From the NCBI GenBank assembly GCA_965219415.1, contig OZ244742.1, forward strand, positions 1-64,000: a stretch of 64,000 nucleotides of DNA, read 5' to 3'. The translations under genes and the position numbers were made by a program. Shown here piece after piece: positions 1 to 64,000 of this stretch (its first letter is position 1; each line of letters opens with the position of its first letter). Under the pieces are notes generated by a model. That model did not search any database. It was not told where the DNA came from and was given only the letters and a program-made list of their open reading frames with translations. Origin of the DNA: Candidatus Marinacidobacterales bacterium. Lineage in GTDB: Bacteria; Acidobacteriota; Vicinamibacteria; Marinacidobacterales; DATDRI01.

Positions 1-891
1 GTGCCTTGCGGATGCCTTTGCCTCCGTCCACTACGCAGAGAATCGACTCATCGACGCGCAAGCCCCGCTCGAGAAGGTCCTGCAACATCGCGGTGCACAC
101 CCGAGAGTTCTCCGTCGAGCCCAGCCATATACCCAGGGGCACCTTCGTTCCATCTATTGTGATACCTAGAGTTACGACGACGGTCTGTCCGGCCACCTCA
201 AGGCCATCCAGCATCAGTGCCGCAAGCTCGAACTCCTCTAGCCGCCGAGACAGGTATTCCTCGAGCTTCTTAGTCGTCTGGCTCACGAGGGTGACGGCTG
301 GCGGCACTCTTACTCGTGCCACGAGACTTCAACTTGGCCGCGGGTTTGTTCAGACTCGATTCGTAATTTCGGGTCGATACCCCCACCAAGATCTGATTCA
401 ACACTCGCTCTGGAAGCGGGTCTTCTTCGCGGAAGGCTTCGAAGTGTGGAAGCGACGCCTCCTCGCCCGACTTCGAGCGAACTCGAGGTCGCGACACTTG
501 GATGCGACGACCACCGAAGCTCAGCTCTCCGTTCGTGCTCCCCCAGTGGTTATGAGTTCGCTCCTTCTCGTGCTTGCCCTTGAGCCCCGCGATCTCCTCG
601 GCGTCCTCTCTGAGCAGTAGGTGCAGAGCTGTCAGTCCTTGCTCGTACACCCATTCCGTCAGTTCCGCCTTCGTGGCCGCGATCCCAGCTATCATCGGTA
701 GCAGTATCTGACCGACTTGGCCAACTACCTTGCCCGTAGGCGAGTGCGTTTGCTTTCTTACTGGCTTCTTTGATTTCCTAGGCATTGGTGGCTCCTTGTC
801 CCCCTCTGGAGACGGTTGTTTGGCAGACCTATTCTTAGGCCGGCCAAGGAGCCGCCGCTACCCCAAATTCAACATCCGGCGGGACATCCCC
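1..891 (-). mobile_element. IS256-family element (type A), 5' part; runs off the window start and abuts the interior of another copy of itself
   Basis: Reverse complement of 17089 onward (IR GGGGATGTCCCGCCGGATGTTGAATTT ends at 891). ORF 270..785 is the N-terminus of the 17195..18490 transposase, with a +1 indel near 290. Confidence 0.9.
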
Positions 892-1752
892 TGAAGTCTC
901 GTGGCACGAGTAAGAGTGCCGCCAGCCGTCCACCTCGTGAGCCAGACGACTAAGAAGCTCGAGGAATACCTGTCTCGGCGGCTAGAGGAGTTCGAGCTTG
1001 CGGCACTGATGCTGGATGGCCTTGAGGTGGCCGGACAGACCGTCGTCGTAACTCTAGGTATCACAATAGATGGAACGAAGGTGCCCCTGGGTATATGGCT
1101 GGGCTCGACGGAGAACTCTCGGGTGTGCACCGCGATGTTGCAGGACCTTCTTGAACGGGGCTTGCGCGTCGATGAGTCGATTCTCTGCGTAGTGGACGGA
1201 GGCAAAGGCATCCGCAAGGCACTCGTCGACGTTTTGGGGGACCTCGCGGTCATCCAAAGGTGCCAGATCCATAAACTCCGGAATCTTCGCTCGTACCTTC
1301 CCAAGTCTCGTCACGCCTACGTGCTCCAGACGATGAAGGAAGCCTACAAGTGCAAGAGTGCCGACAAGGCGCGCAAGCGACTTCAGGCATTGGTGTCGTG
1401 GCTCGAGCGAAACGGCTACGACGAAGCTGCCGGAAGCCTTCGTGAAGGGATGGAAGAGACACTCACGGTCGTGAAGCTCGCGCTGCCCGCCTTACTTCGC
1501 CAGTCTCTTGCCACGACGAACGCCATTGAGAATCTCAACGGAACCATTCGCAGAGTATCGAGAAACGTCAAGCGTTGGAAGAGTCCTTCCATGGTTTTTG
1601 TCCACCCGGTCTGGCCCACTTTGATCATTTCATTTGGCCCACCCTAAGTTATTGATTACACACGAAGAGAAGTAATAAGTGCCCCTTTCCTCTGTTGCGG
1701 CCGGAGCTAAGTGAAGGCCGCCTCGAGTGAAACCGGAGCAAAGCGTGTTCTG

Positions 1753-2524
1753 TCATGATGTTGCCGTCTTTTTCCGGGTTTTGAGCGAGCGACGGAAGCG
1801 ATAGGACTCGGTACCGGTTTCGAGGATGTGAGCCTGGTCGGTGAGCCGGTCCAGTAGCGCTTTGCACAGCCGGGCGTTTGTGAACACTTGCGTCCATTCC
1901 GAGAACGGCAAGTTAGTGGTGATGACGGTCGCGGCGCGCTCACATCGTTCGGAGACGACCTGAAACAACAGTTCGGCACCGACCTCGGCGAGCGGTACGT
2001 AGCCGAGTTCGTCGATGCACAGCAGTTCGAAGCGGGCGTGCTTGCGAATAGCCTTAGAAAGCTGGAGCTCCTCCTTGGCCTCGACGAGTTCGTTGACGAG
2101 CCTCGACGCGGTCGTGAACCGCACTCGACGACGCTGCTGGCAGGCCTCTACACACAGCGCGGTGGCGAGATGGGTTTTGCCAGTGCCGGCATCGCCGAGA
2201 AAAATCACCGGCTCTGCCCGCTCGAGGTATCTACCCTCAGTGAGTTGGCGGATTCGCTGAGCGGACAGCTTCGGTGACAGCGAGAAGTCGAACTCGTCGA
2301 GCGTCTTCGCTCTCGGCAGCTGTGCTTCCTTCAGCCGTCTCTGAACCGTTCGGTGTTCTCGCTCTTCGACTTCAGAGCTGAGCAGAACCTCCAGATAACC
2401 CACGTGGGTTTGTTTTTCGCGGCTAGCTTGTTCTTGCGAGCTTGTGGAACTGAGCTGACACCGTTGGCATCCGAAGCGTCTTGCAATGCTGCTGGATCGT
2501 CTGAATCTCGACGGGTTGTCTCAT
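1753..2524 (-). CDS. istB: IS21 helper ATPase IstB (frameshift near 2430)
   Basis: Walker [15 protein letters not shown], and [15 protein letters not shown] motifs. The ATG at 2524 overlaps the istA stop. Confidence 0.88.
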
Positions 2525-4075
2525 CGACTTACCTCGTGTGCCTGCTCATCCACGAGTCGGTCGTAGTGACCCACGTGAGGTAGAGGACGTTCGTAGCGCG
2601 CCAGCTCACCGAGTTGAGATTGGACTAGCTCTGACGATGCCGCGCGCGAAAGCGATGGAGACTCGACAAGGTGCCGAATCGCGTCTGCATCGATACAGCC
2701 GATCTCAAGCGCCACACGCAACGTATCTCTTAGCTGGTCGTAACCGTGTCGGCGTCCAAGCTGCACGAGTTCGATCATCTGACGCGTGCCTTCTTGCTTG
2801 CCCGTGACGACGATTCAATCGCTTCCACACTTCATCGTAGCTCGCTGGCCACCGTCCTTGCTCGCGCCACTGCGCCAGAGGCGTCGACCCGGCTAAGGCT
2901 CCGGGTTTGCGCTCGAGGACGTCCAAGTAGTGTTCAAGATCTAGTACTTGTTTCATGCGGTCGTAGCAGCGTTCGTGACGCGCCACCCGGCGTCCCTCGT
3001 GCCAGACCTCAACTTCAAGCGGCATCAGCTTGGCCACCGCACGTTGGCCGCGCTTGAGCGGCGTCGAGTACCAGTTCGTGCCCGCACGGACGCAACCCTT
3101 CTTATCCACCAGACCGATTCGTCTTTCTTCGAGCTCGAAACCCTGCGTCGCCAGTGGCAACAGGTGCTCGCGTTCGTACTCCATCCCAACACCAACCGTA
3201 TGTGCTTTGCCGGAGATGTGACGTTTCTCCTCCTTGCGGCAACACGTCAGCAGGTAGTCGTTCAGCTCTTCCCAATCCGTGAACTCAGGGACCGGCGTCC
3301 AGTGATTGCGGCGGAAGTAGCCGACCTCGCTTTCCACACCGCCTTTCTCGTTTCCACGGCTCGGATTGCAAAATTCCGACTCAAAACTCCAATGCGAGCG
3401 AAACATGATGAACCGTTCTGTTTGCTCACGTTGGTGACCCCGAAGGATCTTCCTCACCGCCAGCGATAGGTTGTCGTAACGCAGCCGGTGGAACACCCCG
3501 CCGAAAAACTCGAACGCCTTCTCGTGCGCTTCGAAAAACGCTTGCTGCGTCGGACGCGGATACCCTCGATGCAACGCCCCTCCGCTTGCCATGCTCCGAA
3601 CCACCAGCACGTAGACCTTCTGCTCTCGCCCTCCGATCCGTGAGTGAGCCTCGTACCAGTCCACTTGGCCTTCACCGCCCCACTCGTAACTCTGGGGCAC
3701 GAACACTTCGGCGTCCTTCAACCCCAGCTCTCGCCTCCGACGACCTACGTAGCGACGTATCGTTGGTTCCGCTATCTCATGTCCCGGATACTCCTCAATC
3801 ACACGACTCCAGATTCGATGAGCCGTGTGACGCTGTTTGCGCGGGGCTCGCTTGTCTCCTTCCAGAATCCCGTCGATGAACTCGACCACTGGACCCAGTT
3901 TCGGTGACGCCCGTTCTGGACATTTACGCTCCCGTGGCACAGCCTTCTCCAGGGCCTGTCGCAACCATTCGTCGGTGAACACCGTACTTCGTTGCAACTC
4001 CTTGAATCGTTCCAACTCCGCGTTCGTACTCTCGCCTCATCTGCTCGAACAGTCGCACTTTGGCACCCCTTTCCA
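2521..4075 (-). CDS. istA: IS21 transposase IstA (frameshifts near 3965 and 2795)
   Basis: N-terminal [17 protein letters not shown], then [18 protein letters not shown] and YSTP motifs (ORFs 2705..4015 plus 2521..2778). Confidence 0.85.
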
Positions 4076-4385
4076 ACCGACACCTCCTTCCCGGGACTTC
4101 GCCCCGGGAAGACTAACGGTTCGATACGGGTGGGCCAAATCAGACGATCAATATGGGCCAAAACAGAGTAGCAAACACATTCCATGGTTCGCCGATGGAC
4201 CGCTCTTGGCGTCGTCACCGCGCAGAAAGAGTTCCGGCGTATCAAAGGCTATCGCCATATGGGCGCTCTCGTTCACGCGCTTAGAAGCAAACAGAAATCT
4301 CTTGACAGCGATGAGTTTGCTGCCTAAGAGTATTCACAGGTGCCGTCGCTACCCGACCAAATTCAACAGCGGCCGGGACATCCCC

Positions 4386-4534
4386 TTTCGGGAAGCCTTT
4401 CCTCTCATCGTCTTCTGATGTTCCAGGTCCCATTTGAGAACGAGCCTGCCATCTCGGTAGACATGCACGTGTCTGGGGCTATGGTCGCCAGCCCAGCTCA
4501 CGAAGACGTAGTTGTCTCGACGAACCTTCCCCAT
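4386..4534 (-). pseudogene. DUF4160-like small toxin-antitoxin-associated protein, truncated by IS256
   Basis: MGKVRRDNYVFVSWAGDHSPRHVHVYRDG carries the DH.P.HVHV motif. The reading frame is cut by the IS end at 4385. Confidence 0.65.
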
Positions 4535-4566
4535 TGGAACGTTACCACGACGGTAACACTTGTCAA
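4535..4566 (-). promoter_or_regulatory. Sigma70-type promoter with overlapping palindromic operator, probably giving a leaderless mRNA
   Basis: Minus strand reads TTGACA-16 nt-TAACGT-TCCA-ATG. An inverted repeat GTTACC-N5-GGTAAC sits at 4541-4557. Confidence 0.55.
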
Positions 4567-4705
4567 AAAAGGGACCGAATTGAACCCGCGGCCTCCCGCA
4601 AGGAGAAATGACGAGAAGAAGGGAGGAAACCCTTCCTACAAAAGCAGAGAACCATCGAAGCGGTTGCCGGTGACAGCAAGCCTGCCCGCTTCGGAAAGAG
4701 GGGAG

Positions 4706-4738
4706 TGTTACCTTTAGTTACTCGGTTCGAACCGAGTA
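4706..4738. repeat. Palindromic repeat family, copy A
   Basis: TGTTACCTTTAGTTACTCGGTTCGAACCGAGTA has a perfect 20-bp inner palindrome. Its first 21 nt match the reverse complement of copy B at 20/21. Confidence 0.65.
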
Positions 4739-4823
4739 GATTTCCAGAGGCCGACGCTAGTGCCAAGCCCTAGGGTGGGAAGGAGACACGCGGGAACGTT
4801 CCCGTCGGCTAGAGCTCCCAAAG

Positions 4824-6467
4824 TTATCGGTCAATTGTGGTCACTGGCAGCTCGCCTGTCGACCAGACGATTGTCCCGCCAACGGCGACAGCCATAGGTT
4901 GCAGTTCAAGCCACTCGTCAACCTGCATTTCTATTGGGTTCTTCGGCCAAATGACATAGTCGGCAAATGAACCAGTCCCCAGTCGTCCCACACGCCGATC
5001 GCCCAAGTATTCCCCGGCGCCACGCGTCCAAAGGTTTAACGCTTCCTCTTTGCCTACGGCCTGATCAGGCCCAAACGTCAACCCATCCCATTGTCTGCGG
5101 GTAACCGCGGCCCAGGCACCACGCAATGGATCGCACGGTAGGATGTCGCTCCCGCCGCCGACCGTTACCCCGGCTTTCAGCATCGAGGCTATAGGCAGGC
5201 ACCGGTCGACCAGTTCTTGGCCCCAGGCAGATCGCATTTCGCCTGCGAACCCATAGGCGAGGACAGGCTGTACCGAGATCGCAATGCCGAGCTTGGCGGC
5301 GCGTGACAGATCCTCCTCTTTCGGCAAGAATGTGTGCGCTAGGGAGACTAGGTTCGGAGCTGCAGGGACTCCCTGCGTGGAGAGTTTCTCGACCACGTCG
5401 ATCACGGTTTGGATGGCGCGGCCACCCATGACGTGGAGGCAAACCGGCCAGCCTCGTTCCATACAGAGGCCGATCAGCTGCTCGAGTTCAGAGTTTGTGT
5501 ATCGTACGATCGGATCCGTCCCAACTTCGTCTTCCGCACGCATCCAGGCACCTTTGAACTCCCCGTCAATGAATGCCTTGATAGCCCAGGTGCGCAGGTA
5601 GTCATCACCGGTAAAGGGGTGAATGTTGGTCTCTGTGACGGACCGCTTTTGTACCTCAAAGGTGTCTCGGAAGTTCAGCTGATTCATCAGCCAGACACGC
5701 TGCTGTAGCGCACCGCCCGTTCTCGCGTCCCGATACAAAGCCCATGAGTTCTCGAAGCCTCCGGGAGGCATGTGAGGTAGCCCGGGATCAACGATGCTGG
5801 TAATTCCCATAGCGAACAGTCTCTGCGATGCCGAGCGAAGAAGCTCCATTTCTCGCTCACTCGACAGACCGCTGTTTCCGTTAAGCCAGTCATTGAAAAA
5901 CCGCACGCTGGTGAACCCTCGAAGCGCTCCTTCCTCCTCCGACCAATCCTCAGAAGGTAAGGAGGCGAGCCAGCTTGCGGCACGTTCGATCGCTGCGCTG
6001 TTCAACACGGCGACATCCAGCCGCCGATACAGACAGACTGGATGCGTGTCGACCACTTCGTCTATCTCTCGCCTCGTCGGTAGTCGCTGCTCTACCAGGC
6101 GAGACTCATGCCAGCGCTCGTCGTGAGCAAGCGTCCGGATCCACTCCCCGGACGGCGCCTTTTCCGCGACCGCCTTGACTCTGCTTAGAACCTCGGCGAT
6201 TGTCTGGGAGCCTGCGGGATGTACCATCGCAAAGTAGCGAGCCACCAGCTGCAGGTGCATGTGCGTATCGCAGAATCCTGGAAGAACTGTGGCTCCTTGG
6301 AGTCGCACTACTGCGGTTCCGCGTCCCTTCAGTCCCTCGATTGTCCGTGAGTCGCCAAGAACAACCACCTTGCCCCCGCGGACTCCAAGTGCTTCCGCAC
6401 GTGGTCGTGCGTCGTCGAAGGTGATGATGTTCCCCCCGGTCAGAACGACATCAAGCGATTCCTCCAT
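4824..6467 (-). CDS. Amidohydrolase family 3 (YtcJ-like) metal-dependent hydrolase
   Basis: 547 aa with PGFCDTHMH, IKAFIDG, LHVMG, GGSD and GRLGTGSFADYVIW motifs. Confidence 0.9.
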   Translation of the reverse strand: MEESLDVVLTGGNIITFDDARPRAEALGVRGGKVVVLGDSRTIEGLKGRGTAVVRLQGATVLPGFCDTHMHLQLVARYFAMVHPAGSQTIAEVLSRVKAVAEKAPSGEWIRTLAHDERWHESRLVEQRLPTRREIDEVVDTHPVCLYRRLDVAVLNSAAIERAASWLASLPSEDWSEEEGALRGFTSVRFFNDWLNGNSGLSSEREMELLRSASQRLFAMGITSIVDPGLPHMPPGGFENSWALYRDARTGGALQQRVWLMNQLNFRDTFEVQKRSVTETNIHPFTGDDYLRTWAIKAFIDGEFKGAWMRAEDEVGTDPIVRYTNSELEQLIGLCMERGWPVCLHVMGGRAIQTVIDVVEKLSTQGVPAAPNLVSLAHTFLPKEEDLSRAAKLGIAISVQPVLAYGFAGEMRSAWGQELVDRCLPIASMLKAGVTVGGGSDILPCDPLRGAWAAVTRRQWDGLTFGPDQAVGKEEALNLWTRGAGEYLGDRRVGRLGTGSFADYVIWPKNPIEMQVDEWLELQPMAVAVGGTIVWSTGELPVTTIDR

Positions 6468-6517
6468 GCAGGCGCTCCCTCAGTAGACTCTGTCTCTTGG
6501 AATCTTGCGTAGACCTG

Positions 6518-7333
6518 TCACGTCCGTGCCTCGGAATCGGCCGACGGGCCCAGCCGTTCTTCTCTGGATTCGGCCAGCACCAGCTTTCGAGTGCGAGCAT
6601 CCTGCGGATCTGCAAACACTCGCTCGACCTGACCGGCCTCCACAATGCGTCCGGCATCCAGCACAGCGACCCGGTGAGCCAGCGTCTCAACGACGTCGAG
6701 CTCGTGCGACGCCAAGAGGTACGCGATGTGATGCCGTTCTTGGAGTTCAGCGAGAAGATTCACGACTTGGCCGCGGACTGACACGTCGAGCGCCGACGTT
6801 GGCTCATCAAGGAAAATGAACTCGGGGTCGCTGGCCAACGCTCGCGCAATTGCGATTCGTTGCAGCTGCCCACCCGACAACTCATCTCTGTGTCTCTCGA
6901 GCAAGCGCTGGTCGAGGTGCACTTCCTCCAAGAGTGTGCGCGCGCGCCTGTCTCGCTCACGTTTCGGACATGAACTCGTTCTGAGCGCCTCCATGAGCGT
7001 GCGGCGCACCGAGAATGCGGGGTTCATTGACCCGATCGGATCCTGAAATACGATCTGCATGCGAGGTCTTAATTCACGCAGCTTCTGATAGCCGAGGTTG
7101 TCGAGTCTCTCATCACCGAGGTATATCTCCCCGGCAGTTGGATTCAGAAGCCTAAGAACGCAGCGTCCGATGGTTGACTTGCCAGAGCCTGACTCACCGA
7201 CCAGGGCCAGAGTCTCGCCGGATTCAACGCTGAAAGAAACGTCGTCCACTGCGCGAAAGGCAGACGCACCTCTCCGTCGGAAATCCATCGTGAGACCCCG
7301 GACCCGAGTCACTTCCACGCGATGGCCTCCCAA
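6518..7333 (-). CDS. Peptide ABC transporter ATP-binding subunit (DppF/OppF-like)
   Basis: GESGSGKS, QIVFQDP, LSGGQLQR and DEPTSALD motifs. Confidence 0.92.
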   Translation of the reverse strand: MGGHRVEVTRVRGLTMDFRRRGASAFRAVDDVSFSVESGETLALVGESGSGKSTIGRCVLRLLNPTAGEIYLGDERLDNLGYQKLRELRPRMQIVFQDPIGSMNPAFSVRRTLMEALRTSSCPKRERDRRARTLLEEVHLDQRLLERHRDELSGGQLQRIAIARALASDPEFIFLDEPTSALDVSVRGQVVNLLAELQERHHIAYLLASHELDVVETLAHRVAVLDAGRIVEAGQVERVFADPQDARTRKLVLAESREERLGPSADSEART

Positions 7334-8292
7334 CTACGGAGGGATGAAACCTCGCGAATGCATCTCGCACCGTGATCAGAACTCACGTTTCGAAAGGCTG
7401 GACGAGCGCGCCAACAGTCCTCAATGACGTCCGGACATCTGGCGGCGAAGGAGCATGCGCCGATCGCCAGGCGCAGGTCGGGAACGGCGCCAGCGATGAA
7501 ACCCATGCGCCTTCCGCTTCTTCGCCTTGATGCGATCAGGTCTCTGGTGTACGGGTGTGCCGGCATGGCCAAGACCTCGTCGCACGGTCCAGCCTCCACG
7601 ATTTCTCCTGCGTACATGATCGCGACCCGATTGCAGGCTTTGGCCAAAACGGACAAGTCATGCGAAACGACGACGAGCGAGGCACCAATCTTCCGCGTTC
7701 GCGTGAGTAGTAATTTCAGTGCGTTGAGCTTGACCGTAGGGTCAAGCCCAGAGGTCGGCTCGTCCACCAACACCAGGCTAGGATGACCAACGAGCGCAAG
7801 GGCAATCATTACTCTCTGGGCTTGTCCCCCCGACAGCTCATGCGGATATCGGTCGAGGATTTCGTCACCCAGATCCACCTCGGACAGACTCTTGCGCGCG
7901 AAGCTGCGTAAGACGCTTCGACCCTCCGCCGTGTGGCGCCGGCGGGCACGCCCGATCTGATGCCCGACCGTCATCGTCGGATGAAGAGCGTTGCGTGCAT
8001 TCTGAAAGACGCAGGAAATCTCGCTCCCATTCAAACGCCTTCGCGTCCGCATGTCGAGAGCGTTGAGGCTAGTTCCGTTGAGTCGAATCTCACCTTCAAC
8101 CACTCGCGCCCACTCTGGAAGCAATCCAGCAATTGCCAGCATCAAGGTCGTCTTCCCGCAGCCCGATTCGCCAGCAATGCCGACGCACTCGTTCGCGGCG
8201 ACGCGCAAGTCCACACCGCGAACAGCATGCGTCTTCGACGCCCCAGTCGCCAAGTCGATTGCTAGACCCGTGATTTCCAGCAGATGTGTCAT
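7309..8292 (-). CDS. Peptide ABC transporter ATP-binding subunit (DppD/OppD-like)
   Basis: GESGCGKT, YPHELSGGQ and HPYT motifs plus a C-terminal Cys cluster. The start is placed at MTHLLEI, overlapping the permease stop. Confidence 0.92.
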   Translation of the reverse strand: MTHLLEITGLAIDLATGASKTHAVRGVDLRVAANECVGIAGESGCGKTTLMLAIAGLLPEWARVVEGEIRLNGTSLNALDMRTRRRLNGSEISCVFQNARNALHPTMTVGHQIGRARRRHTAEGRSVLRSFARKSLSEVDLGDEILDRYPHELSGGQAQRVMIALALVGHPSLVLVDEPTSGLDPTVKLNALKLLLTRTRKIGASLVVVSHDLSVLAKACNRVAIMYAGEIVEAGPCDEVLAMPAHPYTRDLIASRRRSGRRMGFIAGAVPDLRLAIGACSFAARCPDVIEDCWRARPAFRNVSSDHGARCIREVSSLRSWEAIAWK

Positions 8293-9191
8293 CGGGCCCT
8301 CCAGGTTCGTGCGCTCCAGGCGCTCACCCGGTTGAGGGTTAGGACCACCACAAAGATGGCGGCGCCTGGGAACATGGCAGTCCACCAATGACCGAGCACA
8401 ATGCCCCCCGCTCCCTGCTGAATCATCACGCCCCACTCCGGATTTGGCACCCGCACGCCCAGGCCCAGGAAAGACAGGCCGGCGAGTACTTGGATGGCGG
8501 TGGCGAACGAGTTCGGAAACAGGGCTTCGATCGAAGGACGCGCCGCAGGTAGCAGGTGAGAGAAAACGATTCTCGCGCGGCTGTGGCCGCTACACACCGC
8601 TGCATCGATGAACTCCGCCGAGCGCAAAGGACGAACAATCGTTCTGACGATTCGGTAATATAGAGGTGTCCCAACGAGTGCAACCACCAAGACGAGGTTG
8701 CGGATGGACGTCCCGAGGGCGGCAAGCATCGCTATTGAAAGGATAACGACCGGGAACGCTTGAAAGATATCAGCCAGTCGCTGGAGCGTTGCATCTAATA
8801 ACCCATGAAAGTAGCCCGAGAGAAGCCCAAGGTAAGTACCCACCGTGACGGAAATGACAGTGGCAAGGAGTGGCAGTAGAAGGTCGATGCGAGCGGCGTA
8901 GAGCACCCGAGAAAAGACATCCATGCCATTGCCGTCGGTGCCGAAGAAATGGGCAGCGGACGGGGGCAAGTTCTGCGCACCAGCGAACTCCATAGGGCCA
9001 TACGGCGACAACAGAGGAGCAAAGACTGCAACAAAGACAAGGGCGACGAGTGACCAGATGGCTGGGGAACGAACCGCCAGGCCCAAGACGCTCGGCCGCC
9101 AATCGGGAGGAGGCTCGGACTCATTCGTGAACCTCTCCGTTCCCCGCTCGAAGAGCTCAAGTCTCTCCTCCATCCCTTCACGCGAAGTCAT
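8289..9191 (-). CDS. Peptide ABC transporter permease (DppC/OppC-like)
   Basis: HFFGTDGNGMDVFSR, EFIDAA loop and LSFLGLG..PEWG motifs. Confidence 0.92.
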   Translation of the reverse strand: MTSREGMEERLELFERGTERFTNESEPPPDWRPSVLGLAVRSPAIWSLVALVFVAVFAPLLSPYGPMEFAGAQNLPPSAAHFFGTDGNGMDVFSRVLYAARIDLLLPLLATVISVTVGTYLGLLSGYFHGLLDATLQRLADIFQAFPVVILSIAMLAALGTSIRNLVLVVALVGTPLYYRIVRTIVRPLRSAEFIDAAVCSGHSRARIVFSHLLPAARPSIEALFPNSFATAIQVLAGLSFLGLGVRVPNPEWGVMIQQGAGGIVLGHWWTAMFPGAAIFVVVLTLNRVSAWSARTWRAR

Positions 9192-10264
9192 GCCCGTCTC
9201 CTCACTCGCGGATCAACGACCATCTCGACCATATCGGTGATAGCGTAGAGAGCAACCCATATCAGAACGGTCATGAGCACGACGCCCTGAACGACGGGGA
9301 AATCGTATGTCTTGATCGCCTGTACCGCATAGTCTCCGATACCAGGCCACGCGAAAATGGTCTCCACGAATACGACGCTACTCAGAAGGTTGCCTATCAT
9401 GAGTACGGACATGTTGAGCGTAGGCATCAGCAATAGCCGTGCGGCATCGTCGAAAACGATCCGAGACGGCGCAAGACCGATCGAACGTGCGGTCCGAACC
9501 GCGTCTGACCTGAGAAGACGCTTCATCTCCGAGTGGACGAGTCGAAGAAGTGGGGGTTGGATGTGAAAGCCAATCGCAAGGGCCGGCAGTGTCATTGCCC
9601 ACAGGGCGTACATTGAGCCAGAGAGGTCACGGGCTAGCAGGGCATCGATGACGGAAAAGCCGGTGCGAGCAAGCGGGGCTTGTCCAAGTGGAAAACGTCC
9701 CAACGGCGGCGGAAACCAGTTCAATTTGTAGAAGAAGACGTACATGAGCAGGAGCGCGAGCCAGAACGTCGGCATCGCGTTACCGAGCGCCGTGGCTAAG
9801 TCGGCAAGTCGGGGCGCGATTCCACCCGGGCGTGCAGCGGCGAGCACGCCCAGTCCGACCGCGATGACCCAGGCAATGAGGAAACCGTACCCAATCAGCT
9901 CCAGCGTCGCGGGAAGTCGAGTGAGGACAGCCTGCCGAATCGACTCGCCGCTAGCAATCGAGGTGCCCAAGTCCCCGTGCAACAGACCTTCGACGTAGCG
10001 AACGTATTGCACCGTTAGCGGCTGGTCGAGTCCGAGCTCCTTCGTCCTCAGATCAATGGTCTGCTGATCGGCAAACGGACCAACCAAAAGATGTACAGGA
10101 TCCCCTGGGAGAACCCGCGTGAGGACGAAGGTAGCGGTCGTCGTTCCAACGAGTACAACTATCGCTATGCCGAGGCGGCGAAGCAGGAGTTGCGCAACCG
10201 ACCAGTGGGACTCAGCATGGGAGTTCCGCCACCGCAGGATTCGTGAGGTCCGCGGCTTCGCCAT
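9188..10264 (-). CDS. Peptide ABC transporter permease (DppB/OppB-like)
   Basis: LPGDP, LGLDQPL.VQY, GDLGTS, ETIFAWPGIG and DFPVVQG motifs. Confidence 0.92.
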   Translation of the reverse strand: MAKPRTSRILRWRNSHAESHWSVAQLLLRRLGIAIVVLVGTTTATFVLTRVLPGDPVHLLVGPFADQQTIDLRTKELGLDQPLTVQYVRYVEGLLHGDLGTSIASGESIRQAVLTRLPATLELIGYGFLIAWVIAVGLGVLAAARPGGIAPRLADLATALGNAMPTFWLALLLMYVFFYKLNWFPPPLGRFPLGQAPLARTGFSVIDALLARDLSGSMYALWAMTLPALAIGFHIQPPLLRLVHSEMKRLLRSDAVRTARSIGLAPSRIVFDDAARLLLMPTLNMSVLMIGNLLSSVVFVETIFAWPGIGDYAVQAIKTYDFPVVQGVVLMTVLIWVALYAITDMVEMVVDPRVRRRA

Positions 10265-10267
10265 GCC

Positions 10268-11356
10268 CTAGCCTCCCCAGATCTGCCTCAGCACACCAGC
10301 GAAGTTCTCACCCATGATCTTGGCCGTTTCCTCAGACGAGAAACCGTGTCGGAGCAAGCCTTCCTCCAGCAGAGGCGTTTCAGCGGGTGTCTTCACAGGG
10401 AACTCCCATGGCGGCGGCGGCCAGGCTCCGGGTTCCAGAAAATTTTTCGTCATGAGGTCGTCATAGAACATTTGCTGCTCCTCGAGCGAGCTCCAGGGAG
10501 AGGCCGGCCTGTCAAAGTCGATGCCAATACCTACGTGATCGACGCCTGCAACCTCTACGGCATGCACGATGTGACGAATCAGAGTTTCCAGATCGACACC
10601 GGGCCCTTTACCCAAGATGAAGGGTGTTCCGACGATACCTATGACGCCACCTGTGCCGGCGCACTCACGAATTTGGTCATCGGTGATATTGCGCGGATGG
10701 TCGTAGACGGCCTTGCAGCCAGAGTGCGTGAAGAGGAAGGGAGCCTCGGCTATCGCCATCGCTTCCATGCTCGTCCGCTCACCTACGTGCGAACCATCGA
10801 CCGCTATGCCCACGTCGTTCATGGCCGTGACCACCGACCGTCCGAAACGGCTCAAACCACCGTTCGCAGGTTCCATGCAGCCGTCGCCGATGAAGTTTCG
10901 AACGTTTAACGCCAGACCGATGATCCGGACGCCTAGTTTATGAAAAAGAGTCACGTAGTCCAGACTTTTCTCCAGGGAAGTTGGAGTCTGAAAATGAAGG
11001 ATGATTCCAAGTCGACCGGAATCTCGTAGCTTTTCGAAGTCCCGCACTTGGGTGATCAAGGCGAGCTCAGCCGAATGCGCCTCAATCTGCTTGGCAATTT
11101 TGAGGACGTTGTCGACCGTTTCCTGAAATCGGGATTGCTGACCACCGACACCGCCCGCCATCCCGCCCGCGCTGACAACAGTAGCTCCAATCGCATCCAC
11201 TCCACCCGCTCGGTACTCTTCGATGGCGAAGGGAAAACCTCCGCGACCACCGTGTCCGCCGGTACTCACTAGAGGCGCCACCAAGTCAATCTTGATTCCC
11301 TTACAGTACTCCGGCAGTGTTCTGCCCCTGCCAATGTTCGTGGCTGTCTCACCCAT
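10268..11356 (-). CDS. Membrane/renal dipeptidase family (M19) protein
   Basis: GLSRFGR, VDGSH, FTHS, HPRNITD, DHVGIGIDFD and KIMGENF motifs. Confidence 0.88.
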   Translation of the reverse strand: MGETATNIGRGRTLPEYCKGIKIDLVAPLVSTGGHGGRGGFPFAIEEYRAGGVDAIGATVVSAGGMAGGVGGQQSRFQETVDNVLKIAKQIEAHSAELALITQVRDFEKLRDSGRLGIILHFQTPTSLEKSLDYVTLFHKLGVRIIGLALNVRNFIGDGCMEPANGGLSRFGRSVVTAMNDVGIAVDGSHVGERTSMEAMAIAEAPFLFTHSGCKAVYDHPRNITDDQIRECAGTGGVIGIVGTPFILGKGPGVDLETLIRHIVHAVEVAGVDHVGIGIDFDRPASPWSSLEEQQMFYDDLMTKNFLEPGAWPPPPWEFPVKTPAETPLLEEGLLRHGFSSEETAKIMGENFAGVLRQIWGG

Positions 11357-11408
11357 GTCTTCCTCCCGGCATAGCTGCTTCGGTGACTCGGGCCACGAGT
11401 CCCACAGC

Positions 11409-11996
11409 GAGTCAAGCCCATTCTTAGTTGAAACTCTCCACGGCTCACGTTTAAGCGACCTTCTTCTTCGATACGGTTTGAGCTTGCTCCGGTTTGGTGG
11501 ACAAGTTGACTATGCAAACCGGTTTGCATTCACCTCACCGCCGTGGCTCACCGCCTCGTAGCAGCGAAGCGGAATCTCTCCTCCCTCGATGCTCCGAACC
11601 CGTGGCACACGGATCGGTACCCGCTGGCCGCCAAGCCCTACCGTGCCCGGGTTGCTTCCGGGACGGCGACCGCGCTCCAGCTCGTCCTTGCGAGAGTATC
11701 GCTCTCCCGCCAACGCCTTCACTTCGTCGTCGAGCAACTCGTGAACGTGCATTAGACCAAGGGGGACCAACCAACGGATCATCTCTACCTTGGCGTCCAG
11801 CACGAGTTCCCCGTAATCCTCGTGCCTCACCATCTCGACCTCACCCAAACGACGCGACTTCTTGCGTTTCTTGACCGAACGTAGCAGACTTCCCATCTCG
11901 GCTCCTTTCTTCGCGGCTTGATTTTGTTTTGTCCAACGCCATCAAACCACGGGGTTTGGAGCCGTTTCAATTCCCAACTAAGATTGGCACACTTTC
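11409..11996 (-). mobile_element. Internally deleted IS256-family element (type B) containing a 49-bp IS3 end
   Basis: IRs GAGTCAAGCCCATTCTTAGTTG / GAAAGTGTGCCAATCTTAGTTG. 8-bp target duplication CCCACAGC at 11401-11408 and 11997-12004. ORF 11510..11896 is the transposase N-terminus, and the right end matches 19123-19192. Confidence 0.85.
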
Positions 11997-12014
11997 CCCA
12001 CAGCTACCTCACTC

Positions 12015-13628
12015 TCATTCTTTGGTTAGGTACTTGTACCGAATATAAGCATCCGATAGCGTGTTCGCGTAGCCGCCGATGTTGTTCCGCATAGCCAGCG
12101 AGTAGTCCGGCTGCAACAGCCACACAGCTGGAGCATCCGCCCAGATCTTTTGCTGAATCGATTGGAACAAGTTCAAACGGATGATCTCGTCGGTAGTTGC
12201 GTTAACCTGAGCCATCAAATCATCCACGTCTGTATTCGAATACTTCATGAAGTTGAAATAGGAACCAGTCGTATAGCTGAGCGACAACTGATAGGCCCCA
12301 TCAAGTATGCTTCCACCCATATCCTTTAGGTACATCTGAAGATTCCCAGCAGGCCAAGCTTTAGCTAATACGCTAGGATTTTGCTTATCTAACGTGACGC
12401 TAATCCCTACGTCCTTTAGCGCAGCCTGGATGATAATAGCTGCTGCCTCGTGTTCGGGATTGTTGTCCGCTAGAGAGAGCGTCAGGTCCAATCCTTTGGC
12501 AAATTCCGTCTGTTCCAAGAGCTTCTTTGCTTTGTTGACATCGTAGGTGTAAGGAAACCCATCGTGAGTATGACCTGGTATACCTACCGCCAGCGGTCCG
12601 TACGTAGCCTGCGCCTGCCCGTAGTAGACACCTTGGATAATCTTCTCGTAAGGAACGGCGTAACTGAGTGCCTGGCGAAGTGTCAAATTGTCGAATGGAG
12701 GCTTGTTGACGACCAAGACAAGGACTAGCTGCTGTGTCCGCGGCTGGGAAACAACGGTAATACCATTTGCACCTTTGAGTGACGATACTTGCTCAGGCGT
12801 CAGGTACTCAGCTACGTCAAGGGCGCCCGTCCTGAGAAGCTGTAAACGTGTTGCGGAGTCAGGGACAAGACGAAGAATTACCTTTGCAATCTTCGCTTTC
12901 GGGTCACCAACATAGTCCGGATTGGCGCGAAGCACGATTTCAGTCCCCTGCGTCCATGAGGCTATGCTGTAAGGACCGTAGCCTGCGGTGTTCTGCGCCA
13001 GCCAAGCCTTCGCGTAGGGGTCCCGAGAGGTGGCATGGTGCTTGATTAGCGCAGGATTCTTTGCAACCGTGTTTGACAGGGTCAACAGCTTCGGGAAGTA
13101 GGGCATGATGTTGTTCGTCGTCACCGTGAGCTGCATTGGCCCGACAATCTTCACGTTCGCGATGTCAGTCAATCCCATGACCTTTGTGTAGATGAAAGAG
13201 GACCCCGAGTCGGTAAGAGCCAGGCCCCGCTCAAACAGGTAACGGAGGGTCTCTGCGGTTATTGGTGTCCCATCGGAGAACTTCTGGTCTTTACGAACAG
13301 TGAGAGTCCAAGTCTTTCCGTCGTCTGATGCCTCAATTCTGTCCAGGAGCTGCGGGACCTGCTTACTCGGGTCCCCGAGCCTCGATCCGTTGGGCAGACT
13401 CTTGAGTTCGTTTTTCATAATCTGCTCGTAAACGTTGAACGCAAGCGTCAAAGCAATGCGGGTCCTCGCATAGTCCGGATCGAGAGAGCCAGGCCAGTCA
13501 GCTATAGCAACGGTCAGCGCGGAACTCGCCGACTGCTGGCAGGCAGTCTGGGTGGCACCGGCCAGGAGAGTAATGATCAGGATTGTGAAAGGACCTAGAA
13601 CTTTCGTTCGCAATGTCCTGGTTTTCAT
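12015..13628 (-). CDS. Peptide ABC transporter substrate-binding protein (family 5)
   Basis: N-terminal hydrophobic signal, KFSDGTPITA, GYGPYSI..W, GALDVA and PFDNLTLRQALSYA motifs. Confidence 0.92.
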   Translation of the reverse strand: MKTRTLRTKVLGPFTILIITLLAGATQTACQQSASSALTVAIADWPGSLDPDYARTRIALTLAFNVYEQIMKNELKSLPNGSRLGDPSKQVPQLLDRIEASDDGKTWTLTVRKDQKFSDGTPITAETLRYLFERGLALTDSGSSFIYTKVMGLTDIANVKIVGPMQLTVTTNNIMPYFPKLLTLSNTVAKNPALIKHHATSRDPYAKAWLAQNTAGYGPYSIASWTQGTEIVLRANPDYVGDPKAKIAKVILRLVPDSATRLQLLRTGALDVAEYLTPEQVSSLKGANGITVVSQPRTQQLVLVLVVNKPPFDNLTLRQALSYAVPYEKIIQGVYYGQAQATYGPLAVGIPGHTHDGFPYTYDVNKAKKLLEQTEFAKGLDLTLSLADNNPEHEAAAIIIQAALKDVGISVTLDKQNPSVLAKAWPAGNLQMYLKDMGGSILDGAYQLSLSYTTGSYFNFMKYSNTDVDDLMAQVNATTDEIIRLNLFQSIQQKIWADAPAVWLLQPDYSLAMRNNIGGYANTLSDAYIRYKYLTKE

Positions 13629-13632
13629 CCGC

Positions 13633-15005
13633 GAGCTCTTGTCAATAGGGTGTGTAAAAAAGTTCAGGCAGCAGCAACCTTCGACGACTCCGTTACCCTG
13701 TCTCCATCTTCAAATCGAACGCCCAGGTGAACCTCTCGCATCAGCTCCGGTGCGTTGAGCCGGCGAAAATTCTTCTCCGCAACCAGAAGCAGTTTGAAGA
13801 TTGTCGCAGTGGCGGACTCGATTTTCTTGAACCTTTTGGCCGCATCCGTTCTCAATCTCAGTGCAGCGAACGGTGATTCCACGACGTTGCTCGTGCGAAG
13901 GTGTTGCCAGTGAGGCTTGGGAAAGGAATAGAAGCTGACCATCCGCTCCCAGTCCTCGTCGAGCACGTGCGCGGCCCCCGGAAGACCCTTGCGCAAGCAC
14001 CAATCCTGGAACTTGGCCTTCTTCGTCTCGCACTCCTGCAGGCTGGTGGGGTAGGGGGTCGCCGTCAACAGCGGCTTGGCCTGCGCCTGGTCCCTTTTCG
14101 GAATCCGGTCCAGTACGTTGAGGATTCGGTGGTTCCAGCACCGCTGCTCCTCAGCTTCTGGAAATACGTTTCGGGTCGCGGCCCAGATGTCGAGATGACC
14201 GTCACCGATCACCAAACGGGGACATCTCAGACCGCGCTTCTTCCGTCTCCGTAGCAGCGACGACCATGACGCTTCGGATTCTCGATGCCCGGCCTCCAGC
14301 GTCAGGACGATTTTCGTCCCGTCGGACAGGCCACCAACCGCAACTAGCACCGCCGCCATGTCCTTCTCAAGGCCGGCCTTCACGTACACGCCATCTACCC
14401 ACAGGGACACGAGCTCGAGTTCGTCCAGTGGGCGAGCTAGCCACTGCTCGTACTCTCCCTGCCATTTCTGTTTCAGCCGCGACACCGTGCTGGGAGAAAG
14501 TGGAGCGTCCTCCCCTAGAAGCCCGCGGAGCGCCAGATCGAAATCTCCGTGAGCTAATCCATGCAGGTACAGCTCCGGAATCAACTCGCTCACCGTTTCG
14601 CTCCGACGCTTGAACAGCGGAAGCACTCGACTTTCGAACCTCTCCTCCACGTCCCGTACTCTCGGCCGGCGAACCGTCACCGTGCCCACGCTCATCGTCA
14701 GCTTCCGAGGCTTACCGTATCCATTTCGATAGCCCGCCGTTGTGTCCACGGGCTTCCGTCTCTCCGATTTCTCACGCCCGAGAAGCTCCGTGACTTCGGC
14801 TACCATCAGCTCCTGCACCCAATCCTGGATCTCGAGCCTCGCCCACTTCTCCAGCGACTCCCAAGCCACCCTTGACGAGCTCCGTCGTCTTGTGGTCTTT
14901 TCCTTCATGGCGGTGTCTCCTTCCGTTGGCCCCTTCACGCCGTGTTTCGTGACGCGGAAGGTTACTCCGCCTTTACTTTATTTCCACACCTTCTGAGGGT
15001 AGCTC
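13633..15005 (-). mobile_element. IS256-family element (type C), complete
   Basis: IRs GAGCTCTTGTCAATAGGGTGTG / GAGCTACCCTCAGAAGGTGTG. 8-bp duplication TCATCCGC at 13625-13632 and 15006-15013. Confidence 0.92.
13664..14908 (-). CDS. IS256-family transposase
   Basis: YRNGY, WVDGVY, IGDG, QRCWNH and LRTSNVVES motifs. Confidence 0.92.
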   Translation of the reverse strand: MKEKTTRRRSSSRVAWESLEKWARLEIQDWVQELMVAEVTELLGREKSERRKPVDTTAGYRNGYGKPRKLTMSVGTVTVRRPRVRDVEERFESRVLPLFKRRSETVSELIPELYLHGLAHGDFDLALRGLLGEDAPLSPSTVSRLKQKWQGEYEQWLARPLDELELVSLWVDGVYVKAGLEKDMAAVLVAVGGLSDGTKIVLTLEAGHRESEASWSSLLRRRKKRGLRCPRLVIGDGHLDIWAATRNVFPEAEEQRCWNHRILNVLDRIPKRDQAQAKPLLTATPYPTSLQECETKKAKFQDWCLRKGLPGAAHVLDEDWERMVSFYSFPKPHWQHLRTSNVVESPFAALRLRTDAAKRFKKIESATATIFKLLLVAEKNFRRLNAPELMREVHLGVRFEDGDRVTESSKVAAA

Positions 15006-15396
15006 TCATCCGCCGTGTGGACACTCTAGCTCCCGGTTCCCGCAACACAACCCCCTCCGCTTGCCGCTAGGACCGTTACATCATGAACCATCTGCGCGTT
15101 AGCGGTGGGTAGCACAGGTACAGGCCTTTCAACCGCCTCCGGTAGGATCCAACCAGTCGCCGGGGCAGGAGGATTGCCAGCAGTTTAGTCCCTCGTCATT
15201 GCCTCCCTCATTGATACACGGATGCTTACCATGAGCACTGGCTTGAGGGCCACCGTCCTAGCTCGGACCCGGGCACCGTAAAGACAACGAGGAGATCGGT
15301 GGCTGCTTGGAGTCTTCTCGACCGAGCCGGGAGTTATAACCAGAAGTTGTGGATCGCCTGAATGAGAAAGGCGGCGTATCCTTCCATGTAAGACAA

Positions 15397-15535
15397 TGAG
15401 CTTGCTCCGGTTTGGTGGACAAGTTGACTATGCAAACCGGTTTGCTTCCAAGAGTCTAAGTTCGAACTCGATGGGACTGACGTTCCGGAGCGTTGAGTGC
15501 CGTCGCCTCGGGTTGTAGAAATTGGTGATGTAGTC
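15397..15535 (-). mobile_element. IS3-family right-end remnant
   Basis: Minus strand encodes DYITNFYNPRRRHSTLRNVSPIEFE...ANRFA*, an IS3 integrase C-terminus, followed by the terminal TGAGCTTGCTCCGGTTTGGTGGACA. Confidence 0.75.
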
Positions 15536-16905
15536 GGGATGTGTCCCGAGGTCCGTGGAAAAAGAACGGCGCCCTCCACTCCGTCATCGGAGTATCATAT
15601 CAGGCGGCAACCTCCGCGCGTTCGAGAACCTCGCTCAGACGTTGGTAGCCGTCGATGCGTCGTAGTTGAATCTGGCCAGAGGCGATAAGCCCAAACAGCA
15701 AAGCGACCGCAGACTCCTCGCTGGAGAACGACGCTTGGGTTTTCGTCCGGCGTCGAAACTCGCGGTTGAGATTCTCCAGAGCATTGGTCGTTCGAATCGA
15801 TTTCCACATGGCACGAGGGAATTCGTAGAAGGTCAGCCCAGCTGATTACCGGCCTCCTCTAGGTTTCGGACGACGGCCGGCGCGAGAGGCGTCCACTTGG
15901 CGACGAGCTCGTCATAGGCTTTGCGAGCATCGAACCCGTTCTTGGCGTAGACGATCCGGTTGTGGTCACGCCGGAGCTCACGGCGTGCGTGCGCCGGGCA
16001 ATGTTGGAGCAAGTTGGCGCGCTTGTGCTCGGTACATCGCTGCAACCGGCACCCCGGCCACTTCTCCAGCGCTTTCGTCAGCCCCTTGTGGCCGTCGCTG
16101 ATCACTAGCTTGGGAGCCCGGAGTCCTCGAGCCTGGAGTCCCTCCAGCACGGAGCCCCAATGCGTCGAGGCTTCGCTCACCGCCAGACGCAATGACAACA
16201 GACGTTTGTGCCCGTCTGGCGCGACCCCGAGCGCGGCCAGTACGGGTAAGCTGATCACACGTTTCGCCATCCGCACTTTCAGGTGGAAGCCGTCCAGGTA
16301 AACGATCGCGTAGACCTCCTCGCTGAGAGCACGGTTCTGCCATTCCTCGAAGCGCTCCTTCAGCCGGCTAACCACGCGAGACACCGCGCTCTTCGATAGG
16401 TGCTCCTCACCGAGCAGTGGTTTCAGCGCTTTGCGGATCCGGCGGCTATTCGCGCCCGACAAGTACGTCCCCAAGAGCGCCTCGTCGACCTCACGAGTCC
16501 GGCGCGCGTACCGGGGCAAACAGCTCGCTCCTGAACTCTGTCGTTTCTCCCGTTTCCTCGTCTCGCACGCGGGCTCGTGGCACCCGGAGCTCGCGAGTTC
16601 CCACCGACGTCGTCACGCGACGGGTTTCGGCTCCGTTGCGATATCCACGGCGGTCTTCCGCACGCTCGTAGCTACAACACCCCAGCGCTTGGTCGACTTC
16701 TTCCTCGAGCACAACCTCGATCGCCTCCAGTACCCGCTTACGCAGCCGAAGTTGGACGAACTCCCGGTACTCGCTTACAGACTCCTTCAATATGGTGGTA
16801 GGCTTCTTCATGGCGTAATCCTCCTCCTGCCTTTCCAGGCGCGGTTTCGTTTTGCTTAACCGGAGGTTACGCCATTCTTATTTCCACGGAAGCGGGACGG
16901 ATCCC
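15536..16905 (-). mobile_element. IS256-family element (type D) with frameshifted transposase
   Basis: IRs GGGATGTGTCCCGAGGTCCGTGGAAA / GGGATCCGTCCCGCTTCCGTGGAAA. Transposase pieces at 16491..16811, 15833..16519 and 15600..15809 (YRNG, YLDG, ISDG, QRC, RTTNALE). No flanking duplication. Confidence 0.88.
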
Positions 16906-17048
16906 GTCACATCAAGTACGCGGAACCGACACCGATGGCCAATCTTCACCTCACGTTGCTCGACAGTGTGGGCGTGCATCTCGAGTCGTTCGCCGATAGC
17001 ACCGGCAAGATCGACACCCTGCTGGAATCGGTTTCTCCGACGGGCTGA
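16906..17048 (+). pseudogene. C-terminal shard of a DUF1552-like protein
   Basis: HIKYAEPTPMANLHLTLLDSVGVHLESFADSTGKI* is followed by an RBS and the ATG of a next gene that is cut by IS256. Confidence 0.6.
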
Positions 17049-17088
17049 GGAGTCGCGATGAAAGTTAGACGAGCGTTTGGCAGATGCC

Positions 17089-18548
17089 GGGGATGTCCCG
17101 CCGGATGTTGAATTTGGGGTAGCGGCGGCTCCTTGGCCGGCCTAAGAATAGGTCTGCCAAACAACCGTCTCCAGAGGGGGACAAGGAGCCACCAATGCCT
17201 AGGAAATCAAAGAAGCCAGTAAGAAAGCAAACGCACTCGCCTACGGGCAAGGTAGTTGGCCAAGTCGGTCAGATACTGCTACCGATGATAGCTGGGATCG
17301 CGGCCACGAAGGCGGAACTGACGGAATGGGTGTACGAGCAAGGACTGACAGCTCTGCACCTACTGCTCAGAGAGGACGCCGAGGAGATCGCGGGGCTCAA
17401 GGGCAAGCACGAGAAGGAGCGAACTCATAACCACTGGGGGAGCACGAACGGAGAGCTGAGCTTCGGTGGTCGTCGCATCCAAGTGTCGCGACCTCGAGTT
17501 CGCTCGAAGTCGGGCGAGGAGGCGTCGCTTCCACACTTCGAAGCCTTCCGCGAAGAAGACCCGCTTCCAGAGCGAGTGTTGAATCAGATCTTGGTGGGGG
17601 TATCGACCCGAAATTACGAATCGAGTCTGAACAAACCCGCGGCCAAGTTGAAGTCTCGTGGCACGAGTAAGAGTGCCGCCAGCCGTCACCTCGTGAGCCA
17701 GACGACTAAGAAGCTCGAGGAATACCTGTCTCGGCGGCTAGAGGAGTTCGAGCTTGCGGCACTGATGCTGGATGGCCTTGAGGTGGCCGGACAGACCGTC
17801 GTCGTAACTCTAGGTATCACAATAGATGGAACGAAGGTGCCCCTGGGTATATGGCTGGGCTCGACGGAGAACTCTCGGGTGTGCACCGCGATGTTGCAGG
17901 ACCTTCTCGAGCGGGGCTTGCGCGTCGATGAGTCGATTCTCTGCGTAGTGGACGGAGGCAAAGGCATCCGCAAGGCACTCGTCGACGTTTTGGGGGACCT
18001 CGCGGTCATCCAAAGGTGCCAGATCCATAAACTCCGGAATCTTCGCTCGTACCTTCCCAAGTCTCGTCACGCCTACGTACTCCAGACGATGAAGGAAGCC
18101 TACAAGTGCAAGAGTGCCGACAAGGCGCGCAAGCGACTTCAGGCATTGGTGTCGTGGCTCGAGCGAAACGGCTACGACGAAGCTGCCGGAAGCCTTCGTG
18201 AAGGGATGGAAGAGACACTCACGGTCGTGAAGCTCGCGCTGCCCGCCTTACTTCGCCAGTCTCTTGCCACGACGAACGCCATTGAGAATCTCAACGGAAC
18301 CATTCGCAGAGTATCGAGAAACGTCAAGCGTTGGAAGAGTCCTTCCATGGTTCGCCGATGGACCGCTCTTGGCGTCGTCACCGCGCAGAAAAAGTTCCGG
18401 CGTATCAAAGGCTATCGCCATATGGGCGCTTTCGTTCACGCGCTTAGAAGCAAACAGAAATCTCTTGACAGCGATGAGTTTGCTGCCTAAGAGTATTCAC
18501 AGGTGCCGCCGCTACCCGACCAAATTCAACAGCGGCCGGGACATCCCC
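17089..18548 (+). mobile_element. IS256-family element (type A), complete
   Basis: Terminal IRs GGGGATGTCCCG...AATTT at both ends. No flanking target duplication. Confidence 0.92.
17195..18490 (+). CDS. IS256-family transposase
   Basis: 431 aa intact; MLDG, VVDGGKG, QRCQIHK and ATTNAIENLN motifs. Confidence 0.93.
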   Translation: MPRKSKKPVRKQTHSPTGKVVGQVGQILLPMIAGIAATKAELTEWVYEQGLTALHLLLREDAEEIAGLKGKHEKERTHNHWGSTNGELSFGGRRIQVSRPRVRSKSGEEASLPHFEAFREEDPLPERVLNQILVGVSTRNYESSLNKPAAKLKSRGTSKSAASRHLVSQTTKKLEEYLSRRLEEFELAALMLDGLEVAGQTVVVTLGITIDGTKVPLGIWLGSTENSRVCTAMLQDLLERGLRVDESILCVVDGGKGIRKALVDVLGDLAVIQRCQIHKLRNLRSYLPKSRHAYVLQTMKEAYKCKSADKARKRLQALVSWLERNGYDEAAGSLREGMEETLTVVKLALPALLRQSLATTNAIENLNGTIRRVSRNVKRWKSPSMVRRWTALGVVTAQKKFRRIKGYRHMGAFVHALRSKQKSLDSDEFAA

Positions 18549-19192
18549 CACTGCTCGAGCGGGGACTCGATATCTCCCAGGGTCTGCTGGTGATCATCGA
18601 CGGCGGCAAGGGTCTCCAAGCGGCAGTCAAGAAGGCATTCCGTAAGCGGGCCCTGATACAACGCTGCCAGTGGCACAAACGTGAAAACGTAGTGAGCTAC
18701 CTGTCCAAGGGCGAGCAGGCGTCATGGCGCAAGCGGCTCCAGTGGGCCTACAACAGGCCGGAGTACGAAGAGGCCCTCACTGCGCTCGAGCAACTCCACG
18801 GTGAGTTAGAAGAGCGGAACCAATCCGCAGCTGGCAGCCTGGAGGAAGGCCTTGAGGAGACGCTGACGTTGCATCGACTCGGCGTGCACGCGGTGCTGGG
18901 CCGTTCGTTCAAGACGACGAACTGCCTTGAGTCCGTCAATGCTCTCGTCGAGGAACGCTGCGCGAAGGTCGACCACTGGAAGAACTCGAGCCAACGCCAG
19001 CGCTGGTTGGCAACGGCGCTCGTAGACATCGAACCGCGCTTGAGGAAGGTGGTGGGCTACCGCCATCTTCCCAAGCTTCGCGAAGCTCTCAAGCGGGAAC
19101 TGAAGATCGAGGCGAAGACATCAACCGTATCGAAGAAGAAGGTCGCTTAAACGTGAGCCGTGGAGAGTTTCAACTAAGAATGGGCTTGACTC
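18549..19192 (+). mobile_element. IS256-family element (type B), 3' half
   Basis: IIDGGKGL, QRCQWHK and TTNCLES motifs. The right IR ...AACTAAGAATGGGCTTGACTC matches 11409 onward. Confidence 0.85.
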
Positions 19193-19469
19193 GGGCAAGC
19201 GGCAATTCCTTGACAGATCCTGCCCGATTAATGACTGAGTGCGGCCAAAACTCCGAAAAGTGAAGAAATACGTATCGGGTGAGCCGACCGCCACCACCCC
19301 ATCCAACGAAAATGTCTTTGGAAAATTTGTGATGATAAGACCTTGATTCTTCTAATGTGAAGCCCTTGTAATCCTGAGCAGACAGATTTGCCAAGGGCAT
19401 TAAAAGGAAGTACAGAAGGGCTATTGTCGAAGATTTATTAATCTTGTTTTGCATACGCATATTTTCCAT
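19193..19469 (-). pseudogene. N-terminal fragment of a secreted protein (possibly serine hydrolase/NylB-like), truncated by IS256
   Basis: Signal peptide followed by YVFLHFSEFWPHSVINRAG..LP. The DNA is visibly more AT-rich than its flanks. Confidence 0.45.
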
Positions 19470-19539
19470 TCAAAAATTGTAAGATTTTGTATTTAACTCC
19501 ATAATACTATTCCAAAACCTACAAGACCCATAGCGGTGC

Positions 19540-19690
19540 TCGCGCGTTGGCGGCCTCGGGCGTCGAGATCGACCGCAGGCGAAGCTCTTTGACGAGTCGA
19601 TTCTGGAGTGTCAGGTGAGCGCGCTCGACACGGACCTTGGCCTGCGGCGTGTCCGCGCAGATGATGTCGCTGTTGAGCTCGGACAACACC
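19540..19690 (-). mobile_element. ISNCY-family transposase internal shard
   Basis: Minus strand reads LSELNSDIICADTPQAKVRVERAHLTLQNRLVKELRLRSISTPEAANA. Confidence 0.7.
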
Positions 19691-19816
19691 GCTCACGAGC
19701 CGAAGCGTAGTAAAAGACACCGGGTCGATGAGCTCGCCTCCGAGTGTCGGATGGCACAGCAGCGAGTTCGCGGCGAAGGCGGTTAGCGTGAGGGCAGTGA
19801 GGATTCCGACGAGCAT
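19690..19816 (-). pseudogene. DMT/EamA transporter N-terminal shard
   Basis: LTALTLTAFAANSLLC...IDPVSFTTLRLVSG. Confidence 0.65.
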
Positions 19817-19841
19817 CCACTAGTTACCAGCACTGTTTTCG

Positions 19842-21236
19842 CTACTTGTACACGATGCCATCCTTGATCACGTGAACCACGCGGTGCTGCAGAACCTCAA
19901 TCTCTTGCAGGGGATCACCGTCCACCACGATGATGTCCGCCAGCTTGCCGACCGATACCGTGCCGAGCCTATCGTCGACTCCTTGCATTTGAGCAGGACG
20001 GAGCGTTGCGCTTTGAATGGCCTCCATCGTTGACAGGCCAGCCTCTGCCAGGTTGGCGATTTCCTTGGGAATGGGGCTATGAAAATTCAACGGCGATCCA
20101 GAATCACAGCCGGCGACGATCTGCTCGCGACCTCCTGCTTCTATGAAACGCTTCAGCTTCCGTTTCGCGACCTTGACGCGCTCCTCGGCACCGATACCCC
20201 AAGGTATCACCTGCGGACTTCGCCAGGTGACTCGCAGATAATCATAGATATCGGGGGCAAACTGTTTCTTGAACTTTGGATGGTCGACAATCTCGGGGAA
20301 ACGCAGTGCACGCACGTAGGCGTTCCGCATCTCAATCGCGGGCACGATATAGGGTCCGCGTAAGATGTTTGCGGAAGGCCCGGAGCCGATGGGTCGCGCG
20401 CCCCTCACCAGCAAGCGGATGTCTTCATCGCTGTAGTCTGACAGCGGATCCGCTGTGAACACCTGCTGCAACCGGTCCACGCCTGCCTGGACGGCAGTGC
20501 GGTAGGCCTGAATATGCCGCACACCCGCGTCTACGCCGATGCCGGCCTCGTGAGCGGTGGCGGTAATCGCTTCCAGAACCGGCTGATCCCAGAGCCCCTC
20601 GACGTCGATCTGATCGACTTTCATTGCGATGAGCTTCTTGGCGAGGGCGCGAGCTTCGTCCGGAGTACCGACGGTATAGTCGTCCGGGCTGACGCCAGGA
20701 TTCTTGTTCCGCTGTCTCACGAGCGGACCGGCAAGATAGAGACGTGGCCCGATTCTCGTCCTGGATTCGATAGCCGCTCTCAAAGCCTGTTGTTCTGCCA
20801 ACGGCCCGCCGAGATCCCGGAAACTGGTGATGCCGGCCATGAGGTTCGTCTCGGCTACCGCACTCATGATTTCCATCATCCGATCGCCGAACTTGTCGCG
20901 GAACTCGCCCGGCTTTCCTTCGCCAACATGCCACAAGTGGCCATGTGCGTCCCACAAGCCAGGCAGAACCGTCATGCCGTTGCTATCCACGACCTTCGCA
21001 CTGTCCGGCACCGCCAATTGACCAACCCGACCGACCGCGACGATCGTGTCATCCTCGATGAGAATCACCGCGTCCTCGAGCGGGGAGCCGCCGAACCCAT
21101 CGATCAGCCGGCCGCCGACTATCGCCAATGTGGCTTGGCGCGCGCCATCAACGCTTTGCGCTGGAACCGCAACCCCCTCAGCAACCATGAGTGCGAGGGT
21201 TACTAGCAACCACTTTTTGCACACCGCGGTCTTCAT
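19842..21236 (-). CDS. Secreted amidohydrolase family protein (imidazolonepropionase-like fold)
   Basis: Signal peptide; LPGLWDAHGH, GITSFRDLGG, AGCDSG and GKLADIIVVDGDPL motifs. Confidence 0.88.
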   Translation of the reverse strand: MKTAVCKKWLLVTLALMVAEGVAVPAQSVDGARQATLAIVGGRLIDGFGGSPLEDAVILIEDDTIVAVGRVGQLAVPDSAKVVDSNGMTVLPGLWDAHGHLWHVGEGKPGEFRDKFGDRMMEIMSAVAETNLMAGITSFRDLGGPLAEQQALRAAIESRTRIGPRLYLAGPLVRQRNKNPGVSPDDYTVGTPDEARALAKKLIAMKVDQIDVEGLWDQPVLEAITATAHEAGIGVDAGVRHIQAYRTAVQAGVDRLQQVFTADPLSDYSDEDIRLLVRGARPIGSGPSANILRGPYIVPAIEMRNAYVRALRFPEIVDHPKFKKQFAPDIYDYLRVTWRSPQVIPWGIGAEERVKVAKRKLKRFIEAGGREQIVAGCDSGSPLNFHSPIPKEIANLAEAGLSTMEAIQSATLRPAQMQGVDDRLGTVSVGKLADIIVVDGDPLQEIEVLQHRVVHVIKDGIVYK

Positions 21237-21426
21237 GGGTTTCCTCCTGAGCCTAGAACCAGACGCGAAGCTATATGGACCTCGTCGGGAAATCAAATCG
21301 GACGGGGCCGGCATCTTCTCGTCGGTCTACCCGGCGCGGCCTCCCGTATGGTAGTGTCACCTGGCGATTCACGAACGAAACGTCCCCGATGACCAGCGGG
21401 AGAAGCCTCAGTTCAAGGAGGAAGCC

Positions 21427-22782
21427 ATGTTTCATCGTCATTCTTCCATGATGACGCTTGTCGGACTCGCCCTCTTCCCCCTCTTAACATTGACCGGCTG
21501 TGGGACCGAGGAGCCTCCTCCCGTGGAAGGGCTCACCGCGTTCGTCGGGGGGAGTGTCTTCGACGGCACCGGCAGTGATCCAATCGAAGACGCCGTCCTC
21601 GTGGTCCGTGAAGGAAGGATCGAGGCGATTGGCCCGATGGAAACGATTCCCATCCCCGACGGCGCAGAGCGGATCGACGTCTCGGGAAAGACGATCATCC
21701 CTGGCATCATCGTTACCCACGCTCATGTGGGGGAAATCAAGGGGCTGGAACGAAGCCCAGAGAACTACACCGAGGAGAACGTGCTGAGTCAGCTCGCACT
21801 GTACGCGCGCTACGGGGTGACCACGGTCGTGAGCCTCGGGGCTCATATGGACCCCGCCGATATGGTCGCTGGTTTCGCCATCCATGATGCCCAGGAAACT
21901 CCGCAGCTCGACAGGGCTCGCCTCTACATGGCTGGGTTCGCGCTGGATGGCAAGGACCCCGACCGGGCAAGAGCGCAGGTCAACGAGCTAGCGGATATGG
22001 GAGTGGATCTTATCAAGCTTCGGATCGATGACGACCTGGGCACGAGGGAAAAGACCACGCCCGAGTTCTACCGCGCCGTCATCGATCAAGCGCACCAACG
22101 CGGCCTCAAAGTCACCGCGCATCTCTATTACCTAGAGGACGCCAAGGGAATCCTCGATGCTGGCGTGGATTTCCTCGCCCACAGCGTCCGTGACCAGGAA
22201 GTGGACGAAGAATTCATCGCCATGCTCAAGGAACGCAAGGTGTGCCAATCCCCTACACTGGTGAGAGAGTTGGTGAGCTACGTCTATGAAGATGTCCCCG
22301 ACTTTTTCGAAGATCCCTTCTTCTTGAAAGAGGCCGATCGGGACGTGATCGAGCAACTCAAGGATCCGGCACGACAGCAGACAGTTCGTGAGAGCCGGTC
22401 CGCACAGGCCTATAAGCAAGCTCAAGTCATCGCGTCGAAAAACCTGAAGAAGCTGGTGGATGCAGGAGCCACGGTCGCGTTTGGCACAGACAGCGGCCCC
22501 CCGTCGCGCTTCCAAGGCTACTTCGAGCACTTGGAAATGGATCTCATGGCCCAGGCCGGCCTCACCCCAACTCAGATCCTGGTCTCGGCGACCGGAAACG
22601 CAGCGCATTGCTTGGGGCTGGACGATCTGGGAACGCTCGAGCCGGGGAAGTGGGCCGATTTAGTCATCCTCACGGACGATCCACTGGTCGATATCGAGAA
22701 TGTGCATAGCATCGACTCGGTTTGGATCGCGGGCAATAGGGTTCCCGAGCGCGAAGAGGGCCGCACTGCCGAGACGGAATAG
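21427..22782 (+). CDS. Amidohydrolase family lipoprotein
   Basis: Lipobox LTGC; THAH, VTAH, LAHS, FGTDSG and GKWADLVIL..DPL motifs. Confidence 0.88.
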   Translation: MFHRHSSMMTLVGLALFPLLTLTGCGTEEPPPVEGLTAFVGGSVFDGTGSDPIEDAVLVVREGRIEAIGPMETIPIPDGAERIDVSGKTIIPGIIVTHAHVGEIKGLERSPENYTEENVLSQLALYARYGVTTVVSLGAHMDPADMVAGFAIHDAQETPQLDRARLYMAGFALDGKDPDRARAQVNELADMGVDLIKLRIDDDLGTREKTTPEFYRAVIDQAHQRGLKVTAHLYYLEDAKGILDAGVDFLAHSVRDQEVDEEFIAMLKERKVCQSPTLVRELVSYVYEDVPDFFEDPFFLKEADRDVIEQLKDPARQQTVRESRSAQAYKQAQVIASKNLKKLVDAGATVAFGTDSGPPSRFQGYFEHLEMDLMAQAGLTPTQILVSATGNAAHCLGLDDLGTLEPGKWADLVILTDDPLVDIENVHSIDSVWIAGNRVPEREEGRTAETE

Positions 22783-22906
22783 ACAGATAGAGCTAGCGAC
22801 CATTCTACCCGGCTTTTCCGATGGGATGGACCTCGGCCGCGAGGCGTGGGCCCAAACGGTTTTTCTCGGACTCCAATCGTAGCTCGACTGCAGGTTCATC
22901 CAGAAT

Positions 22907-22990
22907 CCCCAGGCGATTGCTGGGCGGCACGCGGAGTTCCTGGAGCGACTCCGCCGCATCGAGCATGACCCAGTTTTCTTTGCGCCAGAC
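22907..22990 (-). pseudogene. HigB-like (plasmid-killer RelE family) toxin shard
   Basis: MLDAAESLQELRVPPSNRL matches the HigB signature L.VPP.NRLE.L. Confidence 0.65.
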
Positions 22991-23064
22991 GCTACACGCT
23001 TGGCGATAGCCTCCGCAAGCGCGCCCGTCTGACCGAAAGTAACACAAACGTTGTTACTTTTAGT

Positions 23065-24450
23065 GGGTTTACGCGGATTCGTGTGGGTAAGTTCTGACGG
23101 AAAAACAGTGTAACTCATTGTGTGGAAAAGGTATCGAGTACTTCATCAGGTGCTGAAAAGTGGTCCATTTTTAGGATAGGCTAACCGAGTGAAAAATTCC
23201 CAGTCGATCCGCTCGCTGTTTGCGCTGCCAGGTTTCGTGGTTGGTGCCGGATTGAAGGGTCTATTCGGTGACCGATACGCCCGTGTCATCCAGCTCAAGA
23301 GGCGAAAAAAACAGCTGTGTGCTCTTACTGTGGGCAACGGTGCCGGGGGCGCTATGACAAGCAAGTGTGCCGGGTCCGCGACCTGTCGTTGGCAGGCTGG
23401 CGGATCTATCTGGAATACGAGCGTTGGCGCGTCAACTGTTCTGGGTGCGGCGGTGTGCATGTAGAACACCTAGACTGGCTGGCGAACAACTCGCGCTACA
23501 CCCAGCGTTTTGCGACGCATGTGGGCAAGCTGTGCCGGGATATGCCGAACAAGGCGGTGGCCGAGATGGAACGTCTGCACCACGGTACGGTGAAGGCTCT
23601 GGATACACGCTCTACATGCAAGAGCAGGTCGACCGGGCGGGGCTACCGGCGCCTCGGGCCATCGGTGTCGATGAGATCTCCATCCGCAAGGGACATAACT
23701 ATCGCGTCATTGTCAGCGACCTGGAGCGGGCGCGTCCCATCTGGGTGGGCGGTGAGGGTCGCAAAGAAACCGACATCGATTTGTTCTTCAAGGCGCCGGG
23801 CGGAAAGAAAAGCGCCCGTATCAAGCTGGCCGCCATGGATATGTGGAAGCCCTTCCGGAACTCGGTGATTCACAACGCGCCTAATGCGCGGATCATCTTC
23901 GACAAGTTTCATATCATGCGTCATCTGTCAAAGGCCCTCGATGAGGTCCGGCGCGGTGAGTACAAACGCCTCAGCGGCAAGGACCGGTCGTACATCAAGG
24001 GGCAGCGTTACACTTTGCTTTCCCGGCGGGAGAACCTGAGCCTAGACGGTCGCCGCGCACTCAAAAAGTTGCTCCAGGCCAACCGGCGCCTGAACACCGC
24101 CTATATTTTGAAGGAGGCCTTCGGGCAACTCTGGGATTACCGCACCGAACGCGGCGCTCGCGCCTTTTTCACCCGTTGGAAAGACAGCCTCAAATGGCAA
24201 CGCCTGCATCCGTACCAGAAGTTCGCCGGTATGATTGAGTCCCATTGGGATGGTATCGCCTCCTACTGTCATCCGGAGAACAAAGTCAGTCTCGGCCTAG
24301 TTGAAGGGGTCAACAACAAAATCCGTGTTCTGCAACGACGCGCCTACGGCTATCGCGACGAGGAATATCTCAAGCTGAAGATCGTGGCGGCTTTCCTTCC
24401 GCCATTACCCAGAAATGCAGTTTTCAACCCACACGAATCCGCGTAGACCC
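23065..24450 (+). mobile_element. ISL3-family element, complete
   Basis: IRs GGGTTTACGCGGATTCGTGTGGGT / GGGTCTACGCGGATTCGTGTGGGT. 8-bp duplication CTTTTAGT at 23057-23064 and 24451-24458. Confidence 0.93.
23189..24446 (+). CDS. ISL3 transposase (frame change at an A7 run ~23305; second indel ~23608)
   Basis: Zn finger CSYCG..CSGCG; GVDE, AMDMW, FDKFH and EGVNNKI..LQRRAYG motifs. Confidence 0.85.
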
Positions 24451-24566
24451 CTTTTAGTTATTCGGCCCGGACGCAGTAGGTTTCATCGACGAGCCGCTCC
24501 TTATGCATGAAGCGTGAGTGTCGCCGTCGCTATGGTGAATGCTGAGCGCAAGCTGAGGGGGTTCTC

Positions 24567-25043
24567 ATGCCTAGGCTCACCGAGCTTTTAGTGAATCGGG
24601 CGCGTATCCGCATCGTCGCCGACCCGGAAGCCAGCCTCCTAAGCGTGTTGCGAGAGCAGACGAACCTCACGGGCGCCAAGTACGGGTGCGGCGAGGGTCA
24701 ATGCGGTGCCTGTACGGTACTGGTCGATGGCTCCCCCGTCCGGTCCTGCCTCACACCGATGCGCGCCGTCGCAGGTAGACAGATCACTACGATCGAGGGC
24801 CTAGAGGACCAGGGCCAACTCCATCCGGTGCAGGAAGCCTTTCTAGAGATGGGGGCGCTGCAGTGTGGGTACTGTACGCCGGGGATGATCCTATCCGGCG
24901 TTGGCCTCCTGAACAAGAACCCGAACGCCACGCGAGAGGAGGTCCTTCGCTTCATGAAGGGCAACATCTGCCGCTGCGGAACGTACCCGAGGATCCTGGC
25001 GGCGATGGAAAAGGCCGCAGAAATTATCGGGGAGAAGGATTGA
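24567..25043 (+). CDS. (2Fe-2S)-binding small subunit of a xanthine/isoquinoline oxidoreductase (IorA/CoxS-like)
   Basis: GCGEGQCGACTVL..SC, QCGYCTPG and NICRCGTY motifs. Confidence 0.93.
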   Translation: MPRLTELLVNRARIRIVADPEASLLSVLREQTNLTGAKYGCGEGQCGACTVLVDGSPVRSCLTPMRAVAGRQITTIEGLEDQGQLHPVQEAFLEMGALQCGYCTPGMILSGVGLLNKNPNATREEVLRFMKGNICRCGTYPRILAAMEKAAEIIGEKD

Positions 25044-27181
25044 TGAAGGACAAGAAAACATCCTTCCCGATGTCTTTAGAGCCCGAGCGCTACGAGTTCG
25101 CTGAATCGGCCGCCTACCACTTCGACGTCGACCGAAGACAGTTCCTAAAAGTCTTCGGTGGCGGCATTCTCATCTTCGTGAAACTCGACGAAGCTCTCCG
25201 GGCCCAGGAAACTGGAGGGCGGCCGCTTCCGAACGATCTCGCGGCCTGGCTTCACGTCGGCGGAGATGGCGTAATCACCGTCTATACCGGAAAGGTCGAA
25301 GTGGGCCAAAACGTCCGTACCTCTCTCGCCCAGGCGGTCGCCGACGAGCTGCGTTTGCCAATGGAATCCGTGGGTGATACCGACCGGACGCCGTACGACA
25401 TCGGTACCTTTGGAAGTTTCACGACACCCCAAATGGCTCCCCACCTGTGGAAGGCATCGGCTACGGCGAGAGAAATCCTTACCGATTTGGCCGCCAAACA
25501 ATGGAACGTGGATCGCGCCACGCTCGTCGTCGCGAGCGGCAAGGTGTCGGATCCAGCAAAGAATCGCTCGATTGCGTTTGGTGAGCTCACGAAGGGCGAG
25601 AAGCTCATCCAAACGATCAGCGATCCCGCGCCCACTACCGCCGCGGGCAATTGGACCGTTGCCGGCAGGTCGGCCGCGAAGGTGAACGGCCGTGCTTTCG
25701 TGACGGGACGGCACCGCTTCGCTTCGGACATCAAGCTACCGGACATGTTGTACGGGAAAGTGCTTCGGCCGCCCTCCTTCGAGGCCACCTTGGTTTCCGT
25801 CGACACGAGCGAGGCGGAGGCGATGGAGCGAGTGGTGGTGGTCAAAGACGGCGACTTCGTGGGAGTCGCTGCGCCAAGCCAGCACCAAGCCGCCCGAGCG
25901 GTGGATGCCATTCGGGCGGAGTGGGCATCAACGTCTCATCCATTATCCAAGGACCTGTTCGACTACTTGAAGGCGAATCCCTCGGACACTCGGGGATGGC
26001 GCGGACCGAGGCGTTACGCCGAGGGCTCGAGCGCGAAGGGACTGGCTACGGCAGACCGAAAGCTCGAGGCCCGCTACACCGTCGCCTACATCGCCCATGC
26101 CTCGTTGGAGCCCCGGGCCGCGGTAGCTCAGTGGAAAGGTGGCAAGCTTACGGTCTGGACCGGAACCCAACGACCCTTCAAGGTCCGCGATCAGCTCACC
26201 GAGGCGTTCCATCTCCCGGAGAATCAAGTGCGCGTGATCGTGCCGGACACAGGCTCGGGGTATGGAGGCAAGCACACGGGCGAATGCGCGATCGAGGCGG
26301 CGCGGCTGGCAAAAGCCGCCGGCCGCCCGGTGAAGCTGGTGTGGACCCGTGAAGAAGAATTTACCTGGGCCTACTTCCGTCCCGCAGGTCTCATCGAGGT
26401 GACGAGCGGTGTTAAAAATGATGGAACCCTCACCGCCTGGGAGTTCCATAACTACAACTCAGGCCACTCAGCGATCGAGGGTCGCTACGAGATTCCCAAC
26501 CTGCACATCGAGTTCCATCCCGCGCGCTCACCTCTTCGACAGGGCTCGTATCGCGCCCTCGCCGCAACGGCGAATCACTTCGCACGCGAGTCCCACTTGG
26601 ACGAGCTCGCTCACGCGATCGGGATGGATCCCCTCGAGTTTCGTCTAAAGAATTTAAAGGATGAGCGCCTGATCGCGGTACTCGAAGCGGCCGCCAAGCA
26701 GTTCGAGTGGGGAAAGAGGAAAGCCTCCAAGGATCGGGGCCTCGGTCTCGCCGGGGGATTCGAAGCAGGCTCCTATGTCGCCACGTTCGCGGAGGTGTCG
26801 ATCGGGCGGCCAAGCGAAAAGGTTTGCATCGACCGCCTCGTTACCGCGTTCGAGTGCGGAGCCATCGTGAACCCGGATAGCCTAAAGAATCAGGTCGAGG
26901 GCGCGGTGATCATGGGAATCGGCGGCGCCTTGTTCGAAGCAATAGATTTCGCCGAAGGGAAGATCGAAAACCCCTTCTTCTCGCAGTACCGCGTGCCGCG
27001 GTTCAGCGACCTTCCTGCGCTGGAAACGATCCTCCTGGACCGCAACGACTTGCCTTCGGCGGAGACTGGAGAGACGCCCATCGTCTGCGTGGCCCCGGCG
27101 ATCGGGAATGCCATCTCTAGCGCGACGGGCACTCGTCTGAGGTCTCTCCCGATGATCCCCGACGGCCTAAAGGGAGTTTGA
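25043..27181 (+). CDS. Molybdopterin-binding oxidoreductase large subunit (IorB-like)
   Basis: DRRQFLK leader; GKVEVGQ, AHASLEP, GSGYGGK, WTREEE, ECGAIVNPD..KNQVEG and GE.P motifs. The ATG overlaps the small-subunit TGA. Confidence 0.9.
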   Translation: MKDKKTSFPMSLEPERYEFAESAAYHFDVDRRQFLKVFGGGILIFVKLDEALRAQETGGRPLPNDLAAWLHVGGDGVITVYTGKVEVGQNVRTSLAQAVADELRLPMESVGDTDRTPYDIGTFGSFTTPQMAPHLWKASATAREILTDLAAKQWNVDRATLVVASGKVSDPAKNRSIAFGELTKGEKLIQTISDPAPTTAAGNWTVAGRSAAKVNGRAFVTGRHRFASDIKLPDMLYGKVLRPPSFEATLVSVDTSEAEAMERVVVVKDGDFVGVAAPSQHQAARAVDAIRAEWASTSHPLSKDLFDYLKANPSDTRGWRGPRRYAEGSSAKGLATADRKLEARYTVAYIAHASLEPRAAVAQWKGGKLTVWTGTQRPFKVRDQLTEAFHLPENQVRVIVPDTGSGYGGKHTGECAIEAARLAKAAGRPVKLVWTREEEFTWAYFRPAGLIEVTSGVKNDGTLTAWEFHNYNSGHSAIEGRYEIPNLHIEFHPARSPLRQGSYRALAATANHFARESHLDELAHAIGMDPLEFRLKNLKDERLIAVLEAAAKQFEWGKRKASKDRGLGLAGGFEAGSYVATFAEVSIGRPSEKVCIDRLVTAFECGAIVNPDSLKNQVEGAVIMGIGGALFEAIDFAEGKIENPFFSQYRVPRFSDLPALETILLDRNDLPSAETGETPIVCVAPAIGNAISSATGTRLRSLPMIPDGLKGV

Positions 27182-27188
27182 CGAACCC

Positions 27189-27871
27189 ATGAAGGGTTTC
27201 ATGCTGTTCGGCCTCCCAGTTCTTGCGGTCGGTGCCGCCCTCGGAGGCTTGCCGGAGGACAACGTACAAGGCCTCTGGTCCTATCAGTCGGTGACAACCG
27301 CCGAGCAAACCGAAGGGGCCCTCGCTGGACTCTTTCTCTTTCACGACGGTAAGTTCGTTCACCAGGCGATGCGTGATGGCGAGCCGATGGAAAATCAGCT
27401 GGCGGATACGCACGTCGGTACATATCAGCTGAAAGGCGTCGCCCTACGGTTCGATGTAGAAATCGGCATCTTGGTCACGCCCGGGCAGAGTCCCTTGTTG
27501 TCCGGGCGCTCCAACACCACACTTCCAAGTCTCCGTTCGGCGTTCCGGGGACCAGCTCGCCCTCACTTTCGCAAACGGGAATGCCGAAAAGCTAACCCGG
27601 ATCCCCACTAAGGCAACGACTCTGGTTCGCCTCGACCGCGGCATGCTCGCTCTCACCGATGAGCACTCCTCCTCGTCACGACGCCCGAGGGCGGCTGGCT
27701 GGCGGGCTCGAGCACTTTCCAGCGTCACGGAAACGACCTCCGTCTCGATGCGCTGCGTTGGTTCGCCGTTCAAGGAGAAGAAGTCTTCTATGCGCGCGAT
27801 CACATCTTCGAAGCCACCTTCGATGGTCAGTGGTTGTCTTTTTCGCAAGGCCCTCGTTTTCGAGTGACTAA
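27189..27871 (+). pseudogene. Secreted hypothetical protein, frameshifted
   Basis: Signal-like N-terminus directly after the oxidoreductase. Coding-like sequence continues in other frames to ~27871. Confidence 0.4.
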
Positions 27872-28149
27872 GTAGTCGCGCTTCGGCTTCAGCCCCTACG
27901 GCGTGCCGACCCGAATCTTTTGAGCAAGGTTAGTCCCGAGGGAGGCTTGAATCGCGAGGTCCAACTGGGGTTGACGTTGAGTGGGAAGATCTCTCGAAGA
28001 AAGCCCGCGTTTCGGGTTCGAGAATCTCAGGGTGCCGCTTGGCGTGGCGGTGGATACCGATGGTGCGATACATGATGTCCAAAGGCTTGGCCGATTCTCC
28101 AGCCAGCTCGGAGATGCGCCAGCCCCACGCTGGCATAACGAAACCGGAA

Positions 28150-28430
28150 GAGCTCCCGTAAGAAGGGCGGAGTACTCGGACATTCGTCTCGCGAAATCCT
28201 TCTCCGGTCTCGATTGCACTTCGACGTGAACCAAGACGATCTCCGGCGCCCCCTGGTGGGTCTCTTGCCTGGCGACGACGTCCACTTCCCGGGTGGTACC
28301 CCGCGGAAAATCAATGGGGAGCTCCTTGTCCAAGAAACTGCACCGTCCCGAAGTCCAGCCGTGCGGCCACATCGGGAAAAAATAACTCCAGGAAGTCCTT
28401 CAAGAACTTCTCCAGGAGCGTTTTAAATTG
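28150..28430 (-). pseudogene. Rpn/DUF4351-type PD-(D/E)XK nuclease (putative transposase) N-terminal shard
   Basis: FKTLLEKFLKDFLELFFP..LDF..FLDKEL...REVDVVA...VHVEVQ...FARRM.EY (one frameshift). Confidence 0.7.
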
Positions 28431-28465
28431 GTCGGGTCCTCATTAGTGTCTCCGGGCTCCGCCGC

Positions 28466-28774
28466 GTGCCGCTCGATCCGAACGACGTCTATTTCTTGGA
28501 AGCCGTGGGCGACGACACGCTGGTTCGCCAGCGATCCAAACGCCGTCTCCGGGACGTTCGCCCCCTCGGCACTCTTCTCAAAGAATTCACGCCCTACGGA
28601 TTCCTCCGAATCCATCGCAACCATGCAGTCAACTTGGCCCGCATCCAGGAGATCCGCCGCCGGAAGGGGAGGGAAGACTGGGAGGTCAAGCTCGAGCCTC
28701 CAGTTAACCGAGTACTTCCGGTGAGCCGCGACCAGATTGGCAATTTACTCAAGGCCTTCGGTGCAGGGAAGTAG
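28466..28774 (+). pseudogene. LytTR DNA-binding domain (probably 5'-truncated response regulator)
   Basis: DVYFLEA, FLRIHRNHAVNL..I and LPVSR motifs. Confidence 0.8.
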
Positions 28775-28970
28775 AGGACTCAAGAAGCGACCGGCCGCTC
28801 AAATCCAACCGCAAAGTACTCGACACACTCTTTCGATCCGGCCGCGTTCCCGTTCAAGAAAATTCCTTGACGCTCGGACGCTCGGCCTCCATACTGTAGA
28901 AAACACGGAGATTTCCGTTATTTTCCGGCCGAAAACGTAGCCAATTCTTGCCCAGGAAGGGGAGGGTGAC

Positions 28971-30554
28971 ATGCTGCCAATAACACGCGTGGTGATGTTC
29001 AAGCACGGGGTGGGGTACTTCCAGCGGACCGGGAAAATAGAGGGCAACGAGTTGATCGAGCTCTCCTTCAAGGCTTCCCAAATGAACGATGTGCTCAAAA
29101 GCCTTACCGTTCTAGACCACGGTGGGGGTACGTTCGCAGCGTTGTCCTATGACAGCGAGGAGCCGATTGAACGACGACTGGCTGAGCTTAACATCCAGAT
29201 CCCAGCAAAAGGCGCCTTCTCAACGTTTCTCGACCGGCTCAAGGGCGCGAAGGTCGCGGTCCCACGAGGTACCGACAAATTGTCGGGGACCATCGTGGGG
29301 GATTGAGGAAGTAAAGCGCTCCATCGGTGACGCCGCTGTGACGGAACCGCACTTGGTGGTCCTCGCTGACGAGGGGTCGATTGGTAAGGGTACCACTGCT
29401 CGAAGTAGACGAGCTGAGCTTCTTGGACGATAACGTTCAAAAGGACCTTAAGACTCTCCTCGACATACTTTTTTCGTCGTTGCGGAAAGACCGCAAGCGT
29501 CTGTCCATCCAGGCGCTGGGTGCGAAAGAGCGTCAGGTGTCACTCTCCTACGTGGTCGAGGCACCGGTTTGGAAAACCAGTTATCGTCTCGTACTACCAG
29601 CGGCCAACGACGACGAGGCGTTGTTACAAGGCTGGGCTCTCGTCGACAACACGACCGAGGACGATTGGGAGGGGGTCACCTTGTCGCTCGTGTCCGGACT
29701 TCCGATCTCGTTCGTCCACGACCTCTACACCCCCCGTTACCGTAGGCGGCCTGTCGTGGAGCTCGAGGAAGAAGCAGCGGTGGCGCCACCCGCCGCAGTA
29801 GCGGCTGAAGCAGGGGGACAGGACCTCGGGGAGGAAGACGTTCTTCTCGATGTGATGTCCGACGAAGGGTCTGTGGCACAGTACATCAAACTGCCGCCGC
29901 CCACCGCTCGGCTGCGCGAGTCGATCGACGTCCATACGAGAACACAAGAGGTAAGCGATCTGTTCACCTACGAGATCACACAACCCGTGGATGTAGGCCG
30001 TAGCCGCTCAGCCCTCGTACCGATTCTGCAGGCGAACGCGGACGCGGAACGGGTCGTGCTGTATAACCCCGCCATACGCGAAAAGAACCCAATGACCGCC
30101 TTCCGGTTGAAAAACCGTACCGGCCTCACGCTCGAGGGCGGCCCTGTCACTGTGTTCGAAGGCGATGCCTACGTAGGGGAGGCGATGCTGGACAATATGC
30201 GCAAAGACGACGAGCGCATCACGCCATACTCGGTCGAGCTCGCGGTCACGGTGAAGCACGAGTCTCACCAAAAGCGTGAGGCATTTACCAGGGTCAAAAA
30301 GCACGGCCAGTACATTCACAAATACTACCGTAACCTGTTAGTCAACGGAGTACGAGTTCGTCTCCGGCCTGGATGATACGTTGGTCGCTTACTTGGATCA
30401 CCGCTTCACGCACCCCGCGCGCGAAAACACGCCCGAGCCTTCTGAAGTTAAAGACAACTTCTGGCGCTTCAAGCTTGAGTTGCCGGGTAAGCAGACTACA
30501 AGCTTCTCCGTCATGGTGAGTGAGATAAGAGCCGCACTCAGGAGCACCGTGTAG
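28971..30554 (+). pseudogene. DUF4139-like protein, frameshifted and C-terminally cut
   Basis: MLPITRVVMFKHGVGYFQR, YVVEAPVWKTSYRL and LQGWALVDNTT.DDW..V.LSLVSGLP motifs, spread over several frames. Confidence 0.75.
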
Positions 30555-30747
30555 CCGAGCCATAGAGAGTCCGGCCCCGGACGGACGCCGATGGTGGGGG
30601 GCTGTAGGACGCATCGTGAACGCGTCCTAGTGTACGCGCTTCCCGGGCCCCCGGCACAAATGCTTTGAGCGCGTCCCAACCTCGATGCTTGCACCATCCG
30701 CCCAACCGATAGCCGGAGCTGTGCCAAGATAAAGCAGGCAATTAATT

Positions 30748-30792
30748 TGTTACTTTTCGTTACTTGGTCAGACCGAGTAACCAAAGGTAACA
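30748..30792. repeat. Palindromic repeat family, copy B (full length)
   Basis: TGTTACTTTTCGTTACTTGGTCAGACCGAGTAACCAAAGGTAACA is an imperfect 45-bp palindrome. Confidence 0.7.
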
Positions 30793-30877
30793 GATTTGGT
30801 CAGGTGACCTGGACTCGAACTAGGAGCGCCGGAGTCACGATCCATGGCTTCTCGCGGTTGGCGGGCGTTAAAGAGGA

Positions 30878-31612
30878 ATGCTCCGGATGTCGCTCCTTCT
30901 CGTCGTGTCTCTCGCCTGGTGGTACAGGTACTCGCTTCTGAGCGGCGCGGTCGCCTTCGGGGTCGCGCTCTGCGTGCTTTACGGCCTCGGCATCTATGCT
31001 CTATCGCAACAACATCTCTACCTCCCGCTCGGCGGACCGGCCGTCTTCCTCGCCCTTGCCGTCTGCGGGCGTTTCACCCTTAAAGCCACGGTCGCGTTTC
31101 GGCAACGCCGAGAGTACGAGCGTTCCTTCGCGCATTACGTGAGTCCCGAAGTGCTGGGCGAGATCCTCGCCGGCCGAATTCGACCCGAGATGCGCCCGGA
31201 GCGCCGACGGGTCTCGGTCTTGTTCCCCGATATTCGCGGCTTTACCCCTCGGAGCGAACAACAGGCCCCCGAGGTCACCATCGACTTGCTCAACGAGTAC
31301 TTCGAGGAGATGGTGGCGGCGGTGCACGCACACGGCGGTACAATAGACAAGTTCATGGGTTGACGGAATGATGGCCTTCTTTGGTGCACCGGGCGACCGT
31401 GACAACCCGGCACGGGACGCGTTCGAGGCGGCTAAAGAGATGCTGAGCCGACTCGAAAGTCTCAACCAGCGGCTGAAGGCGCGGGGGTTCGATCCCGTGG
31501 CGATCGGTATTGGCCTTCACAGCGGGGAGGTCGTCATCGGACACGTCGGCGCGGCGGCGCGGCACGAATACACGGCGATCGGCGATACGGTGAACACGGC
31601 GTCGCGCAGGTT
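30878..31612 (+). pseudogene. Class III adenylate/guanylate cyclase (membrane-anchored) shard
   Basis: F.HYVSPEV, VLF.DIRGFT, DKFMG(D)GMMAFFGAP, IGIGLHSG and EYTAIGDTVNTASR motifs. Extra base at ~31360. Confidence 0.85.
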
Positions 31613-31805
31613 GGTGAACGTATGGGCCGGCATGAGGGCGGATGCAATTTCGTCGGAGCACACGATGGGATGCTCGAGCGTCTTGGTGAGCCCTTCGAGG
31701 TGGGCCAACAACCCATCAAGGGACGAGCCCCCATGCAAGCTGTTCGGCTGGCGGCCGCCCGCGGCTGCCACATTTCGCGCTAGTCATGCGAGGAGAAACA
31801 AAAAG

Positions 31806-32420
31806 GGGTCTACGCGGATTCGTGTGGGTTGAAAACTGCATTTCTGGGTAATGGCGGAAGGAAAGCCGCCACGATCTTCAGCTTGAGATATTCCTCGTCG
31901 CGATAGCCGTAGGCGCGTCGTTGCAGAACACGGATTTTGTTGTTGACCCCTTCAACTAGGCCGAGACTGACTTTGTTCTCCGGATGACAGTAGGAGGCGA
32001 TACCATCCCAATGGGACTCAATCATACCGGCGAACTTCTGGTACGGATGCAGGCGTTGCCATTTGAGGCTGTCTTTCCAACGGGTGAAAAAGGCGCGAGC
32101 GCCGCGTTCGGTGCGGTAATCCCAGAGTTGCCCGAAGGCCTCCTTCAAAATATAGGCGGTGTTCAGGCGCCGGTTGGCCTGGAGCAACTTTTTGAGTGCG
32201 CGGCGACCGTCTAGGCTCAGGTTCTCCCGCCGGGAAAGCAAAGTGTAACGCTGCCCCTTGATGTACGACCGGTCCTTGCCGCTGAGGCGTTTGTACTCAC
32301 CGCGCCGGACCTCATCGAGGGCCTTTGACAGATGACGCATGATATGAAACTTGTCGAAGATGATCCGCGCATTAGGCGCGTTGTGAATCACCGAGTTCCG
32401 GAAGGGCTTCCACATATCCA
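31806..32420 (-). mobile_element. ISL3 element 3' half (second copy, inverted)
   Basis: Reverse-complement copy of ~23836-24450, including the right IR. Confidence 0.92.
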
Positions 32421-33379
32421 CATACCCTCAGTCCATGGAGTTATTGCGCAACGCCGTGAAACGAAAGCTTCTGGCATGGCGATTCAGGGTTAGAACGGAA
32501 GTCTATGTTGCACGACTTTGAAAACAAGTGGCGCGCAGATATCAGCGAACTACCAATGACGGTCAGGGATGAGAAGGATGAAATCATCACCCCTGGACGA
32601 TGCTGAGAACGTCGAAGTCGGATTTCAGCGGGTTTAAGCCAGTACTTTGAGTAACTCCGTAGACAGCCTGGAAAAAGGCTTTGGCGTTCATGTCGACGCA
32701 TGGAGTCGATGACGAGCGAATCTACGACATCCTGTGTCACGTAAACCAAGCCCACCTCCACCACGCGGCAGCGCGCTTCACTAGGGTCAGTGAAATGCCT
32801 GCGCCGGGCGCGCCCAAAGGCGGTCCAGCGAGGTGGCGAGGGCGGAGGGACAATCTCAAGGGACGGTGTTTCGAGAGGATCCTAGGTGTCCTCTTGGAGG
32901 GGTGCGAGACATTTTCCTCCTGGGCTCGAGTCCAATCCACAACGAACGAGCTGGACTGGCTCGTCACGCTCAGCCCGCGCGCCTCGTGGCTTCCAACCCT
33001 CCGACTGTGGGGGACCCACTTCTGTGCGAGTGCAAGTCCGAGAACGTTCACGTCAGAGTCGCCTGGGTTGATGCAATGGGCACCAAGATTCAGACACACG
33101 GTGCCCACGTCGGAGTGATCTTGAGCCAGAAAGGCGTGGGCCGAACGGGAAACCAACGGAGGGCGGCTGAGCAAATCCGCTTGCTATCCCTAGCGCCCCC
33201 GCCCAGAGTCGTTCTCTCGATTGACCAGCAGGACGTCAATTTTTGCATTGGCGGCGGCAACTTTCTTCAGCTTCTTTCGAACAGGTACGTCGAGGCGAAG
33301 GCCGGCGCGGACAAGTTCAGAATGCTTACCAAGTGAGACCTCAAGAAAGAATGTCGGTCGCACCCGACGGTTGAATACC

Positions 33380-33507
33380 GCGCCAGCCCAAGAGCTCAAG
33401 CCGATTCAGCTCCTTGACGCTCATTGTCAGGGTCCTCGCATCGTCCATGTCGGTCTCCAGGCTCGACAGGATGCCTTGAAACCCGACATTTGCATATTGC
33501 GCCTACA
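33380..33507 (-). mobile_element. ISNCY-like element left end with transposase start
   Basis: Minus strand TGTAGGCGCAATATGCAAATGTCGGG..., then MDDARTLTMSVKELNRLELLG. Confidence 0.5.
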
Positions 33508-33512
33508 ATCGT

Positions 33513-33540
33513 ACGTCCGATAAGATGTATTATGTTAAAT
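33513..33540 (+). other. dif: dif site (XerC/XerD recombination site)
   Basis: ACGTCCGATAA-GATGTA-TTATGTTAAAT has the 11+6+11 layout. The right arm is identical to the canonical XerD arm. Confidence 0.85.
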
Positions 33541-33548
33541 CCCAATTT

Positions 33549-33893
33549 CGCACGCGGGCTCGTGGCACCCGGAGCTCGCGAGTTCCCACCGACGTCGTCA
33601 CGCGACGGGTTTCGGCTCCGTTGCGATATCCACGGCGGTCTTCCGCACGCTCGTAGCTACAACACCCTAGCGCTTGGTCGACTTCTTCCTCAAGCACAAC
33701 CTCGATCGCCTCCAGTACCCGCTTACGCAGCCGAAGTTGGACGAACTCCCGGTACTCGCTTACAGACTCCTTCAATATGGTGGTAGGCTTCTTCATGGCG
33801 TAATCCTCCTCCTCGCCTTTACAGGCGTGGTTTCGTTTTGCTTAACCGGAGGTTTACGCCATTCTTATTTCCACGGGAAGCGGGACGGATCCC
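33549..33893 (-). mobile_element. IS256 type D left-end remnant
   Basis: Near-identical to 16564-16905. ORF 33530..33796 is the transposase N-terminus. Confidence 0.88.
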
Positions 33894-34389
33894 GAGTACT
33901 GATGTCGGGAGAGTCACCGAAGAAACCCTGGGTGTTCGAGGAGCCTTCGAAGTTCGCCCACTGGTGGCGGTAGACGGCAAGCGACCATTTCTCGGAGGGA
34001 TAAACGAACGACAGGTAGGACAGGCCCGAAAGCGTTGTCCGAAGATTCGGAGACGGCGCAAGCCCGCCGTCTGATCGAGACCGATGCCGGATGGAAGATC
34101 AGATAGTCTCCCTCCCTACGGTAAAAGGTGTGGTGTAGCCCCAGAGTCTTCCCTTGACGGAAATCTCCGCTCGAACCAGCTGCTGCAAACCAGCGGGATT
34201 GGCGAAGGCCGCGGTGGCGTCGTCCGCGAGCGGGACGAAGGCACCACCCAGACCCAGACTGCGCGCGCCGGAGTTGGAGAAGCTGAATTGAAAAGTGGTG
34301 AGGCCGGCCTGGGCCCATGCTTCGCCGGCCACGAGAGCCAACGCTAAAAAGACCGTGGCGATTCTCGTGATGTCCAAAGCCCTAGGCAT
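33894..34389 (-). pseudogene. OmpP1/FadL-family outer membrane protein N-terminus, truncated by IS256
   Basis: Signal peptide then FSFSNSGARSLGLGGAFVPLADDATAAFANPAGL. Confidence 0.75.
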
Positions 34390-35965
34390 ATCTAGCGACT
34401 CTGTAGACCCTCGAGCGCTGAGCGGAGTACCTGAGTGTTCTGGTACCTCTTGGCGGGATCTTTTTCCAAGCAGCGTCTTCATCTCCATCCAGCAAGACGT
34501 TCTGCGGCTTGATGTCCCGATGGAGCACCTTGTGCGCATGCGCCGCCTCCAAAGCGGCGGCCAGTTTCGCACCGATCGCCGCACACCTTGCCTCGGCGAG
34601 CGACGCCTCTGCGCTTATCAAACTCCCGAGCGTTTGACCATCGACCCACTGCATCGTCAGGTATTTCTTGCCTCCGAACTCCCCGGGATGATACATCCGG
34701 AGGACGTTCGGATGGCCGATGTCTCGGGACAAAATGATTTCTTTGCGGAAACGCTCTAGCACTGCCTCGTTCCTGGCGAACTTCGAGCGTAGCACCTTGA
34801 TGGCGATCTTCACTTGCAGCAGCTTGTCGTAGGCCTTGTAGACGATCCCGGTCGCGCCTTCCCCAGCTTGCTCTAACAGTTGGTAACGACTGTCGAGGAC
34901 TCCCAGTCCCAGATCGTGCCCAAGAGTCGTATCCTCGGTCGAGATTCCCGCCGGCGGTGAGTCCGCCGAAGATTGCTCCATACTCGCCAAATCCTTCATC
35001 CACCGCCGAAAGAAATAATTCACCAAGATGTAGCGGCGCTCCACGTTGCGGCGGATGAATCCCAGTTGCTCGAGACGATTGAGGCTGTCCCGGAGGGCTC
35101 CCACGGTAATGCTAAGGCTTTCCTGAATAGAGTCGCTCGCCGCCGCGGATTGGTCGGCGATGATCCGGACGATATCGCGCTCGCTCTCGGACAACATCTC
35201 GAAATCAACGGAAAAGAAGTAGCTGACCATTCGATCGGTGGCTACGTGCTCGAGAGCTTCTTCGAGATCTGTCAACTCCAAGTACCGTTTGCAGACCAGC
35301 TGAATGAGGTAAGGGTGGTTATCACAACGCGCGCGAATGGTCTCCACCGTCTCATCGTCGAAATTCGACCGAGACGCTCGGGAGAGGTTGGTTTGTCGGA
35401 TCAGCGAGCGTGCCTCGTCATCGGACAGTGTCTGGATATATAGAGGCGGAGTGAACCCGTGGAGGAATGGGGAGGTGTCTCCTTTTTGCTCGGCGAGAGC
35501 CCACAACCGAATCGTGGAGGCGAATACGGAGCGAATCCCCTCGCGCGACTGCATCTCCCGCCGAAGCTTACGCAAGAGAGACGGCTCCTTCTGGTTGAGC
35601 CGGATGAGCTCCTCCACCTCGTCGCAGAGCAAAGAGAAGCTGCAAATCCCGCGAGCGCAGCTGGCGTCGAAGGCGCCCCAAGGACACGAACAAATCGTCG
35701 GCCTCGATTTCCGCTAGCGACACGCCTATTTGCTCCAGGCGCTCTTCGGCATCGAGCAGTCCGTCGGCGAAATCTGCGTGCAGCTCATCGGGGTTCCTCG
35801 GAACCCTGCAGATCCCAGAAGATGGGGAAATAACCGCGCTCCGGATCGGATGCGGTCACATACTCGACCTGCTTCAGAAGCGAGGTCTTCCCGATCCGCC
35901 GGGTGCCCAACAGGGCAAAGGCAATTACGCGGCCCATCTAGAATTTCGCCGATCTGTGCTACCCG
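34382..35965 (-). pseudogene. P-loop ATPase (STAND-like)-winged helix-Ser/Thr kinase fusion, frameshifted and truncated
   Basis: Walker A LGTRRIGKTS (~35900), Walker B LLCDEVE and NHPYLIQ. Kinase GEGATGIVYKA..AIKVL..HRDIKPQN; DFG and the C-lobe are missing. Confidence 0.75.
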
Positions 35966-38009
35966 CTCCCACTGCTTCTTTATCTCGACCCCCGAGACCA
36001 CGGAGACGAGATTCTCGGCGAAACTCTTCATGAAGAGGCTTCTCAGTTTCTGATTGATCTTGGGGTCGTACTCGTTGAGCTCCATCGACCTCATCGATCA
36101 GAAGGACGAGCTTGACTTGTTTGGAGCTTTTCTCCTTGAGCATCTGGGAACGCTCGAGCCGGGGAAGTGGGCCGATTTAGTCATCCTCACGGACGACGGG
36201 GTAGAAGTCGAACTGAGGATCCTCGAGGCCCTCCAGCCGCTTCTTGAGCTGGTGTTGAATGGAAGTCTTCCCGATGCGCCTCTCACCGTAGAGGAGGAGA
36301 CTATTGTTGTGGATCGTTTGCAAGATCCGATCGATCAACCTCGTTCGACCGAAGAATAACTTCTCGTCGAGTACCGGCGCTCCCGCCACGTAAGGGTTGA
36401 AGCGGCGCTTGAGGAGTCGCTCGCGTCTTCGTACGCGTTGTCCGTAGAGAGGACCCCACCCAGACCAACCAGAAAACGCGCTCAGGGCCAAGTAGAACCA
36501 CCACGCGCGGTAAAAGTACCGCTGGTAGTCGACTATGTACTCGCTGCTCGACTTCAGGTTCTCCGCGTCGGTCGCTACCAGTCTGAAGGTCGAGAGACCC
36601 AATGGCAGCCGCTCGTCCAAGGTGAACTCGGTTGATGTAGTAGTCGCCCAGTGGCTGACTGCTACTCGCTCCTTGAACCTCACGATTCTCGCGATCGTAG
36701 AACGTGATCTCGACCGGGGAGTCGTCGATGATGACGCCACTCAGGCGGAAGTCCGCATGCGCGACTAGCTGGATGAGAGATCCGTCTTCCGCCTCTTCTC
36801 TGAAGTCGGCGAAACGAATGGCAGGTGGAATGTTACCTCCCGCCCCGGTTCCGAGAAGTCTCTGGCTGATCTCCCGGTAGGCTCTGGCCAGCAACCCGAG
36901 GGCGGTCGAGTTACCGGCGTCGAGAGCAAGCACGCGATTGGCCATGGAGAGAGCTTTCTCGAAACGACCGGCCCCGAAATCGGAATCCGCCTGCGCCAAC
37001 ATGGTCTCGAGCGACTCGCTCCGGGCTCTCGCCTGCTCGGCCCGTGCCCGGGCCTCGAGCAGCCGGTCCTGTAGTCTGACGGCTTGGTGGTTCGACGGAT
37101 CCAAGGCGACGACGGTCTGGAGTCGAGCTAGCGCGCCCTCGAGGTTTCCTTGTGCTTCCAACGCTGCGACTTCCTTCAAGCCATCCACAACGAGGACACC
37201 GCGCCTACGAGTGTCCTCCCTACCTTTCGATCTCAAGAAGGAGTCTCGCCTGGGCATTGCCTAATAGCGACTCGAGCTCCGGGCTCGGCTTCAGGGAGTC
37301 GGCCTGCTTCAAAACGCTCAGGGCTTCGCTGTACTGTCCGGAGTCGAGGAGCGTCCGACCGGCTCGACCAACCGAGCCACCCGCGCTTCGCGTTCACGCT
37401 CCTCCTGCTGCCGGGCGACTCTTTTCCGCAACCTCTCCAAAACTTCCAACGCCTCGAGGTCCTCCGGGGCCACCGCCAATCCCCGACCAAGCGCGCTCAT
37501 CGCCTCGTCCAACCGGTCCCCCGCCTCTAAACTTCTCGCCTCCTCGAGACTCTCGATGACGATCTGCCGAACGCGCTCGCCCTCCTGGGCGAGGCGATCC
37601 TTACGTCCCTCCTCGGCCAGGCCGCGGAACGCCTGGAGCTCGTCGAGCGCGCTCTTGGACTGCGTGACGGCTCCGAGCCTTTCTTCGGTTTCGAACGCTT
37701 GGAGAGCGGCGTCGAACTGCCCGAGCTCGTAATAGGCGATGCCGAGCTTGAGGTAAGGAAAGTACGAGATGATCTTCATCCCGTAGCTGCGCACGCGGGC
37801 GCCGGAATCCCCCTTTCTTTCTAGGGCCTCGTTGATCTGCTCTATCGCTTCCGCCCAGTTCTGGGCTTCGAGCGCCCTCTCCGCTTTTTCGTAATGCTCA
37901 TACCAAGGATCCGCCGAGGCGAGTTTCGTCGAGCCCATCGCTACTACCATCAGAACGAGGATGGCGGCGACCGGTGGGCGGGCAACTCGGGGGATAGCGA
38001 AGTGGTCAT
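35965..38009 (-). pseudogene. Signal peptide-TPR-transmembrane-P-loop ATPase protein, frameshifted with an internal deletion
   Basis: TPR helices (YLKLGIAYYELGQFDAALQAF) and TM segment WWFYLAL, then RRFNPYVAGAPV..FFGR..LYGERRIGKTS and Walker B LVLLIDEVD. Confidence 0.7.
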
Positions 38010-39692
38010 GAATCGTCGCTCTCGGCCGGCCACTTCGACGGGAGGCTCACAACGAAGGCCGTCCCCTTACCCGGCTCACTGGAGACGCGGATCTCGCCGC
38101 CTTGCTCTTGAACGACTTGCCTAGCCGTGAAAAGACTCCAGTTCCCAGCCGATATGCGGCCCTCGGCTATCTGAAAGCCCCGGATCGAAAAGACGCGCCA
38201 GTTCCTCGGGCGGCATCCCACGACCGTTGTGCCGGAGCCGAATCTCCACGATGTCTCCGTGGGTGTGAGTGGAGATCTCGATCTTCCCGCAATCCGAATC
38301 TTGCTGGCAGGCCTTCCATCGCATAGCGAAGCAAACCAGGAGAAGGCGGTGCTCAACGACTGTCGGTGGCAGAGCACCGGGCGAAGTTCTTCCAAAGCAA
38401 GAAGAACCTCCACCGATGGTGCGTCCATGAGGGCGACGACGTCCGAGAGCAGCTCGTTCAAGTCAACCGCCTGCGTCTCCGAACGATCCAGGTTCGTGAA
38501 GCGTTGGATGCGCGAGATGACTTGCTCCATCCGCTCGAGGGATTGATCCAAAGACTTCCGCAGATCGGCCTGCACCGCTTCCAAGCGACTTCTGCTCCTC
38601 AGGCGGCGCGCGCGGATCCTTTCTTTGCAGCCGCAAGCACCAGTGTATCCACGGCGCTCTTGAGGGCCCCCGAGCGGAGTGTTGAACTCGTGGCTCAGGG
38701 CGGCCGCCAAGCGGCCAAGACTTCGCCACGTTCTCGGCGATCAACACCCAGCGCTGCATTTCCCACCGCTCGCGCTCGATCCGTTCGCGCTCGATCCGTA
38801 TCCCGGCCACATTGGCCATGGCGGTCAAGAGGCTCAGATCGTCGCCGGTGAACTTTCGCCGCTGGTCCAAAGAGTCGAGATACATCAGACCGATGACACG
38901 ATCTTCGGTTTGAAGCGGAACCGCGATCAGGGAATGCACGCCTTGATCCACGATCGTTTGGCTGCCTTGTAGCAATTGGTTCCTGGAGCACGTCACTGAC
39001 CAAGAGCGACGTCTTTTCCTTCAGAACCTTGTCCCGCACGCTGGTACTGATCCGAAGCTCTGCGCCACGGGACGCTTGTACGACGAGCCGATCTCCCTCA
39101 TCGAGCGTCAGCAAGACTCCACGCTCGGCGCTCACCGCTTCCAAGGAGAGATCGAGGGTAATGCGGAAAAGCTCCGGCAGGGGCCGCCGGACCGCTAACT
39201 CGCGACCGGCCCGCACGAACGCCCACAGTGCGCTGACCTGGGGCCCGGTCGCAACCGCGGGAGCGACCCGGGTGTCCGATCGTCCCGAGGACAGAATTTC
39301 CTCTAGGGAAGTGCTCTTCGGCGCTCAACTGCTCCCGCGCGTCGGACGGCGGCTCGAATCTCACATGACGAGTGCCTGTGCTTGGCGCGGAAAATGTCAT
39401 CGCCACACAGCTCGCGGTGATGCGATCACCCGGCTCGAGGCAGTGTCTGCTTTTCACCAGGACTCCGTTCACCAACGTTGCCGTTCTTGCTGGCAAGATT
39501 CCTTACGAACCACCGGTCGTCCTCCTTTTCGAGGACCAAATGCCGGCGGGATAGTCCGTCATCTTCGGGAAAGGATAGAGTGTTCGTGGCGGACCTACCG
39601 AGAGAGACTCGATTGCCTTGGAGACGCACCGATCGACTCCGGCCGGCGGGGTCGATGACGAGAATCTCCGGGACGGGTTGAGAGGCATTCAT
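38006..39692 (-). pseudogene. FHA-GAF-histidine kinase hybrid, frameshifted
   Basis: FHA (LGRS..SRRH..SKNGTLVNG), GAF (SLIAVPL..VIGLMYLDS..F..DDL), HisKA (LSHEFNTP) and HATPase (HNGRGM, SEPGKGTAF). Confidence 0.78.
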
Positions 39693-39891
39693 CGCGCTGT
39701 AATCCGAAAAGGAGGCTCGCGCGTGCATTATAGAGCATCACCACCAGAGGGCGGGACTCGCTCAGGCTCCATACTCTACGGAGACGTCTGAGGCAGAATG
39801 CTCGGCTCGCACCCGGCCTCGGGTCAGTGACACCGCTCCCCAGTTTCACACGATCAGTCGAAGACCTGCCATAATCGGGATCCCGAACGAC

Positions 39892-40017
39892 TCAACTATA
39901 CACATCCTTCCGATCGCCGACCTTCAAGTCAATGATGACCAGCCTTTTGCCGGAGACGCTATAGAGCACTCGATAGCGACCGATTCGAATCCGAAAGACG
40001 TCGTCGTACCCCGTGAG
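39892..40017 (-). pseudogene. RelE/ParE-family toxin C-terminal shard
   Basis: LTGYDDVFRIRIGRYRVLYSVSGKRLVIIDLKVGDRKDVYS*. Confidence 0.75.
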
Positions 40018-40288
40018 TCTCCGGGAACAAGAAGCACTTTGGAAGGATCGACTGGCTCAAGGTAGTAGAACCCCGAGGAGGAGCTCTAACGCACGCCAAA
40101 ATAGGCAAGCGACTCCGTGTCGCCTGCTTCCCTCTTCTTTCTACCGTGAAGACAACTTCTTCTGCGCGGTGTGGAGATTTCCTCTTTTGACAAACGGTGC
40201 TAGGCATCACAGAATGTCCCGCCCTTTCGGGTAAACATCCAACGCTCCTCTCGCCGATCGCTCAGTCATAACAGCAGGAGTTTGAGCG

Positions 40289-40852
40289 ATGACCAAGAAA
40301 ACGTTCGCAACGCTGATCCCCATTCTGTTTCTCGGCGCCCTTCTAGCGCTCTCCAACACCGGTTATTCAAGCGATGACGATAGCAGCGACGGCTCCCACG
40401 ATAGCGATAGCAGTGACAAGAAGGACCCCCGTTTGAGCTTCGCGGCCAAGGCAACGGGGGCCCAGGAGGTCGGCGCCGTCATGACCGATGGCACCGGCCG
40501 GGTCGAGGCCCGTTTCGATGCGGGCTTCACGCGAGTGAGCGTCCGGTTGCGGGTTGGCGGCCTGTCCGGTGACGTCGTCGCCGCTCATTTTCATTGCGCG
40601 CGCCCGGGAGTGAATGGCCCGGTAGCCTTCGGCTTCATCAACCCTGGGCCTTGTGTTCTCAACGATGGGAGGTTGAGCTGCACCTTCGGGAACGAAAACT
40701 TCACCGGTGCGGACTGCGAGCCGACCGCTGGTCGACCGGTGAGCAACATTGCAGCTCTCGCGCTCGCGATGCGGGATGGTCTGATCTACACCAACGTCCA
40801 CACGATGAACAATCCGGGTGGAGAGGTCCGAGGGCAAATGCTGGAGAAATGA
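40289..40852 (+). CDS. Secreted CHRD-domain protein
   Basis: Signal peptide; GAQEV, AAHFHCARPGVNGPV and YTNVHT.NNPGGEVRGQ motifs. Confidence 0.88.
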   Translation: MTKKTFATLIPILFLGALLALSNTGYSSDDDSSDGSHDSDSSDKKDPRLSFAAKATGAQEVGAVMTDGTGRVEARFDAGFTRVSVRLRVGGLSGDVVAAHFHCARPGVNGPVAFGFINPGPCVLNDGRLSCTFGNENFTGADCEPTAGRPVSNIAALALAMRDGLIYTNVHTMNNPGGEVRGQMLEK

Positions 40853-40900
40853 TTGCGAGATCGTAGATTCTCGTGGGGTCGAGCCCTTTTCGAGTCCTCG

Positions 40901-41428
40901 CTATTTTCGCTTCGACACGTAGCGCTCGACGACTGTCTTTAGTGTCGCGCTTCGAAGGCCGTACTCTACCGCTTCTTTCATGGCTTCTTCTTCGGACGCA
41001 TCTCCGAAGAGCGCCCGGTAGATGTACCACATGCCTCCGACCCGATTGGAGCTTCCGCAATGCATAAGGACCGGCGCGGCGTCCGGGTCTCCGAGTAGGT
41101 CCGCGAGCTGGCCGACCTTTTCCTCAGTAATTGAAAACGTCGTGATGGGGATATTGACGTAGGTCATACCGAGCTCTTCAACGACCTTCTTCTCATCGAA
41201 GCTCATCTCGTCGGCTGGCCGAAGGTTGATGACGGTCTTGAAGCCGGCCTCCTTGAGCTTCTGAAAGTTGTCCTCGGAAGGCTGCCCGGCGTAAACGATC
41301 TTCCCATCTGCCGAGCGCGTGTAGTTGGGAATAGCCTTCGCCAGCGGCTCGGCGGCTTCGGTTTGCGCGTGGGCTCCCGAGGTTGCCAAGAGACCGGCAA
41401 GAAGAAAAAGAACAAAGCGTTGTTTCAT
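40901..41428 (-). CDS. Secreted PTP-like / DUF442 (Blh-type) phosphatase or sulfurtransferase
   Basis: GQP, GFKTVINLRP and HCGSSNR (CX5R) motifs. Confidence 0.85.
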   Translation of the reverse strand: MKQRFVLFLLAGLLATSGAHAQTEAAEPLAKAIPNYTRSADGKIVYAGQPSEDNFQKLKEAGFKTVINLRPADEMSFDEKKVVEELGMTYVNIPITTFSITEEKVGQLADLLGDPDAAPVLMHCGSSNRVGGMWYIYRALFGDASEEEAMKEAVEYGLRSATLKTVVERYVSKRK

Positions 41429-41443
41429 TTGGGAGAGTCTCTC

Positions 41444-42364
41444 CTATTCGTCGGCAAGCCGCTTCGTGGCCGCCTCGACATTCTTGTGAAAAACGAACAA
41501 CACGTCGGCGTCTCCACTCTTTTCGGTGAAGTTATATTTCCTTCCGCCACGCACTTTGATCTGAAGGTTCTTGTCGATGAAATCGACCTCGAATTTCTCG
41601 AGCGAAGAGAACGGGACTGAAAAGCCGTCCTTCTTATTGGTCGTTTCGTAGGTGATGCCGTCAGGAGTCGCGGTGAGCGTGCCCTCGCAAGAGCCGAAGC
41701 TGTGTTTGTGAACCAACTTGGCCGTCTCTCGGAGCCTCACCTCTTTGAAACGGACGTAGAGGTCACGGCTTCCCGTGCTCATTTCGACCTTTTCCGAGTG
41801 GATGTCGTATCCGTCTGCGGAGACGGTTAAGCCGTAGGTTCCGGGGCTCACGTCGGTGATGGTAACGGGAGTCGTTCCAATATACTTGCGATCCAAAAAG
41901 ACCGTTGCCCCGGGAACGTCACTCTCGACTCTCAGGCGCACGGGCTCGAGGGCGAGCATCGCATTGACCTTCGCTTCTCTCCCCCGCGACACTGCGACCA
42001 TCTTGTCGAAGGTTTGGTAGCCGTCCTTGGCGACACGGATTTCGTAGGCGCCGGGCTCGACGCCCTCGATACGATAAGGTGCCTTCCCCACCGCCTTTCC
42101 ATCCAAATAAACGGTTGCTTCTTCGACGTTCGCAGTAACGGACAACGAGCCGCTCGACGGGCCCGCCTTGCGCTCGGCTGTTGGCGGGGATGGCGCGGGT
42201 TTCGTTGGCGCCTTTTCAGGCTTCGTCGCTTCCTTGGGAGGAGCTTCGGGACGGCTTAGGTACCAGTATCCGGCACCCGCGAGGAGCGCGAGGCCGACGA
42301 CAACCGCTGCCGCATACTTACGACGAGAGGTTTGGTGCTCTTGATTTTCGTCCAGCAGCCGCAC
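41444..42364 (-). CDS. Membrane-anchored PEGA-domain protein
   Basis: TM helix, Pro-rich linker and two PEGA repeats (ATVYLDGK.VGKAP; GATVFLDRKYIGTTP). Confidence 0.85.
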   Translation of the reverse strand: MRLLDENQEHQTSRRKYAAAVVVGLALLAGAGYWYLSRPEAPPKEATKPEKAPTKPAPSPPTAERKAGPSSGSLSVTANVEEATVYLDGKAVGKAPYRIEGVEPGAYEIRVAKDGYQTFDKMVAVSRGREAKVNAMLALEPVRLRVESDVPGATVFLDRKYIGTTPVTITDVSPGTYGLTVSADGYDIHSEKVEMSTGSRDLYVRFKEVRLRETAKLVHKHSFGSCEGTLTATPDGITYETTNKKDGFSVPFSSLEKFEVDFIDKNLQIKVRGGRKYNFTEKSGDADVLFVFHKNVEAATKRLADE

Positions 42365-42388
42365 GTTCGATATTCTAGCACGACGGTT

Positions 42389-43430
42389 TCATGGCGCCGG
42401 CGCGAAGTAGGCCTCTAAGGAAGTCCGACGAGCGCGACGGCGAGCGCAAGCACCCGGCGGATACCGCGCTCCCAAGTCGGTGGGGTCGAATGCTTCGGCA
42501 GGGGCGTGCGCGTCGGCGCCTTCCCCACCGCCGCCGATGGTGATGGCGGGAATTCCCAGGCTAATCGGCAGGTTGGAATCGGTGCTGCTTCGAACCAACC
42601 TCGCTTCTTCAATTTCAACGACCCGGCGGGTCACCTCGACCGCGGTTTTGACGATGGGGGCGTCGACCGGAATTTCGCCCGAAGGCCTGTCGCCCACCAA
42701 CTCCTTTTCCGCTCGGAGGGGGCCGGTTAGTGAACGGACCTCGTTCTCTCGGGCAACGCCTTCGTCGACGAAGCGGAGAAACGTCTCCTCCGTCTCCTTT
42801 AAGATACCGACGTCCTCCCCACGCAGACCGATTTCCATCCAGACTTCGGTGGGGATTGAGTTAATGGACGTCCCTCCCCCAACCACGCCGACGTTGTAGC
42901 TTTGTTTCGGTTTTTCGGAGACTTCGAGCTCGGCTAGCTTTGCGAGCGTTCGGGCCATTGCGAAACCGGGATTCGGCGTTCCGAATGCGCCCCAGCTATG
43001 CCCGCCCGGTCCGCGATAGGTGATGCGGTAGCGCTTGCTCCCCAGGGCCTCGTGGATGATGTCGTCGTCGCTGGTGCCGTCGACCGAGACAAACATGTCG
43101 ATGCGTTCGCGAAGAGGACTCTTCAAGAAGAGATGTTTCACCCCGCGAAGGTCACCCCTCCCCTCCTCCCCCACCGATCCCATGAAAATCAGAGTCCCGG
43201 CAGTCTCGACGTTGGCTTCTTCCAATGCCTTGAGAACCGTCAGTATCGTGACCAGCCCTACCGTGTTATCTCCGATGCCCGGTGCGAACAGCCACTCCCC
43301 TTCCCGTTTGACGCTAGTGACGCTTCCGCGTGGAAAGACGGTGTCCAAGTGAGCAGATAGAACCACGGTTGGACCATCTCCGTGGCCAGGCCGTTCGCCG
43401 TAGACATTTCCCGCCTCATCCTTCCAAACT
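42389..43430 (-). pseudogene. M20/M25/M40 metallopeptidase, 5'-truncated
   Basis: SAHLDTVFP, GIGDN, GEEG, GGHSW, STDSN and AH motifs. The N-terminus is lost at the junction with the V4R shard. Confidence 0.8.
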
Positions 43431-43485
43431 TCCGTATTCCTCGGCGAAAGGAGACCCGTGGACTTTCAGGACTAATTCGGAGCTT

Positions 43486-43788
43486 TCAGTGTTTGATCAT
43501 CTGGACAGAAACGGCTCCCCATCCCGACTCCCCCATCATGAAGGCTAGGGAACTCAAAACTTGATCGACGGGATACGAGAACACGTCCTTGAGACGGCCC
43601 GCGAGCACGAGTCCTTCGGTCTGTCCGGCGTCGGAAAGGATGGTCCCCACTTCCTCGGGGAGTACTTGCTCGAGGGTCTTCTGGATCTCGGAAAGCAGAC
43701 TGGGCCTCATGAGCAAATACCGAAGTCCTTGAAGGTCGAGTCTCCCCTCCTCAGCGTCGAAGGAAAAGCTTTCCAGGATTTGATTCAT
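43486..43788 (-). pseudogene. XylR-N/V4R-domain protein, C-terminally truncated
   Basis: G.L.LQGLRYLLMRP..L...GWG pattern. Confidence 0.55.
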
Positions 43789-44021
43789 GAGTTGCCGTCA
43801 TCCAGTTGCGATTCGGGCATCACCCCAAACGGGACATCGTTTTTCTTCTTGCCAACGACGGTATCGCAGCGAGTACATCGGTACTCGTAAAGCTCTCCAT
43901 CGGGGAGCGCGAGAAGGAGGCGTTGTCGCACGGGAAGGGCCGCTTTGCAGGTGGGGCAAAAGAGACTGACCGCGTCGAATTCTTCGTAGTTCGGAGGATC
44001 CGAACGGTCGAAATTCCCCAT
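43785..44021 (-). CDS. Small zinc-ribbon protein
   Basis: CPTC...RLLLALPDGELYEYRCTRC. Confidence 0.7.
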   Translation of the reverse strand: MGNFDRSDPPNYEEFDAVSLFCPTCKAALPVRQRLLLALPDGELYEYRCTRCDTVVGKKKNDVPFGVMPESQLDDGNS

Positions 44022-44068
44022 TAACCGGTAAGTATAACGTTTTCCGGGCAGCGATTTCTAGGGATTTT

Positions 44069-44142
44069 CGTATCCACCCGCTCGCTTCGCAGGACTCCCG
44101 CGATGGCGGCAGGCGTCACCGACAGGCTATGGGATATTGCCG
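44069..44142 (+). mobile_element. IS1-like transposase C-terminal shard
   Basis: SLRRTPAMAAGVTDRLWDI. Confidence 0.55.
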
Positions 44143-44291
44143 CCACGGTCACGTTGCCGAACTAGACGTTCGCGCTAAACTGGTTCACCCGAGAGGTGCG
44201 CGACGTGGGCATGGCTTGGAGAGGGTTACTAACTCATCGGGTTCTTGATTTTTATTTCCGCCAAACTGGATAATCGCTGGGAGCGAAGTAG

Positions 44292-44639
44292 ATGAAAAAG
44301 GTCAATGTGCGAACCGAAGCATCCTCACTCGAAGAGTTCTGGTCGCAACGGACAGTCGGAGAGGCTAACGGCAATCTATTCAAGGTGGCCAAAGGAATCG
44401 GATCGACCAACTGGCACAAGCATGACGATCAGGATGAAGTCTTCTTCGTCTACAAGGGACGGTTAACAGTACAGCTCCGTAGCGGCAACGTCGAACTATC
44501 GGAGGGGGATATGTTCATCGTACCCAGAGGCGTGGAACATTGTCCAGTCGCGGAAGAGGAGGTCCACCTACTGCTCGTCGGGCCGGACATCACATCGAAC
44601 GAACAAGGGGGCAAGCCGGAATGGAGCTACAAGCGCTAA
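44292..44639 (+). CDS. Cupin-domain protein
   Basis: WHKHDDQDEVF..G and GDMFIVPRGVEHCP motifs. Confidence 0.88.
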   Translation: MKKVNVRTEASSLEEFWSQRTVGEANGNLFKVAKGIGSTNWHKHDDQDEVFFVYKGRLTVQLRSGNVELSEGDMFIVPRGVEHCPVAEEEVHLLLVGPDITSNEQGGKPEWSYKR

Positions 44640-44773
44640 CGGGCCTCGGTGGTAGCGCGCGCAAGACGTCCCAGGCGGGCGCGGTGGTGGGACACGTGCT
44701 TCTCTTCAGACTGGACCAACACCGGAGGCTTGAAGTGCGCCCGTGAGTCCTGCCGTAGCCAGGGGACGGCGGA

Positions 44774-45271
44774 CTAACGCTTGTAGGCTTCCTCCCCCAA
44801 ACCCCAATACCCGCGGGAATAGAAAACGAGAGGACGGCCCTCTTTGAGAACCTCGCCGCCCTGCACCTCTCCCACGAAAAGAGTGTGATCGGCCTGCTCG
44901 ATCCGCTGCACGACGTCGCAGTCTACATATCCCAAGCAGCCTTTGATGAGGGAGGGCGCTCCCGAGCGGTCTTCGTGCTCGATGTCCCCAAACTGCTCCT
45001 CGGACGATAGATCCGGTTTGGCAAAGTGATCCGAGAGCCCGCCCTGATCGTCGCCCAGGATGTTGACCGCGAACGAGTTCCCCTTGTCGATCGCTTCGTG
45101 TGCGCGTGCCTCCTTCAGGATGCAGATCAACACCACTGGCGGCTTCAAGCTGACCGACATGAACGAGCTGACCGTGATTCCCCGTTGTTCGCCATCCGGA
45201 CGGACGGCGGTGACGACGACCACCCCCTGAGGGAAAACCCTCATCACGCTGCGAAGCGCTTCTCCGTCCAT
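44774..45271 (-). CDS. Flavin reductase-like protein
   Basis: GVVVVT, GITVSSFMSVSLKPP, FAVNIL and DHTLFVGEV..PLVF motifs. Confidence 0.9.
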   Translation of the reverse strand: MDGEALRSVMRVFPQGVVVVTAVRPDGEQRGITVSSFMSVSLKPPVVLICILKEARAHEAIDKGNSFAVNILGDDQGGLSDHFAKPDLSSEEQFGDIEHEDRSGAPSLIKGCLGYVDCDVVQRIEQADHTLFVGEVQGGEVLKEGRPLVFYSRGYWGLGEEAYKR

Positions 45272-45286
45272 CGGTGCGTTACCTCC

Positions 45287-45751
45287 TCAGATTTCTTCTA
45301 TGTCCGCGGACCACTCTACTTCGATGCCGCGCTTGACGCTCGTCGCCGCCGGGCACTTCTCCTCGTGGGTGGCGAGAGCCCTCTCGACTTTGTCTCGCTT
45401 GTCCTTCGGCACCTTCATCCGATAGCGAACCCGGATCTTGGTAATGACCATGACGCCGTCGATATCCTCGATGTCACCTTCGACGTCGGCCGAGAGTTTG
45501 TCTGGCTGACTCGGAATCCCGCGCACCTCCAGTGCGCCCCCAAGGGTGCCGACCAGTCACCCGCCGACGCCGGCCACGATGTGGTCCAGCGTTGCAGGGA
45601 GCTCCTCTTCGGGCTCGAGTCCGTAAAACTCCTTGATATTGGTATGTACGCCGAACCGTAGGGGATCCTCGAAATTCTCGATGTACGCGCGTCGAAGGGG
45701 TCCTTTGTCTTTTTCGATCCGGATATGCGATGTGTGAACTGGCTTGCCCAT
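45287..45751 (-). CDS. OsmC-like selenoprotein (in-frame UGA read as Sec)
   Basis: ORFs 45557..45751 and 45287..45526 are in one frame, joined by TGA (DHIVAGVGG-U-LVGTLGGALE). C-terminal partner Cys in HEEKCP. A SECIS-like hairpin follows. Confidence 0.82.
45502..45556 (-). promoter_or_regulatory. SECIS-like hairpin
   Basis: Apical stem GCGCAC-UGGAG-GUGCGC (45537-45521), with the loop about 25 nt after the UGA and additional lower pairing. Confidence 0.65.
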
Positions 45752-45809
45752 TCAGCCTCCTCCTGTCTCGATTCGGCGGGTATGTTAGCTCAAAATACGG
45801 GCCTGCGCC

Positions 45810-46832
45810 TTGCTAAATGCCGTTCACCGCAATAGCATCCGGGAAATGCGACGACTACTAATTCTACCCACGGTGCTGCTCTTGATCACGGGGGCGGCGG
45901 TGGCCCAAGACCCCGCTCCCCTTTCGGACACAGAGATTCAGCGTCTGGTCGAACAGAAGCTTCGGGGGGAGAATCTGCTGACGGACGGGGTCGAGGTGTC
46001 GGTCGATGGCGGGGTCGTGACCCTCGGTGGCAAAGTGCCCAATGTCTCGACCAAGGATCGAATCATAGAGACCGCTCTTGAAGTGCTCCAGGTGAAGGAG
46101 GTTCTGAGCGAGTTGGAAATTGCCCCCGGTGACAGTGCCGAAGGCGCCGAGACCATCCAAGAGCCGACCCCATCCTCTGACGAGCAGATTCGGCAGCTCG
46201 TTGAAGAGAAGCTCCAGGCGGAAAAACTTCTAAAAGAAACTTTCGATGTGTCTGTCGAGGCCGGTGTGGTGACCTTAAAGGGCAAGGTGCCCAACGTGTG
46301 GACCAAGGATCGGATCGTCGCTATCGTGCTCGAAGTGCCCCAGGCGAAAGAGATCTTCAGTGAATTAGCCATTGCCACCGGCGAAAGTGACCAGGACCTG
46401 GCCAAACAACTGGCTGAGAAAATTCGGCGGTATCCCAACTATACGATCCACGACGAGGTGACCGGACGCGTGGAAGACGGCGCGGTCTACCTGATCGGAT
46501 GGGTCACCATGCCCTTCAAGTCGTCCGCGATCGAAGAGATGGCGTCCAAGATTCTAGGCGTTCAGGAAGTCCGTAACGAAATTAGCGTCCTACCAACGTC
46601 GTCGATCGACGCCAAGCTGCGAGAAACTCTGGCGCAGCGCATCTACGGTAACTCCACCTTTCGGGCCTATGCCTCCCAGGTCTACCCTCCCATTCACATC
46701 ATCGTGCATAGCAGCCGAGTCCTTTTGACCGGGGTCGTAAATTCGGAAATAGAAAAAGTAAAGGCGGAACGGATCACCAACTCGACGTTCGGCGTCCTGT
46801 CGGTGGAGAACCTTCTTCGAGTCGAGCGCTAA
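45810..46832 (+). CDS. Secreted multi-BON-domain protein
   Basis: Signal peptide and repeated V.V.GGVVTL.G.V BON units; ends GVLSVENLLRV. Confidence 0.88.
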   Translation: MLNAVHRNSIREMRRLLILPTVLLLITGAAVAQDPAPLSDTEIQRLVEQKLRGENLLTDGVEVSVDGGVVTLGGKVPNVSTKDRIIETALEVLQVKEVLSELEIAPGDSAEGAETIQEPTPSSDEQIRQLVEEKLQAEKLLKETFDVSVEAGVVTLKGKVPNVWTKDRIVAIVLEVPQAKEIFSELAIATGESDQDLAKQLAEKIRRYPNYTIHDEVTGRVEDGAVYLIGWVTMPFKSSAIEEMASKILGVQEVRNEISVLPTSSIDAKLRETLAQRIYGNSTFRAYASQVYPPIHIIVHSSRVLLTGVVNSEIEKVKAERITNSTFGVLSVENLLRVER

Positions 46833-46834
46833 AA

Positions 46835-46857
46835 GGGGCGGGCTCCTCGCCCGCCCC
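46835..46857. terminator. Hairpin between convergent genes
   Basis: GGGGCGGGC-TCCTC-GCCCGCCCC is preceded by AAAA, which gives a U-tract on the minus strand. Confidence 0.65.
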
Positions 46858-46870
46858 CGGTGTGTGCCGC

Positions 46871-48912
46871 CTAGTCAGAGGTGGGAGAACTCGGCATGTA
46901 GCTCAGGTCGGCTCGATAAGCCAAGAGCGTGGTCCGATAATCATAGATGGACTCGTTGAGCGTGCGAATGATGGCCCGGCCTCGGTGTTGCCATAGGCTT
47001 TCTTCGAGCATCTTTCGGGAGGGGCGTGCCGCTTGGCGCCATCCCCGCCCAGCCCTTGTTTGGGAGGAAGATGATGAAGGAGGGTTGACTGCCTCCGGTG
47101 ACGGCACGACTGAAATAGTACTTCGTATCCGAGCCGGTTTTCGTGATCGCATCCGAGATCTTGCTCACCGCATTCATGTACGCATCGGCCTTGTCGGGCA
47201 TCGCGCTCACTCGACGACTCCGTTACCCTGTCTCCATCTTCAAATCGAACGCCCAGGTGAACCTCTCGCATCAGCTCCGGTGCGTTGAGCCGGCGAAAAT
47301 TCTTCTCCGCAACCAGAAGCAGTTTGAAGATTGTCGCAGTGGCGGACTCGATTTTCTTGAACCTTTTGGCCGCATCCGTTCTCAATCTCAGTGCAGCGAA
47401 CGGTGATTCCACGACGTTGCTCGTGCGAAGGTGTTGCCAGTGAGGCTTGGGAAAGGAATAGAAGCTGACCATCCGCTCCCAGTCCTCGTCGAGCACGTGC
47501 GCGGCCCCCGGAAGACCCTTGCGCAAGCACCAATCCTGGAACTTGGCCTTCTTCGTCTCGCACTCCTGCAGGCTGGTGGGGTAGGGGATCGCCGTCAACA
47601 GCGGCTTGGCCTGCGCCTGGTCCCTTTTCGGAATCCGGTCCAGTACGTTGAGGATTCGGTGGTTCCAGCACCGCTGCTCCTCAGCTTCTGGAAATACGTT
47701 TCGGGTCGCGGCCCAGATGCCGAGATGACCGTCACCGATCACCAAACGGGGACATCTCAGACCGCGCTTCTTCAGTCTCCGTAGCAGCGACGACCATGAC
47801 GCTTCGGGATTCTCGATGCCCGGCCTCCAGCGTCAGGACGATTTTCGTCCCGTCGGACAGGCCACCAACCGCAACTAGCACCGCCGCCTTGTCCTTCTCA
47901 AGGCCGGCCTTCACGTACACGCCATCTACCCACAGGGACACGAGCTCGAGTTCATCCAGTGGGCGAGCTAGCCACTGCTCGTACTCTCCCTGCCATTTCT
48001 GTTTCAGCCGCGACACCGTGCTGGGAGAAAGTGGAGCGTCCTCCCCTAGAAGCCCGCGGAGCGCCAAATCGAAATCTCCGTGAGCTAGTCCATGCAGGTA
48101 CAGCTCCGGAATCAACTCGCTCACCGTTTCGCTCCGACGCTTGAACAGCGGAAGCACTCGACTTTCGAACCTCTCCTCCACGTCCCGTACTCTCGGCCGG
48201 CGAACCGTCACCGTGCCCACGCTCATCGTCAGCTTCCGAGGCTTACCGTATCCATTTCGATAGCCCGCCGTTGTGTCCACGGGCTTCCGTCTCTCCGATT
48301 TCTCACGCCCGAGAAGCTCCGTGACTTCGGCTACCATCAGCTCCTGCACCCAATCCTGGATCTCGAGCCTCGCCCACTTCTCCAGCGACTCCCAAGCCAC
48401 CCTTGACGAGCTCCGTCGTCTTGTGGTCTTTTCCTTCATGGCGGTGTCTCCTTCCGTTGGCCCCTTCAGGCCGTGTTTCGTGACGCGGAAGGTTATACTT
48501 CGCCTTTACTTTATTTCCACACCTTCTGAGGGTAGCTCCTGGCATGTCCGCGATGTACTTGATATTGGCAGCCTCCGTATAGGGCCCGGAGTTCATCTTT
48601 CGGTTCGCCAAATCCTCGGCACGGTCGATCGGCATGTTGTCGAAATCCGCCCATTTGTGCTCGAAGGTGCCGACCACATAGTCACCCACGTTCTCACCAC
48701 TGACGATTTCCCAGACGAACCATTGCCAGGTGTCGCCTTTCTCGCGGTGGAACGCCATGTGCTTCTTGGTGCCCTCCTCCCATTTGTCCTTCATGCCCGC
48801 CTTGGGCGTCACGTGAATCATCATACCCACCACGTTTTCGTCTTGGGCCGCGGCCGGTAGCGAAAGAGCTACCAGACTGACAACCAATGCAACGAGAACT
48901 AGTTTCTTCATG
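46871..48912 (-). pseudogene. Secreted hypothetical protein split by IS256
   Basis: The N-terminal half MKKLVLVALVVSLVALSLPAAAQ... (48912-48539) and the C-terminal half ...AYRADLSYMP (47210-46871) flank the IS. Confidence 0.6.
47211..48538 (-). mobile_element. IS256 type C, second copy lacking its right IR
   Basis: Near-identical to 13681-15005. Frameshift near 47808. Confidence 0.9.
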
Positions 48913-49300
48913 AGTTCCCCCTTTCGCGAGGTAATACTGAGGCATCCACTCGGTTTCGGCTGGGGCACACCCTACGCCTGGGTCATGTGGAAGTCAAGGC
49001 GTGGGGCGTTTTGAACGCGGTAGAAGTTTTTACGACCAAAGGGCGGGGACGAGATTCGGCACGGATAGTTACTGCCGGGGACTATCCGCACCAGGACGAG
49101 GCTACGCGCGAGGGATTACGAATCATATCCTTTGTCCCGATTCGTCTGACGGGCGGTCCTGCCTGGGGATCGGGATATTCAAGTCAGAATCAGTCTCGCG
49201 AGGAAAACAATAACGAAGAGCGCGACCACCAGAACTGTGAGACTGGCGAAGACAGCGCGGGCTTCTCGCTCGAATCTCTTACGGACTTCGGGATGGCTGG

Positions 49301-49441
49301 CTACGCGAGACGGAAGACTTTGATGGCGACGGTGCGATCGAGGCGAGTGTCTTTGGCTTTAGACACCTCACCCATGCCACCTGCACCGAGAGGTGCCAGG
49401 ATTTCATAGGGACCCAGCTTGGTGCCGGGAGTTAATGACAT
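49301..49441 (-). pseudogene. Ser/Thr protein kinase N-terminal shard
   Basis: [42 protein letters not shown]. Confidence 0.8.
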
Positions 49442-50538
49442 GGCTAGCCCTTTGATCGTGAAAATAGCCCTGCACAGGCTGAAAAGTCAACGAGTAGACC
49501 GGCCCGCGCTCGCGCGCGAGGCTGCTTGAGCGGCGGTATCGTTGCATCGCCTCTTTCCCGTAGTCGCACTCGGCGAGATACCGGTTGTGCGCGGGACACA
49601 TCATCTGGATATTTTCGGGGCTATGGTCGCCGCCACGAGCAAAGGGATCGTGGTGATGGAATTGGAGTGTCTGCCGCTCGTTGCAGCGTCTACCTCGTGC
49701 GTCCACGAAGGTGCACTGATTTCCGTCACGCTCGGCAACCGCGCGTCTCACGGGGGCCGGGATATAACGTGACGACGGTGACGTATCGGTCTCTTCGACG
49801 CTCTTCCTGGGGGCTTTCGACTTCCCAAAGCGCCGCGACTCCAGTCGTTCGAGCTTTTCGGTCACCGCCTCTTCTATGATCGCCCCCAGGTCGCCGTCGG
49901 GAACCGAGCCTCGCACAAGCCCTCGCAGACGCTCGATCTTGTCTTTCAGCTCCGCGCTGGCCGTGAACTGCACTTTGTAACGGGCGGGGGCGAGAGGCTC
50001 CACGAACGCGGGCTTGGCCTTCGCCGGAGTGGGTAGATCGGTTACTTGGTCCGGACCTAGTTGAGGTGCCGGCGGCCGTTTTGTCTTTGCCCGGTGCACG
50101 GGTAGCTTGCGCATCGTCGTGGGAACATCCGGTTTAGGCGAAAGCTCGGCCACGAGCTCCTCGATTTCCCGCTTCGACTTGTGCACGGCACGGGCCAGCA
50201 AGCTCTCTCGATTGGCCTCCGTGAGCAGCGGCGCGATCTTCGCGATACCGTTCAAGTGAAGGCGCCCGTCCTCCAGCATCACCAGAAGGACGGGATGCGT
50301 TCGCGACGCACGCGCCACCGCAATCCGCAGATAGGCTTCCCACTCTGACAGATGCAGGACCTCCGTACAAGTACGCGAACATCGATGAGCAAGCTTCACG
50401 TGCGTAGAGGCGCCGCTCGTCTACCTCGGCAATGTGTGCGACCAACTCCGACTCGACGCGTCGTGATCGTTGCACCAGCCCCGATAAGCGGTGAAGTAGC
50501 TCATCATCCGAAATTGATTTCAATAACTTCTTAAACAT
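49404..50538 (-). CDS. DUF222-like / HNH endonuclease (one frameshift ~50370)
   Basis: N-terminal SDDELL..L...[19 protein letters not shown]; C-terminal [23 protein letters not shown]. Confidence 0.8.
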
Positions 50539-50781
50539 TCCTCGTCCCTCCTCAAGACTAATATAACAACGGTCTTTTTTTGGCCTTGAGACGACTTAGA
50601 GTCGGGAGGAACGTGCTTCGACGACGTTTTTGTCTCGAAGCTTGTAGGCGTTGACTAGAGCGTCAACGTCAGCTCGAGAGATGGCACTGCGAAAGCATCA
50701 GAGAAGCTATCAAAACTTGTTGTGGGATCTTGTCAAGAGAAAATTCATTTTTTTTCTTGGAGGGACATTGGGGGACATCGT

Positions 50782-50915
50782 TCAGTTGGTGGGGGCGAGG
50801 CATTCCAGCTCTTCGAACCAGTTGAGGACCAGGTTCAGTTGCGTCGAGCCAGATGCTTCCTGAGACGGCTGGATCATCACGAACCGCTGACACCATCCGG
50901 CGAGACGTTGTAACG
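50782..50915 (-). pseudogene. C-terminal shard of a PD40/beta-propeller Ser/Thr kinase
   Basis: YNVSPDG.RFVMI...QLNLVLNWFEEL*. Confidence 0.6.
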
Positions 50916-50930
50916 GAGCCCGCAATGGCT

Positions 50931-51200
50931 TTAAGGGTGTGAGGAAGAGCTTTTCATTTCAAATTCAACCCTGATAATCCCGACCGCGTCGACTGGCTTT
51001 CCTCCTTGGAGTGCCGGTTTAAAGCGCCACTGCTGAGCCGCTTCGATCGCAGCATCGTCGCATCCGTAGGGTAGTGACTCCAGGACACGCAAGACCTCGG
51101 TGGACCCCTCCCTGCGTACCAGTATCTCGAGGACCACGTCGCCGCGGATAAACCTCTTACTCGCCTGTGGGTGGGTAGTCGGGAGTGACCTCGTGAATCA
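50931..51200 (-). pseudogene. TonB C-terminal domain shard
   Basis: G.VVLEILV..GS...LPYGCDDAAIEAAQQWRFKPA..GKPV. Confidence 0.7.
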
Positions 51201-51450
51201 CCACTGGTTCGATATCCCAGGCTTTCCCTCCTGCTTGTCTTTGATGGATTGCACTAGTCGGGCGATTCTCTCCTCACTGGTTTCCGCGGGCCCGGATTCC
51301 GTAGGTTTACCCGCTAGTCGAGAACCGAGCAACGCAGCGGCAGTGACCTCGTCGTAACACTGAAGACGCTGAAGGCTATCTGTAATCCGACAAGCTTTCG
51401 TGCAAGAAAACTAGGTCGGTTGCTTCCTGAGAAACTACGGTACGAAGTTT

Positions 51451-51496
51451 TGGCGTCCCCAGGGGGAGTCGAACCCCCGTTTTCGCGGTGAAAGGG
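51451..51496 (-). other. 3' half of tRNA-Glu(TTC), att-site scar
   Basis: Minus strand CCTTTCACCGCGAAAACGGGGGTTCGACTCCCCCTGGGGACGCCA contains the anticodon loop, T arm and CCA. There is no D arm or 5' acceptor strand. Confidence 0.7.
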
Positions 51497-51698
51497 GCAT
51501 TGTCATCTCCCAAGGCACGCTGGCAAGACGGAGAGGCTCTCTAGGAGGGTGCTGGGAGGACATTGAGAGTGTCCTTCTGTCTCACCGTGGCAAGTTTCCC
51601 CGGCGAGGGAGACCCAGGAGTTTGTGCCGAGGCGTCACCTTTTCGTCACCTAACGGACAATCTGGCTTCGGTCGATTCCCTGCAACTCGTGGAAAAGA

Positions 51699-51715
51699 TT
51701 GGCTGGAGCGGGAGG
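51699..51715 (-). repeat. 17-bp duplication of the tRNA-Asn 3' end (att core)
   Basis: TTGGCTGGAGCGGGAGG is identical to 51911-51927. Confidence 0.75.
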
Positions 51716-51911
51716 TTGTTGCTCCCAAAATCGGGATAAGCCTCTCCGGTCAAGGAGTACCGCGGTGGCACTGCCTAGTTCGATTGTTCGGGGCCCTCGT
51801 TTGGCAACTCGGTTGGCACACGCCGCTGTTGCGGAGCACCACTTGATTGCAGACCGGCGCGGATGGTGGCACAACCTCGTCAGTTGGCTTGGCGTTGATG
51901 AGTGGCAAAGT

Positions 51912-51986
51912 TGGCTGGAGCGGGAGGATTCGAACCTCCGGTGGCCTGGTTAACAGCCAGGTGCCTTACCGCTTGGCTACGCTCCA
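51912..51986 (-). tRNA. tRNA-Asn (GTT)
   Basis: TGGAGCG/CGCTCCA acceptor stem, GCC/GGC D stem, CCTGG-CTGTTAA-CCAGG anticodon arm, GGTTCGAATCC T arm and encoded CCA. Confidence 0.92.
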
Positions 51987-52008
51987 ACAGTTGGCGATTG
52001 GAAAAAAT

Positions 52009-52551
52009 TCATTCTTTCGAATCGAAGACAGCCGAATGCTGCTTTTCCACCGCCGCCCCCTTCGCCGCTACCGAAAGCTTCAGCGACAGCGTCTCGTGGG
52101 TCGGCGCGCTGCACGCGACATCCGTGCAAACTTGATAGTTGATTCTAACATCAACCGGAAGCGGGTTGCCCTCGGAGGCCTCGCTTGCTACGGAAATCGG
52201 GATTCGAATGGCAATCTTACCCTCGTACAGATCGTATTTTCCGAGGCCGGATAAGTCACGGGTGACGACCGGAGGGAAAACCGGGTCCCCGGTGGGCTCG
52301 ATCAGCTCTCCGGACACCGCCACCTCCGTCCGGCTCGGCTTCCTCTCTTCGGGACCATATAGATGATAGCCGGGGTCGATCTCAGCAAGGACGGCCACCT
52401 CGAGCTGATCGCCCGGCCGCACTGGGTCTTGCGACGCGACGAGCTCGAAGCGAATCGAGTTCTCCCAGTCGGGAACGTCGAAGTTCTGAGCGAAGACGAG
52501 CGAACCAGCGAACAGCAGCAGAGCGGCTGAGGGCACGCTGTGTTTAATCAT
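52009..52551 (-). CDS. Stand-alone DsbD N-terminal (alpha) domain protein, secreted
   Basis: Signal peptide; IDPGYHLY, YEGK and YQVCTDVACSAP (C-X4-C) motifs. Confidence 0.82.
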   Translation of the reverse strand: MIKHSVPSAALLLFAGSLVFAQNFDVPDWENSIRFELVASQDPVRPGDQLEVAVLAEIDPGYHLYGPEERKPSRTEVAVSGELIEPTGDPVFPPVVTRDLSGLGKYDLYEGKIAIRIPISVASEASEGNPLPVDVRINYQVCTDVACSAPTHETLSLKLSVAAKGAAVEKQHSAVFDSKE

Positions 52552-53086
52552 TGAGTTTGTCCAGTTCCTGTAGGATCGTATCCGGAGACGTGCGCTTCTT
52601 GTAGTCCTCCCAAACGTTCTTCAGCCGGATCAACCCCTCGGCGTCGATGACGAACGTTGCGGGGTGCGGGATCCCGGCCGCCATCGGTTTGCTCAGTGCT
52701 CCCTCGTTCAGGATCCCGTATTCCTCGATCACTCCCCTGCCATCACAAAGGATCGGGAAGGTCCAGTCGTTCGTTTCCAACCAGCTCGCGGTCTCCTCCG
52801 CGTCGTACTTGGAAATCACGAGGAGAACGGCGTTGCGGCTCTCGATTTCCGAGTACGCTTCTTGCAGCTCGCCGAGCTGCGCTTTGCAGAAGGGTCACCA
52901 AGAGCCGCTTCGGATGAACTCCACCACCACGCTCTTGCCCTTGAGATCCGACAGCTTGTAGCTTTGTCCCTTCGAGTCTTTGAGCTCGAAGTCCGGGGCG
53001 CGGTCCCCCACATCAGCCTCCATGGCGGCGAAAACGGGGCCCCCAAGGGCGAGGAAAATCGGGAGAACGAAACTTTTCATTCTCAT
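52544..53086 (-). CDS. AhpC/TSA peroxiredoxin-like selenoprotein (UxxC) with signal peptide
   Basis: ORFs 52895..53086 and 52544..52819 are in one frame, joined by TGA: GDRAPDFEL...FIRSGSW-U-PFC-KAQL...FPILCD...PATFVID. Confidence 0.85.
52858..52894 (-). promoter_or_regulatory. SECIS-like hairpin
   Basis: GCAGCUC-GGC-GAGCUGC apical stem-loop about 21 nt after the UGA, with lower stem CUUCU/AGAAG. Confidence 0.65.
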
Positions 53087-53166
53087 GAACTCACTATAGC
53101 ACGCGGGGCGCGCGCCTCAGCGTGTGTTGCAAGGAGGAAACGACTAGACTTCTGAGATCGGACCCC

Positions 53167-53494
53167 TCACGGGAGGGTGCAACAGTCCAAGGATACTACC
53201 GTCGGAGATCGAAACGTCGCTGGGTGTGGGGCTGGATTGTGCTCTTCTTCCCACGCGTCGTAGGCAGTTTGGAGATCGTGCACGACTTTGGAATCGTCGA
53301 GCCCGAGCTTCCGCGCGTATTGCCTGGCGAAACTCTTGAAGTAGAACTTCCTCGGAAATCTGTCGAAGTTGCTCTTCTTCGATCCCGGCAAGATACCAGG
53401 TCGTGATCCTGGTTTCTTCCGAAATCCGACGAAGCTTGAGGTTTTGGCACTCGCGCACGTCCTTGAGGGACTTGCCTCGGTACCGGTGGGCCAT
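53167..53494 (-). CDS. RodZ-like helix-turn-helix protein (one frameshift)
   Basis: G..LK.VRE...ISEETRI...YL.GIEE.NFD.FP..Y.KSFARQYARKLGLD. Confidence 0.72.
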
Positions 53495-53712
53495 GATTGG
53501 CCTCCCCTCCCCTTCTCCCTCCCAGGTGGGCTAAGGTGGGAGCTTTCGATGAGGTGATTCGGCTATAGGTCGTTTCGGCGCGACGAGCAGGAGCGGGAGT
53601 TTTTTTGGAACGCTACGGTCGCGGTCGGCTCAGCCTGGAGAAGGTAACAAACAGGGTGTCCCCTGTCAAGATGTGAGTGATGAAAAACTGTGGAAATACG
53701 TACTGAAGGATT

Positions 53713-54546
53713 TCAGGAGGTCTCGAGCTCGTTCAGAATCCGTCGCAGCACTCGAATGACCTCGTGCTTCTCCACCCTCGCCTTGCGGAAGGTCAGAGTC
53801 AAGCGGAATGGGCTCCCCTTTGGACCATACTTGAAGACGAAGTTCGTGGGACGGCCACGGGCGGGCGCGCGGGAGACTTTCCTAGCCTGATCGCGACTCA
53901 AACCTTCGCGGGAGACGCGCTCTATCAACTCCATCATTTTCTCTGGGCTGTCTTGCCTAACTATCTGCAATAACAATGACTTAGAGCTGATGTCGGCGAG
54001 CCGACATCGATTCTTTATCTCGTCGGGCATGGTGTTGAGGCTCAACATCTCGGTAACGCTAGTCCTCGATTTTCCCAGCCGGCTGGCGAGTGCCTCGTGG
54101 GTGTACTCGTAGTTGGAGACCAGGTGCCCGATCGCCTCGGCTTCTTCGAAGGGGGTTAGGTCCTTGCGTTGAAGGTTCTCGACCAATGCCACCTCGACCG
54201 TTTCTCGATCGTCGATGTCCCTTTCCACGCACGGAAGCTCGGTAAGTCCAGCTTGGAGGGCAGCCTGGTATCGCCTCTCCCCGGAAATGATTTGAAACTG
54301 CTCCCCTAGCCTTCGCACGATCAGTGGTTGCAAGACGCCCTTCTCGCGGATCGAGGCCGTGAGCTCGCTGAGGTCACCCATCTGCTGACGAGGCTGATGC
54401 GGGTTGGGCTCGATGTAGTCGATCGACACCATGCGGCCAATGGGTATGCCCTGACGATTGCTTAGTTCCTCCACGAAGTGCAGGTTGCGATCGAAGTGGC
54501 GGAGTCGGACGGAACTGGGTAAGCCGGCTTTCCTAGACACGGGCAA
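53713..54546 (-). CDS. parB: ParB/Spo0J family partition protein
   Basis: PNPHQPR, GVLQPLIVR, ISGERRYQA, ALVENLQRKDL motifs and an HTH. Confidence 0.9.
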   Translation of the reverse strand: MPVSRKAGLPSSVRLRHFDRNLHFVEELSNRQGIPIGRMVSIDYIEPNPHQPRQQMGDLSELTASIREKGVLQPLIVRRLGEQFQIISGERRYQAALQAGLTELPCVERDIDDRETVEVALVENLQRKDLTPFEEAEAIGHLVSNYEYTHEALASRLGKSRTSVTEMLSLNTMPDEIKNRCRLADISSKSLLLQIVRQDSPEKMMELIERVSREGLSRDQARKVSRAPARGRPTNFVFKYGPKGSPFRLTLTFRKARVEKHEVIRVLRRILNELETS

Positions 54547-55294
54547 TCACCTCTTCCGAAAGGCTGTAGTATTCGAAGGCTCCGCGGGAGCGTGGCGCGA
54601 AACTGAAGATCGCTTCCTTGTGGGCCGGGCTCTCTTCCAGCCGGACGTTCTTGTTGATGACGGTCTTGAATACCTTCTCGCCAAAACTCTCCTTGATCTT
54701 CTTGCGCACATCACGCGACAGCGTCGTACGGCGGTCATGGAGGGTGATGAGGATACCGAGAAGGCGAAGGTCCGGGTTTGGCCGTGCCTTCACCTTATCC
54801 ATCGTCTCCAGCAGATCTCCCGTTCCTTCGAGAGCATAGTAGGAAGACTGGATCGGGATGAGCAGGTGCGTCGCGGCGACCAACGCGTTGACGGTGATCA
54901 GCCCCAAGGTTGGAGGGGTGTCGATGATGATGTACTTGTACCGCGCCCGGAGCATCGAGAGCCTATCCCGCAGGCGAAAGTGCCCATCCATCTCGCCGAG
55001 CAGCTTGCTCTCGAGCTTCGCCATGGAAATCTTGGCGGGGATGAGATCCAGGTTCTCAACCGGAGTTTCGTAGATGGCGTCCTTCAACTCCACCGATGCC
55101 TCCACCAACGCGTCATAGACGGAGTTCTCGGTCGCTTCCAGATCCAGCAGGGAAATGGAGGTATTGGACTGAGGGTCCATGTCGATGATGAGGGTAGGCT
55201 CCTTCTTCATGGCGAGAGCCGCAGCCAAATTGACCGCAGTCGTCGTCTTCCCTACCCCACCTTTTTGGTTTGCGATAGTTATGACGGTAGCCAA
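54533..55294 (-). CDS. parA: ParA/Soj family ATPase
   Basis: NQKGGVGKTT, DMDPQ and IIDTPP.LG motifs. Confidence 0.92.
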   Translation of the reverse strand: MATVITIANQKGGVGKTTTAVNLAAALAMKKEPTLIIDMDPQSNTSISLLDLEATENSVYDALVEASVELKDAIYETPVENLDLIPAKISMAKLESKLLGEMDGHFRLRDRLSMLRARYKYIIIDTPPTLGLITVNALVAATHLLIPIQSSYYALEGTGDLLETMDKVKARPNPDLRLLGILITLHDRRTTLSRDVRKKIKESFGEKVFKTVINKNVRLEESPAHKEAIFSFAPRSRGAFEYYSLSEEVIARV

Positions 55295-55426
55295 GCTTTC
55301 ACTCCTCTATTTTTGATTTTTGAGAGAGAAATATCGGTAAGGGGGAACCGCGCAGGTTGGACCCTGTCGTAGCGGCATCCAGCTTGTCATCACGTACATC
55401 GGGTCATTTGGCACTGAGTCAAGCAC

Positions 55427-55912
55427 TCACATCTTGTACTTCCCGAGATCATCAGGGTTGAGGCCCTCGAGCCACTTCTGAAGCTTCTCGGAGTCAGTCG
55501 CATCTTTGGTCAGATCCATACCCTTCGCACTTTCGACAACGGCCTCTTCGACGAAGATGGGCGACTTCGTACGAAGCGCGAGAGCGATGGCGTCGCTCGG
55601 GCGAGAGTCGATGGCGGTCACCTCACCGTTTCGGCTCAAGTAGATCATGGCGTAAAAGGTGTTGTCCTTGAGCTCGCAAACCACGATCTTTTGCACGTTG
55701 GCCTCGAGATCGCCCAGGACGTTCTTCAGGAGGTCGTGCGTCATCGGCCGCGGAGTTGAAATATTTTCAATCTGAAGCGCGATCGCGTTAGCCTCGAAGA
55801 TGCCGACCCAAATGGGAAGAATTCGACTACCTTCTTTGTCCTTGAGAATCACAATGGGCATGTTGGTAATGGGATCGATCATCAAGCCCTTGATGGTCAT
55901 CTCGATTTCCAT
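55427..55912 (-). CDS. Bifunctional nuclease family (DUF151)
   Basis: LPIWVG.FEA.AI, RPMTHDL and DSRPSDAIALA motifs. Confidence 0.92.
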   Translation of the reverse strand: MEIEMTIKGLMIDPITNMPIVILKDKEGSRILPIWVGIFEANAIALQIENISTPRPMTHDLLKNVLGDLEANVQKIVVCELKDNTFYAMIYLSRNGEVTAIDSRPSDAIALALRTKSPIFVEEAVVESAKGMDLTKDATDSEKLQKWLEGLNPDDLGKYKM

Positions 55913-56002
55913 TACCGGTCCTCCCGCCCAGCGATCGGTTTTTGCGTAAGCACAATATAGAGGGGTAGAGATGGAAAGTCAACCAAGTTTAGTAGGTATT
56001 GG

Positions 56003-57352
56003 CTACACCTCCTCTCCACGAAGACTGTTTGGTCCCGCCCAAGTGATGCGAACGTGGACCATTTGACCAATACGACCTACGTCTCCTGGGAAATTGACGA
56101 CGCGATTGTGCGGATTCCGTCCGGAAAGTACGTCGTCTTCCTTTTTACTGACCCCTTCGACCAAGACTTCGACCTCCCGACCGACGTACTCGAGGTTTCT
56201 TCGCTCCTGGATCCGGCGTTGCGCGTCTTGCAGCCGCGACAAGCGGCGGCTCTTGACTTCGGCCGGCACGTCATCCGGCTGCTCCTTCACCGCGGAGGTG
56301 TGAGGGCGGGGGGAATACTTGAAAGAGAAGATGCTGTCGTAGCCGACGGTCTGCATCAGCGTCATCGTATCCTCGAACTCGGCGTCGGTCTCTCCCGGAA
56401 AGCCGACGATGAGATCGGTAGACAAGGCGATGTCAGGCACGAGTCGCCGCGCCACCTCGACACGCTCTAGATATTCCTCACGGGTGTGCCCTCGTTTCAT
56501 ACGCGCCAAGACGGCGGTGGAGCCAGACTGAGCCGGCAGGTGCATGTGAGGGCAAAGCTTCCGGAGGTCACGAAAACGTTCCATCAAGGCGCGATCGAAA
56601 TCCTTCGGATGTGGGCTTGTAAACCGAATTCGGTCAATGCCTTGGACGGTATCGACGGCATCCAACAACTCCGCAAACGAACGGCCCTGGCCGGGGTCGA
56701 CATAGGAGTTAACGTTTTGCCCGAGAAGCTGAACTTCCTTCACGCCCTGCTTCGCCATCACTTCGACCTCGTCGACGATGGATTCGAGCGTTCGACACCT
56801 CTCGCGACCGCGAGTGAAGGGAACGACGCAAAAGGAACAGAAGTTGTCACAACCCTCCATGATCGTCGTAAACGCCTTCACGCCCGCCACGCGTTCTATT
56901 TGCTCTGGGGGGAAATCGAGATTCTCGGGATGCCTGCCGATCTCGACCACTCTCTCGCCATTACGAAGGACTCGCTCCAAGACCTCAGGGAGCATGACGA
57001 GGCTCTGAGTGCCCAAGACGAAATCGACATGCGGCGCGCGCGCGAAGACGGCCTCCCCTTCTTGCTGTGCGACGCAGCCGGCGACGCCGATGATCGGCCG
57101 TTTGCTCTGGCCGGACCTCTCCTTGAAACGCTTGAGCCGCCCCAGGTGGTCGAAGACTTTTTCTTCTGCCTTCTCGCGCACGCTGCAGGTGTTGAGGACG
57201 ATGATGTCGGCTTCTTCTTCGACGGGCGTTGGGAGAAAGCCGATTCGTTTGAGGCTTCCGGCAATTTTCTCCGAGTCGTGGACGTTCATCTGACATCCCC
57301 AAGTGTCGATGAAGTAGCGGCGCGAAATATCTTGTTTGGTACGTGTTTTCAC
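56003..57352 (-). CDS. miaB: tRNA-2-methylthio-N6-dimethylallyladenosine synthase
   Basis: TWGCQMNVHDSE, NTCSVREKAE, GCDNFCSFCVVP motifs and a TRAM domain. GTG start chosen at 57352. Confidence 0.95.
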   Translation of the reverse strand: MKTRTKQDISRRYFIDTWGCQMNVHDSEKIAGSLKRIGFLPTPVEEEADIIVLNTCSVREKAEEKVFDHLGRLKRFKERSGQSKRPIIGVAGCVAQQEGEAVFARAPHVDFVLGTQSLVMLPEVLERVLRNGERVVEIGRHPENLDFPPEQIERVAGVKAFTTIMEGCDNFCSFCVVPFTRGRERCRTLESIVDEVEVMAKQGVKEVQLLGQNVNSYVDPGQGRSFAELLDAVDTVQGIDRIRFTSPHPKDFDRALMERFRDLRKLCPHMHLPAQSGSTAVLARMKRGHTREEYLERVEVARRLVPDIALSTDLIVGFPGETDAEFEDTMTLMQTVGYDSIFSFKYSPRPHTSAVKEQPDDVPAEVKSRRLSRLQDAQRRIQERRNLEYVGREVEVLVEGVSKKEDDVLSGRNPHNRVVNFPGDVGRIGQMVHVRITWAGPNSLRGEEV

Positions 57353-57377
57353 CAAAAACCTCAAGTGATACTTTAAT

Positions 57378-59075
57378 TCAATTCTTTCCGGCGACCAACT
57401 GCTCCGCATGCTTGCGCGCGGTATCCGTGATAGCAGAGCCGGCGAGCATACGTGCAATTTCCTCGACGCGACCCTTCCGGTCAAGTCTTCGGACTCGGGT
57501 CACGGTCCTCCCTGCCGTCTCGGTTTTTTCAATTCGAAAATGGGCGTCGGCGAATCTCGCGATCTGGGGGAGGTGAGTAACGCAGATGACTTGATGCGAC
57601 CTCGAGAGGGCTTTGAGCTTCTCCCCCACCACGTCCGCCACCCGGCCACCGATGCCGGCATCGACTTCGTCGAAGACGAGAGTCTTCGAGTCCTCCCCTT
57701 GTGCGCCCATGGATTTGAGGGCGAGCATGAAGCGTGAGAGCTCTCCGCCCGAGGCGATCCGGGCTAGGGGACGGAGCTCTTCACCGGGGTTCGCGGAGAA
57801 GAGAAGATCCACCGTATCCAAGCCAGTATCTCGCCAGCAAGAGCGGTCCCGGGCCGCGTGCTCCGGTGCGACCACGTGAATCGAAAATCGAGCCTTCTCC
57901 ATCGCGAGTTCCCGGAGCTCCTTCACCACTTTCGTCTCGAGACTCTTTGCGCCCGAGCGGCGTCGCTTCGACAGCTCGTTCGCCGCGGTCAAGTACTTTT
58001 TGCTCGCATCCTCTTTCTTCTCCCGGACCTCGGCCAGCTCCTGGCTCGAGCCCTCCAGTTGGTCGAGATCCTTCTGGCATTGGTCCCGGTGCGCCATAAT
58101 CGTATCCAGGCTTCCCCCGTATTTTTTCTTTAGGCGTTCGAGCTCGACAAGCCGGTTCTCCACTTCATCCAATCTCCCGGGTGCAGAACGGATCTGTTCC
58201 CGATAGTCACGGAGAAAGAGCGCCAAGTCGTCCAGCTGAGACTCCACCGCCTCACGGCTTCCTAGGTGCGGCTTGAGCCGGTCGTCGATTTCCGCGAGCT
58301 CCCCCACTTGCTTCCAAACCTGGGCCAACCGCGCCACAACAGAGCCCTCGTCGTCGTAGAGGGCGCCGTAAGCCTCATCGGTCAGTTCGCGAAGCCGCTC
58401 TCCGTGGGCCAGGAGCCGGCGTTCGGCCTCCAGCTCGGCGTCCTCCCCGACCGCTGGGTTTCCTTTCTGAATCTCATCGAGTTGGAAGGCCAAGACCTCC
58501 CGGCGGGACTCGGTGTCCTCGGCTTCGTTGGTCAGCCGCGCCTCCTGCTGTTCGAGCTCCGCGAAGCGCCGATAGGCATCAAACACCTTCTGTCCCTTGC
58601 CACGGTAGTCAACCGACCGGTCGAGGAGATCGAGTCCCGACTCGGCCTTCGCCAGCGTGGCCGTCTCGCCTTGCCCGTGGATGTCTATCAAGAAGGGGGC
58701 GATGTCGCGGAGCAGGGCGGTCGCTCCGGCGGCGCCGTTGACGGCGACTCGTGTCTTTGCCCCTTTTTGACCGCTTGCGACTTCTCGACGCACGACGATC
58801 TCTTCGCCATCCACATCGATCCCGGCCTCGCCCAATCGGTGCCCCAATGGTTTTGGAACCTCCGGAAGCTCGAACCCGGCTTCAACCGAAGCCTGCTCGG
58901 CGCCGGTTCGGATCAGATCGCTCGAGGCTCGAGAGCCCAGAATGAGGCTTAGAGCGTCGATCAAAATTGTCTTGCCGGCTCCGGTTTCCCCGGTGAGCAG
59001 GTTTAGGCCTGGCTCGAACTCGACCCGGAGGTCATCGATGACGGCGATATTGCGGACATGGATCCAACCCAACAT
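57378..59075 (-). CDS. recN: DNA repair protein RecN
   Basis: LTGETGAGK, IHGQ, ASGGELSR, FDEVDAGIGG and VTHLPQ motifs. Start at MLGWIHVRNIAVID. Confidence 0.95.
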   Translation of the reverse strand: MLGWIHVRNIAVIDDLRVEFEPGLNLLTGETGAGKTILIDALSLILGSRASSDLIRTGAEQASVEAGFELPEVPKPLGHRLGEAGIDVDGEEIVVRREVASGQKGAKTRVAVNGAAGATALLRDIAPFLIDIHGQGETATLAKAESGLDLLDRSVDYRGKGQKVFDAYRRFAELEQQEARLTNEAEDTESRREVLAFQLDEIQKGNPAVGEDAELEAERRLLAHGERLRELTDEAYGALYDDEGSVVARLAQVWKQVGELAEIDDRLKPHLGSREAVESQLDDLALFLRDYREQIRSAPGRLDEVENRLVELERLKKKYGGSLDTIMAHRDQCQKDLDQLEGSSQELAEVREKKEDASKKYLTAANELSKRRRSGAKSLETKVVKELRELAMEKARFSIHVVAPEHAARDRSCWRDTGLDTVDLLFSANPGEELRPLARIASGGELSRFMLALKSMGAQGEDSKTLVFDEVDAGIGGRVADVVGEKLKALSRSHQVICVTHLPQIARFADAHFRIEKTETAGRTVTRVRRLDRKGRVEEIARMLAGSAITDTARKHAEQLVAGKN

Positions 59076-59285
59076 GAGTGCTCCGGGATGTGTGGCTTTC
59101 CGATGACAATGTACCACAGCGCTCGAGACCCGAGAAAACTGAGCCCCTCTGGATAGTAGGACGAAATTCGACCCGATCGTCCTCATTTCGGTGGAACTGC
59201 CGGCATGGAACCAAATTCTTTGACAGGCGCAAGTCCTTGTGGTAGTGTGACCTGCACACATCACTATGTAGTGGTCGGAGGCCAC

Positions 59286-60029
59286 TTGGAGACAGTTCAG
59301 GAAATCGCGGCGACACCCATTCAGAGTCCAGCAGGCCTTGACCCGTTCCAGCTCGTCGCCGATTCGGGGCCGGTTGTCATCTCCGTGCTCGTCACCCTCA
59401 TCATCTTCTCCCTCGTCTCCTGGGCCATCATCTTGAGCAAGTGGATGGTACTCCGTCGTGCCGAGGCGCACTCGGGTGCTTTCCTGGAGATCTTCCGTCG
59501 CAGCAAGAAGTTTTCGGAAGTTCATTCCGTGTGTCACCAGCTACGTTCGAGTCCCTTAGTGGGGATGTTTCTGTCGGGCTACAATGAGCTTGGCTACCAG
59601 CTGCGATCGTCGAAGGACGGCTCTCAACGCAAAAACCCGGAGTCCGAGGGTGACGGGGCGCAGATCAAGAGCCTCGATAGCATCGCACGCACGCTGGTGC
59701 GGGCATCCAATACGGAGATGGCAAAACTCGAGCGCCGACTCGGCTTTCTCGCAACCACCGGTAGCGCGACTCCGTTCATCGGCCTCTTCGGCACGGTCTG
59801 GGGAATCATGAACGCCTTCCACCAAATCGGTGCGGTGCAAGCTGCGAACATCAGCGTCGTTGCGCCGGGCGTCAGCGAAGCGCTCGTCGCCACCGCCGCC
59901 GGCCTGGCCGCCGCCATTCCCGCGGTGATCTTCTACAACTACTTCATCAATTGGGTGAAGCTTCTTTCTACGGAAATGGACGACTTCGCGCTCGAGTACC
60001 TGTCGATCATCGAAAGGAATTTCACCTAG
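59286..60029 (+). CDS. tolQ: Tol-Pal inner membrane protein TolQ
   Basis: FLATTGSATPFIGLFGTVWGIM and VAPG.SEALVATA.GL motifs. TTG start after GGAGG. Confidence 0.9.
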   Translation: METVQEIAATPIQSPAGLDPFQLVADSGPVVISVLVTLIIFSLVSWAIILSKWMVLRRAEAHSGAFLEIFRRSKKFSEVHSVCHQLRSSPLVGMFLSGYNELGYQLRSSKDGSQRKNPESEGDGAQIKSLDSIARTLVRASNTEMAKLERRLGFLATTGSATPFIGLFGTVWGIMNAFHQIGAVQAANISVVAPGVSEALVATAAGLAAAIPAVIFYNYFINWVKLLSTEMDDFALEYLSIIERNFT

Positions 60030-60032
60030 ATC

Positions 60033-60509
60033 GTGATGACCAGCGGAGGCGGCAGTGGGCAGGGTGGCTCCGCCCTCGACATCTATCTCAGCTCTCGCGC
60101 CCGCCGGGATTCCGCGCGGGTGATGTCCGATATCAACGTCACCCCTTTCGTCGACGTGGTGCTCGTTTTGCTCATCATCTTCATGATCACTGCGCCGATG
60201 TTGCTCCGAGCCATGGATGTGAGTCTTCCCGCCGCCGGTCTTCGGCAAGATCAACCGAGCGAGAGGCTCATCGTGACCATGGACAGCCAGGGGCGTACCT
60301 ATATCGATGAAAAGGCGGTCAACATTGCGTTGCTCGAGCAAAGAGTCAAGGATGCGGTTGAGCTTCGGGGGCTGCGTGTCGCCTACCTGAGGGCGGATGA
60401 AGAATTGCGCTACAAACAAATCATCGCCGTCATGGATCTAATGAAACGGGCCGGCGTGGACACCATCGGGCTCGTCTACGTCTATCCGGAGGAGAAGAAG
60501 TCGCGGTGA
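60033..60509 (+). CDS. tolR: TolR/ExbD
   Basis: INVTPFVDVVLVLLIIFMITAP and LRAD motifs. Confidence 0.88.
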   Translation: MMTSGGGSGQGGSALDIYLSSRARRDSARVMSDINVTPFVDVVLVLLIIFMITAPMLLRAMDVSLPAAGLRQDQPSERLIVTMDSQGRTYIDEKAVNIALLEQRVKDAVELRGLRVAYLRADEELRYKQIIAVMDLMKRAGVDTIGLVYVYPEEKKSR

Positions 60510-61243
60510 GTGCGGTCGGTGCCATAAGGAACGGACGAGATCCGTTCGGATCCATGTTGTGGTGGTCCGGAGTTCTGCACATCGGACTGTTCGCCCTCCT
60601 TTTGATCGCGTCCCGCTTGTCGCCACAGCCCTCCCCTTTCCCTGAAGCCATCGCTTTCGTCCAAATCGGGTCTCCGGGTCCTAGTCAGGGGATGGGTGGA
60701 AGTCCGTCGCCGGGAGAGGAAGTCGTGGCTCCGGAACCACCGAAAGAAGAGGCCCCGCGAGTGGTTCGCCCTACGAAGGAAGATCGCGAACAGCTACCGA
60801 TGCCCGATGCCAAGCCGACGCGGAGAAAGCCCAGACCGAAGAAGCCGGAGTCCGGCCTAATCGGGCGCGACGCGGCGAGCGCAGATTCCGCCAAGCTGAA
60901 GGCAGCCACGGCAACGCCGGGTCTCGGCTTGGGCGGCGCCGGAGGGTCGCCATTCGATGAGGACTTCGAGTACAGCTATTACGTGCAACAGATGTTCGGG
61001 CGAGTCTTTCAGAATTGGCAGCGTGCGCCGGTTAGGGGCACGGCGTTCACCATTATCCGCTTCACGATTCTGAACGATGGCCGCTTGCAAGACATCCAGG
61101 TCGAAAAATCGAGCGGAGTGCCCCAGCTGGATAGGGCAGCTTCGAGGGCGGTGTACTTGTCGGACCCCTTGCCACCCCTTCCGCAATCCTACCCTCGCGA
61201 CCGGGTGGGCGTGCATCTCCGATTCGAGTACTCCGACCGATAG
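60506..61243 (+). CDS. tolA: TolA/TonB-like protein
   Basis: TM segment with S..LH, Pro-rich linker and C-terminal SSG..LD.AA.RAV..PLP; position within the tol operon. Confidence 0.75.
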   Translation: MSAVGAIRNGRDPFGSMLWWSGVLHIGLFALLLIASRLSPQPSPFPEAIAFVQIGSPGPSQGMGGSPSPGEEVVAPEPPKEEAPRVVRPTKEDREQLPMPDAKPTRRKPRPKKPESGLIGRDAASADSAKLKAATATPGLGLGGAGGSPFDEDFEYSYYVQQMFGRVFQNWQRAPVRGTAFTIIRFTILNDGRLQDIQVEKSSGVPQLDRAASRAVYLSDPLPPLPQSYPRDRVGVHLRFEYSDR

Positions 61244-61282
61244 TGTGCCGATTGTGAGCTCATAAAGAGGAAGATAAGATAG

Positions 61283-62683
61283 ATGAGAACCTTTCTTCTA
61301 GGATTCACCATCCTCCTGACCGCGCTTGCCGTGACCGGCCCGATACAAGAAGCCCAGGAAGCGCAAGGGTCGGGACAAACTGGCGAAGTCGGACAAATTG
61401 AACAGGCCGCCAACGATTCGGACTGGTATCTTCGCGTTGCCCGCCCGGGTCGGCCGGTCTACATGGCGCTTCCCACTTTCGATCTTCGTGGACGCGACGC
61501 GCAACCAGCGGCAGACACGCTTTCGGATGTCGTATGGAAGGATTTGGAGTACGCGTCCCTCTACCGACTGGTACCCAAACGTCTCTACTCCATCGTCGCC
61601 GGCAACGTCACACCGGGAACCGTCGACTACTATCAATGGGAATCTATCGGAACCGACATCTTGGTCGTCGGGACCGCCGAGATCCAGCGCGATCGTTTGG
61701 TGTCGGAAGTGCGGGTCTATGCAGTTCAGGCGCAACAACTGGTCTTCGGCAAGCGATACGAAGGCCCGGCATCCGCGGCGCGCACGATGGCCCATCGGAT
61801 CTCCGATGACATTCTGCTGCAGGCGGGCAACTACCATGGCGTGGGACGAACCAAGATCGCCTTCTCGAGCGACCGCCGCGGCGAGAACAGTAAAGAAATT
61901 TATGTGATGGATTATGACGGGCAGAATCAGCGGCCGCTGACCGCGAACCGCTCGCTGAACATCACTCCTACTTGGTCTCCCGACGGACAGGCCTTGGGTT
62001 ACATCTCCTATCGACGAAGGAGTCCCGATCTCTTTCTCGCCTTCATCTATCAGGGGCGTGGAGAGGCTCTGGTGAACGGGCCAGGAATGACGTTTACTCC
62101 CTCTTGGTCACCGGATGGCCAGAGGATCGCTTTCACTTCGACTCGCGACGGCAATTCGGAAATATATGTCATCAATATCGACGGTTCGGGACTGAGGAGG
62201 GTGACGGAGCATCCATCGATCGACACGTCGCCCTGTTGGTCTCCCAACGGTCGGGAGATCGCGTTCACCTCGGATCGTTCCGGAGCACCGCAGATCTACG
62301 TTATGGGCGCCGATGGTCTCAACCTCAGGCGCATCTCCTACGAAGGTTCTTACAATGACTCGTCGACCTGGTCTCCCTCCCGTCAATTCAGCGAGATTGC
62401 ATACTCATCGAGGATCGAACGGGGCCCGTTCGATATTGTCGTCTACAATTTCGAGACCAAACAGGTTCGCCAGCTGACGACCGGTAGAGGAAGCAACGAA
62501 AGTCCTACCTGGTCTCCGAACGGTCTGCACCTCACGTTTACTTCCACGCGTTCCGGGAGCGCACAGGTCCACACCATGAACCGGGACGGCTCGAACCAGC
62601 GACGGCTGACTTCGGTCGGCAACAATACGACTCCCAAGTGGGGGCCGGCCCCGGTCGCCGCCGAGTCCCAAAGTGAAGAATAA
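61283..62683 (+). CDS. tolB: Tol-Pal beta-propeller TolB
   Basis: AHRISD, TKIAF and multiple P.WSPDG PD40 repeats. Confidence 0.92.
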   Translation: MRTFLLGFTILLTALAVTGPIQEAQEAQGSGQTGEVGQIEQAANDSDWYLRVARPGRPVYMALPTFDLRGRDAQPAADTLSDVVWKDLEYASLYRLVPKRLYSIVAGNVTPGTVDYYQWESIGTDILVVGTAEIQRDRLVSEVRVYAVQAQQLVFGKRYEGPASAARTMAHRISDDILLQAGNYHGVGRTKIAFSSDRRGENSKEIYVMDYDGQNQRPLTANRSLNITPTWSPDGQALGYISYRRRSPDLFLAFIYQGRGEALVNGPGMTFTPSWSPDGQRIAFTSTRDGNSEIYVINIDGSGLRRVTEHPSIDTSPCWSPNGREIAFTSDRSGAPQIYVMGADGLNLRRISYEGSYNDSSTWSPSRQFSEIAYSSRIERGPFDIVVYNFETKQVRQLTTGRGSNESPTWSPNGLHLTFTSTRSGSAQVHTMNRDGSNQRRLTSVGNNTTPKWGPAPVAAESQSEE

Positions 62684-62698
62684 GAACATGACAAATCA

Positions 62699-63439
62699 AT
62701 GTTTGACCGAAACACCGCCCAGAGGTATATCGACAGAGAGGAGGGAGCGCTTGTGATGCCTGCTAAACCTGCTAAACCTGCTGAGCCTGCTGCCAATGTT
62801 GGTGTCCTCGTTCGAGTAGCCGAAAGCGCGCCCGGAGGCCGCCGATTCGCCCGATTTTGTCGGCCGATACTATTGGGGTCATGGGGGATCGCTCTTGCCG
62901 CAATACTCATCGTCACCAGCGTGGCGTGCGGTGGCAAGAACACCAGGCCGCCGGCAACTCAGTATCCCTCGACTCCGCAAGACGAAGCGCCACCGCCCGA
63001 ACGTGAGCCGCCACCCGAGCCGGAACGAACGGAGCCGGACTTGACTCGCCTCGATGCAGGCGACGACATCCGCTCGATGAGTCTCGAAGACATCAATGCG
63101 CAGGCGCCGCTGGTGGACATAGAGTTCGGTTACGACAGCGCTCACTTGTCGAACGACGCTCGTTCCCGATTGGACGTCAACGCGAAATGGTTGCTGGATC
63201 ATTCGAGTGTCACGATCTTGGTCGAAGGGCATTGCGATGAGAGAGGAACGGTGGAGTACAACCTCGCGCTCGGTGAACGGCGCGCGATGGCGACGCATAA
63301 TTTCCTCTTGAATCTCGGAGTCTCTGCCGGGCGCATGAAGACCATCAGCTATGGGAAGGAGTTTCCGGTCAGCCCCGGGCACAACGAATCAGCATGGGGC
63401 AAGAATCGGCGCGCTCATTTCGTGATTACATCCAAGTGA
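62699..63439 (+). CDS. pal: Peptidoglycan-associated lipoprotein Pal (true start probably later)
   Basis: Lipobox SVAC; F.YD, EGHCDERGTVEYNLALGERRA, SYGKE and NRRA motifs. Confidence 0.92.
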   Translation: MFDRNTAQRYIDREEGALVMPAKPAKPAEPAANVGVLVRVAESAPGGRRFARFCRPILLGSWGIALAAILIVTSVACGGKNTRPPATQYPSTPQDEAPPPEREPPPEPERTEPDLTRLDAGDDIRSMSLEDINAQAPLVDIEFGYDSAHLSNDARSRLDVNAKWLLDHSSVTILVEGHCDERGTVEYNLALGERRAMATHNFLLNLGVSAGRMKTISYGKEFPVSPGHNESAWGKNRRAHFVITSK

Positions 63440-63452
63440 AAGGCTAGGAACT

Positions 63453-64000
63453 GTGAACGGCTATCGAGTAGCGTCTCTCCTTTTGGTCGCCACACTGACC
63501 GCGCCGGTCGCAGTGTTCGCCGATAAGGACCACGATCGGATCTTGGCTGAGTTGCGACAGCTTCAAATCCAGCTCAGCGTAATGCAGACCAACCAAGGGC
63601 GGTTGGAGCAAGCGCTCGACAGAATGTCGAAACTTCTCATCGAGCAGGACTCGTCCATCCGCCGCACTCTAGTGGATACCGGAACGACGTTGGACTCGGT
63701 CCAAGAGAATCTGCTCGTTCTCTCGGCGCGACTCGACGAGACCAACGGTCGATTGGGTAATCTGCGCCGCGAGGTCGCCTCTCTCCGGCCCGCGCAACCG
63801 ATCGTGATACCTGACAGGCCGGAGGACGGAGCCCCAACCTCGTCAGGAAGCGGTTCACCGGCCGCCCGAGGTGCCCGGCCTCCCACTGCGATGCCTCTTC
63901 CTGGCGCATCTGGCGGCTCGGCGGATCTCTACCAGCAGGCGTATACCGACTACACACAAGGGCGTTATCCCCTTGCGGTGTCGGGTTTCAAGGAGCTCAT
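63453..64000 (+). CDS. cpoB: Tol-Pal TPR protein CpoB/YbgF (partial, runs off the window)
   Basis: Signal peptide, coiled coil, linker, then LYQQAYTDY..GRY.LA..GF; lies downstream of pal. Confidence 0.82.
   Translation, partial: MNGYRVASLLLVATLTAPVAVFADKDHDRILAELRQLQIQLSVMQTNQGRLEQALDRMSKLLIEQDSSIRRTLVDTGTTLDSVQENLLVLSARLDETNGRLGNLRREVASLRPAQPIVIPDRPEDGAPTSSGSGSPAARGARPPTAMPLPGASGGSADLYQQAYTDYTQGRYPLAVSGFKEL

Follow-up and report, generated by a model that had tools for sequence, protein, structure and literature searches.

Peroxiredoxin-like (Prx-like) proteins with selenocysteine (Sec, U) in a UxxC motif have stood on the lists of selenoproteins since the earliest bacterial selenoproteome scans. 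In the available text of two selenoproteome reviews, Prx-like thiol:disulfide oxidoreductases (PF00578, UxxC/UxxU) are described as 'predicted with high confidence', and the functions of the class are stated as unknown (PMC13188914, PMC9312934). A thioredoxin-like (Trx-like) domain and a domain resembling the N-terminal alpha domain of DsbD (nDsbD) occur together in Arabidopsis SOQ1, whose lumenal domains are Trx-like, NHL and, at the C-terminus, nDsbD-like; according to the portion of the preprint available, CCDA is the proposed membrane donor, and electrons pass from CCDA to the Trx-like domain, then to the nDsbD-like domain and finally to the substrate (bioRxiv 10.1101/2021.03.16.435614). 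Our literature search returned no description of a Sec-redoxin paired with, or fused to, a DsbD_N domain; one may be listed in the supplementary tables to selenoproteome papers, which lay outside this search. Here we describe such a pair in the first 64,000 nucleotides of contig OZ244742.1 of a Candidatus Marinacidobacterales bacterium (GCA_965219415.1; this whole stretch is referred to below as the window), where an original prediction, made from the letters of the DNA, had placed a hidden exported UxxC selenoprotein beside a stand-alone DsbD alpha domain.

Results

Two short open reading frames (ORFs), which the original prediction had joined through a TGA in the motif W-U-P-F-C, were found to form one continuous frame of 180 codons. 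Translation table 11 yields separate ORFs at 52895-53086 (63 aa, ending in ...IRSGSW) and 52544-52819, and reading the TGA as U gives a single frame at 52544-53086 (180 aa). The Pfam AhpC-TSA profile matches residues 26-154 of this product (E 5.9e-33, 113.9 bits, cut-off 26); as the match spans the TGA at this E value, chance is no explanation for it. The fold type is AhpC/TSA-Redoxin, Prx-like2/TlpA-like. The gene, its elements and its upstream neighbour are located as follows:

52544..53086, reverse strand: gene for the predicted exported UxxC selenoprotein, 180 codons including Sec64, from the AhpC-TSA profile match and aligned orthologues
52895..52897, reverse strand: TGA read as selenocysteine U64, the N-terminal position of UxxC (W-U-P-F-C)
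52864..52880, reverse strand: SECIS-like hairpin with a 7-bp stem (GCAGCUC/GAGCUGC) and loop GGC, within the codons for Q-L-G-E-L
53027..53086, reverse strand: signal-peptide-like N-terminus of the selenoprotein, residues 1-20, MRMKSFVLPIFLALGGPVFA/A (heuristic only)
53144..53494, reverse strand: upstream same-strand neighbour, an HTH_25 protein of 116 aa, in conserved synteny and a candidate operon member at most

The TGA occupies the same alignment column in 20/20 orthologue loci from related genomes and in all 49 orthologue or homologue loci from species-representative genomes, with protein identity of 45-83% on either side of it across these independent assemblies. Within the order, 46 of 55 genomes (the genome under study included) have one TGA in an orthologue match at E ≤ 2.8e-44. 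Distant homologues carry Cys at this position (WCPFC or WCPYC), so that a conserved in-frame UGA aligns to Cys in homologues; the exception is P0002, a close homologue (56% identity in the local match, 58% in the alignment) with Ser in the column (W-S-S-Q-C). A misread TGC or TGT codon, raised in the original prediction as a possible source of error, found no support in public data: contigs covering the TGA from four runs of four studies showed no variant at 52895-52897, with those of two runs (X1 and X2) being near-identical to the window and possibly the source of this DNA, and those of X7 and X10 being strain variants with 11 and 23 differences away from the TGA.

The Sec machinery on which the prediction depends is encoded in the genome, with selA (569.7 bits), selB (375.8), selD (328.3) and tRNA-Sec (69.7) all scoring above curated cut-offs. 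The selD gene itself carries one TGA. Besides the U64 gene, the genome has three further TGA-containing selenoprotein genes, and its Sec genes include two true Prx-type TxxU enzymes.

Bacterial SECIS elements are stem-loops located shortly downstream of the UGA, with a G in the apical loop. Both properties are present in the hairpin, which has a folding energy unremarkable for G+C-rich sequence (z = 0.42; 130 of 200 shuffles at least as stable). Its stem begins 14 nt, and its loop 21 nt, past the UGA, in agreement with the G-loop hairpin anticipated about 21 nt downstream. Across orthologues the loop reads GGY and 99.7% of cells are paired; two of the seven pairs are altered on both sides, giving a covariation score reached by 0/500 shuffles, and the other five are invariant and located in conserved codons. 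A scan of 51800-53200 against Rfam gave no SECIS-type match, only a tRNA and two weak chance matches. We conclude that this is almost certainly a true Sec protein, and decoding of UGA64 as selenocysteine would be aided by the hairpin 14 nt downstream.

The selenoprotein N-terminus has the signal-peptide-like features that had been predicted, at the level of heuristics: K/R near the start, no acidic residue among the first 20, a hydrophobic 12-mer with a Kyte-Doolittle mean of 2.07 and a VFA/A site. Aligned orthologues also have hydrophobic N-termini, and export is very probable on these grounds. The expectation that standard gene callers would break up the gene was borne out in the protein collection, where the close homologues are C-terminal fragments only (P0003, 105 aa; P0004, 101 aa).

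The combination of a PF00578 domain with UxxC assigns the protein, by domain and motif and not by alignment to a class reference protein, to the known class of 'Prx-like thiol:disulfide oxidoreductase (UxxC)'. A peroxiredoxin proper is defined by PxxxTxxC plus a catalytic Arg. In the alignment, U64 falls in the BCP-type Thr column (P0009, 'DTPGC'), C67 in the peroxidatic-Cys column and P142 in the Arg column; we therefore rejected a true peroxiredoxin and regard the protein as an oxidoreductase of the CxxC type. The AhpC/Prx-like label of the original prediction thus holds at Pfam level and no further. All NCBIfam peroxiredoxin models scored far under cut-off (best 58.1 bits against 140), as did the model for SelL-related redox protein, NF040769 (50.4 bits against 120), and the likeness of the redoxin to ResA is as close as that to BCP. 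The product of the U64 gene would be a thioredoxin-fold oxidoreductase exported by the Sec translocon, with active site U64-P-F-C67 and a conserved cis-Pro-type loop (P142).

Directly downstream lies the second gene of the pair, with the following features:

52009..52551, reverse strand: gene for a stand-alone DsbD alpha-type domain, 180 aa, predicted to be exported (Pfam DsbD_N, AlphaFold model)
52544..52551, reverse strand: 8-nt overlap between the selenoprotein stop TAA and the DsbD_N start ATG, ...CAATGATTAAACAC...
52489..52551, reverse strand: signal-peptide-like N-terminus of the DsbD_N protein, residues 1-21, ...SLVFA/QN (heuristic)
52111..52128, reverse strand: redox cysteine pair C142-T-D-V-A-C147, motif YQVCTDVACSAP
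51912..51986, reverse strand: tRNA-Asn(GTT), 22 nt downstream of the DsbD_N stop, kept only in the closest relatives

The secreted DsbD-N protein with a C-X4-C pair (CTDVAC), proposed to start within the end of the selenoprotein gene, was recovered as such: the profile DsbD_N (PF11412) matches with E 9e-11 and 42.3 bits (cut-off 25), and the TAA at 52544-52546 falls within the opening codons of the DsbD_N gene, whose ATG is at 52551. Translational coupling of the two genes is suggested by this overlap. Searched by plain sequence, the PDB gave no match to the alpha protein, and a fold search was needed. The AlphaFold model (pLDDT 90.1) matched best to nDsbD structures from E. coli and N. meningitidis (1l6p, 3pfu, 1jpe; E ~1e-6, TM 0.69-0.72 on the target), and further to nDsbD complexes with thioredoxin-fold partners (1z5y, 1jzd, 1vrs) and to ScsB (6c29). 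Profile score, Ig-like nDsbD fold and a cysteine pair after YQ all identify a DsbD alpha domain, and C142 and C147 are invariant in 10/10 and 26/26 aligned sequences. The N-terminus has K/R near the start, no acidic residue among the first 20, a 12-mer with a Kyte-Doolittle mean of 2.43 and a VFA/Q site; residues 1-20 of the model have a mean pLDDT of 49-57. With 180 aa, a single domain and DsbD_TM encoded separately, the protein was rejected as a full-length DsbD.

The gene pair is conserved, as the original prediction had led us to look for. DsbD_N is the next gene downstream, in the same orientation, in 18 of 20 related loci and in 39 of 41 loci from Vicinamibacteria; the remaining two Vicinamibacteria loci stop at a contig edge. 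The spacing between the aligned parts of redoxin and DsbD_N ranges from -5 to about +325 nt, with the window genes overlapping by 8 nt. One relative (G005) has a selenoprotein orthologue with no DsbD_N gene downstream; its other DsbD_N (C22:491024) was rejected as the missing partner, being a different type of alpha protein. The region keeps its gene arrangement throughout the order (MiaB-like, BFN, ParA, ParB, then the selenoprotein/DsbD_N pair), and this general synteny makes conserved adjacency alone weak evidence of coupling. A promoter and terminator scan of 51700-53600 gave no promoter-like and no terminator-like site.

Further evidence comes from an independent paralogue in relatives, in which UxxC AhpC-TSA and DsbD_N domains form one exported polypeptide in 6/6 fetched loci; Pfam confirmed both domains in all three paralogues checked. 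One carrier (G060) belongs to another order, and the genome under study apparently has no fused form. The hairpin stands in the same register in the fused paralogues, where its basal pair is C-G instead of G-C and its loop reads GUG. Cys versions of the Redoxin-DsbD_N fusion number more than 1000 database proteins (E ≤ 1e-5), and the motifs RSADWCP[YF]C and YQAC..xC occur in all nine full-length Cys fusions aligned. The fused proteins are labelled 'peroxiredoxin', 'redoxin domain-containing protein' or 'hypothetical' in the database, and 46 among 120 listed homologues have the length expected for a gene call starting just past the TGA. Because adjacency is conserved and the same domains are fused in paralogues, we argue that redoxin and alpha work together and that the selenoprotein and DsbD_N are functionally tied. 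It is likely, on these sequence data, that they are direct redox partners, and the gene pair probably encodes a cell-envelope redox relay.

A DsbD_TM protein is encoded once in the genome, as a bare CcdA of 245 aa without alpha or gamma domains, and no DsbD_2 match was found in the genome. This is consistent with the 'split DsbD' of the original prediction. The DsbD_TM frame is similarly short (245-414 aa) in 26 of 31 relatives, and five relatives from one genus have a frame of 577-583 aa in place of the short CcdA. The CcdA gene (C1:899788-900453) lies beside a cytochrome c gene, ~850 kb from the selenoprotein/DsbD_N pair, and so may serve cytochrome maturation only. BLASTP with the DsbD_N of the window placed no alpha domain within 4 kb of the distant UxxC homologues, two of which resemble lipoproteins on long linkers; for these reasons the alpha domain looks like an addition made downstream of the redoxin. 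A UxxC-CcdA fusion in the distant homologues was considered and rejected, the long upstream frames being low-complexity Pro/Thr-rich linkers behind lipoprotein-like signals.

Discussion

The explanation we put forward, tentatively, is a single operon of both genes that serves a selenium-dependent thiol-disulfide relay located outside the cytoplasm. Reducing power would enter through the bare CcdA, the only DsbD-type membrane protein of the genome; CcdA would reduce the Sec-redoxin, which would take the role of the DsbD gamma domain; the selenolate/thiol pair would then reduce alpha by way of a mixed Se-S intermediate joining U64 to an alpha cysteine, and electrons would go from alpha to other periplasmic thioredoxin-fold clients. 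We give this order of electron flow, from CcdA through Sec-redoxin and alpha to clients, somewhat less than an even chance. More speculatively, the redoxin-plus-alpha module, split or fused, might be a soluble stand-in for the periplasmic domains of DsbD, forming with the bare CcdA a three-piece DsbD whose gamma-like position is now Sec in marine Vicinamibacteria, with electrons reaching alpha via a selenenylsulfide.

The same partners could operate in the opposite direction, with alpha as an entry adaptor reduced by another thioredoxin-fold donor and the Sec-redoxin as a terminal disulfide, sulfenic-acid or peroxide reductase exploiting the reactivity of selenium. Sec is commoner in terminal catalysts than in relays, and glutathione peroxidase carries it at the first UxxC position of a thioredoxin fold, which is where U64 stands. 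The genome, moreover, already places Sec in two true Prx-type TxxU enzymes, the selenoprotein matches AhpC-TSA, and the alpha model matches nDsbD complexes in which alpha donates to CcmG and DsbC (1z5y, 1jzd). Since the known clients of alpha domains are, to our knowledge, all thioredoxin-fold proteins, this direction fits that observation equally well. DsbD-like ScsB has a cell-envelope peroxiredoxin among its substrates, as reported in the accessible part of Cho et al. 2012 (PMC3322552). Against an order that starts from alpha stand the lack of an evident gamma-like donor for it, with a bare CcdA as the only DsbD_TM protein, the missing peroxiredoxin Thr and Arg together with the low scores of all NCBIfam peroxiredoxin models, and the distant UxxC homologues with no alpha nearby; we consider it rather unlikely.

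A looser association, in which both genes are real but are neighbours by inherited synteny and act in separate pathways, would account for the collinearity from ParAB to the pair and for G005, which keeps the selenoprotein without a DsbD_N neighbour. It is improbable given that the genes overlap or stand close, that both domain types are fused elsewhere (in the six relatives fetched and in more than 1000 proteins of the database), and that the alpha-domain partners named in the PDB titles of the fold matches are all thioredoxin-fold proteins. Least probable by far is the absence of any selenoprotein, the TGA being a genuine stop, a lesion in a pseudogene or an error of sequencing. The two separate table 11 ORFs, the unremarkable hairpin energy and the Ser of P0002 would suit such a view, which the comparative data already contradict: the TGA column is identical in 49/49 and 20/20 assemblies with 45-83% identity on both sides, strain-variant contigs of other studies have no variant there, distant homologues have Cys, and the genome combines full Sec machinery with three other TGA-containing selenoprotein genes.

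Operon and fusion together assign to a UxxC subfamily a dedicated partner, the DsbD alpha domain, whose biochemical type is known; this turns 'function unknown' into a question of thiol/selenol-disulfide exchange between two small soluble proteins. If the relay from CcdA through the Sec-redoxin to alpha is true, a selenium step would sit inside an envelope electron cascade and not in a terminal enzyme. The exported Redoxin-DsbD_N proteins, in addition, make up a large family that has no name; most members are labelled 'peroxiredoxin' or 'hypothetical', and the Sec forms are truncated in public protein sets. This family may show how CcdA-only bacteria distribute reducing power in the envelope.

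Compared with the Prx-like UxxC/UxxU class as described in the available text of the reviews, the protein shares PF00578, Sec first in UxxC, Cys homologues and a discovery by bioinformatics only; its subfamily differs in being confined to marine Vicinamibacteria ('Ca. Marinacidobacterales') and in having a predicted signal peptide and a dedicated DsbD_N partner; no such partner is mentioned in those descriptions (PMC13188914, PMC9312934). The fused Redoxin-DsbD_N proteins agree with the pair in domain content and domain order, in the motifs W-C/U-P-[YF]-C and YQxC-x4-C and in a predicted signal peptide, and they include Sec versions in the same bacterial order with the same SECIS register; the window differs from them in encoding two polypeptides, with ~30-36% identity in the redoxin and 26% in alpha.

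With E. coli DsbD (alpha-beta-gamma) the locus has in common an Ig-like alpha with a cysteine pair in a YQxC...C loop, a thioredoxin-fold partner with a dithiol-type motif and a DsbD_TM component in the genome. Here, however, each of the three parts has a gene of its own, distributed over two loci, the thioredoxin-fold part is AhpC-TSA/Redoxin with selenocysteine in place of gamma, and the alpha cysteines are spaced C-x4-C, against C103/C109 given for E. coli in the available part of the preprint (bioRxiv 10.1101/2021.03.16.435614). The ScsB - TlpA - PprX pathway of envelope peroxide reduction, as far as the accessible text describes it, also ties a DsbD-family alpha to periplasmic AhpC/TSA-type proteins, and the fold matches of our alpha include the N-terminal domain of ScsB (6c29); in that pathway alpha belongs to the membrane protein itself, PprX is a peroxiredoxin proper and selenium is not involved (PMC3322552). 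By domain layout, SOQ1 resembles the pair in having thioredoxin-fold and nDsbD-like domains outside a DsbD polypeptide with beta encoded separately, and differs, on the available description, in being eukaryotic and membrane-anchored, with an NHL spacer and Cys rather than Sec (bioRxiv 10.1101/2021.03.16.435614). What stands of the relay originally predicted is a hidden, export-like selenoprotein tied to DsbD_N by adjacency and fusions; its order, with alpha as the donor, is a hypothesis, and by analogy with the SOQ1 proposal it is at least as likely that the redoxin acts like DsbD-gamma and feeds alpha.

A read-through gene overlapping a DsbD_N gene

Under translation table 11, the redoxin gene is split into a 63-aa ORF and a second, downstream ORF sharing its frame. 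Reading the TGA as U joins the two, as originally predicted, into a single 180-residue protein with the motif W-U64-P-F-C67, in which the Pfam AhpC-TSA match (residues 26–154, E 5.9e-33) crosses the TGA site; Redoxin also matches (E 1.7e-19). The features of the pair are:

52895–53086, minus strand: ORF of 63 aa ending ...FIRSGSW (table 11 translation)
52895–52897, minus strand: in-frame TGA, read as U64 (read-through translation)
52544–52546, minus strand: TAA stop of the selenoprotein gene, inside the first codons of the DsbD_N gene
52009–52551, minus strand: DsbD_N gene (Pfam DsbD_N, 42.3 bits; cut-off 25)
22 nt downstream of the DsbD_N gene, minus strand: tRNA-Asn

The DsbD_N ATG is at 52551, which gives an 8-nt overlap with the selenoprotein gene and bears out the proposed stop–start arrangement. 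The only cysteines of the DsbD_N protein, C142 and C147 within YQVCTDVACSAP, form the C-X4-C pair that had been noted, and both N-termini carry a basic, hydrophobic, VFA|x-type segment that, read heuristically, agrees with the suggested signal peptides. The pair sits within a conserved ParAB neighbourhood, with parB and parA upstream (53713–55294) and mobile-element genes just past the tRNA-Asn (47732–50399), namely a Mutator-family transposase ORF (47732–48439) and an HNH-domain ORF (49404–50399).

The TGA as a selenocysteine codon

We consider the reading of this TGA as a selenocysteine codon, and thus the selenoprotein call, sound on comparative grounds, because it combines conservation, Cys in homologues, a SECIS-like hairpin and Sec machinery. 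Orthologues matching at E ≤ 2.8e-44 occurred in 46 of 55 genomes of the order (the window's included), each with one TGA; three further genomes (G012, G014, G024) held broken or partial copies, and six (G004, G028, G032, G036, G040, G044) only paralogues or no match. No orthologue was found in six genomes searched from other orders of the class. The TGA occupied the identical alignment column in 20/20 orthologue loci and in 49/49 loci from one-genome-per-species contigs, the latter comprising, by record titles, 41 from Vicinamibacteria or 'Ca. Marinacidobacterales' and eight distant ones (Dehalococcoidia, Poribacteria and delta-type proteobacteria). Since the search pattern behind most of the 49 omits the Sec column, it was not biased towards TGA. 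The unpublished genome G007 is one row among many in several of the counts given here, and no claim depends on it.

More distant homologues carry Cys at this column (WCPFC or WCPYC). Counting against the Sec reading is one close homologue, the 183-aa metagenomic protein P0002 (56% identity locally, 58% in the redoxin-homologue alignment), which has W-S-S-Q-C in place of the family's W-U-P-F-C; this could be a true Ser variant or an artefact of assembly or gene calling. The Sec genes looked for in the window's genome were present, with selA, selB, selD and tRNA-Sec each above its curated cut-off in profile searches. A sequencing error at the codon is excluded in practice: contigs in four runs from four studies span it free of variants, two of these being strain variants that differ elsewhere, although the other two are a possible source of the window's assembly.

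Three further genes of this genome contain in-frame TGAs:

G000:C3:3889655–3890587 (L011): selD, TGA near the N-terminus (...CAGUASK...)
G000:C3:3431179–3431577 (L044): AhpC/TSA gene, one TGA
G000:C3:377989–378420 (L046): AhpC/TSA gene, one TGA

The first TGA implies that selenophosphate synthetase (SelD) is probably a selenoprotein too. The other two have true peroxiredoxin motifs with TGA as the peroxidatic codon (FTGGU and DTPGU), and both are of the known TxxU Prx selenoprotein type.

The predicted hairpin downstream of the TGA was recovered as GCAGCUC-GGC-GAGCUGC, beginning 14 nt 3' of the UGA. Across 50 sequences (41 distinct), 99.7% of cells preserve pairing, and two of the seven pairs show both-sided change: in 14 rows one has gone from G-C to A-U via a pair of synonymous codon substitutions, and the basal pair varies among G-C, C-G and A-U. 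This covariation score was not reached in any of 500 shuffles. Against the Sec reading, shuffled sequences match the hairpin in stability (z = 0.42), and its five invariant pairs lie within conserved codons. In fused paralogues (described below), the register is unchanged, the basal pair is flipped to C-G and the loop is GUG (6/6). The hairpin-coding residues Q-L-V-E-L are invariant in the six Sec fused forms and altered in six of nine Cys forms, a pattern that fits constraint at the RNA level.

In all four metagenome runs, a 40-base stretch covering the UGA and hairpin (52859–52901) was matched alone by many other contigs at ≥90% identity, with summed depth up to 449 versus 4–8 over the remaining stretch; this nucleotide element is thus common to numerous further genes or organisms in the sampled material.

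Standard callers mis-split the gene, as anticipated: only three close entries for the selenoprotein were found in the protein collection, two being C-terminal fragments, the expected product of mis-calling at TGA.

A thioredoxin-like redoxin and its probable nDsbD-like partner

In the redoxin-homologue alignment, U64 aligns with the Thr in PxxxTxxC, the peroxiredoxin motif, C67 with the peroxidatic Cys and P142 with the catalytic Arg. The protein therefore combines a thioredoxin-like UxxC with a cis-Pro-type loop, and we class it among the thiol-disulfide oxidoreductases of Prx-like2/TlpA/ResA type. The description as an AhpC/Prx-like UxxC selenoprotein therefore stands for PF00578 and the motif; a peroxiredoxin identity was rejected, as the Thr and Arg are replaced. 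No NCBIfam model reached its cut-off for the read-through protein (best scores: BCP, 58.1 bits vs 140; ResA, 58.0 vs 170; SelL-related, 50.4 vs 120). At the level of PF00578 plus motif, it belongs to the 'Prx-like thiol:disulfide oxidoreductase, PF00578, UxxC/UxxU' class. This class is already known: two reviews (PMC13188914, PMC9312934) give it among the predicted selenoproteins, as one of long standing to which no function is assigned.

Frames of ~620–750 aa with one TGA and 24–29% identity to the redoxin (G001:C1:3548937–3549398, G036:C56:39324–39836 and similar rows) may encode larger multi-domain UxxC selenoproteins in relatives. The distant homologue in a Poribacteria record (L102, 4001–4651) has a second '...FYRGQWU' motif directly after the first redoxin domain and seems to carry two UxxC redoxin domains in tandem.

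An AlphaFold model of the DsbD_N (alpha) protein, built on an alignment of 26 homologues (pLDDT 90.1, pTM 0.81), best matched nDsbD of E. coli (1l6p, 3pfu, 1jpe) and N. meningitidis (6dps, 6dnv), along with nDsbD complexes with CcmG, DsbC and cDsbD (1z5y, 1jzd, 1vrs), at E ~1e-6 and TM 0.59–0.72 normalised to the target; the ScsB N-terminal domain (6c29) scored E 7.7e-5 and TM 0.39. The C142/C147 pair is invariant among aligned homologues. Of 166 close homologues in the protein collection, the 120 listed measure 164–212 aa at ≥47% identity, under the names 'DsbD N-terminal domain-containing protein' or 'hypothetical'.

A second DsbD_N domain in the genome (G000:C3:1812652–1812942, YQACDDTRCLAP) sits at the C-terminus of a long protein (L057, ORF 31–1806, 5'-open; at least 591 aa, open frame 949 aa), and the remainder of the extracted part gave only a faint Glyco_hydro_88 match. 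In G005 (L113, G005:C22:489500–493000), the gene for a different, putatively exported DsbD_N protein (ORF 1123–1980, minus; 285 aa, C-x3-C 'CKDVC') precedes one on that strand for a thioredoxin-like protein of 201 aa, also putatively exported, with single-Cys 'DCPFV' (ORF 474–1079, minus); this is another alpha and Trx-fold gene pair, of a different family.

Conserved adjacency and a fused form

In 18 of 20 loci the alpha gene lies directly 3' of the selenoprotein gene, the exceptions being a contig end and G005, where a flavin-reductase-like ORF comes next; it does so too in 39 of 41 Vicinamibacteria loci of the second set, with both exceptions at contig edges. Adjacency alone is weak evidence of coupling, because the whole region is collinear across the order (MiaB-like, BFN nuclease, ParA, ParB, sometimes HTH_25, then the pair).

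Fusion is stronger evidence for joint function. Relatives contain a second UxxC AhpC/TSA match immediately upstream of, and in frame with, a second DsbD_N match. Each of six such loci extracted encodes one putatively exported protein of ~345–360 aa, ordered as signal peptide, RSADW-U-P-Y-C redoxin domain and DsbD_N domain ending YQACDDxxCY; Pfam found both domains in 3/3 tested, including one from another order (G060). One fused protein used as query retrieved 1021 database proteins at E ≤ 1e-5. Among the 120 listed, 73 were 308–389 aa, one was 610 aa and 46 were 255–294 aa, as expected for a gene call beginning right after the TGA (2/2 checked). All nine full-length homologues aligned had RSADWCP[YF]C and the alpha cysteine pair.

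Given these fused forms, the window's putative operon is a two-gene counterpart of a widespread module of two domains, which are predicted to act on each other, fusion being a classic type of evidence for this. The partnership appears to take two shapes, operon here and fusion elsewhere, and predicts a concrete, testable function for a UxxC selenoprotein. No paper found in our literature searches describes this dedicated DsbD_N partnership, whether as operon or as fusion.

Direction of electron flow

In DsbD, electrons pass from beta to gamma, a thioredoxin fold, then to alpha and on to clients. The window's genome (96% complete) has exactly one DsbD_TM protein, a 245-aa CcdA adjoining a cytochrome c gene, in which neither an alpha nor a gamma domain was found; it has no DsbD_2 match. 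Short DsbD_TM frames occur in 26 of 31 related genomes, and frames of 577–583 aa in the other five, all of one genus.

The original prediction implied that alpha feeds a terminal Sec enzyme. This order has precedents in alpha-to-CcmG/DsbC transfer and in the ScsB-PprX pathway (Cho et al. 2012, PMC3322552); we rate it somewhat less likely than the order favoured below. BLASTP with the window's alpha protein found no alpha within 4 kb of the distant UxxC homologues, two of which are lipoprotein-like with long linkers, which suggests that the redoxin may receive electrons without an alpha domain.

We tentatively favour, at a little under even chances, a route in which CcdA would pass electrons to the Sec-redoxin, the redoxin to the alpha domain through a Se-S intermediate, and alpha to clients. 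This preference draws on the lone bare CcdA, the DsbD order and the 1VRS contact, where, according to passages of bioRxiv 10.1101/2021.03.16.435614, the mixed disulfide joins the alpha cysteine to the leading cysteine of CxxC in the partner, the position held by Sec in the window's redoxin. It also draws on the SOQ1 model, since the order proposed in passages of the same preprint, from CCDA through a Trx-like domain and an nDsbD-like domain to substrate, matches the one favoured for this pair.
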